NCBI GenBank assembly: GCA_963752475.1
Contig: CAVVYR010000007.1
Span: forward strand, 544,001-608,000
Direction of reading: 5' to 3'
DNA length: 64,000 nt
DNA from: an uncultured Chloroflexia bacterium
Lineage (GTDB): Bacteria > Chloroflexota > Limnocylindria > Limnocylindrales > CSP1-4
The position numbers were made by a program, and so were the translations under genes. Below are positions 1 to 64,000 of this stretch, in pieces (the stretch's first letter is position 1; every line of letters starts with the position of its first letter). Below the pieces are notes generated by a model, which saw only the letters and a program-made list of their open reading frames with translations, was not told where the DNA came from and did not search any database.

Positions 1-51
1 AGTGGGCTAAGATGCTCAGTCGTCCTTCCCTGTCCAGCAGGAGTCCGTGCC

Positions 52-570
52 ATAGACCTCATGTTCCTCATCGAGCGACTCGATGCTCTCATCGAGCAGG
101 GTCGCCGATTCCCCGGCACCAACGCCGTGATGGTCGACAAGGTGGCTGCCACCGACCTCATCGAGCAGCTGCGTGTGGCCGTACCTGAAGAGGTGCGTCA
201 GGCCAAGCGCATCAACGAGGAGTCGTCACGGCTCGTCGAGCGTGCGCAGGATGAGGCCGAGCGCGTCATCGCCCGAGCCCAGGAGCAGGCCGCCTTCCTC
301 ATCGAGGAGCGTGAGTTGACCCGGGCCGCCGAGCAGCGTTCAGAGGAGATCGTGGACGAGGCCAAGGGCCAGGCCGCGGAGATCCAGCAGGGTGCGGACG
401 CCTACGCCGCCAACGTCCTCGTCAAGCTCGAGGGTGAGGTGGTCAAGGCGCTCCAGTCCATCCGGCGCGGCCTCTCCGCGCTCGATGAGCGCTACCCGCC
501 TGATGGCAGTGAGCCCAGCGAAGCAGACCCGGAGTCCGCGCCTGACGAGCGGACCCATGCTCAGCTATAA
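52..570 (+). CDS. DivIVA-like/ATPase-annotated coiled-coil protein (conserved upstream of DUF177-rpmF)
   Basis: LIERL...LRVAVPEEVRQAKRI...AQDEAERVIARAQ...GADAYA coiled-coil pattern; SD AGGAG (39-43) suits in-frame ATA at 52; first ATG at 61. Confidence 0.75.
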   Translation: MDLMFLIERLDALIEQGRRFPGTNAVMVDKVAATDLIEQLRVAVPEEVRQAKRINEESSRLVERAQDEAERVIARAQEQAAFLIEERELTRAAEQRSEEIVDEAKGQAAEIQQGADAYAANVLVKLEGEVVKALQSIRRGLSALDERYPPDGSEPSEADPESAPDERTHAQL

Positions 571-1090
571 CGTCACCGACCTGCTGCGCTCGGCGCCCGG
601 TACCAGCGAACGCCACGACGTCGCGGTAGCCGCGCTGCCGGTCGCGGATGGTGTCGAGCTGGCGGACCCGGTCGCGGGTGATGTCCGTCTGACCAACACC
701 GGGCGGAGCATCCTGGTTCAGGGACTGGTGCAGACGGCGCTCACGGAGCAGTGCTCGCGCTGTCTCCGTCCGGCCAAGGCCATCGTCCGTGCGGCGTTCG
801 AGGAAGAGGCGCTTCCCTCGATCGACCTCGAGAGCGGCAGCCCACTCGCCGAGGAGGAGGAGCCGGATGCACTTCGCCTCACTGACCACCATGAGCTGGA
901 CCTCGAGCCGGTCGTGCGGGACGCCATCTCGCTGGCCGAGCCGATCGCACCCCTCTGCCGGCCCGACTGCCCGGGCCTGTGTGAGACCTGCGGCGTGGAC
1001 CTGACCGAGAACCCGGGGCACGAGCACCTCGATGAAGACATCGATCCGCGGCTGGCCGCCCTCGTCGGCATCCGCGAACAGCTGAACTAG
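557..1090 (+). CDS. DUF177/YceD family protein
   Basis: CSRCL and [15 protein letters not shown] motifs, C-terminal IDPRLAAL; directly upstream of rpmF; ATG at 557. Confidence 0.9.
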
Positions 1091-1115
1091 TCCAAGAAGG
1101 AGAAGAGGTAATCCG

Positions 1116-1319
1116 ATGGGAGTCCCCAAGCGACGTGTCTCGAGCACCCGCAAGCGCGAACGGCGCTCGCACCACGCGCTCACGGTCCCGAGCCTGGAGG
1201 AGTGCTCGCACTGCCACCAGCCCAAGCGTCCGCATCACGCCTGCCCCAACTGCGGTTGGTACGGCGGTCGTGAGGCCGTGAAGATCCGCGAGAAGTCCAC
1301 GCCCGAGCAGCAGGCCTAG
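1116..1319 (+). CDS. rpmF: 50S ribosomal protein L32 (Zn-binding type)
   Basis: MGVPKRRVS...RRSH, CSHC and CPNCGWY; SD GAGG. Confidence 0.97.
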
Positions 1320-1354
1320 CCTCGTCCACCACCTGACCGAGCGAGGCGCCTGAG

Positions 1355-2488
1355 ATGGACGTCGAAGCGCTGACCCGGGACACCGCCAGCGAATACCTGG
1401 AGCGGCCACGCGTAGCGATGGACGCCATGGGTGGTGACCACGCTCCCGAGGAAGTCGTTCGCGGCGCCGTCGACTGGGCTCGCGAACACGACGATGTCGA
1501 CGTCATCCTCGTGGGCGATGAAGCGCGCATCACGCGCTTCATCGATGAGCCGCTGCCCTCGCACGTGTCCATCGTCCACGCCGGTGAGGCCGTGGGCATG
1601 GATGAGAGCCCGGCCGTGGCCGTGCGCCGCAAGAAGGACGCCAGCATCAACGTGGCCATGCGCCTGGTGCGCGATGGCCAGGCTGATGCGGTCGTGACGG
1701 CCGGCCATACCGGAGCCGGCGTGGCCTCGGCCATCCTGCACCTGAAGCGCCTGCCCGGCGTCGACCGTCCGGCTCTGGCCGTGCAGATGATCACCGAGAC
1801 CGGACCGCTGACCCTGCTCGACATCGGCGCCACCACCGACTCCACCGGCGTCAACCTCGCTCAGTACGCCCACATGGGTTCGATCTTCAGCGAGCAGGTG
1901 CTGGGCGTGACCGACCCCAGCGTGGCCTTGCTCTCCATCGGCGGCGAGCAGGGCAAGGGTGAGATCCGAGTGCAGGAGGCCACCGTCCTCCTTGCCGACG
2001 GCCACCTCAACTTCATCGGCAACGTGGAGGGCCGTGATGTGCCCCACCACCCTGCCGACGTCGTGGTCTGCGACGCCTCGGTGGGCAACGTGGTGATGAA
2101 GTTCTTCGAAGGCCTCGCCCAGGTCATCTTCGGCATGGTCGAGGAGGAGTTCCGCCGACCGCCCTGGGGACCCATGGGCTACCTCTTCATGCGCCCCGGC
2201 ATCAGCCGTATCCGCGAGCGCTTCGACTACGAGAAGCTCGGCGGTTCGCCGCTGCTGGGCGTCAACGGGACCGTGCTCGTGACCCACGGCAGCGCCAAGC
2301 GACGCATGATCGGCTACGCCGTGGAAGTCACCGCCGCGGCCGCTCGCGCCCGCATCCCCGAGCGCATCAAGGAGAAGCTGCTCGAAGAGGGTGTCGACAA
2401 GTCCACCGCCCAACGCAAGACCGCCGGACTGCACCAGGCCGGCGACTCGCTGCTGATCACCGTCGATGAGGCTGGAGAGGATGGCTGA
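1355..2488 (+). CDS. plsX: phosphate acyltransferase PlsX
   Basis: VAMDAMGGDHAP, GVDRPAL, FIGNVEGRD, GGSPLLGVNG motifs. Confidence 0.96.
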   Translation: MDVEALTRDTASEYLERPRVAMDAMGGDHAPEEVVRGAVDWAREHDDVDVILVGDEARITRFIDEPLPSHVSIVHAGEAVGMDESPAVAVRRKKDASINVAMRLVRDGQADAVVTAGHTGAGVASAILHLKRLPGVDRPALAVQMITETGPLTLLDIGATTDSTGVNLAQYAHMGSIFSEQVLGVTDPSVALLSIGGEQGKGEIRVQEATVLLADGHLNFIGNVEGRDVPHHPADVVVCDASVGNVVMKFFEGLAQVIFGMVEEEFRRPPWGPMGYLFMRPGISRIRERFDYEKLGGSPLLGVNGTVLVTHGSAKRRMIGYAVEVTAAAARARIPERIKEKLLEEGVDKSTAQRKTAGLHQAGDSLLITVDEAGEDG

Positions 2489-3017
2489 CACCGCGCCATC
2501 GCCGGCGCCCACCGTCCACGAACCCGAGCGCGAGGGCCGGCAGGTGGCGCTTGCCGCCATCTTCGAGGCTGAGTTCGGACAGCGCACCGCCACCGACGCG
2601 CTCCGCCGACGACTATCGGACGGAGACATCGGCGAGCGTGCCGGAACGCATGCTGCGCGGATCGTCGACGCCGTCGTGACGCACCGCGTCACCATCGACG
2701 AGCGCATCGAGGAGGTGGCGCCGACGTACCCCGTGGTGCAGCTGGCCCGTATCGACCGCTCGCTGCTCAGATGCGGGGTTGGTGAACTGCTACACTGCCC
2801 GACGACGCCAGCCCGGGTCGCGATATCGGAGTGGGTCGAGCTTGCTCGTACCTACAGCGGAGAGCCCACCCGGCGGCTCATGAACGGAGCTCTCGGGCGT
2901 GTCGCTCGACAGGCGACTGAAGCAGAGGTGACCGAACGGGACGTAGGGTCCCCGGCTGGTTCTGAGAGCACCACCGATACAGTGACCCAAGCCCATAGGG
3001 AGGGACCAGCAGAGTGA
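2481..3017 (+). CDS. nusB: transcription antitermination factor NusB
   Basis: [37 protein letters not shown]; ATG at 2481 after GGAGAGG. Confidence 0.88.
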
Positions 3018-3256
3018 CCGCTTCGACCTACGAGCGACTCAAGAAGATCATCGTCGAGCAGCTCGGTGTGGACGAGGCCGAAATCAAGCCGGAGGCGTCG
3101 TTCGTGGATGACCTGAACGCCGACTCGCTTGACCTCGTCGAGCTCGTCATGAGCCTCGAAGAGGAGTTCGGAACCGAGATCTCGGACGAGGATGCGGAGA
3201 AGATCCGCACCGTCCAGGACGCTGTCGACTACGTCGACGAGCACCTCAACCAGTAA
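3014..3256 (+). CDS. acpP: acyl carrier protein
   Basis: [15 protein letters not shown] phosphopantetheine motif; GTGA overlap. Confidence 0.98.
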
Positions 3257-3271
3257 GTCCCACCGGGGTCG

Positions 3272-3988
3272 ATGCCAACGAGCGCCGGCGACCTCGCCGA
3301 GCGTCTCGGGCTGCGATTCCGCGACCCCGCGCTTCTGACCGAAGCGCTCGTCCATTCCAGCTATGTGAACGAGCACCCCGAGGGCACGAGCGAGTCCAAC
3401 GAACGACTCGAGTTCCTCGGGGACGCTGTCCTCTCGCTGGTCATGTCGGAGGCACTGTTCAAGCGCCACCGGGACGAACCAGAGGGGATCCTCACCACCA
3501 GGCGGGCTGCCATCGTGTCCACACAGGGCCTCGCCCGTATCGCCCGCCGACTCGAGATCGGTGACGCGCTCGTCCTCGGCCAGGGTGCCGAGAACTCAGG
3601 CGAACGTGGTCGTAGCTCGGTCCTGGCGGGTCTCTTCGAATCCATCGTGGCTGCCATCTACCTCGACCAGGGGCTCGATGCGGCTCGTGACTTCATCCTC
3701 GATGCCGCTGCGACCGAGCTCGACTCGGCCGTCTCGGCTGACGCGCTGAAGGCACCCAAGAGCCGCCTCCAGGAATACGCCTTCTCGACTACCGGGCGCG
3801 CACCCGCCTACCGCATCGTCAGCAGCGAGGGACCCGATCACGATCGCCACTTCATCGTCGAGGTCTCGGTCAACGGTGACGTCCTCGGCTCCGGCGAGGG
3901 CCGCAGTCGCCGAGAGGCGGAGACGCACGCCGCCGAAGCCGCGCTCGAGCGCATCGATACCAAGGCCACGACGGTGGTGACCACGTGA
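3272..3988 (+). CDS. rnc: ribonuclease III
   Basis: [12 protein letters not shown] signature plus C-terminal dsRBD (PKSRLQE...GPDHDR...G.G.SRREAE). Confidence 0.97.
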
Positions 3989-6900
3989 GCCTGGCCCGAC
4001 TGCGTGAGCTCCGCATGGTCGGCTTCAAGTCCTTCGCCGAACGCACGACCGTGGAGTTCGGGCCGGGCATCTCGGCCGTGGTCGGCCCCAACGGCAGCGG
4101 CAAGTCCAACCTCGCGGATGCCCTGCGCTGGGCGCTCGGCGAGCAGGGTCGCGCGCTTCGCAGCCGGCGCGCCGAGGACCTGATCTTCGCGGGCTCCGCC
4201 AACCGCCGTGCCGTGGGCATGGCCGACGTCAGCCTCGTCATCGACAACGAGGACCGCCTGCTCTCGGTCGATTTCGAGGAGGTCGAGCTCTCGCGCCGGC
4301 TCTTCCGGTCGGGCGAGAACGAGTACCTGCTCAACCGCCAGCGGATCCGCCTGCGTGACCTGGTGGAGCTGCTTGACGACGCCAATATCGCCGACAACGC
4401 CTTCCTCTTCATCGGCCAGGGCATGGTCGACCAGGCGCTCGCGCTGCGACCGGAGGAACGCCGACCGCTGTTCGAGGAAGCCGCCGGCATCCGCAAGCAC
4501 CAGCGTCGTCGCAAGAAGGCGGAGAACGAGCTCTCCGAGGCCGAGTCCAACCTGGAGCGAGTGCGTGACCTGCTCGCCGAGCTGCGACCGCAGGCCCGCC
4601 GCCTGGCCGCTCAGGCCGAGCAGCAGGAAGCGCGCATGGTAGCGGGTGCCGAATTGGCCGAGGCGCTCGTGGCCGGTGCTCGCGCACGGCTGGCGGCGGC
4701 CGAGGTCGAGTCCCAGCGCCACGCCCAGTCCCTCGCTGCTTCCCGGCGCGATGCCGACGCCGCGCTCGGAGCCCTGCGCGACGCTGAGGAGCAGGCAGCC
4801 GGCTTGACCCGAGCCCTGTCCGAGCGCGCCGACGCCGAGCAGAAGCTGCGTGACCGGCTCGATGCTGCGCGTGGTGCCGTCCAGCGCATCGAGCTGGCCC
4901 AGACCCGCTCCGCCAGCGATGCCGCGGCACTGGTTCGTGACCGCCAGCGCATCGCCGAGGAACGCACCGCCGCGAGCGCACGTGCCGAAGAAGCGCGCCG
5001 GCGCATGGCCGCGGTCCTGCCCGAGCCCGATCGTGGTGCGGAGGACGCGCTCGAGCAGGCCGAGCAGCGCTTGGCGGAGGCCACGCGCGACGCGGACGAG
5101 CTGCGTGCCGCCGATCGCGCCGACGAGGAGCGTGCCGCCACCGCGCGTTCTGCCCGCCACCGCCTGGCCAGCGATTCCGAGCGAGCCGCACGTCGTGCGG
5201 CCGAAGGTCAGCGCCGCCTGACCGCACAGCAGGACCAGGTCGCCAGCGTCACCGAGACCGCGGCCACCACCGCCGAGCGGGCCGAGGGCGCCGCGGAGGC
5301 GCGTGCCAAGGCGCACGCCGCGGAGGAGCGCGCCGAGAGCGAAGCACAGGCTGCGCGCGTCAGTGCCAGCGAGGCCGACTCCGCCGCTGGTGCCGCCAAC
5401 GAGGCGTCAAGCCGCCTTCGCGCCGAGCTGGAAGGGCTGAACGCTCGACGCGAGGCCCTCGACGCTCAGCTCGAGACCGGACCAGAGGAGTCCGTGCTGC
5501 GTTCTGCCCGCGCTCGAGGTGGCCGCCGCTTCACCGACGGCCTCGAGGTGGAGCCCGACCTGCGGCTCGCCGTGGAGGCCGCCCTGGGCGAGGTGCTCGC
5601 GGGTCTGGTGGTCGACCCCGATGACGCGCGGGCACTGGCCGAAGCTTCATCGGTCATGGTCCTGCGGGATGGTGGTGACGGCCGCAGCCGGGCCGGTGAC
5701 CGCGCCGCCCAGAAGCTGACCGATCGGGTCACCGAGGTCGGTGGTGGCGCGCTGTCATCCGCGTTCCGACTCGATCCCGAGTCCCATGCCGCGCGCCTCG
5801 TTTCGCGTGTGCAGTGGGTGCCCTCGCTCGATGATGCCTTCGCCCTCCGCGAGCTCCTGCCGCCGGGCTGGCGCCTCGTGACCCGCGACGGCATCGTCGT
5901 CGATGATATCGGCATCGTGCGCCCGGCTCCGGGCGTGTCCACGCTGGAGCGCCGAGCCACTCGCGATGAGGTCGCTCGCCGTGCCGAGCGGGTGACCGCC
6001 GATCTCGAGGCTGCCACAGCGCGTGCCGAGGAGACCAAGGCCGCTCGGGCCGAGGCGGAGGCTGTCGTCGGGGCCGCCCGAGATGTGCTCGATGCGGCCC
6101 GTCGTGAACGGCGTATCGCCGATGAGGCCGACCGTTCCGCCGCCTCGGCGGCCGAGAACGCGGCTCGTGAGCTGGCTTGGCAGGAGGCCCTGCTGGAGCG
6201 CGCGCAGACCGAAGTCGCGACAGCGACCGGGGAGGCGGAGCAGCGCGCCGCCGAGCTGACCGCCTTCGACGAGAGCCAGACCGGAGACGGCGCCAGCGAC
6301 GAGGCCAAGGCCGCACTGGAGGCGCTCGAGACGCGCATCGCCGCCCTGCGCAGCGAGCGGGAGGCCGCCGCCGACGTGGCCGGAGAGGCCCGTGCCGCCC
6401 GAGACCGCGCGTTGGAGGATCGCCGCCGGGCGGAGGTCTCGTTGGGTCTGGCCGAATCGCGCATCGAGGAACTCGACCGCGATGAGGTCGCACTCAGCGG
6501 TCGTGATGCCGACCTCGTCACCGAACGAGAGCGCTTCGCGGGCGAGCTGGCCAGCGCCCAGGGCGTGCTGCAGCGCGAGAACCAGGCCTTCGAGGCCTCG
6601 GTCGCTTCCGCGCGCGGTGAACGCGAGGCGCTGATCCGAGCGGAGAACGATGCCAGTGCGGCCCGCGAACGCCTGCGCCTGGCCGAGAACCACAGCCGCC
6701 AGAGCGAGGTCGCCGAGATGGAGGCGCGCCTGCAGGTCGACGCCGCTCGCGAGGGCCTGTTGGTGGAGCTGGCCTCGATCGGTGAGGACGGACTCAAGAC
6801 GCTGCTGAGCCAGAGCGAGCAGGATCCGCCTGGCGACGTGCCCGGTGCGGAAGAGCTGCCGGAGATGCTGGAGCATGCGCTCGACGGTGCCCTCGACGCC

Positions 6901-7626
6901 TGGCGTAGCGCGAGTGCCGCCGGCGCGGAGGCACCGGAGCCGCCGACCCGCAACCGCATCGCAGCGCTCCGACGCCGCTTCAACGATGTCGGTGCCAGCA
7001 ACCCCTTCGCGGTGCAGGAGCTGGCCGAGGTCAAGGAGCGCCTGGAGTCGCTCGAGGCGCAGCGCGAGGACCTGGAGAAGGCCATCCGTGACACGCGTGA
7101 GATGATCCTTCGCCTCGAGACCCTCATGACGGAGCAGTTCCGCTCCACCTTCGAGCAGCTCGAGGGCGCTTTCGGCCGCCGCTTCCACCAGCTCTTCGGC
7201 GGTGGCGAGGCCGTGCTCTCGCTGACCGATCCGTCAGACCTGGCCTCGACCGGGGTGGAGATCACCGCGCGTCCGCCGGGCAAGAAGAAGCAGCCGCTGG
7301 CCATGCTCTCGGGCGGGGAGCGGACGCTCACGGCCGTAGCCCTGCTGATGGCCATGCTGGAGGTCCGGCCGGTACCTTTCTGCGTGCTCGACGAGGTCGA
7401 CGCCGCCCTGGACGAAGCCAACATCGGGCAATTCGGCTCAGCCCTTCGCTCCCTCGCCGAGGAGATCCAATTCGTGGTCATCACCCATAACCGCGGCACC
7501 ATCGAGGTCGCCGACGCGCTGTACGGCGTGACCGTCGGGGACGATGCGGTCAGCCGCGTCGTCTCGCTCAGGTTGGCCGATCTGCCAGAGGATGACCCCC
7601 GCCTCGTCGGCAAGGCCGCGAGGTGA
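3985..7626 (+). CDS. smc: chromosome segregation protein SMC
   Basis: GFKSF, Walker [10 protein letters not shown], long coiled coils around a hinge, [18 protein letters not shown]. Confidence 0.96.
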
Positions 7627-8567
7627 GCGCACCTGAGGGCCGAACCCCCGCCCCCGAACGGATCCTGCTCCAGGACGCCCTGGAGCCGACGCGCCTGGGC
7701 TTCGCCGAGCGCGTGCGCAGCCTGCTCGGAGCGGGCGATCCGGACGATGAGACGTGGGAGGAGGTCGAGGAAGCGCTCATCTCGGCCGACCTCGGTGCCG
7801 AGATCGCCATCGAGGTCTGTGACCGAGCTCGCGCCCGCACGGACATCGGTCCCCAGAAGGCGCTGCAGCTGGAGCTGCTCGCCCTCTTCGCCGAACGCAA
7901 AGCCGTGCCCTGGCCGCGGATCCCGGGTCCAGGCATCCCCGCGGTCATCCTCGTCGTCGGTGTCAACGGCACCGGCAAGACCACCACCATCGCCAAGCTG
8001 GCCTACCGCTTCAAGTCCCTGGGCGCCAAGGTCTTGCTCGCCGCTGCCGATACCTTCCGGGCCGCGGCCGTCGAGCAGATCGAGACCTGGGCCGAGCGCA
8101 TCGATGTCCCGGTCGTCTCGCACGCCGCAGGCGCCGATCCATCGGCCGTGGTCTTCGATGCCATGGACGCGGCCAAGGCGCGCGGCATGGACGTCATCAT
8201 CATCGACACCGCCGGCCGGCTCCACACGAAGACCAACCTCATGGAGGAACTGGCCAAGATCCGTCGCACCATCGGCAAGCGCATCCCCGAAGCCCAGCCG
8301 GAGGTGCTCTTCGTGCTCGATGCCACCACCGGCCAGAACGGGCTGATGCAGGCGAAGGCCTTCAACGAGTCCTCCGGACTCACGGCCATCGCGCTGACCA
8401 AGCTCGACAGCACGGCCAAGGGCGGCGTGGCCTTCGCCATCGAGCGCCAGATGGACGTGCCCGTGCTCTTCGTGGGCCTGGGCGAGAAGGTCACCGACCT
8501 GCGCGACTTCGACCCCAACGCCTTCGTGGCCGCCCTCTTCGCCGTGGAGGGCGAGAACGCCGAGTAG
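7623..8567 (+). CDS. ftsY: SRP receptor FtsY
   Basis: GVNGTGKTTT, DTFRAAA, DTAGRL, TKLDSTAKGG. Confidence 0.97.
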   Translation: MSAPEGRTPAPERILLQDALEPTRLGFAERVRSLLGAGDPDDETWEEVEEALISADLGAEIAIEVCDRARARTDIGPQKALQLELLALFAERKAVPWPRIPGPGIPAVILVVGVNGTGKTTTIAKLAYRFKSLGAKVLLAAADTFRAAAVEQIETWAERIDVPVVSHAAGADPSAVVFDAMDAAKARGMDVIIIDTAGRLHTKTNLMEELAKIRRTIGKRIPEAQPEVLFVLDATTGQNGLMQAKAFNESSGLTAIALTKLDSTAKGGVAFAIERQMDVPVLFVGLGEKVTDLRDFDPNAFVAALFAVEGENAE

Positions 8568-8780
8568 TCGAAGGCCTGCTTGCCTGCTGCACACCCAGCG
8601 AGCGATCTTGACGCGACTGCAGTGATCCCTGGAGGTTCGGTTCGCGGGGTGGACCGTAGTGTCAGCCGCGCTCGCGGAGTGGGCAGGATCGACCGGAACG
8701 AGCGCCGGCACGTCGAGATCGCCCATGGGCTGAACATGGGGCGGGCTGAGGCGCCCACCAGCCACATCTGCGACCGCCGC

Positions 8781-8786
8781 TAGACT
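8781..8786 (+). promoter_or_regulatory. -10 element TAGACT, 6 nt before the ffh ATG (leaderless)
   Basis: TANNNT followed by 6 nt and ATG; no SD. Confidence 0.6.
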
Positions 8787-8792
8787 GACCGC

Positions 8793-10124
8793 ATGTTCGA
8801 CGCACTCTCCGATCGACTCCAAGCTGCCCTCGGCAGCCTCACCGGCCGCGGCCGGATCTCCGAGGAAGATGTCAACGTCGCCATGCGCGAGGTGCGCATG
8901 GCCCTGCTCGAGGCCGACGTCAACTACAAGGTCGTCAAGGACTTCGTCAAGCGCGTCAAGGAGCGTGCGGTCGGCGCCGACGTCATCGAGAACGTCAACG
9001 CCGGCCAGATGATCGTCAAGATCGTCCACGAGGAGCTGACGGCCATCCTCGGCGAAGGCGACCGCACCTTCCGCTACGACGGCTCACCCGCGGTGGTGAT
9101 GATGGTCGGCCTACAGGGCTCGGGAAAGACGACATCCGCGGCCAAGCTCGCGCGCTGGATCGTGCGCCAGGGCCGCCAGCCGATGCTGGTTGCAGCGGAC
9201 ATCTACCGCCCCGCGGCCATCGACCAGCTCAAGACGCTCGGTGCCAACCTCGAGATCCCGGTCTACAGCGCACCGGCCGGCACACCCGTCGTGCAGATCG
9301 CCACCGATGCGGTAGCCCAGGCCAAGCTGACCGGCCGCGACGTGGTCATCCTCGACACCGCCGGTCGGCTGCAGATCGACGAAGAGTTGATGGCCGAGAT
9401 CCGCGGTGTGCACACGGCGCTGGCTCCGAAGGAGACGCTGCTGGTCGTCGATGCCATGGTCGGCCAGGAGGCAGTCGCGGTGGCTGAGGCCTTCCACGAG
9501 AACACCCCGGTCAGCGGCCTCGTCCTGACCAAGATCGACGGCGACGCCCGCGGTGGCGCGGCCCTCTCGATCGCGGCCGTCAGCGGCCTCGCGGTCAAGT
9601 TCATGGGCACCGGCGAGAAGGCCGATGAGTTCGAGGTCTTCCACCCCGACCGCCTCGCCGGCCGGATCCTGGGTATGGGCGACGTGGTCAGCCTCGTCGA
9701 GCGGGCGCAGGAGGCCTATGACGAGAAGGAAGCGGCCCAGCTGGCCCAGAAGCTCGAGAAGGACGCCTTCACGCTGGAGGACTTCCTCGAGCAGATGCAA
9801 CAGGTCAAGAAGATGGGCCCACTGAGCAACGTGATCAGCATGATCCCCGGACTCGGCGGCGCGGCCAAGGATGCGCAGGACGCCATCGACCGCGGCGAGC
9901 TGGCCCAAGTGGAGGCCATCATCCGCTCCATGACCCCGGCCGAGCGGGCAGATCCCGGGATCCTCAATGCCTCACGTCGGCGACGCATCGCCAAGGGCTC
10001 CGGCACCTCGTTGCCGCAGGTCAACCGGCTGGTGAAACAGTTCGGTGAGATGCAGAGGGTGATGAAGATGATGCGGGGCAGGGGAGGCCGTATGCCGGGT
10101 CTGCCCATGGGACCGCTGGGCTAG
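8793..10124 (+). CDS. ffh: signal recognition particle protein Ffh
   Basis: ALLEADV, GLQGSGKTT, DTAGRL, DGDARGG, RILGMGD, Met-rich M domain. Confidence 0.98.
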   Translation: MFDALSDRLQAALGSLTGRGRISEEDVNVAMREVRMALLEADVNYKVVKDFVKRVKERAVGADVIENVNAGQMIVKIVHEELTAILGEGDRTFRYDGSPAVVMMVGLQGSGKTTSAAKLARWIVRQGRQPMLVAADIYRPAAIDQLKTLGANLEIPVYSAPAGTPVVQIATDAVAQAKLTGRDVVILDTAGRLQIDEELMAEIRGVHTALAPKETLLVVDAMVGQEAVAVAEAFHENTPVSGLVLTKIDGDARGGAALSIAAVSGLAVKFMGTGEKADEFEVFHPDRLAGRILGMGDVVSLVERAQEAYDEKEAAQLAQKLEKDAFTLEDFLEQMQQVKKMGPLSNVISMIPGLGGAAKDAQDAIDRGELAQVEAIIRSMTPAERADPGILNASRRRRIAKGSGTSLPQVNRLVKQFGEMQRVMKMMRGRGGRMPGLPMGPLG

Positions 10125-10203
10125 GTGTGAATCTCGCGGCATCGGTGAGATACTGGCCGTGTTGAGATCGTCCAACAGATCACACAGAGCCTCGGAGGAA
10201 CGC

Positions 10204-11955
10204 ATGTCCACCTCTTCAGCGGCTAGTACGAGCCGGCGCAGCGTCGCGCGCTGGACCGTCGCCGCCATCGCCACCGGCGCACTCGTCGTCTCGGGATCGG
10301 GGCTCGTCGCCTTCGCCCAGAGTGGCGCCGGTGAGTCCCAGGGTCCCGCTTTCGTGCCAGCCGATGCGGCCGGGTACGTCGAGGTGCGTCTGGATATGCC
10401 CGGCGGCCAGGCCGAGGCCTTGGCCGAGATGATGACGGCCTTCCCCGGGTTCGCCGATCCCGGCAGCTTCGACATGAAGGTCGACGAGCTTCTCGGCGGG
10501 TTCAGCTCACAGCTGGGTGTAGCCCTGCCCGAAGGCGACCTCTTCGGCGATGTATTGACCGGCGAGATCGGACTCGCACTCGCCGACCTTGACACGCTCA
10601 TGATGGGTGGCGACCCCTCCATGGTCATCGGACTCGCGCTGGCTGACGCGGAAGCCGCTGGCGGCGTCATGGAGGCCCTCATGGCCAACAGCCCGGAGAC
10701 CGTGACCGAGTCCTCCTACAACGACGTCACCATCCACACCGACACCAGCTCGACCCCGCCGATGAGCGTGGCCATGCACGCCGGCTGGATGATCATGGGC
10801 ACGGGTGAGGCCATGGTCCAGAGCTCCATCGATGTCCTCGATGGCGCGGCCCCCGGTCTGGCCGATGAGCCTGACTTCGCCGCGGCCTGGGACCGCCTGC
10901 CCGATGCCCGCCTGGCCGCCGCCTACATCGACTTCGCACCCTTCGCGGGACTGCTGGACATGGCCACGATGATGGCGGCTGGCGAGACCGGTATGGACTT
11001 GCCGACTGCAGACATCGCTGGCATCCTGCCGGTCGACCTCACCGCTGCGCTCGTGGCAGACACCGATCGCCTGACGCTGGAAGCCATCGTGACGCCCGGT
11101 GCGATGGCCCCGCCCCAGACGATGAGTGACTCGGATCTTGCACTGAGCTTCCCCGCTGACACGCAGATCTACTTCGAGACGCGCGAGTTCGGCGCGTCGG
11201 TCGAGATGGCCCTCGATGGCGTCGCGGAACTGCTGGCCGCTCAGGCGATGGCCGAGGGCACGGTCGATCCCAGCGACCCGATGGCCATGTTCACGGACCC
11301 GGAGGCGCTGTTCGGTGAGGACAGCCCGATCGCTGCTCAGCTCGGAGCCCCGCTGCCTCAGCTCCTCGACTTCGTTTCTGACGCCGCCGTCGGTGTCGGC
11401 CTGAGCTCCGATGGGGCCTGGCTGGGCATCGCCGGTGAGGTCAACGACGCTGCCGCGGCGGATGACCGCGTCGGCATGATCCTGGGGCTGCTCACGTTCC
11501 TGACGGCCATGGACGAGACGAGCACCGTGGTGGTCGAGAGAGAGATGATCGGTGACGTCGAAGTCACCAGCATCACCTTGCCGCTGGATGACGCGCTCTC
11601 GCAGGGCGGTGTCCCGATGGAGGTCGGCGACACCATCAGTGTGGCGCTCACCGACGATACGCTCCTGATCGGCTTGGGTGACTTCGTCCAGTCGGCGCTT
11701 CTCGCTGAGGGCACAGACTCGCTCGGCACCAGCGCCGGCTACGTCGACGCCCTTGGGGACCAGGTTCCCAACAGCGGTGTGGCCTACGTGAACCTCGGTT
11801 CGCTCCTCACCGTCCTCGATCCCATGGTCGGGGCGATGACGCCCGAGTGGGCTGCGATCCAGCCCTTCGCCGCCGGTCTGGATCGGATCATGGCGGTGGG
11901 TATCGGCGACGATGACCTCGACGGCGTGCGTATCCAGGTGATCGTCGGCCAGTAA
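10204..11955 (+). CDS. exported acidic protein, DUF3352-like
   Basis: SD GGAGG before ATG 10204; N-terminal signal/TM; repeated 'FVPAD/FPAD..Y' halves; family call from memory. Confidence 0.6.
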   Translation: MSTSSAASTSRRSVARWTVAAIATGALVVSGSGLVAFAQSGAGESQGPAFVPADAAGYVEVRLDMPGGQAEALAEMMTAFPGFADPGSFDMKVDELLGGFSSQLGVALPEGDLFGDVLTGEIGLALADLDTLMMGGDPSMVIGLALADAEAAGGVMEALMANSPETVTESSYNDVTIHTDTSSTPPMSVAMHAGWMIMGTGEAMVQSSIDVLDGAAPGLADEPDFAAAWDRLPDARLAAAYIDFAPFAGLLDMATMMAAGETGMDLPTADIAGILPVDLTAALVADTDRLTLEAIVTPGAMAPPQTMSDSDLALSFPADTQIYFETREFGASVEMALDGVAELLAAQAMAEGTVDPSDPMAMFTDPEALFGEDSPIAAQLGAPLPQLLDFVSDAAVGVGLSSDGAWLGIAGEVNDAAAADDRVGMILGLLTFLTAMDETSTVVVEREMIGDVEVTSITLPLDDALSQGGVPMEVGDTISVALTDDTLLIGLGDFVQSALLAEGTDSLGTSAGYVDALGDQVPNSGVAYVNLGSLLTVLDPMVGAMTPEWAAIQPFAAGLDRIMAVGIGDDDLDGVRIQVIVGQ

Positions 11956-12071
11956 CCATCCAAAACGCGGTACCATTCGCCGGGCATCGCAGAGCGGTGC
12001 CCGGCGTTCCATGCCCGCGGGACATCACCATCGCGGCAACGCCATCGCCCCATAGGAGGTCTCCGAACACC

Positions 12072-12326
12072 TTGGCAGTCCGAATCCGTCTCACCAGAGT
12101 CGGCGCGACCAAGCAGCCCAGCTACCGCTTCGTCGTCGCCGATAGCCGTGCCGCCCGTGACGGCCACAACATCGACACGCTCGGTCACTACAATCCCCGC
12201 TCCGAGCCGGTCGAGATCAACGTCGACGCCGAGAAGGCAACGAAGTGGATGTCGCAGGGCGCCAAGCCCTCCGCCACCGTCGAGCGCCTCTTTCGCCAGG
12301 TCGGCATCCTGCCTGACGCCAAGTAA
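12072..12326 (+). CDS. rpsP: 30S ribosomal protein S16
   Basis: TTG start; AVRIRLTRVGATKQPSYRFVVADSR..RDG..LGHYNP. Confidence 0.97.
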   Translation: MAVRIRLTRVGATKQPSYRFVVADSRAARDGHNIDTLGHYNPRSEPVEINVDAEKATKWMSQGAKPSATVERLFRQVGILPDAK

Positions 12327-12328
12327 CG

Positions 12329-12562
12329 ATGGCTGCAGTCGAGCTGGTCACGTACGTGGCCAAGTCCCTTGTCGATGACCCCGATGCGGTCAGCGTCGAG
12401 GTCCATGAAGAAGACGGCGGCCAGGTCATCGAGCTTTCGGTGGCCGAGGACGATATGGGCAAGGTCATCGGCCGCAACGGCTCTGTGGCGAAGGCCCTGC
12501 GCACGCTGCTGAAGGTCGTCGCCACGCGCGACGGCCAGCCCATCAGTTTGGAGATCGTCTAG
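12329..12562 (+). CDS. khpA: KH-domain RNA-binding protein KhpA
   Basis: DMGKVIGRNGSVAKALR; position between rpsP and rimM. Confidence 0.93.
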   Translation: MAAVELVTYVAKSLVDDPDAVSVEVHEEDGGQVIELSVAEDDMGKVIGRNGSVAKALRTLLKVVATRDGQPISLEIV

Positions 12563-12568
12563 CCAGAC

Positions 12569-13234
12569 GTGACGACGCCCGCCGAGGAGCGCGTCGCGGT
12601 CGGGCTCGTGCATGGATTTCACGGGCTGCGGGGCGCGGTCCGTATCGAAGTCCTCTCCGACGAGCCCCATCGCTTCGACGTCGGCTCGGTGCTGTTCGTC
12701 GAGGGTGACGACCAGCCTCTGACCATCGCCTGGACAGGCCCGGCCAAGCCGGGCCTGCTGGTGCGTTTCGAGGGTCTCTCGACTCGCGAGTCCGTGGAGC
12801 ATCTGCGCCGTCGCTACCTCGAAGTCGCCCAGGAGCCGCTGCCCGAGGGCACGTACTACTGGCACCAGATCAAGGGCATGGCGGCGGTGACCACCGAGGG
12901 CGTCGACCTGGGTACGGTCGTCGATGTCTTCCGCGCAGGTGACGGCGAGGTCTATGTCGTGCGCGGCGGGACGCTGGGCGAGGTCCTGATTCCCGCAGTC
13001 TCGAGCGTGGTCGTCGAGCTGGACGTCGACGCTGGTCGACTCGTGGTCGATGCGGTCGCGCTCGATCTGCCCACGAAGCCGCCCCGACGGCGCCGACGCC
13101 ACGAGGTCACCCGCCGCTCGCGCAAGGAAGCGCGTACCGCCAAGGCCAGAACGAAGGCCAAGCCTCGCGCTGACTCGACTGCGCCGTCGGACTCCGTCAC
13201 ATCGGACTCCGACGCGCCAGAGGAGGGGAGCTGA
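12569..13234 (+). CDS. rimM: ribosome maturation factor RimM with Arg-rich C-terminal tail
   Basis: HGLRGAVRI, LPEGTYYWHQIKG, EVLIP; synteny. Confidence 0.93.
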   Translation: MTTPAEERVAVGLVHGFHGLRGAVRIEVLSDEPHRFDVGSVLFVEGDDQPLTIAWTGPAKPGLLVRFEGLSTRESVEHLRRRYLEVAQEPLPEGTYYWHQIKGMAAVTTEGVDLGTVVDVFRAGDGEVYVVRGGTLGEVLIPAVSSVVVELDVDAGRLVVDAVALDLPTKPPRRRRRHEVTRRSRKEARTAKARTKAKPRADSTAPSDSVTSDSDAPEEGS

Positions 13235-13923
13235 TGCGTATCGACGTGATCAGTCTCTTCCCCTCGGTCTTCCCGGGCCCCTTGGCCGAATCCATCCCCG
13301 GCCGTGCCCTCGCTCAGGGGCTGGCGGAGCTGCATGCCCACGACCTGCGCGCATGGGGCATCGGCAAGCACCGCTCCGTCGACGACTACCCCTATGGCGG
13401 AGGTGCCGGCATGGTCTTGCGTCCCGAGCCGGTGGCCGAGGCGCTTGACGCGGTCGCGCCGTCGGACTCCGGTGCCTTCCGCATCCTGCTCGATCCCGGG
13501 GGTGAGCCCTTCCGCCAGGCGCGAGCCCAGGATCTCTCGGAGCGCGAGCACCTCGTCTTCATCTGCCCCCGCTACGAGGGCATCGACGACCGCGTGCGCT
13601 CGTTCGTCGACCTCGAGCTGTCGGTGGGCGATTTCGTCGTCTCCGGCGGCGAGATCCCCGCGCTCATCGTCATCGATGCCGTGCTGCGACTCCTACCCGG
13701 CGCCATCGAGGATGATTCGACCGAGGACGAGTCGTTCAGCGCCGGTCTGCTGGAGTACCCGCAGTGGACCCGTCCGCCGGAGTTCCGGGGCCTGTCGGTG
13801 CCGGAGATCCTGACCAGCGGCGACCACGGTGCGGTCGATGCGTGGCGCCATGAGCAGGCGTTCGAGCGCACCCGTAGGAGCCGTCCGGACCTGCTCAGCG
13901 AGGACGATCTCACGAGCGACTGA
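13234..13923 (+). CDS. trmD: tRNA (guanine37-N1)-methyltransferase
   Basis: VDDYPYGGGAGMV, RYEGIDDR, SVGDFVVSGGE, LLEYPQWTRP. Confidence 0.97.
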   Translation: MRIDVISLFPSVFPGPLAESIPGRALAQGLAELHAHDLRAWGIGKHRSVDDYPYGGGAGMVLRPEPVAEALDAVAPSDSGAFRILLDPGGEPFRQARAQDLSEREHLVFICPRYEGIDDRVRSFVDLELSVGDFVVSGGEIPALIVIDAVLRLLPGAIEDDSTEDESFSAGLLEYPQWTRPPEFRGLSVPEILTSGDHGAVDAWRHEQAFERTRRSRPDLLSEDDLTSD

Positions 13924-14034
13924 GCGATCACACGCCTGACCGGCCCTACCCGACCATGGGTCTGGTCGGCGCGGCCGGCGACGACTCCACCCCCGGGCTC
14001 TGCTCGTGGCCGCTAGGTGCGGCCGGTCCGTCGA

Positions 14035-15054
14035 TCAGTCGAGGAACTCCACGTCGATGAAGAAGTCATCGATGGCCGGTCTCTGTGCCAGCGACATCTC
14101 GATCCTATAGGCCGGGTCCGGGTCGCTCGCGGACTCTTTGACGAAGAGGTCATCAGTCCCATCCCCGGGAGGCCCCGCATCGGTGATTTCGGCGAACAGG
14201 ACGCCGCTCTCGGTGTAACCCTCGTACCTGGTCTCACTCTGGTGCCACGTGTGTTCGTAGCCGAGGTCGGAGGTAACGGTCACCGTCCTCGCGGGCTGCG
14301 GGACGGTGTCGTCGGATACGACTGTGTGGGTCTTCCTGCCCCACTCTCCGAAGTCCTCGGGTCCCGGCGAGAAGTGAAGCGGGAACTTGCCCATGATGAT
14401 CTGGTCACCGGCGTCCACGCCGTTGCCATCGGTGTCGACGAGCTTGGCGATGAGCACGTCGCCCTCGCCGTACTGGTGATCGCGCACGAGGTCGGCATAG
14501 GCGATAGCAAGGGTCCTGGGTGCCGGCGGGGAGTACACCGCCGTCGGCAGCTCGCAGCGGACGAGCGGGCCATGGCCGGTGTTCTGGTAGCAGGCATCGA
14601 CGCCGACGCCACCATCGAGCTTGTCGGAGCCGGCACCACCGAAGAGGATGTCCGGTCCGGCCTGTCCTGCGAGGACGTCGTTCTGCTGACCCCCGAAGAG
14701 CCGGTCCACACCGGCCTGGCCGAAGAGGCGGTCCCGGCCCGTCTGGCCGAGCAGCTTGTCGTGTCCGGCGCCACCGGCGATGCGGTCGTTGCCCGCGCCA
14801 CCGCAGATGACGTCGTTGCCGCCACGGCCGATGATGATGTCGCTGCCCCCGAGCCCGGCGATGATGTCCCGCCGCGCGGTGCCGCGGATGACGTCGGCCC
14901 TGGCGGTACCGACCTTCGTGGCCACCTTGCCGTCGCACTTGACCACGCGTTCCTTGTTGGCGGCGACCTCGGGGTCGGCGGCGAGGGAGTTGGTCGCCAG
15001 TGCCGCGGTGAGGACCGTGGAGACGATGATGGTGATGGTCCGTCTGCCGGTCAC
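14035..15054 (-). CDS. secreted calcium-binding protein with RTX (GGxGxD) nonapeptide repeats
   Basis: Signal peptide, then about 10 GxxGxDxL/I repeats flanked by Cys; unknown C-terminal domain. Confidence 0.85.
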
Positions 15055-15271
15055 GCTTCTACCCCCTGCTGTGCGCCCAGCCGGACGAAGGTCCGCCTGT
15101 GCCTCTGGATTGTCTCGCGCGTGGCAAGCGAGTAGGCAACCGCTCGCAGGCTCTGGCAGCCACTCTCGAGGAGCCTGCTATACTCCGCCATCGACCCAGA
15201 TAGCCGACCCCGCCTATGCATGCCCGCCGCACGGCGCGGCGCAGGCAACAGCACGCCAGGAAGTGACCACC

Positions 15272-15616
15272 GTGACCGTCCTCGACGAGATCGTCGCCGA
15301 TCAGATCCGTACCGACCTCCCGGAGATCCAGCCCGGTGACACCGTGCGTGTCGCCGTCAAGGTCGTCGAGGGCAATCGCGAGCGCATCCAGGTCTTCGAG
15401 GGCACCGTCATGCGTATGCGTGGCGGCGGCATCACGCGCTCCATCACCGTTCGCGCCCTGCGCAGCGGCGTGGGTGTCGAGCGAACCTTCAAGGTCAACT
15501 CGCCTCGTATCGACAGGATCGAGGTCGTGCGCCACGGCGTCGTCCGCCGTAAGCAGCTCTACTTCCTGCGCAAGCGCGTGGGCAAGGCCGCTTCCCTACG
15601 CGAGCGCCGCGCCTAG
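15272..15616 (+). CDS. rplS: 50S ribosomal protein L19
   Basis: [38 protein letters not shown]; GTG 15272; TATACT at 15179-15184. Confidence 0.97.
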
Positions 15617-15702
15617 GATCTCGCCGGCGATCTTCGAGGCCGCCAGCACATCTCCACCGACCACACCCCGCGCCGCGGCATGCCCGGCGCTAGCATCGGG
15701 TC

Positions 15703-16425
15703 GTGCCACCCCGAGTGCCCCACCTCAAGGCCGAATACGCGCTCTGGAGCGCCGGCAAGCGCCTGGTCGTGGGCGTGGACGAGGTCGGCACCGGGCCGCT
15801 GTGCGGTCCGGTCGTGGCCGCCGCAGTGCTGGTCAAGCCGCACACCCGCAAGATCAAGGGAGTGCGAGACTCCAAGACCCTGAGCGCAGCCCAACGCGAC
15901 CGTGTCGTCGAGCAGATCAAGGAGCGCGCCTTGGCCTGGGGTATCGGTGCAGCCTCGGTCGCCGAGATCGAGCGCCTCAACATCCGCAACGCCGCGGCCC
16001 TGGCCATGCGTCGCGCGCTGCGTCGGCTGCCGCCGTACGACCACGTGCTCATCGACGGTCAGAAGATCACTGGCATCGAAGAGCACATCGGGCCGTACAC
16101 GCCCATCGTGAAGGGCGACGCGTCCTCCTACGCCATCGCCTGCGCCTCGGTCCTGGCCAAGGTCACTCGTGACCGGCTGATGGGCAACCTCGCCATCCGC
16201 TACCCCGGGTATGGCTGGGAGCACAACGCCGGCTACGCCACTCGCGACCACGTGGCTGGGCTCCTGGAGCACGGCGTCAGCCCACATCACCGCCGGACGT
16301 TCCAGCGCATCCGCGGCATCCTCGAGGGCGACCAGCTCGCCTTCGAGCTCGGTGGCGGACCGGTCGATGCGTCCGGGGCAGGGGAGGACGAAGCCGCGGT
16401 GCAGCCGAAGGTGAGCGGCGCCTAA
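15703..16425 (+). CDS. rnhB: ribonuclease HII
   Basis: GVDEVGTGPLCGPVVAAA, VRDSKTL, LIDG, VKGD...IACASVLAKVTRD. Confidence 0.96.
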   Translation: MPPRVPHLKAEYALWSAGKRLVVGVDEVGTGPLCGPVVAAAVLVKPHTRKIKGVRDSKTLSAAQRDRVVEQIKERALAWGIGAASVAEIERLNIRNAAALAMRRALRRLPPYDHVLIDGQKITGIEEHIGPYTPIVKGDASSYAIACASVLAKVTRDRLMGNLAIRYPGYGWEHNAGYATRDHVAGLLEHGVSPHHRRTFQRIRGILEGDQLAFELGGGPVDASGAGEDEAAVQPKVSGA

Positions 16426-16448
16426 GCGCCCGCGAGCACGATGCGTGC

Positions 16449-16838
16449 ATGCTGCCCCAAGGACGACTACCTTCCGGACCACGGGGACGAACGGGTGCTT
16501 CGGCCGAGGCTGCTGCTGCGGCCCACCTCGAGGCGCTCGGTTGGGTCGTCCTCGGTCGCAACCTGCGTGTCGATGGCGTGGAGCTCGATATCGTGGGACG
16601 GCCTCCGGAGCCGGAGTCGTGCCTGGTCATCGTGGAGGTTCGGGCGCGGAGTGGCCCCGGCTTCGGGTCGGCGCTCGAGTCGGTCGACGGCCGCAAGGTG
16701 GCCCGGCTCTATCGGGCGGCGCTCAGGCTCGGGCGTGCCACCGATGCGTCGCGGGTCGACCTGATGGCGCTGCGACGAACACCATCGGGCGAGTGGGAAG
16801 TCGAGCAGCACCTGCAGGGTCTTGAGCCGCCGGGCTGA
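16449..16838 (+). CDS. YraN (UPF0102) family protein
   Basis: G..AE..A..HL...G..VLGRN, ELDIV, IVEVRAR; follows rnhB. Confidence 0.88.
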   Translation: MLPQGRLPSGPRGRTGASAEAAAAAHLEALGWVVLGRNLRVDGVELDIVGRPPEPESCLVIVEVRARSGPGFGSALESVDGRKVARLYRAALRLGRATDASRVDLMALRRTPSGEWEVEQHLQGLEPPG

Positions 16839-17116
16839 TGCCGGCCCAGGGCCAGCCTCGCTCGCCGCCGATCCCGTGGTGGCTGGACTCGGCGACATCG
16901 ACGGCGAAGTGCTTGGTTCGAGCCTCCGGGAGGCTGGGAACGTCACGCCTGGCCTCCAGCAGGCTGAGATCGTGCACTTCGGCTGCAGGCTGGTCGGCTT
17001 CAGCCGCAGGAGGATGAGCGACGAGTGGGCCCCAGCACGGGGCCAAATCCGGTGTTCATGGTAGATTGTCGCGGGCTCGTCTGACGAGTCCACCCGAGCG
17101 CAGCGTCCGCTGCGTA

Positions 17117-17206
17117 TCACACACGCGTGCCGCTCCCTGTGGAGGTGCCGACGACCAGTCATGGCCGCCGGTCCGCAGGCCACGAGGCAACGCGGAGGAA
17201 GAACCG
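17117..17206 (+). promoter_or_regulatory. rpsB leader (S2 autoregulatory, t44-like RNA)
   Basis: ACACACGCG...GGAGGTGC...CGCGGAGGAAGAACC parallels the E. coli t44 leader (ACACACG...GGGGUGC...CGUGGAGGCAUAACC); extended -10 TGGTAGATT at 17059-17067. Confidence 0.75.
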
Positions 17207-17225
17207 TACAGGAGGTCCCTGCCCC

Positions 17226-18347
17226 ATGCCCCAGATCTCGATGCGCCAGCTGCTCGAGGCCGGTGTCCACTTCGGCCACCAGACCCGCCGCTGGAACCCG
17301 AAGATGAAGCCGTACATCTTCGCCGAGCGCAACGGCATCCACATCATCGACCTGGCCCAGACGGCCAGCCTGCTCCGTGAAGCGCTCGACTTCGTCACCG
17401 AGACCGTCGCGCACGGCGACTACGTCCTCTTCGTGGGTACCAAGAAGCAGGCCCAAGAGCCGATCCACGACGAGGCCACCCGCGCCGAGCAGCCCTACGT
17501 CAACCACCGCTGGCTGGGTGGCATGCTCACCAACTTCGTGACCATCCGCAAGCGCGTCGGTCTGCTCGATCAGCTGGAGGCACGCCAGACCAGCGGCGAC
17601 CTCGATCGCCTCTCGAAGAAGGAGGCCTCGCGGCTGACCGACGAGATGGCCCGCCTGCAGCTCAAGCTCGGTGGTGTGCGCAAGATGCGCCGCCTCCCCG
17701 GTGCCGTCTTCGTCGTCGACCCGCAACGCGAGAAGATCGCCGTGACCGAGGCCCGTCGTCTCGAGATCCCGGTCATCGCCACCGGCGACACCAACGTCGA
17801 CCCGGACATGATCGACTACATCATCCCCGCCAACGACGACGCTATCCGCTCCATCCGCCTGCTGTGCAAGATGGTCGCCGATGCCGCTATCGAGGGCATG
17901 GATCAGCGCCAGGCACGCACGGCTGACGAGACCCCCATCGTCGCCGACGTGAGCGACGCCGAGACTGCCAGTGACGAGATGGTGGCCAAGGTCGCCGCGG
18001 GTGGTACCTACAGCTTCGCGCCCGAGCCCGACGAGGACGAGGCAGTGCTGCCGGGTGAGGATGTCGCCGACGCCCCTGCCGAAGGCGCCAAGGCCGATGA
18101 GGCCCCCGCTGCCAAGGTCGATGAGGCCCCCGCTGCCAAGGCCGATGAGGCCCCCGCTGCCAAGGCCGATGAGGCCCCGGCGGAAGCTTCGGCTGCCGAG
18201 ACCCCTGCCGCTGAGGCTCCCGCTGCCAAGTCCGACGAGACCCCGGCGGAAGCCCCTGCCGAGAAGGCCCCCGAGGCTGCGGCCGAGCCGGCTGCCGCCG
18301 CTGATGACGACAAGAAGGACGAGGCTGCCGAGAAGGCCACCTCCTAG
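17226..18347 (+). CDS. rpsB: 30S ribosomal protein S2 with long acidic Ala/Pro-rich tail
   Basis: [40 protein letters not shown]; ATG 17226 after AGGAGG. Confidence 0.98.
18087..18182 (+). repeat. 4 x 24-bp in-frame tandem repeat (AKADEAPA) in the rpsB tail
   Basis: gccaaggccgatgaggcccccgct x4 with minor variants. Confidence 0.92.
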
Positions 18348-18378
18348 CCCAGACAAGACGAAAGGGAAAGCCAAAGGC

Positions 18379-18978
18379 ATGGCAGAGATCACCGCCGCAC
18401 TGGTCAAGGACCTCCGCGACCGCACCGGTGCAGGCTTCATGGACTGCAAGAAGGCGTTGGCCGAGACCGATGGCGACATCGACGCGGCCATCGAGTACCT
18501 CAAGCAGAAGGGCGTCGCCAAGGCCGCCGGCAAGGCCGGCCGCGACGCGCGTGACGGTCTGGTCGCTTCGTATATCCACGCCGGCGGCAAGCTCGGCGTG
18601 CTCATCGAGGTCAACTCCGAGACCGACTTCGTGGCCCGCAACGAGGACTTCCAGAAGCTCGTCAGGGACATCGCCATGCAGGTCGCCGGCATGGCCCCCC
18701 AGTACGTGACCATCGACAGCATCCCCACCGAGGCCCTCGAGGCCAAGAAGTCCGAACTGCTCGCCGACGAGGCCACGCAGGGCAAGCCCGAGGAGATCCG
18801 CGAGCGGATCGTCGAGGGTCAGCTCAACAAGTGGTACAAGGAGGTCGTGCTCTACGAGCAGACCTTCCGCGACACCGAGATCACCGTGGGCGAGCTCGTG
18901 ACCGAAGCCGTTGCCCGCATCGGCGAGAACATCAGGGTCCGCCGCTTCGTCCGCTACCAGCTCGGCGAAGCGCTATGA
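18379..18978 (+). CDS. tsf: elongation factor Ts (short, 199 aa)
   Basis: [40 protein letters not shown]. Confidence 0.97.
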
Positions 18979-19745
18979 CCGACGGCTCCGCCCGAGCCGT
19001 TGAGGTCGGGGCGCCCGGCGAGGGCGCCCGATTCGGCCGCATCCTGCTCAAGCTCTCGGGTGAGGCGCTGCTGGGCTCGCGTCAGTACGGCGTAGACCCG
19101 GAGAAGTGCGTGTTCATCGCGGAGCAGGTCCGCGCCGCGGTCGATCGCGGCGTGCAGGTCGCCATCGTCGTCGGTGGCGGCAACATCTTCCGGGGCTTGG
19201 CCGCATCCGCCAAGGGCATGGACCGAGCCACCGGCGACTACATGGGCATGCTGGCCACGGTCATGAACGGCCTGGCACTGCAGGACGCCATGGAGTCGGC
19301 CGGCATCGAGACCCGCGTCATGACCGCCATCGGCATGAACGAGGTCGCGGAGCCGTATATCCGTCGCCGTGCCGTGCGCCACCTCGACAAGGGGCGCGTG
19401 GTCATCCTGGCTGCCGGTACGGGCAACCCCTACTTCACCACCGATACCGCCGCCGCGCTGCGCGCCGTGGAGATCGGCGCTTCCGTGCTGCTCAAGGCCA
19501 CCAAGGTCGACGGCGTCTACACCGCCGACCCCGTCAAGGACAGCAGCGCCGAGCGCTTCGACCAGCTCACCTACACCGAGGTGCTGGCCAAGCGCCTGGC
19601 CGTGCTCGACTCGACGGCGACCAGCCTGTGCATGGACAATGAGATGCCGATCCTCGTGTTCGATATCAACAAGCAGGGCAACATCAGGCGGGCCGCGCTG
19701 GGCGAGCCCGTCGGAACGCTCATCCATGGAGGGACCGACGCATGA
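18975..19745 (+). CDS. pyrH: UMP kinase
   Basis: [27 protein letters not shown]; ATGA overlap. Confidence 0.97.
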
Positions 19746-20293
19746 GCGACGCCAAGTCCGTCGAAGCCAAGATGTCCGATGCCGTCGAAGCGATGGACAA
19801 GGACTTCAACCACATCCGCACCGGTCGCGCCTCGACATCCCTCGTCGAACGCATCTCGGTCGACTACTACGGCACACAGACCCCGCTGAACCAGCTGGCC
19901 AGCATCAGCGTCCCGGAATCGACGACGCTGGTCATCCAGCCATGGGACCGCGGCGTGCTGGGGGCCGTGGAGAAGGCCATCCAGAAGTCCGACGTCGGCA
20001 TCACGCCCAACAACGACGGCACCGTCGTGCGCCTCAACATCCCGCCTCTCACCGAGGAGCGCCGCAAGGACCTCGTCAAGCAGGTCCACCAGCGGATGGA
20101 GGACACCAAGGTCGAGATCCGCAACCACCGGCGTGATGCGATGGACAGCATCAAGAAGCGCGAGAAGGACGGCGAGCTGGGCAACGACGAGGCTCATCGC
20201 GAGCAGGAAGCGCTGGAGAAGCTGACCCACAAGTGGACCGACGAGGTCGATCGCGTGGGCGCCGCCAAGGAGGCTGAGGTCCTCGAGGTCTAG
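19742..20293 (+). CDS. frr: ribosome recycling factor
   Basis: [30 protein letters not shown]. Confidence 0.97.
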
Positions 20294-21040
20294 GTGTCGG
20301 CACCGTCGGTGACCGAGCGACGAGACGACGGCGAGCACGCCGTGGACCCGGCTGAGCGGATGATCCCACGCCACATCGCCATCATCATGGATGGCAACCG
20401 CCGCTGGGCGCGCTCCCGCGGCCTGCCCGAGGCCCAGGGCCATGCTGCCGGCGTCGAGGCTATCCGGCCCATCGTGCGCCGTGCTTCGGACCTCGGTGTG
20501 GAGGCGCTGAGCATCTACGCGTTCTCTCGCGAGAACTGGCAGCGCTCGAGCGCAGAGGTCGACACGCTCATCGGGCTGCTGGAGGCGGCCATCCGCGACG
20601 AGACCCCCGAGCTCATCGAGCAGGGCATCCAGGTGCGCCTGGCCGGCCGCCTCAGCGAGCTCGGAGCGGAGACGCGCGCCTCGATCGAGCAGGCCGTGAC
20701 AGCGACCGCGAACGGCCGCCGCATGGTCCTCAACGTGGCCTTCAACTACTCCTCGCGGTCGGAGATCGTGGATGCCGTCCGGGACTACGTCGACGAAGGC
20801 AACGCCGTGGCCGCGCTGGACGAGGAGGCGCTGTCCGACTACCTCTACACCGCCGGCCTGCCTGACCCTGACCTGCTCATCCGCACCGGTGGCGATCAGC
20901 GCGTGAGCAACTTCCTGCTGTGGCAGGCAGCCTACGCCGAGCTCTACTTCTGCGACTGCTACTGGCCGGACTTCGGGACCGACGAGCTCGAGGCCGCCAT
21001 CGACGAGTTCGGGCGCCGGTCGCGGCGCTTCGGGCGCTAG
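20294..21040 (+). CDS. uppS: undecaprenyl/polyprenyl diphosphate synthase
   Basis: HIAIIMDGNRRWA, AFSRENW, DLLIRTGG.QRVSNFLLWQ, RRFG; start uncertain. Confidence 0.95.
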   Translation: MSAPSVTERRDDGEHAVDPAERMIPRHIAIIMDGNRRWARSRGLPEAQGHAAGVEAIRPIVRRASDLGVEALSIYAFSRENWQRSSAEVDTLIGLLEAAIRDETPELIEQGIQVRLAGRLSELGAETRASIEQAVTATANGRRMVLNVAFNYSSRSEIVDAVRDYVDEGNAVAALDEEALSDYLYTAGLPDPDLLIRTGGDQRVSNFLLWQAAYAELYFCDCYWPDFGTDELEAAIDEFGRRSRRFGR

Positions 21041-21053
21041 GAGCCTCTGGGAC

Positions 21054-21887
21054 ATGCGTGAGCGCGCGATCTCCGCTGCCGTCATCGCCGCGGTCGTCAT
21101 CGTCTTCTTCCTGCTGGGCCAGCCGTGGCTGACCTTCGGCCTCGCCGCGCTCTCAGCGCTCGCCGCCATCGAGGTCTTCCGCCTGCTTCCGGCGGCGGGC
21201 TTCCCGGTAGCCGTCCTGCCAGGCGCGATCCTGCCGCCGATCCTCGTGCTGGCCATGGGCCTCGAGGTCGTCGATGCCGGTTGGCTGGCGGTCTACGTCG
21301 CGGCGGTGCTGATCATCCTGGCCATCGATGCCTTCCGCCGCCCGGAGGTTCGTGACGGCTTCCTCGTCTGGATGGGCGGCAGCTTCGGCGCCGTCTACGC
21401 CGCGATGCTGGCCTTCATGGCGGGCGTCCTCGCGGTCGCACCAGAGGTGCCCGACGACGCGCTGCTGGGCGACACGTTCCTGAGTGCCAGCCAGACTTGG
21501 TTGCTGGTGCTGGTGTTGACGGTGTGGTCGTTCGACACCTTCGCCTACCTCTCTGGCCGCACGTTCAAGCGGGGCCGCTTCCTCAACCACATCTCGCCCA
21601 ACAAGACCTGGAGCGGTGTCATCGGTGGCACCGCGGCCGCGATCGTCGTGGCTGGTGCGCTCGCCTGGGCTGCCGGGCAGGAGCTGTGGGGCGGCCTGGT
21701 CCTGGGCCTGCTCGTGGCCATCGCCGGTCAGGCCGGCGACGTGGCCGAGTCGATGCTCAAGCGGACAGCCGGCGCCAAGGACTCCAGCAACCTCATCCCC
21801 GGGCATGGCGGCATCCTTGACCGCACCGACTCGTTCCTCTTCGCGGCACCGGTCGTCTACGCCTACCTGCTCATCGTCGGGGCTTGA
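21054..21887 (+). CDS. cdsA: phosphatidate cytidylyltransferase
   Basis: Multi-TM; ISPNKTW, GDVAESMLKR, KDSSNLIPGHGGILDRTDS. Confidence 0.95.
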   Translation: MRERAISAAVIAAVVIVFFLLGQPWLTFGLAALSALAAIEVFRLLPAAGFPVAVLPGAILPPILVLAMGLEVVDAGWLAVYVAAVLIILAIDAFRRPEVRDGFLVWMGGSFGAVYAAMLAFMAGVLAVAPEVPDDALLGDTFLSASQTWLLVLVLTVWSFDTFAYLSGRTFKRGRFLNHISPNKTWSGVIGGTAAAIVVAGALAWAAGQELWGGLVLGLLVAIAGQAGDVAESMLKRTAGAKDSSNLIPGHGGILDRTDSFLFAAPVVYAYLLIVGA

Positions 21888-23116
21888 TGAGGTCCCCGGC
21901 AGGGGAGCGCGGCAGCACCGGTGTGGCGCTGCTCGGCTCGACCGGCTCCATCGGCCGCCAGACGGTCGACGTCCTGACCTCGGGCGAAGCCGGTGCCTTC
22001 GATGTGGTGGCCCTCGCGGCCGGCCGGGACGCCAAGACGATCTCCGAGCAAGCGGATCGGCTGCGACCCAGCGTGGTCTCGTTGGCCGACCGCGACGCGG
22101 CCGCATCGCTCGACCTGCCCGCCGGCACCGAACGGCTCGATGCTGACGACGCGCTCACACAGATGGCCGTGCGTGACGATGTCGACCTCGTCATCGTGGC
22201 GACCGGCGGCGTGGTCAGCCTGCGACCGGTGCTGGCTGCGCTCGAGGCGGGCAAGGTCGTGGCCACGGCCAACAAGGAGACGCTCGTCTCGGCCGGCCAT
22301 CTGGTCATGCCGCTGGCCAAGGCCCGTGCGGCCGTCGCGGCCTCGGCCGACCCCACTGACCCCATGGGCTCGCCGCTGGCCTGGGTCCGGCCCATCGACT
22401 CGGAGCACTCGGCCATCTGGCAGTGCCTCACCGGCGAGAGCCTGTCCGAAGTCGGACGTCTCATCCTGACCGCGTCGGGCGGACCGTTCCGGGAGTGGTC
22501 CGCCAAGCGCATGGCTGCGGCTCGTCCCGAGGATGCCCTCAGGCACCCGAACTGGACGATGGGCGCCAAGATCACCATCGACTCGGCCACGCTGATGAAC
22601 AAGGGCCTGGAGGTCATCGAGGCGCACTGGCTATACGATGTGCCCTACGAGCGGGTGGACGTCGTCGTCCATCCGCAGAGCCTGGTCCACTCGTTCGTCG
22701 AGTTCGTGGACGGCTCGCTCAAGGCCCAGCTCGGCCTTCCCGACATGCGCATCCCCATCCAATACTCCGTCACCTATCCCCATCGAACGGCCGGTCCGGC
22801 ACCTCGGCTCGACCTCATGGAGCACTCCCAGATGACCTTCCAGGCACCCGACCTCGAGCGCTTCCCGGCGGTCCCCATCGCGCGGGCCGCGGGCGAAGCC
22901 GGCCCCGGCGCCACGGCCGCTCTCATCGCCGCTGACGACATCGCCGTCGAGCGATTCCTCGCCGGTGGACTCACCTATCCCGGCATGGCCCGGATGGTCG
23001 CCACCGCCATCGAGCGCTTCAGTGTCGGCCAGGCGCCGCCGCTCGAAGAGCTCGAAGCCATCGACGCCGACGTCCGCGCTTGGGCGCGTGACGTCCGTGA
23101 GGAGGCGCTGGCCTGA
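21884..23116 (+). CDS. dxr: 1-deoxy-D-xylulose-5-phosphate reductoisomerase
   Basis: LGSTGSIG, ANKE, PIDSEHSA, TASGGPF, HPNWTMGAKITIDSATLMNKGLE. Confidence 0.97.
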   Translation: MMRSPAGERGSTGVALLGSTGSIGRQTVDVLTSGEAGAFDVVALAAGRDAKTISEQADRLRPSVVSLADRDAAASLDLPAGTERLDADDALTQMAVRDDVDLVIVATGGVVSLRPVLAALEAGKVVATANKETLVSAGHLVMPLAKARAAVAASADPTDPMGSPLAWVRPIDSEHSAIWQCLTGESLSEVGRLILTASGGPFREWSAKRMAAARPEDALRHPNWTMGAKITIDSATLMNKGLEVIEAHWLYDVPYERVDVVVHPQSLVHSFVEFVDGSLKAQLGLPDMRIPIQYSVTYPHRTAGPAPRLDLMEHSQMTFQAPDLERFPAVPIARAAGEAGPGATAALIAADDIAVERFLAGGLTYPGMARMVATAIERFSVGQAPPLEELEAIDADVRAWARDVREEALA

Positions 23117-24363
23117 TGGACGCCATCATCAACCTCGTTCTGCTCCTGGTCCTGCTGTCGGTCCTCGTCCTCCTGCACGAGCTGGGCCACTTCGTCGCTG
23201 CGCGCCGCGCCGGGGTCACGGTCCACGAGTTCGGTATCGGTTTCCCCCCGCGAGCCAAGGTCCTGTTCAAGCGCGGCGACACCATCTACACGCTCAACTG
23301 GCTGCCCATCGGTGGCTTCGTGCGCCTGGAGGGTGAGGAACGCAGCCCGGCCGATGGCACCGTCGACGAAGAGCCGGCGGGCGAGCCATCGCACCCGGAT
23401 GCTGCCGACCCGCGTGCCTTCGTCAATCAGCCTCTCCGCACCCGCCTCTGGATCCTCTTCGCTGGCGTGGCCGTGAACTTCGTGCTCGCCTGGCTCATCT
23501 TCACGCTGGTAGCGATGCTGGCCCAGCCCATCTGGAAGGTCCGCGTGGCTGACGTCCAGCCCGATTCGCCCGCTGCTGCGGCGGGGCTCGTCGGCGGCGA
23601 GTACTTGGAGACCGTGACCCTCAGCGGTGTGGATGCCGACGGGGTCGCTTACGAGGAGGACCTCGACCTCTTCGACGCCAGCGGCGATGCCATCGTGGCC
23701 GTGAACGGTATGGCCTTCCCGGTCTTCGACGACATGGCTAGCGTGGAATCCAGCACCGGCGCGACACGGCCCGGCCTGTTGGTGTACGTGAGCGACCGAC
23801 CCTCGGAGACCCTGACCGTCACCGTCGAGCGCGCGGATGGCACGCTCGAGGACCTCGAAGCCACGACCCGCACGGCCCAGGAGATCGAGGCTGAGATGGG
23901 CGCACTCGGCTTCCAGGTCCAAGCGTACGAGTTCGATTACCAGCAGAACGGGCTCATCGACTCGATGGTCATCGGCCTCGAGCGCACGGTCGAGACCTCG
24001 ACGCTCATCCTGCGTGCGGTCGGCGGCATCGTGGTCGGCCTCTTCAGCGGCTCCGCGGAGGGCCTCGAAGACGTGGCCGGGCCGGTCGGCATGGTCAGCG
24101 TCGTGGGCGACGTGCGGACCTTGCTGCCACCGATCTTCCTGCTCTGGTTCGTGGGCCTCATCTCGGCCAACCTGGCCGTACTCAACGCCCTGCCCATCCC
24201 GCCGCTCGACGGCAGCAGGATGGTGATGGCCGTGGTCCAGCGGCTCAGCGGCGATCGCATCAGCGCGGCTACCGAGCGACTCGTCTACTTCACCGGCTGG
24301 GTCGTCCTGATGGTGTTCATCGCCATCGTCACCATCAGCGACATCCAGGGGTTATTCGAGTGA
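23116..24363 (+). CDS. rseP: RIP (M50) metalloprotease RseP with PDZ domain
   Basis: [28 protein letters not shown]. Confidence 0.93.
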
Positions 24364-25577
24364 CGCAGCGTCGCGCCACCACGCGAGTGGACGTCGGCGG
24401 CGTGGCCATGGGCGCCGAGGAGCCGGTGGTGGTGCAGTCGATGACCAACACCGACACCGCGGACATCGATGCCACGGCGCTGCAGGTGGCGGCCCTGGCG
24501 CACGCCGGCTCGGAGCTCGTTCGCATCACCGTCAACAACGAGGAGGCGGCGCGCGCCGTGCCCGAGATCCGGCGCAAGCTGGACGACCTCGGTATCGAGG
24601 TGCCGCTCATCGGCGACTTCCACTACAACGGCCATCTGCTGCTGCCGGGCTTCCCGGAGATGGCGGCAGCCCTGGCCAAGTACCGCATCAACCCTGGCAA
24701 CGTCGGATCCAAGCGCCGGGATGAGAACTTCAGCACCATCGTCGAGACCGCCATCGAGCACGACAAGCCTGTGCGCATCGGGGTCAACTGGGGCTCGCTG
24801 GATCAGGACCTGCTGACCGAGATGATGGACGCCAACGCCCGCTCGGCGGACCCGCTCGACACGCGGGAGGTGATGATCGAGGCCATGAATGCGTCGGCGC
24901 TGCGCTCGGCGGAGCTGGCCGAGTCCGTCGGCCTGGGTCATGACCGCATCATCATCAGCGCCAAGGTGTCGGGCGTCCGCGACCTCGTCGACGTCTATCG
25001 CGCGCTGGCCGAGCGCTGCGACTACCCGCTGCACGTCGGCCTCACCGAGGCCGGCATGGGGATGAAGGGCACGGTCGCCTCGACCGCCGGCCTGGCCATC
25101 CTGCTCGAGCAGGGTATCGGCGACACCATCCGGGTCTCGCTCACACCGGAGCCTGGCGGCGACCGCACCGAGGAGGTGCTCGTGGCCATGCAGGTGCTGC
25201 AGTCGATGGGTCTGCGTTCGTTCCGGCCCCAGGTCAGCGCCTGCCCCGGTTGTGGTCGTACCACCAGCACGTTCTTCCAGGAGATGGCCCAGGCCATCGA
25301 GGGCCACATCGCCGAGCGCATGCCCCAGTGGTCGGAGGCCTACCCGGGCGTGGAGGACATGTCGGTGGCGGTGATGGGCTGCGTCGTCAACGGCCCGGGC
25401 GAGTCCAAGCACGCGGACATCGGCATCAGCCTGCCGGGCACCTTCGAGGAGCCCAAGGCGCCGGTCTTCATCGACGGCGAGCTACACGACACGCTCAAGG
25501 GTGACGGCCTCGTCGATGAGTTCATCGGCATCCTCGAGGGCTACGTCGAGCGCCGCTATGGGTCGCCACCCGCGTAG
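24360..25577 (+). CDS. ispG: HMBPP synthase IspG
   Basis: [45 protein letters not shown]. Confidence 0.97.
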
Positions 25578-25645
25578 CCACCGACGGCGGGCGGCTACGC
25601 TACGATTCGCAACGCCCGCACCCCTCGATCCCATCAGGAGGCTCT

Positions 25646-27106
25646 GTGTCCAAGTCCGGTTTCGTCAGTGAGCTGACACGTCAGTCAGAGGATTTCCCCG
25701 GCTGGTACAACGACGTCGTCCGCAAGGCGGAGCTGGCCAGCAACTCACCGGTGCGGGGCTGCATGATCATCCGCCCCTATGGCTTCGCCATCTGGGAGTC
25801 GATGCGCGACGAACTCGACCGCTACATCAAGGCCACCGGGCATGACAACGTCTACTTCCCGGTCTTCGTGCCCAAGTCGCTGCTGGACCGTGAGGCCGAT
25901 CACGTCGAGGGCTTCGATCCCCAGGTCGCCTGGGTCACGCGTGCGGGGGGCAGCGACCTTGATGAGCCGCTGGCCATCCGGCCGACCTCGGAGGCCATCA
26001 TCGCGGAGGTCGTGAAGGACTGGATCCAGTCGTACCGCGACCTGCCGCTGCTGATGAACAGCTGGAACAACGTCGTACGCTGGGAGATGCGCACGCGCCT
26101 GTTCCTGCGCACGTCCGAGTTCCTGTGGCAGGAGGCTCACACCTTCCACGCCACCGCGGAGGAAGCCGCGGAAGAGGTCGCCACCGGTCTCGCCGGCTAC
26201 GTCAAGGTCTCCGAGGAGTGGCTGGGGATCCCCGTGGTCCAGGGTCGCAAGAGCCCGGCCGAGACGTTCCCGGGCGCGGACTACACCCATGCGGTCGAGG
26301 CCATGATGCGCGACAAGAAGGCGCTGCAGGCCGGCACCAGCCACATGCTGGGCCAGAACTTCGCCAAGGCTGCCGATATCACCTTCCTGGACCAGAACAA
26401 CGAGCGGGTCCACCCCTACGGCACCAGCTGGGGCTTCAGCACGCGCATGGTCGGCGCGACGATCATGGCCCACGGTGACGACTCGGGCCTGGTGCTGCCG
26501 TCCAACGTGGCCCCGGTGCAGGTCGTGGTCGTGCCCATCTTCCGCAAGGAGGAGGACCGCGTGGCCGTGGCCGGTGCGATCGAGAAGCTGGAGGCGATCT
26601 TCGCCGACATCCAGACGGTTTCCGGCCCGCTGCGCTACAAGGTCGACTGGCGCGAAGAGACGCCCGGCTACAAGTACAACCACTGGGAGCTGCGCGGCGT
26701 GCCGTTCCGCCTCGAGATCGGGCCGCGCGACGTGGCCAACGATGCAGCCATGATCGTCCGCCGCCTGGACCGGGCCAAGGAGTCGCTGCCGATGGCCTCG
26801 CTGATCGAGGAGTTGCCCAAGCGACTGGTGCAGTACCAAGCGGACGTCTTCGAGCGCGCGCTCGACTACCGCACCGAGAACACGTTCTCGGTCGACACCC
26901 TCGGTGAGATGACCGAGGTGCTCGAGGGCGACGGTGGCTTCCTCATGGCGCCCTGGTGCGGTTCGGCCGAGTGTGAGAAGTCCGTCTCGAACGAAAACGG
27001 CGCGACCATCCGCGTCGTGCCCTTCGATTCGCCCGACGAGGCCGGAACGTGCATCGTCGATGGCGCCCCCAGCGAGCGCCGGGCCCTCTTCGCCCGCTCC
27101 TACTAG
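25646..27106 (+). CDS. proS: proline--tRNA ligase, archaeal/eukaryotic type
   Basis: IRPTSE, VVRWE..TRLFLRTSEFLWQE, LQAGTSHMLGQNF, C-terminal ..FARSY; no editing insertion. Confidence 0.96.
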   Translation: MSKSGFVSELTRQSEDFPGWYNDVVRKAELASNSPVRGCMIIRPYGFAIWESMRDELDRYIKATGHDNVYFPVFVPKSLLDREADHVEGFDPQVAWVTRAGGSDLDEPLAIRPTSEAIIAEVVKDWIQSYRDLPLLMNSWNNVVRWEMRTRLFLRTSEFLWQEAHTFHATAEEAAEEVATGLAGYVKVSEEWLGIPVVQGRKSPAETFPGADYTHAVEAMMRDKKALQAGTSHMLGQNFAKAADITFLDQNNERVHPYGTSWGFSTRMVGATIMAHGDDSGLVLPSNVAPVQVVVVPIFRKEEDRVAVAGAIEKLEAIFADIQTVSGPLRYKVDWREETPGYKYNHWELRGVPFRLEIGPRDVANDAAMIVRRLDRAKESLPMASLIEELPKRLVQYQADVFERALDYRTENTFSVDTLGEMTEVLEGDGGFLMAPWCGSAECEKSVSNENGATIRVVPFDSPDEAGTCIVDGAPSERRALFARSY

Positions 27107-27127
27107 CCTCAGCTCGGAGGCCGTGGC

Positions 27128-27826
27128 GTGGCCATCCTCTGTCGCGATATCGGCCTGCTCTTCCTGCAAGCGCCGCATACCGGCTCGACCTCGCTGGGAA
27201 CGCTCTTCCGCGAGGACTTCGGCGGCGTCAAGCTCCTCGAGGACCGGGTGCGGGATGAGAAGGGCAGGATCGTGCTGCGGCAGAAGCACCAGAGTCTGCC
27301 GCAGCTGCTCGAGGCCGGGCTCATCACGCAACAGGAGCGTCGAGACCTGCTGGTCGTGGTCGGCGTGCGCAACCCGTACGACCTGGTGCTGACGGAGTAC
27401 GCCCGCAACCGCGAGGCTGGCACCGTCTCCCGAGCGCAACGGCTCATGCGCCGAGTGGGCCTCAGCCGGGACTTCTCCACGCCTGACTTCGAGCGCTTCG
27501 TGGTCCGGCGCTACACGCCCAACGCGCTCTACCGGGCGCTCGGGCGCCGACCGATGGTGCCGGTGGACTGGACCGAGGGCGCCGACCACATCATCCGCTT
27601 CGAGGCCATGCAAGAGGGGCTGGACCAAGCCCTGCGCAAGGCCGGCGTGAGCGAGCCCCATCCGCTGCCGCACCGCAACCCCACACGGTCGCGCCGAGAC
27701 CGCGACTACCGCACGATGTACACGCCTCGGGCACGTGAGATCGTGACTCGCGCCTACGCTCGCGAGTTGCACCAGCACGGCTACGCCTTCGAGTCTGACG
27801 ACGGCGGGGGGCGCGATGGAGAGTGA
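27128..27826 (+). CDS. sulfotransferase family 2-like protein (divergent PAPS motifs)
   Basis: LFLQAPHTGSTS resembles F.HIPKTG.TS; VRNPYD, IIRFE, DYRTMY, GYAF. Confidence 0.7.
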   Translation: MAILCRDIGLLFLQAPHTGSTSLGTLFREDFGGVKLLEDRVRDEKGRIVLRQKHQSLPQLLEAGLITQQERRDLLVVVGVRNPYDLVLTEYARNREAGTVSRAQRLMRRVGLSRDFSTPDFERFVVRRYTPNALYRALGRRPMVPVDWTEGADHIIRFEAMQEGLDQALRKAGVSEPHPLPHRNPTRSRRDRDYRTMYTPRAREIVTRAYARELHQHGYAFESDDGGGRDGE

Positions 27827-27858
27827 TATACTGATCGTCTGACCGTAATCGGCCGCCT

Positions 27859-27888
27859 AGAACGTGGGTGACCCCCACGTTTTGTTGT
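27859..27888 (+). terminator. attenuator-like hairpin in the nusA leader (rimP-leader-like)
   Basis: AACGTGGG-TGACC-CCCACGTT followed by TTGTT, downstream of TATACT (27827-27832). Confidence 0.6.
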
Positions 27889-27923
27889 GAGCGGGAGAAT
27901 GTACATCGAAAGGAGAGCGACGC

Positions 27924-29270
27924 ATGAGCCGGGACTTCATCGGCGCGCTCCTGCAGCTCAACGCTGAGAAGGGCGTCCCCCGCGAGCAGCTCATCCGCAC
28001 GGTGGAAGACGCCATCCAGAGCGCCTATCGTCGTGTAGCGCCCGGGTACGAGGACGTCTACGTCAGCCTCGATGCCGAGAGCGGCGACATGCGCATCTAC
28101 CGCGCCCGCCTCGTCGTCTCGGAGATCGAGGACGAGACCATCGAGTGGACCATCGACCAGGCCCACGAGCATGATCCCAACGCGGTGCTCGGCGACCTGG
28201 TCGAGTACGAGCAACTGGAGCCTACGCATTTCGGTCGCGTCGGCGCGCAGGTCGCGGGCCAGGTCGTGCGTCAGCGCCTGCGTGAGGCGGAGCGCGAGAC
28301 GATCTTCGACGAGTTCGCCCATCGGGAGGGCGAGATCATCACCGGCTCGGTCGGTCGCGTGGAGCCCACAGGCGTGATCCTGGACCTGGGCAAGGCGGAG
28401 GCCATCCTGCGCACCACGGACCAGTCCGCGACCGAGCACTACCGCATCGGGCAGCACGTCAAGGCCTACGTGCTGGAGGTTCGCCGCACCACGCGCGGTC
28501 CGCTGATCTACGTCAGTCGCACCCACAAGAACTTCCTGCGCCGGCTCTTCGAGTTGGAGGTGCCGGAGATCCAGGCCGGCACGGTGGAGATCCGCGCCAT
28601 CGCCCGAGAGGCCGGCAGCCGCAGCAAGATGGCCGTGGCCAGCCGCCAGGACGGCCTCGACCCGGTCGGCGCCACCGTCGGCCAGCGTGGCGGTCGCGTG
28701 CAGGCCGTCGTGGCCGAGCTCGGCGGGGAGAAGATCGACGTCATCCCCTGGTCGGACGACCCGGACGTCTTCGTGGCCAACGCGCTCAGCCCGGCCCAGG
28801 TCGTGGCCGTGGAGATCGACGAAGAGGAGCGCATCGCCTCGGTGACCGTGCCCGAGCGCATGCTTTCGCTGGCCATCGGTCGTGAGGGGCAGAACGCGCG
28901 TCTGGCGGCCAAGCTGACCGGTTGGCGCATCGACATCCGCTCCGAGACGGGCACCGCACCCGAGGGTGAGGAGGACCTGCCGGCCACGGTGACGGTCGAG
29001 CCTGGCGAGCCAGAGGCCGAGGGCGCCGACGAGAGCGCGTCCGCAGCCGAGGCCGAGCCCGAAGCGCCCGCAGCCGAGGCCGAGCCCGAAGCGCCCGCAG
29101 CGGAGGGCGAGGCTGAGGCTCCGCAAGATGCTGACGCCGACACGTCTGTGACGCCGGCTGCGGAGGAGCAGAAGACAGACGAGGAGCCCGACGCGCCCAC
29201 GGCGGAGGCCGAGGCTGAGGCCCCGAAAGACGAGACCGCTGTCGACGAGTCGACGGAGGTGACCCAGTAG
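27924..29270 (+). CDS. nusA: transcription factor NusA with acidic tail
   Basis: FGRVGAQ, SRTH..FLRRLFELEVPEI, AREAGSRSK, SLAIGREGQNARLAAKLTGWRIDI. Confidence 0.98.
   Translation: MSRDFIGALLQLNAEKGVPREQLIRTVEDAIQSAYRRVAPGYEDVYVSLDAESGDMRIYRARLVVSEIEDETIEWTIDQAHEHDPNAVLGDLVEYEQLEPTHFGRVGAQVAGQVVRQRLREAERETIFDEFAHREGEIITGSVGRVEPTGVILDLGKAEAILRTTDQSATEHYRIGQHVKAYVLEVRRTTRGPLIYVSRTHKNFLRRLFELEVPEIQAGTVEIRAIAREAGSRSKMAVASRQDGLDPVGATVGQRGGRVQAVVAELGGEKIDVIPWSDDPDVFVANALSPAQVVAVEIDEEERIASVTVPERMLSLAIGREGQNARLAAKLTGWRIDIRSETGTAPEGEEDLPATVTVEPGEPEAEGADESASAAEAEPEAPAAEAEPEAPAAEGEAEAPQDADADTSVTPAAEEQKTDEEPDAPTAEAEAEAPKDETAVDESTEVTQ
29041..29100 (+). repeat. 27-bp tandem duplication (AAEAEPEAP) in the nusA tail
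   Basis: ccgcagccgaggccgagcccgaagcgc x2 plus a partial third copy. Confidence 0.88.
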
Positions 29271-29278
29271 CGGGCCCG

Positions 29279-29611
29279 GTGGTCGCTAAGGCGCGACATG
29301 TTCCGGAGCGAACCTGTGTCGCCTGCCGAACGCGCCGAGACAAGGCCGCCCTGCTGCGCTTCGTGCGCACGCCCGATGGTTCGGTCACGACCGATCCCGC
29401 CGGGACGCTCGAGGGCCGCGGGGCCTACCTATGTGCCGATGGCTCCTGCTGGGAGTCCGCGCTGAAGCGCTCGGCGTTGCAGCGGGCACTGCGAACACGA
29501 CTACCAGAAGACATCAGGACACGACTGGAGCACGGCGACATGGCCGCCTTCGGCATCACTGCCGAACTCGGGGCTCCTGCAACGATCACAGGAGGCACCC
29601 ATGGCTCGTAG
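29279..29611 (+). CDS. ylxR: YlxR/RnpM family protein
   Basis: [22 protein letters not shown]; between nusA and infB. Confidence 0.92.
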
Positions 29612-31499
29612 CCGCAGCGGGACCCGCGGACGGCGGGGACCCCGAAAGCCGCGCAAGCGCAACGACAACGTCCAGTCCACGGTCCAGGTAGCGGATCCCG
29701 CGACCAGGGGTGCCGTAGAGATCCCGGAGTCGATCACCGTCAAGGAGCTTGCCGAGCTCATCGGCATCAACTCGGCTGACGTCATCCGCGAGCTCATCCG
29801 CAGCGGCATCTTCGCCACCATCAACCAGACCATCGACCGCGACACCGCCGCGCTCGTGACCGAGGAGCTCGGCTTCCAGGTCGCGGAGGGCGTGGCCGCC
29901 TCGTCGACCGATGAAGAGGCCGAGACGGAGAAGGCACCGGCGGCCAAGGACGAGGACGTCTTCGCCGAGGCCGAGGACGCAAAGCTCGAGGAGCGCGCCC
30001 CCATCGTCACCGTCATGGGCCACGTCGACCATGGCAAGACCAGCGTGCTGGACGCCATCCGCAAGACCACCGTCGCCGACGGCGAGCGTGGTGGCATCAC
30101 CCAGCACATCGGTGCCAGCGAGGCCGTGGTCAACGACCGCCGCATCGTCTTCCTCGACACCCCTGGTCACGAGGCCTTCACGGCCATGCGCGCCCGTGGT
30201 GCCAAGGTCACCGACATCGCGGTGCTGGTCGTCGCTGCCGACGACGGCATCATGCCCCAGACGGTGGAGGCCATCGACCACGCCAAGGCGGCGGGCGTGC
30301 CCATCGTCGTGGCGCTCAACAAGATGGACCTGCCTGATGGCAAGCCCGACCGTGTCAAGACCCAGCTCTCGGAGCGCGGCATCATCATCGAGGAATACGG
30401 CGGCGAGGTGCCGCTCGTGGCCGTCAGTGCCAAGACGGGCGAGGGCCTCGACGACCTGCTCGAGACCATCCTCCTGACCTCGGACGCCAACGTCGAGCCC
30501 AAGGCCGATCCCGACCGTTCGGCCATCGGCACCGTCGTGGAAGCCGAGCTCGACCGGGGCCGTGGCCCCGTGGCCACCATCCTCGTGCGCACCGGCACGC
30601 TCAAGCAGGGTGACGCGCTCGTGGTGGGCAACGCATTCGGCAAGGCCCGCGCCCTCGAGGACGGCACCGGAGCGCGCATCAAGTCGTCCGGCCCGTCATC
30701 CGCGGCGGTCGTCCTCGGTCTCTCGGAGGTGCCGGAGGCTGGCGACATCATGCGTGTCGTCGAGAGCGAGAAGAAGGCCCGCAGTATCGTCGAGGAGAGG
30801 AAGCTCGCGGCCGCGGCCACGTCCGAGGCCCAGGGTCACGCCACCCTCGAGGACCTCTACCGCCAGGTGCAGATGGGCCAGACCAAGGAGCTGCGCATCG
30901 TCCTCAAGTCGGACGTGCAGGGGTCGCTCGGCGCCGTGGTCCACGCACTCGAGCAGATCCAGAACGACGAGGTCCGCTTCAACGTCCTGCTCGAAGGCAC
31001 CGGCGACATCACCAACAACGACGTCAACCTCGCGGCCGCTTCGGATGCGGTGGTCGTCGGCTTCAACGTCAAGATCGGTGGAACGGCCAAGCAGATGGCC
31101 CAGGCCGAGGGCGTGGAGGTTCGGCTCTACGACATCATCTACAAGCTGACCGAGGACATGGAAGCGGCACTCGCGGGCATGCTCGAGCCGGAGATCGTAG
31201 AGACCGTCCAGGGTCGAGCCGAGGTCCGTCAGATCTTCCGCGTGGGCAAGTCCAAGCAGATCGCCGGTAGCTACGTGAACGAGGGGCGGATCGTCCGTGG
31301 CGGCGCACGCATCTACCGCGGTGGCGAACTCATCGCCACCGACAAGATCGACACCATCCGTCGCTTCAAGGACGACGTGCGAGAGGTCACCGCCAACCTC
31401 GAGTGCGGTATCGCACTCGCCGGCTTCCACGACTTCCAGGAGTTCGACGTCATCGAGTCGTTCACCACGGAGACCATCGCCCGGGCCGTCACGAGATAG
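29601..31499 (+). CDS. infB: translation initiation factor IF-2 (compact form)
   Basis: [35 protein letters not shown]. Confidence 0.98.
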
Positions 31500-31503
31500 G
31501 CGG

Positions 31504-32019
31504 GTGAGCGAGCGCACTCGGCGCGTCGACCATCTCCTGCAGGAAGAGATCAGCGCCGTCATCCAACGCGAGGTGCACGATCCCCGCGTGGGCTTCGTGA
31601 CCATCACCAGCGTGGAGACCACGCCCGATCTGCAGCACGCCATGGTCTACGCCTCGGTCATCGGCGACGAGGCGCAGCGCAAGGCCACGATGGAGGCGCT
31701 CGGGCGGGCCATGCCCTTCGTTCGCCACAGCCTGGGCAAGCTGCGCCTGAAGCGCATCCCGCAGCTCCACCTACGTGAGGACGACAGCGCCCAGCGAAGC
31801 ACGCGCGTGATGCAGCTGCTCGACCAGGTCGAGGCCGAGCTGGAGGGCACCGCCGAGCATGTTGACGAGCCGGTGGCGGAGGTGCCAGAGCTGCCCACCC
31901 CGTCGACGCTCAACGAGACCACTGACCCTGAGGCGGCCGACGAGACGCTGCCGGCCGGCTATCGCCGCCGGGTGGACCGGGTGTCTTTGCGCAAAGCCAG
32001 GAAGCGCCGTGGTCGCTGA
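31504..32019 (+). CDS. rbfA: ribosome-binding factor A with C-terminal extension
   Basis: RTRRV..L.QEEIS, DPRVGFVTITSV..TPDL, LKRIPQL. Confidence 0.93.
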   Translation: MSERTRRVDHLLQEEISAVIQREVHDPRVGFVTITSVETTPDLQHAMVYASVIGDEAQRKATMEALGRAMPFVRHSLGKLRLKRIPQLHLREDDSAQRSTRVMQLLDQVEAELEGTAEHVDEPVAEVPELPTPSTLNETTDPEAADETLPAGYRRRVDRVSLRKARKRRGR

Positions 32020-33043
32020 GGGCATGCGTTCGCTGCTGCCCGCTGATCTGGCGGCCGTGCCGGCAGTAGTGCCGAACGCAATGCTGGCGGGCACTCGCGT
32101 GCTCACGACCGGCCACGAGAACCCGGATGCGGATGCCGTCGGTTCGGCGCTGGGCATCGCGCTCGCGCTGGAGTCGCTGGGGGCTCAGGTCGAGACCGTC
32201 TTCGCCGACCCGGTGCCCGCGATGTACGACTTCATGCCCGGTATCGAGCGAGCCCGCACATCGGTCAGCGCGAGCCTGGACCCCGATCTCATCGTCGTGT
32301 GCGATGGCGACCTTTCGCGGACCGGAGCCGTGCTGCAGGAGAACGCGGAGCTCTTTGGGCGCGTGCCCATCGTGAACATCGATCACCACGTCTCCAACAG
32401 CGGCGAGCACGGCGTTGCCTGGGTCGATGCCGATGCGGCGGCAACCTGCGAGCAGGCCACGCTGCTGCTGCCGGCGCTCGGGCTCGGGTTCGACGCCGCC
32501 GGTGGCGACATCGTGCAGCTGCTGACCGCGGGCCTCGTCTTCGACACTGCCAACTTCGCCCACTCCAACACGACCCCGCGCACGCTGCGCGTGGCCTCCG
32601 AGCTGGTCGCCGCCGGGGCCGACCTGCCGATGATCGCCCGACGCATCTACCGCACCAAGCCGAACGCGCAGCTCAAGCTCTTCGGGCGCGTGCTCTCGCG
32701 CCTCGAGACCTCCGTCGATGACCGGGTGACCTGGTCGGTCGTGACGCTCGACGACTTCGCCCGAGCCGGCGCGACGCAGGAGCAAGCCGAGGGCCTCATC
32801 GACTTGCTGGGGCAGTCGGCCGGCGCGGACATGGCGATCTTGTTCAAGGATCTCGGTGATGGCGTGCGCATCTCCATCCGTACCCGTGATGGCGGTGTCG
32901 ACGCCACACGGCTCGCGGGCGCCTTCGGGGGTGGCGGGCATGCACGGGCGGCGGGCGCCAGCCATGAAGGTCCGTTGGAGGACGCCCGTGAGGCGGTCCT
33001 GGGCCTGGCGGAGCAGTTGCTCGACGAGCTTCCCGCTACCTGA
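32009..33043 (+). CDS. nrnA: DHH/DHHA1 phosphoesterase (NrnA-like oligoribonuclease/pAp phosphatase)
   Basis: HENPDADAVGS, IDHH, DTANF, GGGGHARAAG; start at 32009 or 32024. Confidence 0.88.
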   Translation: MVAEGMRSLLPADLAAVPAVVPNAMLAGTRVLTTGHENPDADAVGSALGIALALESLGAQVETVFADPVPAMYDFMPGIERARTSVSASLDPDLIVVCDGDLSRTGAVLQENAELFGRVPIVNIDHHVSNSGEHGVAWVDADAAATCEQATLLLPALGLGFDAAGGDIVQLLTAGLVFDTANFAHSNTTPRTLRVASELVAAGADLPMIARRIYRTKPNAQLKLFGRVLSRLETSVDDRVTWSVVTLDDFARAGATQEQAEGLIDLLGQSAGADMAILFKDLGDGVRISIRTRDGGVDATRLAGAFGGGGHARAAGASHEGPLEDAREAVLGLAEQLLDELPAT

Positions 33044-34017
33044 TGGGACGTCGCCGCCGCGATGACGGCCCGCGCATCGACGGCATCCTCGTCGTCTCGA
33101 AGCCGGCCGGGCCGACCTCTCACGACATCATCGACACCGTCCGTCGCCTGACCGGCGTCCGGCGCGTGGGTCACGGCGGGACGCTCGATCCGTTCGCCAT
33201 GGGTGTGCTGCCGGTGTTCATCGGCAGGGCCACACGTATGGTCGACTACCACCGCTTCGACTCCAAGGCCTACCGCGCCTCGGTCGTCTTCGGGGCCGGC
33301 TCGAGCACCGATGACATCGACGGCGAGATGACGCCGGGTGAGGCTCCCGTGCCCGACCGGGCTACGGTCGAGGATGCCCTCCCCGCCTTCCGCGGCGAGA
33401 TCGAGCAGATCCCGCCGGATCACTCGGCGGTCCACGTCGGCGGCAAACGAGCCTATGAGCTGGCACGGGGAGGGGAGAAACCCGAGCTCAAGCCTCGAAA
33501 CGTGACCATCCACTCGTTGGAGCTGACCGAATGGGACACGGCTGATGTCGATCGCCCGATGGCCGTGCTCGACGTCAACTGCAGCGCCGGCACCTATGTC
33601 CGCTCGATCGCCCGTGACCTCGGCCGGCAGCTCGGGTGCGGTGCCTATCTGGGGGCGCTCACGCGCACGGCCAGTGGTCCGTTCGAGCTGGGGTCCGCGC
33701 ACTCCCTGGAGCATGTCCGAGCCGAGCTTGCGGCCGGCAACCTTGAGTCGTTGCTGCTCTCAGCCGATGCCGGTCTCGATCACATCCCGATGGTGTGCAT
33801 CCCCGACTCCGATCGTGAGGCCATCGCCCGCGGCCAGATCATCCGCGTCCGCGGCGAGGTATCCGGTCCGGTCGACCCGGCGGTCGTCCTCGAGAGCGCC
33901 GAAGTGGTACGCGTGCTCGATGGGCGTGGATCGCTTGCAGCGATGGCCCATGTGGCCAAGGGTCGGCTATACCCTGACAAGGTCTTCATCACCCCGGAGG
34001 ACCTCAAGGAAGCATGA
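33043..34017 (+). CDS. truB: tRNA pseudouridine(55) synthase
   Basis: KPAGPTSHD, GHGGTLDP, CSAGTYVRS. Confidence 0.96.
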   Translation: MGRRRRDDGPRIDGILVVSKPAGPTSHDIIDTVRRLTGVRRVGHGGTLDPFAMGVLPVFIGRATRMVDYHRFDSKAYRASVVFGAGSSTDDIDGEMTPGEAPVPDRATVEDALPAFRGEIEQIPPDHSAVHVGGKRAYELARGGEKPELKPRNVTIHSLELTEWDTADVDRPMAVLDVNCSAGTYVRSIARDLGRQLGCGAYLGALTRTASGPFELGSAHSLEHVRAELAAGNLESLLLSADAGLDHIPMVCIPDSDREAIARGQIIRVRGEVSGPVDPAVVLESAEVVRVLDGRGSLAAMAHVAKGRLYPDKVFITPEDLKEA

Positions 34018-34967
34018 TCGACTACGTCCGTGGCATCGACCGGCTGCCCAAGGACACCCGTCTGGCGGTCACCATCGGCGTCTTCGATGGCGTGCACCGC
34101 GGCCACCAGCAGGTCTTCAAGGTGCTGGAGGAGACCGCGCGCCGCGTCGGGGCCATGCCCGTGGCCGTGACCTTCGATCCCCATCCGGATGCGGTCGTGG
34201 CCGGCCAGGCGCCGGACATGCTCATGGATCGCCGCGAACGCATCGAACGCATCAGTCGCCTCATCGGTGGCTACGTCGTATTGCAGACCTTCGACGAGGT
34301 CTTCCGGCGTACCACGGCCGAGGAGTTCGTGGAGCGCATCGGTGGCGGCCGCAACCTGGCGGCGCTGGTGATGACGCGCGTCTCGGCTTTCGGGCGGGAC
34401 CGTGCCGGCACCGTCCCGGTGTTGCGCGAGATGGCCAAGACGGCCGACTGGGAGCTCGTCGAAGCGCCGACGCTCGACTCGGGTGGAGCGCGGGTATCGA
34501 GTGCCCGTACCCGTCAGCTGGTGGCCGAGGGCCAGCTGCAGACGGCCAGAGAGCTGCTCGGGCGGCCGTTCGCGCTGGTGGGCTCGGTGGTGCACGGTGA
34601 GCAGCGTGGCCGCGAGCTGGGCTTTCCCACGGCCAACCTCGACTTCGGTCAGCCGGTGGCGCTACCGCCAGATGGCATCTATGCCGCCCGTGCATCATGG
34701 GGCGGCCCGGCCGTGCTCGATCCCTTCGACATGGCCGACGCTGTCATCTCGCTCGGTACCCAGCCGACCTTCGGTGGCCGGGTGCGGCTGATGGAGGTCC
34801 ACCTCCTCGACCGCGACGAAGATCTCTACGGTAAGCGCATGCGCGTGCAGTTCTGCACCTTCATCCGCGGCCAGCGGCGCTACGACTCGGTCGACGAGCT
34901 CATCGTGCAGATGGGCCACGACGTCGACCGCGCCCGCAAGAAGCTCGACGCCTGCGAGGCCTGCTGA
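34014..34967 (+). CDS. ribF: bifunctional riboflavin kinase/FAD synthetase
   Basis: GVFDGVHRGH, TFDPHP, GRELGFPTAN, EVHLLD. Confidence 0.96.
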   Translation: MIDYVRGIDRLPKDTRLAVTIGVFDGVHRGHQQVFKVLEETARRVGAMPVAVTFDPHPDAVVAGQAPDMLMDRRERIERISRLIGGYVVLQTFDEVFRRTTAEEFVERIGGGRNLAALVMTRVSAFGRDRAGTVPVLREMAKTADWELVEAPTLDSGGARVSSARTRQLVAEGQLQTARELLGRPFALVGSVVHGEQRGRELGFPTANLDFGQPVALPPDGIYAARASWGGPAVLDPFDMADAVISLGTQPTFGGRVRLMEVHLLDRDEDLYGKRMRVQFCTFIRGQRRYDSVDELIVQMGHDVDRARKKLDACEAC

Positions 34968-35007
34968 GCCGCTGGATCACGACCTATCCGCGAGGGGACC
35001 GGACCGG

Positions 35008-35892
35008 CTAGACGAGGCGCGCCTGCAGTACGCGACAGACGAGGCGGGCGAGTGCCGTCGCCGAGGTCCCGTCAGGGTCACGCTCGGGCTCGAACTCGGT
35101 CACGACCATGCCCTCGAGGGAACCACGAGCGGCTAGGGCGACGAAGAGGTCGCCCAACACATCCACGCCGGGTCCGCCGGCAACGGGCGCACGCACAGCC
35201 GGGATGTCGGCCGGGTTCGTGCCGTCCACGTCGTAGACGATGACGAAGCGCTCACCCTCGACGAGGCGACCCGCGACCGCCTCCAGCCCGTCTCGCGCCA
35301 GTTCGCGCGCTCGGACGATGACGTTGCCGGCCTCGATCGTGTCCTGCACATCCGCGGGCCGGGCCGAGCCGACGCCGCGCTGGCCGACGTGGACGATGCG
35401 CCGCACCCAGCTCATCTCGCTCGCCCGACGCATGGGGCTGCTATAGCCGTGTGACTCGCCACCGACCTCATCGCGGAAGTCGAGGTGGGCATCGATCTGC
35501 ACGACCGTCACCGGACCATGATCACGCCAGCCGGCCACGAACGGCTCCGCCACCGAGTCGTCCCCGCCGAGGAGCAGCGGCATCGCTCCCTGGTTCACGA
35601 CCGAACTCACCGCGGTCGTGATGCGACGGCGGTTGCCCTCGGCATCGGCGCGAACGGTGTTGATATCGCCGCCATCGCCGACCAGCCGACGCCATGAGGC
35701 AAAGGGTCCATCGATATCGAAGTCGTAGTTGCCGGTGAAGAGTGCCAGTCGCCATGTCGCCGCCCGGAGCGCAGACGGGCCTTCGCTCGCGTGAGGATGT
35801 CGGTCTGGGTAGACCGTCGCCATCGCGGCTCCCAGTACCACCGCTTCACTCGATGTGGTGGGCGCTCCGACGCCCATGAACGTCTCAGTCAT
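35008..35892 (-). CDS. arginase/ureohydrolase family protein, probable formimidoylglutamase of the hut operon
   Basis: GGDDS, QIDAHLD, YDVDG motifs; overlaps the hutI stop. Confidence 0.8.
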   Translation of the reverse strand: MTETFMGVGAPTTSSEAVVLGAAMATVYPDRHPHASEGPSALRAATWRLALFTGNYDFDIDGPFASWRRLVGDGGDINTVRADAEGNRRRITTAVSSVVNQGAMPLLLGGDDSVAEPFVAGWRDHGPVTVVQIDAHLDFRDEVGGESHGYSSPMRRASEMSWVRRIVHVGQRGVGSARPADVQDTIEAGNVIVRARELARDGLEAVAGRLVEGERFVIVYDVDGTNPADIPAVRAPVAGGPGVDVLGDLFVALAARGSLEGMVVTEFEPERDPDGTSATALARLVCRVLQARLV

Positions 35893-37066
35893 CGGTCTCC
35901 CCTCCGTACCATGTCCACAGTGGCCGAACACCTCCGAGTCGCTGGACGAACGCCCCTTCGTGCTCGGCGTCCCAGGCGACGAGGTCAGCGTACGCCCCCG
36001 GCATGAGCCGTCCGATCTCGCCGTCGAGGCCGAGGGCCCCGGCCCCGCCGGCGGTCGCGGCCCAGACCGCCTCATCGATGGTCAGTCCGAGCACCGTCCC
36101 AAGCCCTACCGCGAGCGGCATCGACGGCTCACCGAAGGTGCCCGCGTTGGCATCGCTGGCCAACGCCACCGTCGCGCCGGCGTCGACCAGCGCCCGTGCC
36201 GGAGGCAGCCCGGCGCCCAGCATCAGGGCCGGTCCCGGGAGCAGCGTGGCCACCGTCGTCGAGTCGGCCAGCACCCGCGCGTCGTCCTCGGTGATCTGCT
36301 CGAGATGGTCGACCGACAACGCGCCCAGCTCGGCACCCAGCAGTGCCGCCCCCGATCGCTGCAACTGGTCGGCATGCAGCTTGAGCGGTAGCCCGTTGGC
36401 AGCGCCGGCTTCGGCGATGGCGCGGGTCCAGCCGAGGTCGAAGATGTCCGGCTCACAGAAGACGTCGATGTGGTCGGCGGCATCGGCCATCTCCGGCAGC
36501 GTCTCGAGGATGGCCTCGTGCTGCGTCTCGGCATCGGACTCGACAGGGATGGCGTGCGCTCCGAGGTGCGTCCGCCGCACACGCATCGGCAGCCCGTCGG
36601 ACGCCACGGCGATGAGGTTGAGCAGACGCAGCTCCTGGGTGGGTTCGAGCCCGTAGCCGGACTTGACCTCGATGGTCGTGGTGCCCCGGGCGAGCGCGGA
36701 CAGCAGACGCAGCCGCGTCTCGCGCACCAGCTCCTCATCGCTGGCCTCGACCGTGGCCTCGACGGTGCGCAGGATGCCGCCGCCGGCATATCGCTGGCCA
36801 CGGGTCCGGGCCGCCGCCTCGTCGCTCCGGTCACCCGCGAAGATGAGGTGCGTGTGCGAGTCGACGAGCCCCGGCGTCACGAGCGCGGTTCCGACATCCT
36901 CGACGATGTCAGGGTCTTCCGGCGCCAGTTCCCCCGGCCTGGTCTCGAGGATCCGCTCGCCCTCGACCACGAGCACCCACGGACCGTCGATGGCACCGGT
37001 CTCGCCCGTTCGCGCGCCGTCCATCGGCAGCAGGCGGCCCCGTCCGATGATCGCGTGCCGGTTCAT
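35885..37066 (-). CDS. hutI: imidazolonepropionase
   Basis: PGLVDSHTH, GGGILRTV, EVKSGYGL, DVFCE, LHADQL, VDHLE, ASDAN. Confidence 0.95.
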   Translation of the reverse strand: MNRHAIIGRGRLLPMDGARTGETGAIDGPWVLVVEGERILETRPGELAPEDPDIVEDVGTALVTPGLVDSHTHLIFAGDRSDEAAARTRGQRYAGGGILRTVEATVEASDEELVRETRLRLLSALARGTTTIEVKSGYGLEPTQELRLLNLIAVASDGLPMRVRRTHLGAHAIPVESDAETQHEAILETLPEMADAADHIDVFCEPDIFDLGWTRAIAEAGAANGLPLKLHADQLQRSGAALLGAELGALSVDHLEQITEDDARVLADSTTVATLLPGPALMLGAGLPPARALVDAGATVALASDANAGTFGEPSMPLAVGLGTVLGLTIDEAVWAATAGGAGALGLDGEIGRLMPGAYADLVAWDAEHEGAFVQRLGGVRPLWTWYGGETDD

Positions 37067-38676
37067 CGCGGATCCGGTCCCAACCAGGAGGTGCTGACTG
37101 TGGCGGCTGCGCCGGCCAGGTCCACCAGCGCTGCCTCGTGCACGAGCCGATAGGCTGCTTCGAGGTCAGGCCCGGGCTCACGGTCCTCCTCGAGCCGGGC
37201 GATCGTCGCTCGGACCCGCGCGTGGGCTTCTGCCACGCCGACCCCGGGGGTGGTCTCCGGCTGCAAGTCGAGCCGCAGGTCGAGGCCCTGCGATGCGCAG
37301 ATGACTTCGATGGCCACGATGCGCTCCGAGTGCTCAAGCACGGCCATGGCGTTGCGTGCCGCGATGGAGCCCATCGAGACATGGTCCTCCTGGTTGGCCG
37401 AGGTGGGGATCGAGTCGGCCGAGGCGGGGTGCGCCAGCGTCTTCGATTCCGATGCCAGGGCCGCGGCGGTGTACTGCAGGATCATCAACCCGGAGTCCAA
37501 CCCCGACGAAGCACCCAGGAAGGCCGGCAGCCCGTCGTTGAGTCGCGGGTCCAGCAGCAGCGCCACGCGTCGCTCGCTGATGGCACCGATCTCCGCGATG
37601 GCCAGCTTGGCGTAATCGAGCGCGAGAGCGATGGGTTCGCCATGGAAGTTGCCACCGCTGATGACCAGGCCGCGGCCGGTGGCCAATGCGTCCTCGGGCA
37701 CGGCCCCACCCTCGGGGAAGACGAGCGGATTGTCGGTGGCCGAGTTGAGCTCGATGTCGAGGACACGACGGAGGTTGTCGAGCGCATCGCGAGCGGCGCC
37801 ATGGACCTGCGGCACGCACCGCAGGGAGTACGGATCCTGGACACGGTGGTCGTCGCCATGGTGTGCGGTCTGGATGGTCGAGTCGCGCAGGAGCCAGCGC
37901 AGCTCGGCTGCGGTCTGTACCTGGCCCGGGTGTGGGCGGGTCGACTGCAGCGCGGCCGAGTAGGCCACGTCGGTACCACGCAGCGCCTCCACCGAGATGG
38001 CGGCGGCCACGCTGGCGGTGCGCGCCAGGCGGTCGGCTCCGGCCAGCACCAGCGCGCCGATGGCGCCCATCATCTGCGTGCCGTTGAGCAGGGCCAGCCC
38101 TTCCTTGGGCTCCAGCACCAGCGGGTCGAGCCCTGCCGTCATCAGCGCCTGTCGTGCGGGCATGACAGCGCCTTCGACCTCCACCCGGCCCTGACCGATG
38201 ACCGGCAGCGCGAGATGGGCGAGGGGAGCGAGATCACCCGACGCCCCGACGCTGCCCTGCGAGGGCACGACCGGGTGGATGCGCAGTCGCAGCAGCTCCA
38301 GTAGCCGTTCGATGAGCTCGGGTCGGCAGCCGGAGTGGCCGAGGGCCAGCGTGTTGGCACGCAACAGGAGCATCGCGCGCACGACCTCGGTCGGCAGTGG
38401 TTGGCCCACGCCGGCGGCGTGGCTCAGCAGCAGCCGCTCCTGCAACTCCCGGGCGCGCTCGGGTGGCACGAAGGTCGTGGCCAGCGAGCCGAAACCGGTG
38501 GTGACGCCGTAGACGACCTCACCCGAAGCCACCAGTCGCTCGATGACCGCACGGGCCTCGGTCACTCGCCGGCGCGCGCCACCGTCGAGCACGGCATAGC
38601 GTTCTCCGCGCGCGACCGATTCGACGTCGGGGACGGACAGTTCTGCGCCGTTGAGCACGACGGGGGCAGCCGTCAT
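37063..38676 (-). CDS. hutH: histidine ammonia-lyase
   Basis: [18 protein letters not shown]-forming [32 protein letters not shown]; ATGA overlaps. Confidence 0.97.
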
Positions 38677-40337
38677 CGTTCGCCCAGCATCGGGATGGCG
38701 ACGCCGCGCTCGCGTGCGACCTCGACCGCCCGTTCGTAGCCGGCGTCGACGTGACGCACGACGCCCATGCCCGGGTCCGTGGTGAGCACGCGCTCCAGCT
38801 TCCGCGCCGCCAGGTCGGTGCCGTCCGCGACGGCGACCATGCCGGCATGCTGGCTGTAGCCGATACCGACGCCGCCACCGTGGTGGATGCTGACCCAGCT
38901 GGCCCCCGCGGCGGTGTTGACGAGCGCGTTGAGCATGGGCCAATCGGCGACTGCGTCCGAGCCGTCCTTCATGGCCTCCGTCTCCCGGTTGGGCGAGGCC
39001 ACGGAGCCTGAATCGAGGTGGTCACGACCGATGACGATGGGTGCGCTCACAGCACCAGAGCCGACGAGGGCGTTGAAGACGCCCCCGGCCAGCCGTCGCT
39101 CCCCGTAGCCGAGCCAGCAGATGCGCGAAGGCAGTCCCTGGAAGGCGACATGGTCCTGGGCCTTGCGGATCCAGCGCGCGAGCGATGCGTCCTCGGGGAA
39201 GAGATCGAGGATGGCCTCGTCGGTGGTGCGGATATCGGCCGGATCTCCCGAGAGCGCGACCCAGCGGAAGGGCCCCTTGCCTTCGCAGAAGAGCGGCCGG
39301 ATGAATGCTGGCACGAAGCCGGGGAAGTCGAAGGCGTTATCGACACCACCGGACTGCGCTTGCGCCCGGATGTTGTTGCCGTAGTCGAAGGTCACCGAGC
39401 CTGCGGCCTGCAGCTCGAGCATCGCACGCACGTGCGCGGCCATCGACCCGACCGAACGACGGGTGTACTCGTCGGGGTCGGCGGCGCGGAGCTCCGCGGC
39501 AGCCTCGAGCGTCAGGCCGGCGGGCACGTAGCCGTTGAGCGCATCGTGGGCCGAGGTCTGATCGGTGACGGCATCGAAGCGCTCGCCACGTCGCACCAGC
39601 TCGGGCTCGACCTCGGCGGCGTTGCCGATGAGCCCGATCGAGAGCGGCTCGCCGGCGGCAGCCGCCGCCCGAGCCCAGCGCAGGGCTTCATCGAGATCGC
39701 CGGTCGAGCGGTCGAGGTAGCGTGTGTCGAGGCGCTTCTGGACGCGCGACCGATCGACCTCGATGCAGAGAGCCACGCCGTCGTTCATCGTCACCGACAG
39801 CGGCTGGGCGCCACCCATGCCGCCGAGGCCGGCCGTGAGCACGACGCGGCCACGCAGCGTGCCACCGAAGTGCTGGCGCGCCAGCTCGGCGAAGGTCTCG
39901 TAGGTGCCCTGAAGGATGCCCTGGCTGCCGATGTAGATCCAGGAGCCGGCGGTCATCTGGCCGTACATCATCAGGCCGGCCCGCTCGAGCTCGCGGAAGT
40001 GCTCCCACGTGGCCCACTTGCCCACGAGGTTGCTGTTGGCGATGAGCACCCGCGGGGCCCACTCGTTGGTGCGGAACACGGCCACGGGCTTGCCGGAGGC
40101 CACCAGCAGCGTCTCGTCGTCCTCGAGCCGGCGCAGTTCGCGCACGATGGCGTCGAAGGCCTCCCACGATCGAGCGGCGCGGCCGGTGCCGCCGTAGACG
40201 ACGAGGTCGTCGGGTCGCTCGGCCACCTCGGGATCGAGGTTGTTCATGAGCATGCGCAGCACCGCTTCCTGCTGCCAGCCACGGCAGCTGAGCTCCGTCC
40301 CGCGAGGGGCCCGGACCGGTCGTGCGCCGCTGCTCAT
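38673..40337 (-). CDS. hutU: urocanate hydratase
   Basis: [47 protein letters not shown]; SD AGGAGG. Confidence 0.98.
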
Positions 40338-40696
40338 CGTGTCGCTGCCTCCTGTCGCCGACAGCGTATCGCGTCGCTTCTCGCGGGGCTTGCCGTAGGC
40401 GAGCCCACCGGATACGGTCCGGCGCCACCCGCACCCCACGGTGACCCGCACCGCGATGTATCCAGGGAGAGCGCTCGAGCGGATCGGCTGGCAGGTGGCT
40501 GGCCGCACCATGGCTTTGCATGCTCGTCGGGAATCGGTCACAATGGTGGGCACGAACCGACGAGCGCCCGCGCATCTTCACTGACCATGCGGCGTTACGC
40601 CGGCTTCTAGTGTGGCTGTAGCACGGCCTATCCTGAGACTGTGTGCTATGCTGCCGCGCGTAACAGACAAGGTATATGGATAGGCTGGAGGACCAG

Positions 40697-40966
40697 TTGC
40701 CGCTTACGCGGGAAACGAAGGCAAGCGTCGTTGCCGACTACGCCACCAAGGAAGGTGACACCGGATCGCCGGAAGTCCAGATCGCGCTCCTGACGGAGCG
40801 GATCGGTGGGCTGACCGAGCATCTCCGACGCTACCCCAAGGATCATCACTCGCGCCGCGGCTTGCTCAAGCTCGTTGGCACGCGACGCCGCCTGCTTGCG
40901 TATCTCATGCGCAAGGACGCTGCCCGCTACCAGACCGTCATCGAACGGCTCGGCCTGCGCCGCTAA
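40697..40966 (+). CDS. rpsO: 30S ribosomal protein S15
   Basis: [28 protein letters not shown]; TTG start after GGAGG. Confidence 0.98.
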
Positions 40967-41098
40967 GGCGAAACGGCCCTGGCGGGCGCGGCCCGCTCGG
41001 TATCGGCACATCGCATACGCCAGAAGACCTCGTGTGAGGTCAGCGTAGACAACAACCCAACGCGCCCCGGTCCGTCGGTCGTCCCCGTTGGAGGACAG

Positions 41099-43696
41099 AT
41101 GACGGTAACCACCCTTACGACCGAATTCGGCGGTCGCACGATCACCATCGAGACTGGCAAGATGGCCAACCTCGCTGGTGGCTCCGTGACCGTGCAGTAC
41201 GGCGACACCATGCTGCTCGGTACGGCCAACCGTGCCAACCCCCGCCCCGGTCTCGACTTCTTCCCGCTCACGATCGATTTCGAGGAGCGGATGTACGCCG
41301 CGGGCAAGATCCCCGGCGGTTTCATCAAGCGTGAGGCCCGCCCGTCGGAGGCGGCCATCCTCGCGTGCCGCCTGACGGACCGTCCCATCCGCCCGCTCTT
41401 CCCCAAGGGCTACAAGGACGACGTCCAGTGCGTGCTCACCGTGCTCAGCACGGATCAGGAGAACAACCCCGACGTCATCGGCACCATCGCCGCGTCGGCT
41501 GCACTGACCATCAGCGAGATCCCGTTCCAGGGCCCCATCGGCGCTGTCCGCATCGGCCGCATCGATGGCGAGTTCGTGGTCAATCCGCTGGCCAGCCAGA
41601 TGGAGGAGTCGGAACTCGACCTCATCGTCGCCGGCACCGCTGACGCGATCATGATGGTCGAGGCTGGCGCCAAGATCCTGCCCGAGGACGTGATGGCTGA
41701 CGCGATCATGTTCGGCCACGAGTCCATCAAGCCCGTGATCGAGCTGCAGGAGCAGCTGCGCGAGCTGGTGGGCAAGGCCAAGCAGATCCCCTACATCGAG
41801 CCGTCCGTCGACTCTGTCGTCGACTTCGTGGACGCGGTAGATGCGGGCGAGTCCTTCGTCGTCTTCGACACCGAGACGACGAGCAAGGACGCCAGGACCG
41901 GCGAGCTCGTCGAGATCGGCGCCGTGCGCCTCTCCGGCGGCAAGGTCACCGACACCTTCGAGACGCTCGTCAAGCCCACTCGCGGCATCGTCGGCAACCA
42001 GATCCACGGCATCACCAACGCTGACGTCGAGGGCGCGCCCAGCCCGGCTGAGGCGGCTGCCCAACTCCTCGACTTCGCCGGCGACGACATCCTCGTCGGT
42101 CACAACGTCGGCTTCGACATCGGCTTCATCGAGGCCGCTCTGGCGGACGGGACCCGCATCGAGCCGGGCACCTACCTCGACACGCTCGTGATCGCGCGTG
42201 CCGGCTACCCCGATCTTGACGCTCACAAGCTGGGCGACCTGGTCGAGTTCTTCGGGCTCGACGTCGATCCCAAGCATCGCGCCCTGGCCGATGCCGAAGC
42301 CACCGCGGCCCTGCTCCAGGGCATGGCCGAGGACATCCCCGTCCGCGTCAACGCGTTCAAGTCGGCCGTCGCTGACACGATCCGCATGCGCAAGGGCGGC
42401 GACAACAACGACGTCGCAGACGCCGCCTTCGAGGCTGCGCTCGTGGCCTCCGGCCTGTCGAAGGGCTTCACCACGTTGCTGCACAAGAAGACCGTGCGTG
42501 AGGTCACCCTGGCCGAGGGTATCCGCATCGATGGTCGTGACGTGGACACCATCCGTCCCATCTCGGTCGAGGTCGGCCTGCTGCCGCGGGCCCACGGCTC
42601 CGGTCTCTTCACCCGCGGTCAGACGCAGGCGCTCACCGTGGCCACGCTTGGCCCTTCGAGCGACGTGCAGCGCATCGACACCATCAGTCCCGAAGAGTCG
42701 AAGCGCTACCTGCACCACTACAACATGCCCCCGTACAGCACCGGCGAGAACAAGTTCATGCGCGGCCCCGGCCGTCGTGAGATCGGCCACGGTGTCCTGG
42801 CGGAGCGCGCACTCCTGCCGGTCCTGCCGTCACAGGAGGAGTTCCCCTACGTCCTCCGCCTCGTGAGCGAGTGCGTCACCTCCAATGGCTCCACCTCCAT
42901 GGCCTCGACCTGCGGCTCGACGCTGGCACTGATGGACGCGGGTGTGCCCATCAAGGCACCTGTCGCGGGTGCGGCCATGGGTCTCATCACCGACGGCGAG
43001 GACTTCGTGGTCCTGACCGACATCCTCGGCAAGGAGGACTTCTTCGGTGACATGGACTTCAAGGTCACCGGCACCGAAGAGGGCGTCACCGCGCTCCAGA
43101 TGGACATCAAGGTCAAGGGCATCAACGAGGACATCATCCGCCAGGGCCTTCAGAAGGCCTACACGGCGCGCATGACCATCCTCGACAAGATGACCGAGGT
43201 CATCGGCGAGGCCCGTGAGGATGTCAGCGACTTCGCGCCGCGCATCACCACCATCAAGATCAACCCCGAGAAGATCCGCGACATCATCGGCAAGGGTGGT
43301 GCCACGATCCGCAAGATCCAGGAAGAGACCGGGACCGAGATCAACGTCGAGGACGACGGCAGCGTCGAGATCGCCGCGGTCGACCAGACCAAGTCGGCCA
43401 AGGCCATCGAGTGGATCGAGTCGATCACCAAGGAGGTCGAGGTCGGCGGGCTGTACCTGGGCAAGGTCACCCGCATCATGGGCTTCGGCGCCTTCGTCGA
43501 GATCCTGCCGGGCAAGGAAGGCCTCGTTCGCATCGGCGAGCTGGCTGACTACCACGTCCCCACCGTCGAGGACGTCGTCCAGGTCGGCGACGAGATCATG
43601 GTCGTGGTCATCGAGATCGACCGCCAGGGTCGCGTCAACCTGAGCCGCAAGGCCGCCATGCAGCGGCACCAGGCCAAGGAGGATGCGGAGGCCTAG
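41099..43696 (+). CDS. pnp: polyribonucleotide nucleotidyltransferase with inserted DEDDh exonuclease domain
   Basis: PH1 (DFFPL, AGKIPGGF.KRE, DRPIRPLF), DEDDh insert, PH2 (RIDGR, HGSGLFTRGQTQ, RREIGHG, SNGSTSMAS, DFFGDMDFK), KH (IIGKGG), S1. Confidence 0.97.
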   Translation: MTVTTLTTEFGGRTITIETGKMANLAGGSVTVQYGDTMLLGTANRANPRPGLDFFPLTIDFEERMYAAGKIPGGFIKREARPSEAAILACRLTDRPIRPLFPKGYKDDVQCVLTVLSTDQENNPDVIGTIAASAALTISEIPFQGPIGAVRIGRIDGEFVVNPLASQMEESELDLIVAGTADAIMMVEAGAKILPEDVMADAIMFGHESIKPVIELQEQLRELVGKAKQIPYIEPSVDSVVDFVDAVDAGESFVVFDTETTSKDARTGELVEIGAVRLSGGKVTDTFETLVKPTRGIVGNQIHGITNADVEGAPSPAEAAAQLLDFAGDDILVGHNVGFDIGFIEAALADGTRIEPGTYLDTLVIARAGYPDLDAHKLGDLVEFFGLDVDPKHRALADAEATAALLQGMAEDIPVRVNAFKSAVADTIRMRKGGDNNDVADAAFEAALVASGLSKGFTTLLHKKTVREVTLAEGIRIDGRDVDTIRPISVEVGLLPRAHGSGLFTRGQTQALTVATLGPSSDVQRIDTISPEESKRYLHHYNMPPYSTGENKFMRGPGRREIGHGVLAERALLPVLPSQEEFPYVLRLVSECVTSNGSTSMASTCGSTLALMDAGVPIKAPVAGAAMGLITDGEDFVVLTDILGKEDFFGDMDFKVTGTEEGVTALQMDIKVKGINEDIIRQGLQKAYTARMTILDKMTEVIGEAREDVSDFAPRITTIKINPEKIRDIIGKGGATIRKIQEETGTEINVEDDGSVEIAAVDQTKSAKAIEWIESITKEVEVGGLYLGKVTRIMGFGAFVEILPGKEGLVRIGELADYHVPTVEDVVQVGDEIMVVVIEIDRQGRVNLSRKAAMQRHQAKEDAEA
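41846..42330 (+). other. DEDDh/DnaQ-like 3'-5' exonuclease domain within PNPase
   Basis: ExoI FVVFDTETT, EIGAV, IHGIT, ExoII GHNVGFD, LDTL, ExoIII HRALADA; boundaries approximate. Confidence 0.93.
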
Positions 43697-43733
43697 CGCC
43701 TCGCGCCCCTGGCGCACTCACGCAAGCGACATG

Positions 43734-43770
43734 GACCGCCGTCCTCATCGAGAGGGCGGCGGTCTCGTTC
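43734..43770 (+). terminator. stem-loop after pnp
   Basis: GACCGCCGTCCT / AGGGCGGCGGTC 12-bp stem (one G-U), weak U tail. Confidence 0.6.
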
Positions 43771-44052
43771 GTCCCGTGTGGTCACCCGCAGTCTTGGGTG
43801 GCACCATCAGGGCCTTGTCCCCACCACAGGGCCGATCGACCGACCGGATGGCTTATCCGCTGGGCTCAGCCGCCGATCGGCCTGCCTCGTGGGACGAACG
43901 GCAGCCGAACGCTTCCTGCTCGGTCGCATGGCACCCCTGCTGGGAGAGCCGGGCCGCACCGGCGGATACTCGGTCGTTCGGCACCCCAGGTGGTTCAGCC
44001 AGGCGTCGAGGTGCCCCGGCATCCGCGGTGGATCCGTCGCCGGTCGGTCCGC

Positions 44053-45141
44053 TCAGTGGGCCGGCTCGGGCCCCTTGAGTGCAGCTTCGTAGACGTCGCG
44101 CGTGGCATCGGCCACGCGCTCCCAATCGAAGCGTGAGAGGTCGGCGGCGTTGTGGCGCCCCATGGCCTCGAGGTCCACATCCATCGCGGTTCGCAGTGCG
44201 CCCTCGAGGCCCTGCGGGTCGTCCGCGTCGTAGAGGATGCCGCCCTGCTCGTCGAGCACATCGGTGACACAGCCACGACGGGGCGCGATGACGGCCCGTT
44301 CGAAGGACATCGCCAGCAGCACCGAGCCGCTGGTGAAGATCTCGAGGAAGGGAGCGGCGACCACGTCCGCGGCTCGCAGGTAGAGCTGCAGGTCGTCGTC
44401 CTCGACGAACCCGAGCGAGAGATGGATGCGTTCATCGCCCTTGGCCGCGGCCGTCAGGCGTGCGGCGTAGGCACCGTCTACGGCCTGGCCCGCGATGACC
44501 AGGCGGGCGTCCGGCTCGTCGAGCTTGGTGAACGCCTCATACAGCTCCCACACGCCCTTGTAGCTGCGGACCCAGCCCACGAACGAGATGACCTTGGCCT
44601 CTGCGGGCAGGCCCAGCCGGTCTCGGGCCTCCTCGCGCGTGACGTCGTCGGCGTAGGCGCCTTTGTAGTGGCCGTGGGGGATGATGGCGATCTTCGCCCG
44701 TCCGGCCTCGCCGACGCCGAGCGTCTGGAGCAGCCCATCGGCGGCGGCACTGCAGTGGACGATGACCGTGTCCACCAGTTCGAAGAGCGAGCGCATGAAG
44801 GCCAGCTCGTTGGGATCCTCACGCCTGTCGTGGCGGAAGAGGTCGTGAGCCGTCCACACCAGGCCGATGCCACTGCGCTTGGCTAGTCGCAGCTCCACGA
44901 GGGTGCGTTTGGCTTTCACCCGGCTGACCTTGCTGCTCCCGCCGGCGATGTAGGGCTCGGTCCAGTGGATATGGAGGACGTCCGGTCGGCCGTGGCGCCG
45001 CAGCGCTTCCACGACGGGCAGCACGCGCCGCGATCCGGTGGGGTCGGCGCTGACGCTGACTCCACGCGACTCCAGCCCATCGGTGAGGGCGCGCTGGTAG
45101 GCATTGGCGGCCGAGTAGTCGGGCAGGAACAGGACCTTCAC
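44053..45141 (-). CDS. GT4 glycosyltransferase (GumI-like mannosyltransferase type)
   Basis: NAYQ, HIHW, WTAH, IPHGHY, G.VRSYKG, TSGSVLLAMSF; GTG start at 45141. Confidence 0.88.
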   Translation of the reverse strand: MKVLFLPDYSAANAYQRALTDGLESRGVSVSADPTGSRRVLPVVEALRRHGRPDVLHIHWTEPYIAGGSSKVSRVKAKRTLVELRLAKRSGIGLVWTAHDLFRHDRREDPNELAFMRSLFELVDTVIVHCSAAADGLLQTLGVGEAGRAKIAIIPHGHYKGAYADDVTREEARDRLGLPAEAKVISFVGWVRSYKGVWELYEAFTKLDEPDARLVIAGQAVDGAYAARLTAAAKGDERIHLSLGFVEDDDLQLYLRAADVVAAPFLEIFTSGSVLLAMSFERAVIAPRRGCVTDVLDEQGGILYDADDPQGLEGALRTAMDVDLEAMGRHNAADLSRFDWERVADATRDVYEAALKGPEPAH

Positions 45142-45149
45142 TGGCTGGA

Positions 45150-46454
45150 TCAGACTCCGATGTCGTCGTACACGCGCAGCAGCTCCCGGGCTTGATGCTG
45201 CCATGCGTAGCGGGTTCGAGCAGCCTCGAGGCAGCGCATACGCAGTGCGAGACGCTCGTCCTCGGGGGCATCGATGATGTCACGGATGGCCCGGGCCACG
45301 TCGGCTGGATCGGTCGGATCGCAAAGCACGCCGCACCGGGTCTCGTTGACGATGGGGCTGATGCCGGGCAGCTTGCTGGCCACGACCGGCACACCCACGC
45401 CGATGGCGTCGTACAGCTTGGTCGGCGTGTTGAAGCGATGGTTCAACGTGTCGGGCTGGACCGGCATGGCCGAGACATCGGCACCTCGCGTCCACTCGGG
45501 GATCTCCGCCGGTGACACCGAGCCCGCGAAGTGGATGCGGCCGGCGTGCGGGAGAGCGGCCGCGATGGTGCGGTAGCGCTCGTAGTCCGGCCCATAGCCG
45601 GCGACCACGAGGTCCGCATCGTCGATGAGCGAGATGGCCTCGAAGAGCTGTCGCAGGCCGCGTCCGCGCATGACCTGGCCGATGTAGAGCACGATCCGCC
45701 GATCCCGCGACAGCTCGAACAGCGCATGGAAACGGTCGGTCCGCGCCACGTCGTCCGGTCGGACCTCCATCTCCAGGTCATCGACCAAGGCGGCGTTGCG
45801 GACGACGGCGTCGACGGGTCGCCCGAGCACGCGCTCGAGGATCTGGGCGTAGGGATCCGAGACGGTGACGACGGCGTCAGCCGTGCGCGCGAGCCGCTTC
45901 TCGTGGCGGCGGAGCAGTTGCTTCCACGGTCCCGGCAGGCGGGCCATGCGACCGGCCTCGCTGTCGATGTCGTTGGCGTCATAGACGATGATGCCTCCGA
46001 AGTGCTCGCGCAGCGACACGGCTAGTGAGAGGGTGATGACCGACTCGGCCTGCCACACGTCGAAGCCGTCGACCTGCTCCGCGATGATCTTCGACCAGGC
46101 CCGCGACATGCGCAGGTAGCGCAGGGCCTGGATCGCCCGACCCACGCTGTCGCGGACACGACGACGCAGGCCGCCGAGCCGTCCGTGCGGGTCGTCACCC
46201 GTCTCGGGCAGGCTCGGGGCCGGCAGCCACGAGAGCGGCTGCGGCTGACGGATGCGCGTGACCGTGTGGTGCTCGAGCTTCTCGGTCGTGGCCAGCCCGG
46301 CGCCCCAGCGGGCGATGACGGTCACCTGATAGCCGGCCCGACCGAGCGATTCGGCCGTCTTCCAGGCACGCGCGTCAGCCTCGTAGGTGTTGTTGATGAG
46401 GATGGCCACGCGGGCGGGTGCGTGGCGGGCGGCGGCAGCGTCGCGATTTACCAT
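45150..46454 (-). CDS. GT4 glycosyltransferase
   Basis: DARAWK.A.SL..AGY, VYDAND, YIGQVMRGRGL, TPTKLYDAIGVGVPVVAS; ATG 46454. Confidence 0.88.
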   Translation of the reverse strand: MVNRDAAAARHAPARVAILINNTYEADARAWKTAESLGRAGYQVTVIARWGAGLATTEKLEHHTVTRIRQPQPLSWLPAPSLPETGDDPHGRLGGLRRRVRDSVGRAIQALRYLRMSRAWSKIIAEQVDGFDVWQAESVITLSLAVSLREHFGGIIVYDANDIDSEAGRMARLPGPWKQLLRRHEKRLARTADAVVTVSDPYAQILERVLGRPVDAVVRNAALVDDLEMEVRPDDVARTDRFHALFELSRDRRIVLYIGQVMRGRGLRQLFEAISLIDDADLVVAGYGPDYERYRTIAAALPHAGRIHFAGSVSPAEIPEWTRGADVSAMPVQPDTLNHRFNTPTKLYDAIGVGVPVVASKLPGISPIVNETRCGVLCDPTDPADVARAIRDIIDAPEDERLALRMRCLEAARTRYAWQHQARELLRVYDDIGV

Positions 46455-46544
46455 TCCACGGTAGCGTAAGGAGCGCCGAGGGAGCGTAGTAGACGCGTTA
46501 TCATCGTCCCGTGCCCTCGATGGAAGATCCACAGGAATAGCACC

Positions 46545-47612
46545 ATGCCCATCGAGTCCCCCCACCGCCCCCTCACTGTCGCTGTCGTCGGCGCTACCGG
46601 TCTGGTGGGACGAACCATGACCGACATCCTCGCGGAGCGGGACTTCCCGGTCGGTGAGCTGCGCCCGTTGGCGTCCCGTGCCGGCGACCGCACCGTCCAG
46701 TTCGGCGGGCGTGAGTACCCGGTCCGGGTCGCGACCCCTGAGGCCTTCGAAGGCGTGGACATCGCCATCTTCAGCGCCGGTGGCGGGACGTCCGCGGCGC
46801 TCGCTCCCGAGGCCGCAGCCCGCGGCGCGGTGGTCGTCGACAACAGCAGCCAGTGGCGGATGGAGCCGGGCGTGCCGCTCGTGGTAGCGGGCGTCAACGA
46901 CGACGACGCCGCGCAGCACGAGGGCATCATCGCCAACCCCAACTGCTCCACGATGCAGTTGATGCCCTTGTTCAAGGCGCTGCGCGACAGCGTGGGCATG
47001 AAGCGCGTCATCGTCGACACGTATCAGGCCGTCAGCGGTAGCGGCAACAAGGCCGTGGTCGAGCTGGAGGACCAGGTCAGGGCCTTCGCCGCGGGCGAAG
47101 AGATGGAGGCCTCGGTCTATCCGTACCCCATCGCCTTCAACGTCCTGCCCCATATCGACGTCTTCCTCGACAACGGCTACACCAAGGAGGAGTGGAAGGT
47201 CACCGTCGAGACGCGCAAGATCCTGCACCTGCCGGACCTGCCGGTCTCGTGCACGGCCGTGCGCGTGCCTGTGGTCACCTCGCACTCGGAGGCGGTCCAT
47301 GTGGAGCTGCAGGGCTCCATGTCCCCGGACGAGGCGCGCGAGTTGTTCGCCGCTGTCCCTGGTGTGATCGTCAAGGACGACCCCGCCAACGACGTCTATC
47401 CGCTGCCTACCGACGGCGCCGGTGTGGACGAGGTCTTCGTCGGGCGTATCCGCGCCGACGCCTCGCTGCCACCCGGGAAGGGCCTGGCCTTCTGGGTCGT
47501 CTCGGACAACCTGCGCAAGGGCGCTGCCACCAACGCCGTCGAGATCGCCGAGGTCGTGGCCCGCAACGGCTGGCTCAAGAAGGCGTCCGAACGCGCTGCC
47601 GAGGTCGCGTGA
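46545..47612 (+). CDS. asd: aspartate-semialdehyde dehydrogenase
   Basis: GATGLVG, DNSS.WRM, IANPNCST, YQAVSGSG, VRVPV..SHSE, DNLRKGAA.N. Confidence 0.97.
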   Translation: MPIESPHRPLTVAVVGATGLVGRTMTDILAERDFPVGELRPLASRAGDRTVQFGGREYPVRVATPEAFEGVDIAIFSAGGGTSAALAPEAAARGAVVVDNSSQWRMEPGVPLVVAGVNDDDAAQHEGIIANPNCSTMQLMPLFKALRDSVGMKRVIVDTYQAVSGSGNKAVVELEDQVRAFAAGEEMEASVYPYPIAFNVLPHIDVFLDNGYTKEEWKVTVETRKILHLPDLPVSCTAVRVPVVTSHSEAVHVELQGSMSPDEARELFAAVPGVIVKDDPANDVYPLPTDGAGVDEVFVGRIRADASLPPGKGLAFWVVSDNLRKGAATNAVEIAEVVARNGWLKKASERAAEVA

Positions 47613-48343
47613 CGAGCGAGGAACGCGCTGCCGCACTGGAGGCTGTCGCGAGCGAAGTCCGTGACTGCACGCGCTGTCGCCTGGCAGAGGGCCGCACCAA
47701 GGCCGTCCCGGGGGAGGGCAGTCCCGAGACCGAGGTCGTGTTCGTGGGTGAGGGCCCGGGACAGAACGAGGACCGCCAGGGGCGACCGTTCGTGGGCGCT
47801 GCCGGCAACCTCCTGCAGGACCTGCTGGGCATGATCGGATGGAGGCGCGAGGACGTCTTCATCACCAACGTCGTCAAGTGCCGCCCGCCCAACAATCGCG
47901 ACCCTGAACCCGACGAGATCGCCGCCTGTCAGCCGTTCCTGCGGCGACAGCTGGAGATCCTCGACCCGGCGCTGCTGGTCACGCTGGGCCGGTTCAGCCT
48001 GCAGACGTTCATGCCTGGCGATCGCATCAGCCGCGTGCACGGTACCGAACGAGCCATCGACCCCGCTACCGGGGCCCGTGCCGCGACCGGCTACGCCCTC
48101 TACCACCCCGCCGCGGCCCTGCGGCAGGGCTCGCTCAAGGAGACGATGCAGCGCGACATGGCGCGCGTGCCCGAGGTGCTCATCCGCGCCCGAGCCGAAC
48201 GCGCCCCCGCCGAAGCCGCTCCCGAGTCGGAGCCCGAGACCACATCGCCGGCGCCTGCTGAGGCGTCACCGACCAATGAGAACCAGGAACCCCATGAGGA
48301 TGAACCCATGAAACGATCCGACGACCAGTACGGTCTCTTCTGA
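47609..48343 (+). CDS. uracil-DNA glycosylase family 4 (4Fe-4S)
   Basis: CTRC, GEGPG, GRPFVG, NVVKCRPP.NR.P, C, YHPAA; GTGA overlap with asd. Confidence 0.94.
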   Translation: MTSEERAAALEAVASEVRDCTRCRLAEGRTKAVPGEGSPETEVVFVGEGPGQNEDRQGRPFVGAAGNLLQDLLGMIGWRREDVFITNVVKCRPPNNRDPEPDEIAACQPFLRRQLEILDPALLVTLGRFSLQTFMPGDRISRVHGTERAIDPATGARAATGYALYHPAAALRQGSLKETMQRDMARVPEVLIRARAERAPAEAAPESEPETTSPAPAEASPTNENQEPHEDEPMKRSDDQYGLF

Positions 48344-50025
48344 TGGCCGTGAAGCGAGCTCCCAAGACGAGCCCGGAGGTCTTGCGCGTCGTACCGCTCG
48401 GTGGCCTCGGCGAGATCGGCAAGAACATGACCGTGTTCGAGTTCGGTGGCGAGATCATCGTCGTCGACTGCGGTCTGGCCTTCCCCGAGCCCGAGATGTA
48501 CGGCATCGACATCGTCATCGCGGACATCGCCTACCTGCGCGACAAGCGGGACCAGGTGACGGCCTTCGTCATCACCCACGCGCACGAGGACCACATCGGT
48601 GCGCTGCCGTATGTCCTGCCCGAGTTCCCGGGCGTGCCCGTCTACGCCTCCACCCTCGCGCGCGGCCTCATCAGCAACAAGATCAAGGAGCGCAAGCTCC
48701 GCAACAACCGCCTCGAGGCGCTCGACCCGGGCGACACGGTGGAGCTGGGCAACTTCGATGTCACGGCCTTCCGCATCGGCCACTCCATCCCCGACGCCAT
48801 GGGCCTGCGCATCAGGACACCGTTCGGCGACATCGTGCACACCGGTGACTTCAAGTTCGACCAGACCCCGGTCGACGGCAAGCCCGCCGACTTCGGTGAC
48901 ATCGGCCGCTTCGGCGCGGAGGGTGTGCTCTGCCTCATGTCCGACTCGACGCGTGCCGAGGCGCCCGGCTACACGCCCTCGGAGCGGACCGTGGGCGAGG
49001 CCTTCCACGACATCATGGAAGGGCTGGAGGGCCGCGTCATCGTGGCCACCTTCGCTTCCAACATCGCGCGCGTGCAGCAGGTCTTCGAGGCCAGCGAGAC
49101 CTTCGGCCGCAAGGCGGCCGTGTTGGGCCGCTCGATGGAGCAGAACAGCCGCATCGCCCAGGACCTGGGCTATCTTCGCCCACCCAGCACAGGCCTCGTG
49201 CCCAAGGGCAAGATCTCGTCGGTGCCCGATGATGAGCTGACCATCGTGACCACGGGTGCGCAAGGTGAGCCCATGGCCGGTCTTGCGCGCATGGCCAACA
49301 ACGAGAACCGCTTCGTCGAGCTCACGCCCGGCGACACGGTCATCGTCAGCGCCAGCCCCATCCCGGGCAACGAGGAATACGTCGCACGCACCGTCGACAA
49401 CCTCTTCCGCGCCGGCGCCAACGTCTACTACCACGCCATCAAGCGGGCGCACGTCTCGGGTCACGCCAGCCAGGAAGAGCTCAAGCTCATGCTCAACCTG
49501 ACCAAGCCCAAGTACATCATCCCCATCCACGGCGAGTTCCGGATGCTGGTGCAGCACGGGCGTCTGGCGCAGGAGATCGGCCTCGAGGCGGAGAACATCC
49601 TCATCCTCGAGAACGGTCAACCCATCGAGTTCCTGGCCGATGGCTCGGCGCGCCGGGGCGAGCCGGTCGAAGCCGGCCGTGTCTACGTCGACGGTGTCTC
49701 CGTGGGTGAGGTCGGTGAGGTCGTGTTGCGCGACCGCCGGGCCCTGGCCAAGGACGGCATGTTCATCGTGGTCGTGACCGTGGACAAGCAGCGTGGCCGC
49801 CTCGTGGGCCGGCCCGAGGTCGTCACGCGAGGCTTCGTCTCACCCACTGAGGAGAAGATCATCGCCGGCTCCGTCGAACGCGTTGCCAACGCGCTGCAGA
49901 AGCCCGGCGACCACTTCGCCGAAGCCGGCCTGCTCAAGGCCCAGGTGAAGGACAACCTGTCCGCCTACCTCTACGAGCAGACCCGTCGGCGGCCGCTCGT
50001 GTTCCCGGTGATCGTGGAGGTCTAG
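48343..50025 (+). CDS. rnj: ribonuclease J
   Basis: GGLGEIGKNM, THAHEDHIG, HSIPD, TGDFK, SDST, HVSGH, PIHGE. Confidence 0.97.
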   Translation: MAVKRAPKTSPEVLRVVPLGGLGEIGKNMTVFEFGGEIIVVDCGLAFPEPEMYGIDIVIADIAYLRDKRDQVTAFVITHAHEDHIGALPYVLPEFPGVPVYASTLARGLISNKIKERKLRNNRLEALDPGDTVELGNFDVTAFRIGHSIPDAMGLRIRTPFGDIVHTGDFKFDQTPVDGKPADFGDIGRFGAEGVLCLMSDSTRAEAPGYTPSERTVGEAFHDIMEGLEGRVIVATFASNIARVQQVFEASETFGRKAAVLGRSMEQNSRIAQDLGYLRPPSTGLVPKGKISSVPDDELTIVTTGAQGEPMAGLARMANNENRFVELTPGDTVIVSASPIPGNEEYVARTVDNLFRAGANVYYHAIKRAHVSGHASQEELKLMLNLTKPKYIIPIHGEFRMLVQHGRLAQEIGLEAENILILENGQPIEFLADGSARRGEPVEAGRVYVDGVSVGEVGEVVLRDRRALAKDGMFIVVVTVDKQRGRLVGRPEVVTRGFVSPTEEKIIAGSVERVANALQKPGDHFAEAGLLKAQVKDNLSAYLYEQTRRRPLVFPVIVEV

Positions 50026-50032
50026 CCCGCCC

Positions 50033-52516
50033 ATGGCCCAGCGCAAGAAGAGCACACGCAGCCGATCGCGTTCGAAGAAGAACCAGCAGCCGCGCGTCGA
50101 TCCGTCGACGCTGCGGTCGATCGCCGCTGTCGTGCTCATCGTGGCCGGGGTCATCACGCTCATCGCACTGCTGCTACCGGGCGGCGGCATCCTCAACGGC
50201 TACGTCGACGGCTTCCTGCGGCCGCTCTTCGGCCAGGGCGCCTGGCTGCTGGGCATCCTGCTCATCGTGGCCGGCGTGCTCGTGGAGCGTGCGCCCAGCG
50301 TCGACTACAGCTGGCTGACGGTGGCCCTCGGTGGTCTCATCGTCTTCGTCGGCGGCCAGGGCCTCATCCACCTCTTCAGCGGCAAGGGTGACAGCCAGCC
50401 GGACCTGGAGCAGGGTGGGGGAGCGCTGGGTCAAGCGCTCTCATCGGTGTTCTCCGACCTGGTCAGCCCCATCGGCGCCTTCGTCATCCTCGTGGGCATC
50501 ATCCTCGTGGGCATCCTGCTCCTCTTCAACATCACGCTCGTCGCGTTCGTGACACCGTTCGCCAATGGCGCTCGCAAGGCCTGGGAGATGTTGGTCGACG
50601 GCGTGACCAACACACAGGATGCGCTGCGCGAGCGACGAGAGGCCCGCGCCCAGCAGGCGGTGGCTGTGCCTGCCGCGCGGGCTGCGAGCCGCGGTCATCG
50701 GAGCATGGCCGAGGAACCCGCACCCGAGTTGCCGGCGCCGACTCCCAGCCCGGCACCAGTGAGCCAGACCGTTTGGACCGGCAGCAAGAAGAAGGGTGGC
50801 GCCAGCGGGGTTTCGGCCACACCGGTCGCAGCGCCCGCGGCCTCGGCGGTCGCATCCGACCTGCTCGCTGCGTCGGCCGCTGCCGGCACGGCCGCCGCTG
50901 GTGCCGCTGCCACCGCGGCAGGGCTCGCGGACGGGACGCTCACCGAGGCAGAAGAGGCGGCGCTCGAGAAGCCGGCGCTGGAGGACTACCGCAAGCCCGA
51001 GAGGAACGACCACCCCGACGCGGCCGAGGTCGCGCGCCTGCGGCTCCACCAGAAGGAGTGGAAGCTGCCCGCGGTGACGCTGCTCGACCCGGCGACCGAA
51101 ACCGCTGACGTCGAGCGCCACGATCACGAGCAGAACGTGCGCATCATCGAAGAGAAGCTGCGTTCGTTCTCCATCCCGGCCACGGTCGTGGGTACCAATA
51201 CCGGCCCCGTCGTGACCCAGTACGAGGTGCGGCCGGACGCACGCATCAAGCTCAGCCGGATCGAGGGCCTTGCCGACGATCTGGCCATGGCCCTGGCCGC
51301 TCGCAGCATCCGCATCGAGGCGCCCATCCCGGGCCGTGACGTGGTCGGCATCGAGATCCCCAACCACGCCTCGGAGATGGTCGGCTTCCGCTCGGTCTAC
51401 GAGGACGCGGACATGTCGGACGCCAAGTCCGATCTGCTCTTCGCCCTCGGCCGCGACGTCTCGGGCAAGCCCTATGCGGTGGACCTCGGGCGCATGCCCC
51501 ATCTGCTCATCGCCGGCGCTACCGGCTCGGGCAAGTCGGTCTGTGTCAACTCCATCGTCACCAGCATCCTCATGCGGGCCAGGCCCACCGAGGTGCGCTT
51601 CGTGCTCGTCGACCTCAAGCGCGTGGAGCTGGCGCCGTACGGTCGCATCCCGCACCTGCTCACCGACGTCATCATGGAGGCCCACGAGGCGCGCGCGGCG
51701 CTGGCCTGGGCGGTGGGCGAGATGGAGGAGCGCTACAAGAAGCTGGCCAAGTCGACGACCCGGAACATCGCCGCCTACAACGAGCGCTCGGACCTCGACC
51801 ACGAGGATCGGATGCCCTACATCGTGCTCATGATCGACGAGCTCGCGGACCTCATGATCCAGGAGGGTCGCAAGGTCGAGGAGCCGATCGTCAAGCTGGC
51901 CCAGAAGGCCCGCGCCGTGGGCATCCACCTGGTGCTCGCCACCCAGCGTCCATCGGTCAACGTCGTCACCGGCCTCATCAAGGCCAACGTGCCCAGCCGT
52001 ATCGCCTTCGCCATGGCCTCCAACGTGGACAGCCGCACCGTGCTCGACCAGCCCGGTGCGGAGGACCTCATCGGCCGAGGAGACATGCTCTACCAGCCGG
52101 CGGACCTGCCGCGACCCGTGCGTATCCAGGGCGTCTTCGTGTCCGATGCCGAGGTCAAGGCCGTGGCCGACTTCTGGCGCGAGCAGGAGCCCGAGCCGCC
52201 CTACGACCCGGGAGTCCTGTCCGGCTCAGGCGATGTCGACGACGCCGAGAACGGCGAGTTCGCCTGGCTGGCCAAGGTCGCGGAGGACGAGCTCACCCCG
52301 CGCGCCGCGGAGCTGGTGCAGCTCACCGGCAAGGCCAGCACATCGATGATGCAGACGAAGCTGAAGGTCGGCTTCAACCGCGCCAGCCGCATCATCGAGG
52401 AGCTCGAACGGGTAGGTATCGTGGGGCCGCAGGATCCGCGTAACCCGGCCGTGCCGCGGGCGGTCTACGGACCGGAGAACTGGCTCAAGGGGCCGGACGA
52501 CGCGGACCGTCTGTAG
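50033..52516 (+). CDS. ftsK: DNA translocase FtsK
   Basis: N-terminal TMs, RIEAPIPG, PHLLIAGATGSGKS, IDELADL, ATQRPS, gamma domain. Confidence 0.96.
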   Translation: MAQRKKSTRSRSRSKKNQQPRVDPSTLRSIAAVVLIVAGVITLIALLLPGGGILNGYVDGFLRPLFGQGAWLLGILLIVAGVLVERAPSVDYSWLTVALGGLIVFVGGQGLIHLFSGKGDSQPDLEQGGGALGQALSSVFSDLVSPIGAFVILVGIILVGILLLFNITLVAFVTPFANGARKAWEMLVDGVTNTQDALRERREARAQQAVAVPAARAASRGHRSMAEEPAPELPAPTPSPAPVSQTVWTGSKKKGGASGVSATPVAAPAASAVASDLLAASAAAGTAAAGAAATAAGLADGTLTEAEEAALEKPALEDYRKPERNDHPDAAEVARLRLHQKEWKLPAVTLLDPATETADVERHDHEQNVRIIEEKLRSFSIPATVVGTNTGPVVTQYEVRPDARIKLSRIEGLADDLAMALAARSIRIEAPIPGRDVVGIEIPNHASEMVGFRSVYEDADMSDAKSDLLFALGRDVSGKPYAVDLGRMPHLLIAGATGSGKSVCVNSIVTSILMRARPTEVRFVLVDLKRVELAPYGRIPHLLTDVIMEAHEARAALAWAVGEMEERYKKLAKSTTRNIAAYNERSDLDHEDRMPYIVLMIDELADLMIQEGRKVEEPIVKLAQKARAVGIHLVLATQRPSVNVVTGLIKANVPSRIAFAMASNVDSRTVLDQPGAEDLIGRGDMLYQPADLPRPVRIQGVFVSDAEVKAVADFWREQEPEPPYDPGVLSGSGDVDDAENGEFAWLAKVAEDELTPRAAELVQLTGKASTSMMQTKLKVGFNRASRIIEELERVGIVGPQDPRNPAVPRAVYGPENWLKGPDDADRL

Positions 52517-52637
52517 TTCGCGAATCTTCATCCACTTCGGTGTCCACGAACCGCTGATAGCGGGTAGACTGAACGCAACGTCGCGACTGCCGTGGTCGGG
52601 GCGCATGCCGTGATATGAGTGAGGGCTCCATCGCCGG

Positions 52638-54032
52638 ATGACCGCGCGCCAAGAAGCACGCGTCGGGACTCGAGCGACGAGCGGGGATACCTGGTCCTAC
52701 GAGACCCAGCGTGCCCCCAATGTCGGTGAGATCCTGCAGACCGCCCGCGAACGCAAGGGTGTAGATCTCGCTCGCGCCGAGCGCGAGACGAAGATCCGTG
52801 CACGTCATCTCATGGCACTCGAGGCAGGCGACCTCGCCGACCTGCCGGCTCCCGTCTACGCCAAGGGCTTCCTGCGCAACTACTCCACGTACCTCGGTCT
52901 CGATGCGGACGAGATGATCGACCGCTGGCGCAAGGAGATCGATCAGCCGCGTCGCGCGGACACCCCCACGGTCAAACCGCCGCCCCAGCCCATCACCACA
53001 CCCAGTCGAGGCCTCAAGCTGACCAGCGGCTTGGTGGTGGCCCTCGTGCTGGCCGCCATCGTCTTCAGCTTCGTCGGCTACGTGGGCCTGCAGCTCTTCC
53101 GCTTCACCCAGAACCCGGAGATCAGCCTCAGCGGTCCGGCCATCCGCCAGCTGCAGCCAGGTGACACGTTCGTCACGCTGCGCGGCGGGGGCACATCCAA
53201 CGCGGCCATCACCGCGACCGGTGCCGACACCGGCGAGGCGGAGCCGTTCCTGCGCACTGACACTGCCGATGCGACCGGCGCCTGGTCCATGAGCCTGCCC
53301 GTGAACAAGGGCGAGAATCACTTCACCATCGTGGGCAGGGACCCGGAGACCGCACGAGACTCCACGCCTATCCAGGTCATCGTGAGCGTCCCCGTGGAAG
53401 ACACGGCACTTCCCCAGGGCGACCTCGGTCCGGTGCTGCCGGAGGGCGTGGCCGATACCAATATCACGGGCATCCCCTCGGCGGAGCTGACGGTCACCGA
53501 TCCTGAGCAGGGCTACGTCACCGAGAACGGCCGGGTCAAGGTCGTGGGCACGTCCGATGCCGAGTCGGTCACGATCAGCTTCCGCTGGCGCGGCAACGTC
53601 GATGCCGAGAAGACGGCCCCGGCGGCGCGCGAGGTACCGGTCAACAACGGTGTCTTCCGCGATAGCTTCCAGCTCCCCAAGGGCAAGTGGATCCTCTACG
53701 CGGCAGCCTCGATCGATGGCGGTTACCCGGCCGTAGAGGAGCTCAACCTGCGCTCGCTGAACGACAAGATGGCCATTCGCGTGGAGGCCATCGACGGCAA
53801 GACCCGCGTCAAGCTGACCAAGCCCGATGGCCAGATCATCGCCGAGAAGATCCTCCTCCAGGACGGTCAGAAGAAGGTCTTCCGCGTCGATCCGGATGTC
53901 ATCCTGCGCGTGGGCAATGCCAAGGCCGCCAACGTCACCGTCGACGGCAAGAGCTACGGCGTCATGGGCGACAAGGCGCTGCCGGTCGAGTGGCGACTGG
54001 TACAGGGCAAGAAGCCCAAGACCCTCGACTGA
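52638..54032 (+). CDS. rodZ: RodZ-like protein (HTH-TM-Ig-like-DUF4115-like)
   Basis: GEILQTARE, TKIR...ALE, YAKGFLRNYS.YLGLD, single TM, C-terminal LRVGNA..V.VDG. Confidence 0.8.
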   Translation: MTARQEARVGTRATSGDTWSYETQRAPNVGEILQTARERKGVDLARAERETKIRARHLMALEAGDLADLPAPVYAKGFLRNYSTYLGLDADEMIDRWRKEIDQPRRADTPTVKPPPQPITTPSRGLKLTSGLVVALVLAAIVFSFVGYVGLQLFRFTQNPEISLSGPAIRQLQPGDTFVTLRGGGTSNAAITATGADTGEAEPFLRTDTADATGAWSMSLPVNKGENHFTIVGRDPETARDSTPIQVIVSVPVEDTALPQGDLGPVLPEGVADTNITGIPSAELTVTDPEQGYVTENGRVKVVGTSDAESVTISFRWRGNVDAEKTAPAAREVPVNNGVFRDSFQLPKGKWILYAAASIDGGYPAVEELNLRSLNDKMAIRVEAIDGKTRVKLTKPDGQIIAEKILLQDGQKKVFRVDPDVILRVGNAKAANVTVDGKSYGVMGDKALPVEWRLVQGKKPKTLD

Positions 54033-54046
54033 GCCACCAGACCGGG

Positions 54047-54535
54047 GTGGACCTCGCGTCACTGGCCGCCCGTCTCCAGGCCGTCGCGCTCGAACGTGGC
54101 GTCACGGTCGGTACCGCCGAGTCGTGCACCGGTGGGCTCATCGGCCACTCGTTGACGGCCATCGCCGGGTCCAGTGACTACTACCTCGGCGGTGTCATCA
54201 GCTACAGCAACGAGCTCAAGATGCGGCTGCTCGACGTGCCTGCCGAGTTGCTCGAGCGGCATGGCGCGGTCTCGGCGGAGGTGGCGCTGGCCATGGCGCA
54301 GGGCGCCCGCGAGAACCTCGGCTGCGACTACGCTGTGTCGGTGACCGGGGTCGCGGGGCCGGGAGGTGGGACCGGATCCAAGCCGGTCGGGCTCACCTAC
54401 GTGGCTGCCGCCGGTCCGAACGGTCACGAAGTGGCGGGACGCCAGTGGGACGGTGACCGGACGATGAACAAGGAGCGGAGCGCAGCGGCCGCGCTCGAGT
54501 CGTTGCTCGTGCTCATCGAAGAGGAGCGGCGATGA
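54047..54535 (+). CDS. CinA C-terminal-domain protein (PncC-like NMN deamidase)
   Basis: AESCTGGL, GSSDY, YSNELK, GAVS..VA..MA, TGVAGPGGG..KPVG. Confidence 0.9.
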   Translation: MDLASLAARLQAVALERGVTVGTAESCTGGLIGHSLTAIAGSSDYYLGGVISYSNELKMRLLDVPAELLERHGAVSAEVALAMAQGARENLGCDYAVSVTGVAGPGGGTGSKPVGLTYVAAAGPNGHEVAGRQWDGDRTMNKERSAAAALESLLVLIEEERR

Positions 54536-56019
54536 TCCGGGGAGCCGCCGACGTGGCGCGTGGTCTGGCGCCGGCCCGAGAGGCACGGCCGATCGCCCCG
54601 GGCGAGCGCATCCATGTCGTCGGAGCTGCCGGCGCGGGCGCGTCAGCCGCCGCGATCCTGGCCCATGCGGCCGGCGGCGCGCCTGACGGCTGTGACCCTG
54701 GGGCACCCACGCAGTACACGGCAGCCCTCGACGAGCGCGGCGTCCCCGTCGCCACCGAGCATGCCGCTGCCCACGTGACCGACGATCCACCGGCTCGCCT
54801 GGCGGTGACGAAGGCGCTCACGTCGGTCCAGCCGGATCATCCCGAGCTGGTGGCCGCGCGTGAGGCCGGCGTACCCATCGAGGCCTGGCAGCAGACGGTG
54901 GCCGACGCGGCGGCTACGCAGGGCGGGGCACTCGTGGCCGTTGCCGGCACGCACGGCAAGTCGACCTCGGCAGGGTGGCTGGTGCACCTGCTGGTGAGCG
55001 CCGGCCGAGACCCCGGAGCGTTCGTGGGCGCGTTGCTACCCGCCGCGCTGACCGGAGGGTCACCCGCGACCGCACGCTGGGGCGGCGGCGATGCCTTCGT
55101 GGTGGAGGCCGACGAGTACGCTGGCAACTTCGACGCCTACCGACCGTCGCTGGCGCTCGTGCTCAACGCGGAATGGGACCATCCCGACGTGTTCGAGGAC
55201 AGATCCGCCGTCGTGGACACGCTCGAGGCCTGGCTGCGCGCGCCCGGTGAGGCCGAACGCCGGGCCCTCATCAACATCGGCGATGCCGGTGGAGCCGAGC
55301 TCGCCGCGCGCCTGGCCGATTGGGGCGAGCGCGTCATCACCGTCGCGCCTGCTGGTGACGGTACCAGCGTGGGCTACCGCCTGAGCGGCTCCTTGCTGTG
55401 GCTCGACCGGCTGCCGGGCCTCGAGGCAGGTGTGGCCGCGCCGTTGCGGCTGGCGGGTGCGCACAACGCCGCCAACGCCGCCAGTGTGGCAGCCGCGGCC
55501 GCCGTCCTCGGCGTCAGTGCCCCACGGATCGCCGATGGCCTGGCCTCATACGACGGCGTCGGCCGGCGCTTCGACGTCAAGGGCGAGCACGGGGGTGTGC
55601 TCATCATCGACGACTACGGTCACCATCCGACGGCCATCCGGGCCACGCTCGAGGCCGTGCGGTCTCGCTACCCTGGACGTCCGGTGTGGGTCGCGCACGA
55701 GCCGCTGACGTTCCACCGGGCAGCGGCCATGCTCGACGATCTGGCAGCGGCGCTGGCCGAGGCCGACGGTGTCGTCATCGCCGACATCTGGGCCGGCCGG
55801 GACCCGGACACGACGATCGCCAGCGCGGCCGTGCTCGCGGAGCGTGTCTCGGCCGTCAGTGGCCGTCCCGTGGCTGCTCCCGGGAGCCCGGAGTCCACGG
55901 CCGATCACCTGGCCAGGGTGGTGCAGGCGGGCGACATCGTCCTGTCCATGGGCGGCGGTCGCTCGTACGTCATCGCCGAGCGCCTCTGCTCGCTCCTCGG
56001 AGGATCGAGTGACCAGTAG
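54532..56019 (+). CDS. murC: MurC-like Mur ligase
   Basis: AGTHGKSTS, EADEY, DHPD, GVGRRF, DDYGHHPT; divergent N-terminal Gly loop. Confidence 0.75.
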   Translation: MIRGAADVARGLAPAREARPIAPGERIHVVGAAGAGASAAAILAHAAGGAPDGCDPGAPTQYTAALDERGVPVATEHAAAHVTDDPPARLAVTKALTSVQPDHPELVAAREAGVPIEAWQQTVADAAATQGGALVAVAGTHGKSTSAGWLVHLLVSAGRDPGAFVGALLPAALTGGSPATARWGGGDAFVVEADEYAGNFDAYRPSLALVLNAEWDHPDVFEDRSAVVDTLEAWLRAPGEAERRALINIGDAGGAELAARLADWGERVITVAPAGDGTSVGYRLSGSLLWLDRLPGLEAGVAAPLRLAGAHNAANAASVAAAAAVLGVSAPRIADGLASYDGVGRRFDVKGEHGGVLIIDDYGHHPTAIRATLEAVRSRYPGRPVWVAHEPLTFHRAAAMLDDLAAALAEADGVVIADIWAGRDPDTTIASAAVLAERVSAVSGRPVAAPGSPESTADHLARVVQAGDIVLSMGGGRSYVIAERLCSLLGGSSDQ

Positions 56020-56028
56020 AATGCTCGA

Positions 56029-56460
56029 ATGCCCAGTAACCTGACGCCCGGTGACGGGCAGGATCTATTCGCCCAATTCAAGCGTGCCTGGGAGGGCCGG
56101 GATCCCGACGCTCTGCTCGAGTTGTTCGCCGAGGACGCCGAGTACCGCATCGACCCCTTCCTGGAGCCGATGACGGGGCTCAATGCCATCCGCGAGCACT
56201 GGAACGGCGTGGTCGTGGCCCAGGACCACATCGAGTTCGATGCCGAGCGCGTGTGGGTCGTCGGCCGCACCATCCTGGGCAGCTGGCACGTGGCCCTCAC
56301 CGAGCGGGCCACCGCCGACCGCGTCCGAGTGCGCGGGTTCACCACCATGGAGCTGGACGACCAGGGTCGCATCGCGCGCATGCGCGAGTGGCCGGTGCGC
56401 AAGGTCGTCGGGATCGACAGCAGCTACAAGAAGCGCGCAGCCTCCGAGGCAGGGGAGTAG
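56029..56460 (+). CDS. SnoaL/NTF2-like fold protein
   Basis: AWEGRD...LFAEDA.Y..DPF, G..AIREHW, GRI..MREW. Confidence 0.85.
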   Translation: MPSNLTPGDGQDLFAQFKRAWEGRDPDALLELFAEDAEYRIDPFLEPMTGLNAIREHWNGVVVAQDHIEFDAERVWVVGRTILGSWHVALTERATADRVRVRGFTTMELDDQGRIARMREWPVRKVVGIDSSYKKRAASEAGE

Positions 56461-56464
56461 ACCG

Positions 56465-56962
56465 ATGGCCAGCAGCAGCACATTCGATATCGTCAGCGAG
56501 TTCGACCGCCAGGAGCTGGTCAACGCGCTCGACCAGGTTCGTCGCGAGGTGGCCACGCGCTACGACTTCAAGGGCTCCAAGGTCGAGATCGCGCTCGACG
56601 AGAAGAGCGTGACCGTGGTGACCGACTCGGAGATGCGCTCGGCCGCGGTGCAGGACCTCATCGGTTCCAAGGCCGTTCGCCGGGGTCTGTCGTTGAAGGT
56701 CTTCGACTGGGGTGAGATCGAGCCCGCCGGCGGCATGACCTTCAGGCAGGTCGCGGGCTTGCAGCAGGGCCTGCCGGAGGACCTGGCCAAGAGGATCACC
56801 AAGCTCATCCGCGACGAGTTCCCCAAGTGCAAGGGGCAGATCCAGGGTGGCACGGTACGTGTCACAGGCAAGTCGAGGGACGATCTCCAGGGCGTCATCG
56901 CCCTCCTCAAGGAGCGATCGGCGGATTACCCTGTGGCCCTGCAGTTCAAGAACTACCGGTAA
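56465..56962 (+). CDS. yajQ: YajQ family nucleotide-binding protein
   Basis: FDIVSE.D.QE..NA, RYDFKG, QIQG..VRVTGK.RDDLQ, LQFKNYR. Confidence 0.95.
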   Translation: MASSSTFDIVSEFDRQELVNALDQVRREVATRYDFKGSKVEIALDEKSVTVVTDSEMRSAAVQDLIGSKAVRRGLSLKVFDWGEIEPAGGMTFRQVAGLQQGLPEDLAKRITKLIRDEFPKCKGQIQGGTVRVTGKSRDDLQGVIALLKERSADYPVALQFKNYR

Positions 56963-56968
56963 GAGACC

Positions 56969-57061
56969 ATGATCGATACTCAAAGTCCGCTGATGCGGCT
57001 CATCCTCGCTGTCGTCGCGATCCTCATCGTCGCGTCCCTCATCTTCACCATGGTGTACTAG
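56969..57061 (+). CDS. 30-aa single-TM small protein
   Basis: MIDTQSPLMRLILAVVAILIVASLIFTMVY; high-GC3 codons; exactly fills the gap between yajQ and the next gene. Confidence 0.7.
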   Translation: MIDTQSPLMRLILAVVAILIVASLIFTMVY

Positions 57062-57062
57062 C

Positions 57063-59183
57063 TTGACCGACCCACAGCACGACCAGACCTCCGCACCGAG
57101 CGAGCCCACCGAGGGCACGCCGGTTCCCGAGCCCGGCCCCGAGACGACGCCAGAGTCCCAAGCGGAGCCCCCGACCACGGAGCCGCAGACGGGGACATCG
57201 CCGGCCGAACCTGCCACCGCAGTGCCAGCTCCTGCACCCGAGCCCCCGACCACGGAGCCGCAGCTGGAGGCATCGCCGGCCGAACCTGCCACCGCAGTGC
57301 CAGCTCCTGCACCCGAGCCCGCTGCCGGGTCTGAGGGCGAGCCCGAGCCGGCACCCCAGCCGCAAGCCGATCCCGAGCCCCAGGCTGTCGAAGCCCCGAA
57401 GCCCGAGCCGGAGCCCGCGACCACCTCGGAGGCTCAGCCCACGACCGAGGACGAGCCAGAGCCGGTCGCGGAGCCAGAGCCTGCGCCGCCGCCTCCGCCG
57501 CCTCCGCCGGCGACCGTCCGCCGCACGGTCTCACAGGAGGTCGCTCGTCAGTTGAAGGCCGCCGGAGCGCGCTACTGCTTCACCGTGCCTGCCGAGCCCA
57601 TCCTGCCCATGCTCGACGACCTGGCCGAGGCTGGGATCCGCGTCGTGACCACGCGTCACGAGGGCGGTGCCGCCTTCATGGCCGAGGCGCTCTCGCAGGC
57701 GACCGGCCGACCGCAGATCGTGGCCACGTCTCGTGCCGTCGGTGCCGCCAACGCGGCGGTCGGCATCCACACCGCCGCCCAGGACTCCGCGCCGATGGTG
57801 GCGCTGATGGGCCAGGTCGACACCTCGGTCGCCGGGCGCGAGGCGTTCCAGGAATCGGACCTGGTCGGAGGTATCGGCTCGCTCGCCCTGTGGGCGGGCC
57901 AGATCGACCGACCCGATGACACGTCCACCGTGTTGGGCAAGGCCTGGCGCCGGATCAATACCGGCCGGCCGGGTCCGGTGCTGCTATCGGTGCCGGTGGA
58001 TGTGCAGACCGCAGAGGTCGAACTGCTCGACGAGCCCGCGCCCAAGCCGCCGGGTGCCCGTGGCCCCGCGGCCGACCGCTCCGCCGTGAGCCGGGCCATG
58101 AAGATGCTCGCGGCCTCCGAGCGTGGCGTCATCGTGGCTGGCGCGGGCGTGCTGCGCGCGCGTGCCACCAAGCGTCTTGTGGCGTTGTCGGAAGCGCTGG
58201 CCGTTCCGGTCGTCTCCGCCTGGCGTCGACCGGATGTGTTCCCCAATGACCACGTCAACTACCTCGGCATGGCCGGCTCGTGGGCGGCGCCGACCGTCGG
58301 GCAGCGCCTCGCGGATGCGGACGTGATCCTCTTCATCGGCACTCGCCTCTCGGAGATCACCACCGGCGGCTACGCCATCCCGGGGCCTGACACGCGCTGG
58401 ATCCACGTGGATGTGCAGCCCCGTGTGGCCCATGCCGGACTGGCAGCGCCGACGCTGTCGGTGACCGCCGATGCGTCGCGTTTCCTGGACTCAGCCTGGT
58501 CCGACCTGCGGGCCGCTGCGCTCGACAACGAGATGCGCAGCCGGCGGGAAGCACGCATAGCGGCCGATCGGGAGGCATACAAGGCCGCCAGCGACGTGTC
58601 CGAAGGGGAGTGGAGTGGCCCTGGGGCACATCCCGGGAAGATGCTCTCGATGCTGCGTGTCGCATTGCCGGACAACGCGACCATCGCCACCGACGCCGGC
58701 AACCTCGCGGGCTTCGTGGCTCGGGGCTTCAGCTTCCGGCGTGCCGGCACCTTCCTGGGCGCGACCTCGGGCACGATGGGCTACGGCCTGCCCGCGGCCA
58801 TCGCGGCGTCGCTCATGGACCCCGATCGCATCGCTGTCGCGCTCTGCGGTGACGGCGGGTTCTCCGCGACGATGAACGAGCTTGAGACCGCCGTGCGGGA
58901 AGGTGCGCATCCGATCGCGATCGTCCTCGACAACGAGCGCTACGGCACCATCGCCGGTCAACAGCTGAAGGAGGGCCGGGACACGCGCACGACCACCCTC
59001 GGGGCGGTCGACTTCGCGGCCGTGGCTCGAGCACACGGTGCGCTCGGATTCAGCGTCGAGGATGATGCTGGCTTCGAGACAGCGTTGCGTGAGGCCATCA
59101 CCTCGCGTCAGGCATCGGTCATCCACGTGAAGGTCGACCGGGCCTGGTTGTCGGCCGACGAGCATCCGCTAAGGGCTTCGTAG
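57063..59183 (+). CDS. thiamine-diphosphate-dependent enzyme (acetolactate synthase-like) with ~150-aa Pro/Glu-rich N-terminal extension
   Basis: RHEGGAAFMA, EAFQE, GRPGPV, GTMGYGLP, GDGGF...N motif. Confidence 0.88.
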   Translation: MTDPQHDQTSAPSEPTEGTPVPEPGPETTPESQAEPPTTEPQTGTSPAEPATAVPAPAPEPPTTEPQLEASPAEPATAVPAPAPEPAAGSEGEPEPAPQPQADPEPQAVEAPKPEPEPATTSEAQPTTEDEPEPVAEPEPAPPPPPPPPATVRRTVSQEVARQLKAAGARYCFTVPAEPILPMLDDLAEAGIRVVTTRHEGGAAFMAEALSQATGRPQIVATSRAVGAANAAVGIHTAAQDSAPMVALMGQVDTSVAGREAFQESDLVGGIGSLALWAGQIDRPDDTSTVLGKAWRRINTGRPGPVLLSVPVDVQTAEVELLDEPAPKPPGARGPAADRSAVSRAMKMLAASERGVIVAGAGVLRARATKRLVALSEALAVPVVSAWRRPDVFPNDHVNYLGMAGSWAAPTVGQRLADADVILFIGTRLSEITTGGYAIPGPDTRWIHVDVQPRVAHAGLAAPTLSVTADASRFLDSAWSDLRAAALDNEMRSRREARIAADREAYKAASDVSEGEWSGPGAHPGKMLSMLRVALPDNATIATDAGNLAGFVARGFSFRRAGTFLGATSGTMGYGLPAAIAASLMDPDRIAVALCGDGGFSATMNELETAVREGAHPIAIVLDNERYGTIAGQQLKEGRDTRTTTLGAVDFAAVARAHGALGFSVEDDAGFETALREAITSRQASVIHVKVDRAWLSADEHPLRAS
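57165..57320 (+). repeat. 75-bp tandem duplication (25 aa) in the N-terminal extension
   Basis: EPPTTEPQxxxSPAEPATAVPAPAP x2; units start at 57165 and 57240. Confidence 0.92.
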
Positions 59184-59253
59184 CACTCGTTCCAAGGCTG
59201 CCTCCGAGCGTGTCTTCACGCTTGCTGTCGTTGCGCAAAGACACCAGCGGTGC

Positions 59254-59283
59254 CTGAACGCACCGCCCATCCGGTGCGTTCGG
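59254..59283. terminator. hairpin between convergent genes
   Basis: GAACGCACCG / CGGTGCGTTC perfect 10-bp stem. Confidence 0.6.
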
Positions 59284-59327
59284 TCAACAGTCCACCGTCG
59301 GGGTGGGAATCTGCGTCGAAGCTGGGT

Positions 59328-59843
59328 TCAGGCGGGGGGCTGGATGTCGCGGCGCATGGCTAACGCACCGAAGCGCGCGCCGGCCTCAGCATCCTGCCCG
59401 CTGCGGATGACCCCGAATCCGAGGTCGCGATAGAAGCGGATAGCGTCGTCGTTGGCGCCGTAGACCCACAGGATCGTCTCGGCCGCGTCCCAGCCACGAC
59501 CCCAGCTCTCGAGCGACTCGATGAGCGTGCGTCCGACGCCCAGCCGACGCACCGATGGGTCGACCCACATGCTGAACAACAAGAGCGTACCGGGTCGGCG
59601 CTTGCGGCCCTGGACCAGCCCGACCGGACCCTCGTCGGTCTCGGCGAGCAGCCACGTTCGGTTGTCGCCATGCGAGGACTGGCGCGCGCTGCGGTGCCAT
59701 TCCTTCTGCGGACGCCCACGGGCTTCCTCGAGCGGTTGTCCGAAGGCGTTCGGTGCATCCGCGATGCTCCGAAGGCGTAGGTCGCGCAGCGTCAGCCCGT
59801 CGCCAGGCCTGATGCGGCGGATGCGGACGACCGTGGCTTCCAT
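59328..59843 (-). CDS. GNAT acetyltransferase
   Basis: SMWVDP.VRRLGVG, N..AIRFY..LGF. Confidence 0.92.
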   Translation of the reverse strand: MEATVVRIRRIRPGDGLTLRDLRLRSIADAPNAFGQPLEEARGRPQKEWHRSARQSSHGDNRTWLLAETDEGPVGLVQGRKRRPGTLLLFSMWVDPSVRRLGVGRTLIESLESWGRGWDAAETILWVYGANDDAIRFYRDLGFGVIRSGQDAEAGARFGALAMRRDIQPPA

Positions 59844-59874
59844 CTACCAACGGTAGCGGAGGCGCAGGGAAGTG

Positions 59875-60282
59875 CTACTCGACGGGTGCGCCGGCGCGGG
59901 CGAGGTCGGCGAGGCCACCGGCGTCGGCGATCTCCTCGATGTCGATGTCTTCCATCTGGGATGCGGCCTGGGCACTGCGGTTGCCGGATCGGCAGTAGAG
60001 GAGATACGGCTGCTCGGGATCGAGGTCCGCGATGCGCTCGGCGAAGTCAGCGCCGTTCACGTCGATGTTGAGCGCGCCTACGATGTGTGCCTCGTCGTAT
60101 TCGGCAGGCGTGCGCACGTCGATGATCATGTGCTCGCCGGCCTCGATGAGGTCGACGGCTTCGTCGGCACTTACGGTGTATGCGCCCGGCACCTCCGAGG
60201 AAGCGTCGCCCGAGTCGCAGGCAGTGATGGCGAAGACGGCGACGAGCGCGAGAACGGCGAGGATGAGCAAACGGCGTGACAT
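59875..60282 (-). CDS. rhodanese-like lipoprotein
   Basis: Lipobox ITAC after a hydrophobic leader; IDVRTPAEY..HI.GA, YCRSGNRS. Confidence 0.9.
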   Translation of the reverse strand: MSRRLLILAVLALVAVFAITACDSGDASSEVPGAYTVSADEAVDLIEAGEHMIIDVRTPAEYDEAHIVGALNIDVNGADFAERIADLDPEQPYLLYCRSGNRSAQAASQMEDIDIEEIADAGGLADLARAGAPVE

Positions 60283-60527
60283 GTGAGTCCCCAAGGGTGG
60301 TCGGATTCGTTTCGTGGCTCCTATCATTCCACTAGTTGCGCAATCACGCAAATAGTGGTCGGACGCGCCCGTGCGGTGGCGATTCGGTGTGCTGGTGCGC
60401 TAGCGGTTCGGAGTGGCAGCACTCGGGATCGGGTCGCCTTCCCGGGTCGTGCGTTGGGTTCGCAGAGTCTGTCGGGGCTGGTTGGGACGAGGTTGCCCAA
60501 GGGCGAGAGACCTGCACAGCCGTGCCA

Positions 60528-62014
60528 CTACGAGCCGAGTCGGTCGAGCGCGCTGGGCAGTTGGAGGCGAACGTTGTTCGCTCTCTGCCGCCGTGGAGTC
60601 CATGAATGCGTGGGTTCTCGTGAGGTCGCGGTCGGCCGTTGCCCGAGAGGTGAAGTCGACCTGAGCCGTGTACCGATGGGCGAAGTCGAGTACCGCAACG
60701 AGCGCGTGGAAGTTGCCGCTGTTCGTCGCGTTCTTGAGCGCACTCAGGTACTCCCCACGGAACACCGTGGGGATGATGATCGGTATCTGCTGAGCCGCGA
60801 CCAGCTCTGCGTTCATCATCACACGCGCCACCCGGCCGTTCCCATCGAGGAAGGGGTGGACCTCAGAGACGAGGAACATCATGTACGCGGCACGCGCGAA
60901 CGCGTCTGCCAGCCCGCTCGCGAGCTCGTACCCGGCGCGTAGCGTGCCCTCGACAAGCTCCGGCGCTACGAACAGGGTCGCTCCGGCCCGATTGGCGACC
61001 GTCTTGAAGCGGCCCGGTGCCTTGTCGGGCCTGAAGCTTCATGATGCTTCGGTGTCTTGCGGTCAGGAGGTCGAGCAGCTCGTCAGCCGATCGTGGGACT
61101 TGTCGCATCTCATCGCGATCGGAGACGAGACGGTACGTGCCGAGGACGTCATGGGCGTCTTCTGGTCGGCCCTCGGGCATCTCCTCGTCGAACACGATCC
61201 GCGCTGCCTCATCGACCGTGAACTCGGTTCCCTCGATGTAGTTGGAGAAGTACGCCTCGTAGAACGGCAGGAACCGCCGCCGCTCGCGCAGGCCTTCATC
61301 ATCGGCGAGCGGCGCCGGTGCGTGTTCACTGAGCTGGGTCACACAGGCCTCGAAGAGCTCCACCCTCCGCGCGTCGTAGGCCTCGCCTCGTGCGCTGGCC
61401 TGCAGCGCGTCAGACATCTCAGGCGCCGCGGGTCCACTTGATAGTGCTGCACTGATGATGGCAGATAGCCGCTCGAACGCACGTGGACGTTCCAACAACC
61501 CTGACAGATCGCGCCCTTCATCTCGAATCCGATTGAGGCGCTCCTCGCCGTGCTGGGTGACGATGTCGACAACCCAGCGCTCGACCTCAGAGGTGGTGAG
61601 CCGACGCGAATCATCTCGCGAGAGGTTGTCGAGCATCCCGCGTGCTGGTGACGACAGATAGAATTCGTCGAGCTCGGCGTCGCCAGGCAGCGGCCCCGGT
61701 CCGCGACGCGGAAGGATGGACAGCCCGGGCAGCACATACGGCGTGCGGCGGGCATGATCGACATAGAGTCGCCCGCTGGCGTCGGGACATCCACTGCGGG
61801 CGGAAGCGTCGACGACGACTGCTCCAGGTAGCGCGTGGCCAAGGATGGCCATCCAGTTGCGGCGCACCACGATGTCGTCAGCGTCCGACGATGGGGTGTA
61901 TATGCCGTGGCCGATCCGGCGCAGACGTCCATCGTTGGCAGCGGCAGTCAGCGTCGCGTTGCGCCAGTCCGAGGCGAAGACGATGTCGGGCCAGCCATCG
62001 ATCGTGCGGGGCAC
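60528..62014 (-). pseudogene. Fic-domain protein with N-terminal wHTH (AbiEi-like), broken by two frameshifts
   Basis: LRRIGHGIY N-terminus; SNYIEG; HPFLDGNGRVAR; frame changes near 61035 and 60582. Confidence 0.8.
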
Positions 62015-62049
62015 CGGGACACTCCTGAGAGCAAGGTTTCACAGTAAAT

Positions 62050-62129
62050 CATACGCTTAGAGTTCTTATAGCGCAAGGTATCGCGTATGAACATACGCTA
62101 TAGGACACACATACGACTTCTTGCGTAAG
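62050..62129. promoter_or_regulatory. AT-rich operator-like repeat array upstream of the Fic gene
   Basis: CATACGC at 62050 and 62092, CATACGA at 62110, palindrome GCGTATG-AA-CATACGC at 62083-62098. Confidence 0.55.
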
Positions 62130-62182
62130 GTTGCGCGCCACAACTATCGTGTCGAGTGTCGCGACCTCATCCGTGGCGCGGG

Positions 62183-62459
62183 CTAGGTGAGCGACGCAGA
62201 CACGGGCGCGCGGCGCGGCGCGGGTTTCGGCATCTCGGTGATGATCGGGACGCCGACGATGAAGGCGCCGCCGCCGTTGCTGCTGTTGCCGAGTCGCCCA
62301 AGCGCAACGTGGCGAGAACGAGCGCCACAGGCACGGGCGCCTGGATCACGCGCAAGGTCATGACATAGACACGGGCACCGTGAAGGGCATTGCGCCGACG
62401 ATGACCACGAGCGTTGCCAAGAGGATGATGAGGAGCGCGACGAGCACGAAGGACTTCAC
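62183..62459 (-). pseudogene. fragmented small membrane-protein gene
   Basis: Coding-like segments in three successive frames (KSFVLVALLIILLATLVVIV / MTLRVIQAPVPVALVLA / GGGAFIVGVPIITEMPKP); AAGGAG upstream. Confidence 0.35.
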
Positions 62460-62593
62460 AGGCTCCTTCATGCCTGCCGCTTCTGCAGTGTTACATAACT
62501 TACATTATCGGAAGTGATATCACGCCGCTGGAGCGTCGGTCCTGGTGTCTGCCCTGCTGCGCGCAGCGCGATCGACCCCAGTATCGTCGGTGC

Positions 62594-63496
62594 ATGACAC
62601 CTCGTCGCACGCTGGTCGTTGCGGGTGCATTCGGCATCGACACCAACGTCTACCCCGTCGGGGACCGTGTGGGCGTGGAGATGACGTTCGCGCATACGGC
62701 GGACGGCCTCGGGGGCGCCGGCTGCTACAGCGCCCTGGCTGCGGCCGCCTTGGGTGTCTCCACGAGGGCGATCGCGGCCGTCGGTGACGATCGGTTCGGT
62801 TCCTGGATCTGCGATGAGCTGTCGGAAGCAGGGATCGCGGTCACCGCGCTACACGAGCCGAGCGGTACACACCGTAGCGTGAACATCGTCTCGGCCGACG
62901 GTTCTCGGCGCAACTTCTTCGATCCACGGGGCCCCGACGGGACCGCCGTCGACCTCGAGGCGTGTCGGGATGCTCTGGAGGGCGCCGATGCGGTGCATGT
63001 TCACCTCGATGACTGGTGTCGGCGCATCCTGCCCGTCGCTCGTGACGTCGGAGCGGTCATCTCGTGCGACTTGCAGGATGTGGCCGAGCTCGAGGATCCG
63101 TACCGGGCGGACTTCGTGGCCGCCGCTGATGTGCTGTTCATGTCCGCGGCGAACCTCGACGACCCGGCGGGGGCAGCGCTCGAGCTCGCAGCGCGTCGTG
63201 AGGGCCGGGTCGTGGTCGTCGGTGCCGGAGTGGATGGTTGCCTGGTCGCCAAGGATCGGAACGTCGAGCGCTACGCGTCGGTCGATCTGCCCGAGGCGCC
63301 GATCGTCGACACCAACGGCGCCGGGGACAACCTCGCGGTCGGCTTCCTCGCGGCGCACGTGCTCGAAGGGTTGCCGATAGAGCAAGCCGCCTCGCTGGCG
63401 CAGCTGGGCGCGCGCTGGATCTGCTCCCAGCCGGGTGATCGCAAGCAGCCGGCTACACGAGAGCTACTCGCGAGGCTCGCGAGGTCGGCGCGCTAG
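62594..63496 (+). CDS. PfkB family carbohydrate kinase
   Basis: GGAG...A.AAAALG, VGDD.FG, IVDTNGAGD. Confidence 0.92.
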   Translation: MTPRRTLVVAGAFGIDTNVYPVGDRVGVEMTFAHTADGLGGAGCYSALAAAALGVSTRAIAAVGDDRFGSWICDELSEAGIAVTALHEPSGTHRSVNIVSADGSRRNFFDPRGPDGTAVDLEACRDALEGADAVHVHLDDWCRRILPVARDVGAVISCDLQDVAELEDPYRADFVAAADVLFMSAANLDDPAGAALELAARREGRVVVVGAGVDGCLVAKDRNVERYASVDLPEAPIVDTNGAGDNLAVGFLAAHVLEGLPIEQAASLAQLGARWICSQPGDRKQPATRELLARLARSAR

Positions 63497-64000
63497 TCGG
63501 CCGCTGCCAGCACCTCGATCTCGATGGCGCCGGTGTTGCCGCCCGTCGAGGTCTCGACATCGAAGCGCAGCACCTGGGCCACGATGCCGACATCGGCGAG
63601 CCCGCTGAACGGTTCGTCGGCCATGAACGAGCCGTACTCGACGCCGTCCGCGACCACGCTGTAGCTTGCGGTCGTGGCCGAGCCATCGCTCATCGAGCGC
63701 GTCCGGAAGGTCACGTCGCCGATCGGGTGTGGCGTGCCAAGGTCGACCTCGATCCAGGCCTCGTCACCGTCGCCCTTCGACGACCACTCGGTCGTGGGAT
63801 CGCCATCGAACGCGTTCTCCGCGGCGAAGGCATCCGACCACTCGGAGCTCACGCCGGTGACCGTGGCGCCGAGAGCGAGGTTGTCCGGGCCCACGGGCGC
63901 ATCGGGCGTAGCGAAGGACATGACCTCACTGACGAAGATCGTCCCGTCGGTCGCTGTGCCCTGCAGGCGGTAGAGGTACGTCGTCGCCGGTTCGAGGCCG
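63493..64000 (-). CDS. partial FN3 + F5/8 type C (discoidin) domain protein; 5' end lies outside the window
   Basis: Frame open to the window edge: GLEPATTYLYRLQG (FN3-like), then NLALGA...NAFDGD..T.WSS...WIEVDLG...EIEV. Confidence 0.8.
   Translation of the reverse strand, partial: GLEPATTYLYRLQGTATDGTIFVSEVMSFATPDAPVGPDNLALGATVTGVSSEWSDAFAAENAFDGDPTTEWSSKGDGDEAWIEVDLGTPHPIGDVTFRTRSMSDGSATTASYSVVADGVEYGSFMADEPFSGLADVGIVAQVLRFDVETSTGGNTGAIEIEVLAAAD

What the first reader, a model, noticed from the sequence alone, without database searches (positions are those of the whole stretch)
41099..43696. PNPase with a complete DEDDh 3'-5' exonuclease domain inserted between its two RNase PH domains
Seen: the pnp gene in its canonical place after rpsO encodes 865 aa in one open frame. 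About 160 aa (roughly residues 250-410, nt 41846-42330) form a DnaQ-like domain with all five catalytic residues: D257 and E259 (FVVFDTETT), D340 (GHNVGFD), H393 and D398 (HRALADA). PH1, PH2 (SNGSTSMAS, DFFGDMD), KH and S1 all look intact, and the insert's codon style matches the host gene. Established: PNPase is normally PH1-helical-PH2-KH-S1 (about 700 aa), trimeric and phosphorolytic, and leaves short oligonucleotides; DEDDh enzymes (DnaQ, RNase T, Orn) are hydrolytic. Inference: the insert sits in the helical domain on the face opposite KH/S1, so the trimer would carry three extra hydrolytic sites. That is a one-polypeptide dual-chemistry nuclease reminiscent of the exosome plus Rrp6/Rrp44. 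It could finish limit products, trim 3' ends to prime phosphorolysis, or act on ssDNA in repair. I do not know of a characterised example.
Basis: partly seen in the sequence, partly recalled or inferred. Interest (0 to 1): 0.92.

Follow-up and report, generated by a model that had tools for sequence, protein, structure and literature searches.

The report
PNPase carrying a built-in DnaQ-type exonuclease
In one clade of Chloroflexota bacteria the RNA-degrading enzyme PNPase has a complete, conserved DNA-polymerase-type proofreading exonuclease domain inserted in its middle, an enzyme design that no paper found here describes and that could be tested directly at the bench.

Summary
ORF 41099-43696 (+) encodes an 865-aa PNPase (PH1, PH2, KH, S1). 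A full-length RNase_T/DEDDh domain (residues 254-406) sits inside the helical linker.

It is not an assembly artefact. All 120 best database relatives share the architecture. A query spanning both junctions matched end to end in 43 of 43 sampled genomes of three families, and in none of 357 other Chloroflexota genomes.

The core tree puts the insert-bearing PNPases in one clade (100/100), so one gain is the simplest history. D257, E259, D340, H393 and D398 are invariant in 111 of 111 full-length orthologues.

The domain is DnaQ/PolC/DinG-type, not Orn or RNase T. It is the only RNase_T domain found in this genome.

The sister families with insert-less PNPase carry their RNase_T domain on an exonuclease-DinG helicase. 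That helicase was found in 2 of 80 insert-bearing genomes, and those two hits look different.

Most likely it is an active, phosphate-independent hydrolytic 3'-5' nuclease on the ring face opposite KH/S1. Its substrate (RNA, ssDNA or RNA-DNA hybrid) is open. Six literature searches found no description.

The parts
40676..40966 (+). rpsO (ribosomal protein S15), directly upstream of pnp
   Evidence: Pfam Ribosomal_S15, E 8.7e-35; ORF
41090..41094 (+). GGAGG ribosome-binding-like site 4 nt before the ATG of pnp
   Evidence: Read directly from the sequence
41099..43696 (+). pnp ORF, 865 aa: PNPase with an inserted DEDDh domain (P0001)
   Evidence: NCBIfam TIGR03591 scores 953.8 bits against a cut-off of 525, in two stretches
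41132..41722 (+). First RNase PH domain (residues 12-142) and its PH_C part (145-208)
   Evidence: Pfam PF01138 and PF03725. Aligns to 5yjj residues 21-259
41723..41857 (+). N-terminal helices of the helical domain plus the linker into the insert (residues 209-253). Includes the clade-specific PYIEP..DSV..F stretch
   Evidence: AF2 helices 211-224 and 238-248; junction alignment
41858..42316 (+). Inserted DnaQ/PolC-type DEDDh 3'-5' exonuclease domain (residues 254-406). Catalytic residues D257, E259, D340, H393, D398
   Evidence: PF00929 over the full profile, E 1.5e-30. TIGR00573 scores 84.6 bits against a cut-off of 71.5. PDB 2p1j, E 7.9e-25. Pentad invariant in 111 of 111. pLDDT about 90-97
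42317..42508 (+). C-terminal helices of the remodelled helical domain (residues 407-470). The last exonuclease helix runs on as a single helix, 395-430
   Evidence: AF2 helices 395-430, 437-451 and 455-473. Weak PF03726 match at 459-481
42509..43198 (+). Second RNase PH domain with the phosphate- and metal-binding motifs (GSTS 597-600, GDMDFK 650-655)
   Evidence: Pfam second stretch. TIGR02065 at 471-694. Alignment to 5yjj. Motifs invariant
43247..43420 (+). KH domain (residues 717-774)
   Evidence: Pfam KH_1, E 7.4e-12
43436..43651 (+). S1 domain (residues 780-851)
   Evidence: Pfam S1, E 2.2e-16
31859..33043 (+). Context: DHH/DHHA1 phosphoesterase (NrnA-like candidate nanoRNase) between rbfA and truB, in the nusA-infB-rbfA-truB-ribF cluster
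   Evidence: Pfam DHH and DHHA1; genome search

Best explanation
A DnaQ/PolC-type DEDDh 3'-5' exonuclease domain was inserted once into the helical linker of PNPase. This happened in the ancestor of three families of one Chloroflexota class. Database sources name the relatives' proteins Chloroflexota or Candidatus Limnocylindrales. The domain has since been inherited vertically under purifying selection.

The polypeptide keeps an intact phosphorolytic PNPase: both PH domains, the phosphate and metal motifs, KH and S1. It adds a second site that should be metal-dependent, hydrolytic and independent of phosphate. By homology with solved PNPases, that site lies on the ring face opposite KH/S1, beside the helical-domain pore that gives a side route to the phosphorolytic site.

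My committed reading is that the domain is an active 3'-end-trimming nuclease that uses PNPase as its nucleic-acid-binding platform. It would do the job that DnaQ-type exonucleases fused to DinG do elsewhere: trim 3' ends of single-stranded DNA and of RNA in RNA-DNA hybrids or structured RNA. In this clade it is the only DnaQ-family nuclease found, and exonuclease-DinG is missing.

- **Shown:** architecture, conservation, family kinship, distribution, single origin.
- **Inferred:** catalytic activity, position in the trimer, substrates, functional replacement of DinG's nuclease.
For: **Architecture and completeness**
- establish the ORF and its domains.
- The catalytic pentad is invariant in 111 of 111 full-length orthologues. 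The exonuclease domain is more conserved (mean major-residue frequency 0.78) than its helical flanks (0.66-0.69).

**Distribution**
- All 120 listed homologues carry RNase_T plus RNase_PH.
- Continuous matches occur in genus g1 and in the 1.0-1.4 Mb genomes of genus g2.
- The junction-spanning query matched end to end in f1 23/23, f2 4/4 and f4 16/16. It matched in 0 of 357 other Chloroflexota genomes.

**Single origin**
- The core tree without the insert columns puts insert-bearers in one clade (100/100). The insert-less f3+f5 are sister to it (100/100). One change explains the pattern.
- The inserts form one group in the exonuclease tree (SH-aLRT 94 and 92), with the same inner topology as the core tree.

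**Kinship**
- The insert passes TIGR00573 (dnaq family) above its cut-off.
- Its best partial matches are PRK07883 DEDD exonucleases, PolC and DinG.
- In the PDB, 2p1j (PolC-type exonuclease) scores 7.9e-25, PolC 1.1e-20 and DinG 2.6e-14. RNase T reaches only 3e-4 and no Orn chain appears.

**Genome inventory**
- The insert is the only PF00929 hit in this genome.
- Exactly one PF00929 match was found in 29 of 35 f1 genomes and 36 of 40 f4 genomes.
- In f3 and f5 the RNase_T domain sits at the N-terminus of a DinG-type helicase of about 890 aa.
- Helicase_C_2 was found in f3 38/39 and f5 1/1. It was found in f1 1/35, f2 0/5, f4 1/40 and not in G000.

**Structure**
- In the AF2 model the insert has pLDDT of about 90-97. 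Its last helix is continuous with a helical-domain helix.
- In E. coli PNPase the helical domain lies opposite S1/KH and lines a pore to the active site (PMC2723993, passages).

**Published biochemistry of the nearest fusion**
[quoted passage not shown] The same paper names PNPase as another 3'-5' exonuclease for 3' tails (PMC12525004, abstract and passages).
Against: - No activity was measured and no coordinates could be inspected. The position of the exonuclease active site relative to the ring and pore is inferred from homology, not seen.
- The complementarity with exonuclease-DinG is two sister clades, which is one evolutionary event. It could be coincidence.
- The insert is only 36-38% identical to the class's own DinG exonuclease. 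It is not specifically sister to it in the free trees.
- The host protein, its KH/S1 domains and its rpsO-pnp setting all point to RNA rather than DNA.
- Four of 5 f2 genomes and a few f1 and f4 genomes have a second, weaker RNase_T hit. The insert is therefore not always the sole DEDDh domain.
- G000 is 88.8% complete, so a missing gene is not proof of absence.
- Parts of the AF2 model have low confidence (47-96, 519-559 and the S1 domain).
Confidence: 0.5

Rival explanations
1. RNA-decay helper only. The hydrolytic site works on RNA. It could finish the short oligonucleotides that phosphorolysis leaves. It could clear 3' ends or structures at which PNPase stalls. It could keep RNA decay running when phosphate is scarce. 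It would have no role on DNA.
For: - The host is the main 3'-5' exoribonuclease, with KH and S1 domains, in the rpsO-pnp setting.
- No RNase II/R family (RNB) gene was found in 0 of 121 genomes of the class. PNPase therefore carries much of the 3'-5' decay load.
- No Orn-like second RNase_T gene was found in this genome.
- S. aureus DinG's related domain is reported to degrade ssRNA (passage in PMC12525004).
- The helical-domain pore gives a route to the phosphorolytic site (PMC2723993).
Against: - The lack of RNB is shared by the insert-less families f3 and f5. It does not explain why only one clade has the insert.
- An NrnA-like DHH/DHHA1 gene is present in the same cluster.
- The domain's kin are DNA-directed exonucleases, not Orn or RNase T.
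- This reading does not account for the complementarity with exonuclease-DinG.
Confidence: 0.3
2. Editing module for PNPase's synthetic reaction. PNPase also polymerises NDPs into 3' tails. A proofreading-type exonuclease beside the active-site pore could trim or limit those tails, with the 3' end shuttling between the two sites as in a polymerase and its editing exonuclease.
For: - The closest solved relatives are proofreading domains of PolC and of the epsilon subunit.
- The domain has a rigid helical connection next to the helical-domain pore.
- PolC itself carries this exonuclease family as an internal insertion (recalled, not tested here).
Against: No evidence from any call bears on tailing in this lineage. 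The published view is that RNA entering through the pore would be poorly oriented for the active site (PMC2723993 passage).
Confidence: 0.1
3. Catalytically silent passenger or purely structural or regulatory domain. Examples would be a docking surface for partners or an oligomerisation module.
For: Activity is untested. The helical domain of PNPase tolerates variation between species (PMC2723993 passage).
Against: - All five catalytic residues are invariant in 111 of 111 orthologues. Identity over the insert region falls to 36-42% between families f1 and f4.
- Thirty-eight of 153 exonuclease-domain positions are at least 98% conserved.
- The domain is retained in genomes of 1.0-1.4 Mb.
Confidence: 0.07
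4. Assembly or gene-calling artefact: a chimeric contig or a read-through of two genes.
For: The window comes from a metagenome-assembled genome with 5.8% estimated contamination.
Against: - The same architecture, at the same insertion site, is seen in 120 of 120 listed database clusters from several sources and in 43 of 43 sampled genomes of three families.
- There is one open frame and no composition step.
- Contigs from public runs bridge 41669-42021 and 42106-42348. That run may be the source sample, so it may not be independent.
Confidence: 0.01

Closest known systems
Canonical bacterial PNPase (for example PDB 5yjj, 3cdi, 7ogk, 4am3, 1e3p)
   Same: - PH1, helical linker, PH2, KH and S1 in the same order.
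- 714.8 bits to 5yjj (E 1.3e-213), and TIGR03591 above its cut-off.
- Phosphate and metal motifs conserved.
- rpsO-pnp gene order.
   Different: About 159 extra residues form a complete DEDDh domain inside the helical domain. The Pfam helical-domain model (PF03726) is matched only weakly, at 18 bits against a cut-off of 24.6, and only over its last 23 positions.
PolC-type / DnaQ-family proofreading exonuclease domains (PDB 2p1j, 9qpc; NCBIfam TIGR00573)
   Same: Same family by score (84.6 bits against a cut-off of 71.5). Same DEDDh pentad, including the H-x-A-x-x-D motif. E 7.9e-25 to 2p1j over 156 of 169 residues.
   Different: It is not attached to a polymerase. It falls far below the PolC and DnaQ equivalog cut-offs (124 against 873, and 81 against 223).
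Exonuclease-DinG (N-terminal DEDD exonuclease fused to a DinG/XPD helicase; B. subtilis, S. aureus; PDB 8zef)
   Same: - Same exonuclease family fused to a nucleic-acid-handling protein.
- It is the form found in the insert-less sister families (P0272: RNase_T 5-159, then DEAD and Helicase_C_2).
- A tree that joins the inserts with the Chloroflexota DinG exonucleases is not rejected (p-AU 0.73).
   Different: - There is no helicase domain here.
- Identity to the class's own DinG exonuclease is 36-38%.
- The score is below the DinG cut-offs.
- The carrier is a phosphorolytic RNase ring, not a helicase.
Eukaryotic RNA exosome with Rrp44 and Rrp6 (comparison recalled, not tested here)
   Same: A PH-domain ring with an S1/KH face is combined with hydrolytic 3'-5' nuclease activity. 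Rrp6 belongs to the wider DEDD superfamily. Rrp44 sits on the face opposite the S1/KH cap, as the helical domain does in PNPase.
   Different: Here the ring itself should be catalytically active. The hydrolytic site is covalently built into each protomer rather than being a separate subunit. The domain is DEDDh of DnaQ type, not RNase D type or RNB.
Oligoribonuclease (Orn) and RNase T
   Same: DEDDh chemistry and 3'-5' polarity.
   Different: No Orn chain appears among the 12 PDB sequences matched. RNase T matched only partially, at E 3e-4. No Orn or RNase T model is among the 25 best of the 28 NCBIfam hits.

Membership tests
PNPase (polyribonucleotide nucleotidyltransferase, TIGR03591) | Score above the curated equivalog cut-off | tested here: met
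   953.8 bits against a cut-off of 525.05, matched in two stretches on either side of the insert
PNPase (polyribonucleotide nucleotidyltransferase, TIGR03591) | Two RNase PH domains followed by KH and S1 | tested here: met
   Pfam RNase_PH x2, RNase_PH_C x2, KH_1 at 717-774, S1 at 780-851
PNPase (polyribonucleotide nucleotidyltransferase, TIGR03591) | Phosphate- and metal-binding motifs of PH2 conserved | tested here: met
   G597 S598 T599 S600 and G650 D651 M652 D653 F654 K655 are invariant in 111 sequences and align to 5yjj. Which residues are catalytic is recalled, not tested
PNPase (polyribonucleotide nucleotidyltransferase, TIGR03591) | All-helical domain linking PH1 and PH2 (PF03726) | tested here: inconclusive
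   PF03726 scores only 18 bits (cut-off 24.6), over profile positions 59-81 of 81. AF2 shows helices at 211-248 and 395-473 flanking the insert
PNPase (polyribonucleotide nucleotidyltransferase, TIGR03591) | Trimeric ring and phosphorolytic activity | not testable with these tools
DEDDh exonuclease, DnaQ family (PF00929; TIGR00573) | Score above the curated cut-offs over the whole profile | tested here: met
   PF00929 scores 107.4 bits (cut-off 24) over profile 1-164 of 164. TIGR00573 scores 84.6 bits (cut-off 71.5) for the insert alone
DEDDh exonuclease, DnaQ family (PF00929; TIGR00573) | Catalytic pentad D-E-D-H-D | tested here: met
   D257, E259, D340, H393 and D398 are present and invariant in 111 of 111 orthologues
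DEDDh exonuclease, DnaQ family (PF00929; TIGR00573) | 3'-5' exonuclease activity | not testable with these tools
   Needs a biochemical assay
DNA polymerase III epsilon subunit (TIGR01406) / PolC (NF001688) | Equivalog score; a polymerase partner or polymerase domains | tested here: not met
   81.1 against 222.7 bits, and 124.2 against 873 bits. No polymerase domains in the ORF
Exonuclease-DinG (NF005981, TIGR01407) | Equivalog score and DinG helicase domains | tested here: not met
   110.8 against 789 bits, and 105.4 against 547.7 bits. No DEAD or Helicase_C_2 domain in the ORF. No PF13307 hit anywhere in G000
Oligoribonuclease (Orn) / RNase T | Sequence membership | tested here: not met
   No Orn chain at E <= 0.001 in the PDB search. 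RNase T 2f96 matched only at 3e-4, over query 85-164. Neither is among the 25 best of the 28 NCBIfam hits

The most novel reading that the evidence does not exclude
This PNPase is a true two-chemistry machine. The 3' end of a bound nucleic acid would be passed between the phosphorolytic site and the built-in proofreading-type hydrolytic site, through the helical-domain pore. The fusion would have taken over the R-loop and ssDNA-end trimming role of exonuclease-DinG. One enzyme would then link bulk RNA decay to genome maintenance in a whole bacterial clade. It would be a bacterial, single-polypeptide counterpart of the exosome with its hydrolytic partners.
Probability: 0.2. Interest if true: 0.85.

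Novelty: new variant of a known kind. Interest (0 to 1): 0.72.

Why it matters
PNPase is one of the most studied RNA-decay enzymes, and its domain plan is regarded as fixed from bacteria to organelles. Here a whole clade carries a second catalytic centre of a different chemistry inside the helical domain. That domain's own role in PNPase is still poorly understood.

The clade includes streamlined freshwater-type genomes of about 1.1 Mb. The insert is conserved down to its five catalytic residues, and in most of these genomes it is the only DnaQ-family nuclease found.

Several questions become directly testable with one recombinant protein and two point mutants:
- What the helical-domain face of PNPase is for.
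- Whether phosphorolytic and hydrolytic 3'-5' decay can be coupled in one ring.
- Whether PNPase's reported DNA-repair side activities can be reinforced by evolution.

The swap between exonuclease-DinG and exonuclease-PNPase in sister clades is also a natural experiment. It asks which scaffold a DnaQ-type nuclease needs.

Tried and rejected
- **Chimeric assembly.** Rejected on the evidence.
- **Orn-like nanoRNase identity.** Rejected as family membership. The function is not excluded.
- **Does the insert compensate for a missing RNase II/R?** RNB was not found in any of 121 class genomes, with or without the insert. There is therefore no correlation.
- **Donor of the insert.**
  - The best non-PNPase relatives are 40-47% identical and have many architectures: stand-alone of about 190 aa, exonuclease+BRCT, tandem exonucleases, PolC, exonuclease-DinG and exonuclease+GIY-YIG.
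  - The sister group in the trees is weakly supported, at 82-84.
  - An AU test does not reject joining the inserts with the 11 Chloroflexota DinG-type exonucleases (p 0.73). That group was named after seeing the tree.
  - The donor remains unresolved.
- **Two apparent stand-alone relatives.** P0245 and P0124 fall inside the insert clade, but they are frameshifted PNPase fragments.
- **Larger AU test.** The 158-row version did not finish and the repeat returned no answer. A 62-row version was used instead.
- **MAFFT.** The run with --auto timed out and was repeated with a faster setting.
- **Six-frame pick.** Choosing the longest frame picked antisense frames in 7 loci. This was corrected by choosing the frame that holds the PNPase motif. 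One outgroup (G163) was lost and left out of the core tree.
- **RNA-library contigs.** Contigs of X11 and X16 identical to the window cover 41567-41800, 42371-42521 and 42578-42728. None covers the exonuclease domain itself. Such contigs do not prove transcription.
- **Promoter and terminator scan.** The scan of 40500-44100 found nothing above chance.
Full report
**1. The observation**

The window holds a single open frame at 41099-43696 (+). It starts with ATG, encodes 865 aa and is preceded by GGAGG at 41090-41094. rpsO lies immediately upstream at 40676-40966 (Ribosomal_S15, E 8.7e-35).

Pfam finds the following:
- two RNase_PH domains and two RNase_PH_C domains;
- KH_1 at 717-774 and S1 at 780-851;
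- between the two PH halves, RNase_T (PF00929) at residues 254-406, matching the whole profile (positions 1-164 of 164; E 1.5e-30; 107 bits against a cut-off of 24).

NCBIfam scores the protein as PNPase (TIGR03591) at 953.8 bits against a cut-off of 525, in two stretches that flank the insert. G+C is flat at 0.64-0.69 across the gene. Against the best solved PNPase (5yjj), query residues 7-245 align to chain 21-259 and residues 461-855 to chain 316-710. So 215 residues replace 56, a net gain of about 159.

**2. It is not an artefact, and its range is sharply bounded**

*Database relatives.* A search with residues 235-430 returned 398 proteins at E <= 0.001 among 8000 scored candidates.
- All 120 listed carry both RNase_T and RNase_PH.
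- Most are about 860-870 aa.
- They come from NCBI, ENA, JGI and Logan assemblies.
- NCBI names them polyribonucleotide nucleotidyltransferase of Chloroflexota, Candidatus Limnocylindrales or, once, Anaerolineae. JGI calls them 'DNA polymerase III epsilon subunit family exonuclease' or 'polyribonucleotide nucleotidyltransferase'.
- ESM Atlas clusters with the same Pfam pair have 125, 164 and 109 members, most commonly Chloroflexota.

*The window's own genome.* G000 has 38 contigs, is 88.8% complete with 5.8% contamination, and has one pnp.

*Close relatives.* A match was found in 23 of 24 genomes of genus g1 and 16 of 16 genomes of genus g2, which have 1.0-1.4 Mb genomes. The matches that are not cut short or broken into pieces run unbroken through the insert.

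*The class.* In a sample of 121 genomes:
- Families f1 (35/35), f2 (5/5) and f4 (39/40, with 38 near-full matches and one cut at a contig end) have the insert.
- Every listed match of f3 and f5 (38/39 and 1/1 with a pnp match) falls in two pieces, about 2-239 and 445-856, within a frame of about 740-810 aa. That is a PNPase without the insert.

*The phylum.* A 271-aa query spanning both junctions (residues 200-470) was run over 401 Chloroflexota genomes, counting G000.
- It matched end to end only in f1 (23/23), f2 (4/4), f4 (16/16) and G000.
- It did not match end to end in any of the other 357 genomes.
- Eleven of those 357 gave exonuclease-only matches (E 3e-27 to 1e-25) in frames of 314-1245 aa.

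The tallies include a few genomes flagged as unpublished (G103, G123, G127, G132, G141, G147, G461). No sequence from them was fetched, and the conclusions do not depend on them.

*Sequencing runs.* Contigs of public runs bridge 41669-42021 and 42106-42348 (run X1, which may be the source sample). A run from another study covers 41674-41849.

**3. One gain, then vertical descent under selection**

*Insertion site.* An alignment of 23 PNPases shows the same insertion site and the same flanking linkers in f1, f2 and f4. The 23 are G000, 12 other insert-bearers, 6 insert-less class members and 4 from other classes. One further outgroup was lost in frame picking.

*Core tree.* A maximum-likelihood tree used the PNPase core only: 614 columns (query residues 5-232 and 470-855), with the insert and its helical flanks excluded. 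Insert-bearers form one clade (100/100). The insert-less f3+f5 form the sister clade (100/100). The tree is rooted on four PNPases of other classes. One change explains the distribution.

*Exonuclease tree.* In trees of the exonuclease domain alone, the PNPase inserts form one group (SH-aLRT 94 with 158 rows, 92 with 62 rows). The inner split, f4 against f1+f2, mirrors the core tree.

*Conservation.* The catalytic pentad is invariant in 111 of 111 full-length orthologues. The exonuclease domain has a mean major-residue frequency of 0.78, with 38 of 153 positions at least 98% conserved. It is better conserved than its helical flanks (0.66-0.69) and less conserved than the PH cores (0.93). Between f1 and f4, identity over the insert region falls to 36-42% while the pentad stays unchanged. 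The PNPase phosphate and metal motifs are also invariant. Both catalytic centres therefore appear to be maintained.

**4. What kind of exonuclease it is**

The insert alone passes the dnaq-family model TIGR00573 (84.6 bits against a cut-off of 71.5). Its best partial matches are the PRK07883 'DEDD exonuclease domain-containing' models, PolC and DinG. It reaches none of their full-length cut-offs.

Among solved structures:

| Chain | Molecule | E-value |
|---|---|---|
| 2p1j | PolC-type exonuclease | 7.9e-25 |
| 9qpc | PolC | 1.1e-20 |
| 8zef | DinG | 2.6e-14 |
| 8fy9 | Cas2-DEDDh | 3.6e-12 |
| 1j53 | Pol III epsilon | 2e-9 |
| 4fzx | Exonuclease X | 4.9e-5 |
| 2f96 | RNase T (partial match) | 3e-4 |

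No oligoribonuclease chain appears.

Against 1.84 billion representatives there were 32 hits below 1e-30. These are mostly fragments of the same fusion. Below them comes a continuum of DnaQ-like domains at 40-47% identity, with many architectures. The donor is unresolved. The nearest rows (a 211-aa stand-alone protein, an exonuclease+GIY-YIG protein and one other) have support of only 82-84. A tree that joins the inserts with 11 Chloroflexota DinG-type exonucleases is not rejected (p-AU 0.73, with the group chosen after seeing the tree).

**5. Genome context and inventory**

*Gene order.* The window holds proS, an ORF without a Pfam match, nusA, infB, rbfA, a DHH/DHHA1 (NrnA-like) gene, truB and ribF. 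Next comes a histidine-utilisation block on the minus strand, then rpsO and pnp. Glycosyltransferases follow.

*RNase_T domains.* The insert is the only RNase_T hit in G000. Across the class, exactly one RNase_T match was found in 29 of 35 f1 genomes and 36 of 40 f4 genomes. Where rows are listed, the coordinates fall inside the pnp match. Four of 5 f2 genomes have a second, weaker hit in a frame of about 206-246 aa.

*The sister families.* In f3 and f5 the RNase_T domain lies at the N-terminus of a protein of about 890 aa. That protein also has DEAD and Helicase_C_2 domains, making it an exonuclease-DinG (P0272).

*DinG helicase.* Helicase_C_2 was found as follows:

| Group | Genomes with Helicase_C_2 |
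|---|---|
| f3 | 38 of 39 |
| f5 | 1 of 1 |
| f1 | 1 of 35 (a 2041-aa frame) |
| f2 | 0 of 5 |
| f4 | 1 of 40 (a contig-end fragment) |
| G000 | not found |

P0272's only match in G000 is the PNPase insert, at 38% identity.

So within this class the DnaQ-type exonuclease rides on DinG in one clade and on PNPase in the sister clade, where DinG was not found. This is one evolutionary contrast, not a statistic.

*RNase II/R.* RNB was not found in any of the 121 class genomes. Its absence does not track the insert.

**6. Structure**

An AlphaFold2 model built from the 111-sequence alignment has mean pLDDT 74.9 and pTM 0.73.
- The insert is very confident, at about 90-97.
- Its last helix, which carries H393 and D398, continues as one long helix (395-430) into the helical domain. 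Helices 437-451 and 455-473 follow and lead into PH2.
- This suggests a rigid mounting of the domain.
- Residues 47-96, 519-559 and the S1 domain are low-confidence.

Foldseek places the model among PNPases.

In the E. coli PNPase core paper the helical domain is described as lying on top of the torus, with S1 and KH on the bottom. I could not inspect coordinates or model the trimer, so it remains an inference.

**7. How it most likely works**

- **Shown:** an intact PNPase with an intact DnaQ-type DEDDh domain, fixed in a clade by one insertion.
- **Inferred:** each protomer adds a metal-dependent hydrolytic 3'-5' site that needs no phosphate. The three sites would sit on the distal face of the trimer, near the side pores.

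Two substrate readings compete.

[quoted passage not shown] Three things favour this:
- the domain's kinship;
- the swap with exonuclease-DinG;
- published biochemistry of B. subtilis DinG, in a paper that also names PNPase as an alternative 3'-5' exonuclease for 3' tails (PMC12525004, abstract and passages).

*(b) RNA decay only.* The domain would handle stalled or structured 3' ends, limit oligonucleotides, or decay when phosphate is scarce. The host protein and the lack of RNase II/R in the class favour this. That lack is shared by the insert-less families, and an NrnA-like gene is present.

My odds:

| Claim | Probability |
|---|---|
| The architecture is real | about 0.97 |
| The domain is catalytically active | about 0.8 |
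| Reading (a) | about 0.35-0.4 |
| Reading (b) | about 0.3 |
| An editing role for PNPase-made tails | about 0.1 |
| A silent or structural domain | about 0.07 |

**8. Novelty**

Six full-text searches found no description of a PNPase with a DEDD, DnaQ or RNase T domain:
- PNPase with DEDD, domain architecture and insertion;
- PNPase with DinG, exonuclease and R-loop;
- PNPase with Chloroflexi and exonuclease domain, which returned 0 papers;
- polynucleotide phosphorylase with DnaQ and fused;
- PNPase with DEDDh;
- polynucleotide phosphorylase with helical domain, RNase PH and central channel.

For these searches I saw only listings and abstracts, apart from the two papers cited above.

The sequences themselves are in public databases under automatic names. 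This is a new variant of a known enzyme, not a new kind of system, and it is unusually easy to test.

Noticed in passing
Class-wide; example L008:2995-5673 (+): Sister clades of one Chloroflexota class carry their DnaQ-type exonuclease on different scaffolds. In f3 and f5 it is the N-terminus of a DinG helicase. In f1, f2 and f4 it is inside PNPase, and the DinG helicase was found in only 2 of 80 genomes, as atypical hits.
   Followed up: yes
Class-wide; G000: No RNase II/R family (RNB, PF00773) gene was found in any of the 121 sampled genomes of the class. The same search found it in 11 of 14 control genomes.
   Followed up: partly
window 31859-33043 (+): A DHH/DHHA1 phosphoesterase (NrnA-like candidate nanoRNase) sits between rbfA and truB, in the nusA-infB-rbfA-truB-ribF cluster upstream of rpsO-pnp.
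   Followed up: partly
window 35008-40553 (-): A histidine-utilisation block is wedged between ribF and rpsO on the opposite strand. It comprises urocanase, an aromatic amino acid lyase (HutH-like), an amidohydrolase (HutI-like) and an arginase-family enzyme.
   Followed up: no
window 27128-27826 (+): A 232-aa ORF between proS and nusA has no Pfam match at E <= 1e-5. RimP usually lies at this position (recalled).
   Followed up: no
window 40646-42790 (-) and other long antisense frames: Long open frames lie antisense to pnp (714 aa, 295 aa). They are typical of high-G+C DNA and are probably not genes. The same effect misled a longest-frame pick in 7 related loci.
   Followed up: partly
Proteins P0134, P0136, P0143-P0148, P0177: Proteins with two or three tandem RNase_T domains turned up among the insert's best non-PNPase relatives. 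Some also carry BRCT or UVR motifs. One PolC-like protein of 1631 aa has two exonuclease domains.
   Followed up: no
G017, G077, G091, G099, G042, G134 pnp loci: Several relatives show a single in-frame stop (TGA, TAG or TAA) inside an otherwise full-length pnp match. These could be sequencing errors, pseudogenes or recoding. I did not examine them.
   Followed up: no
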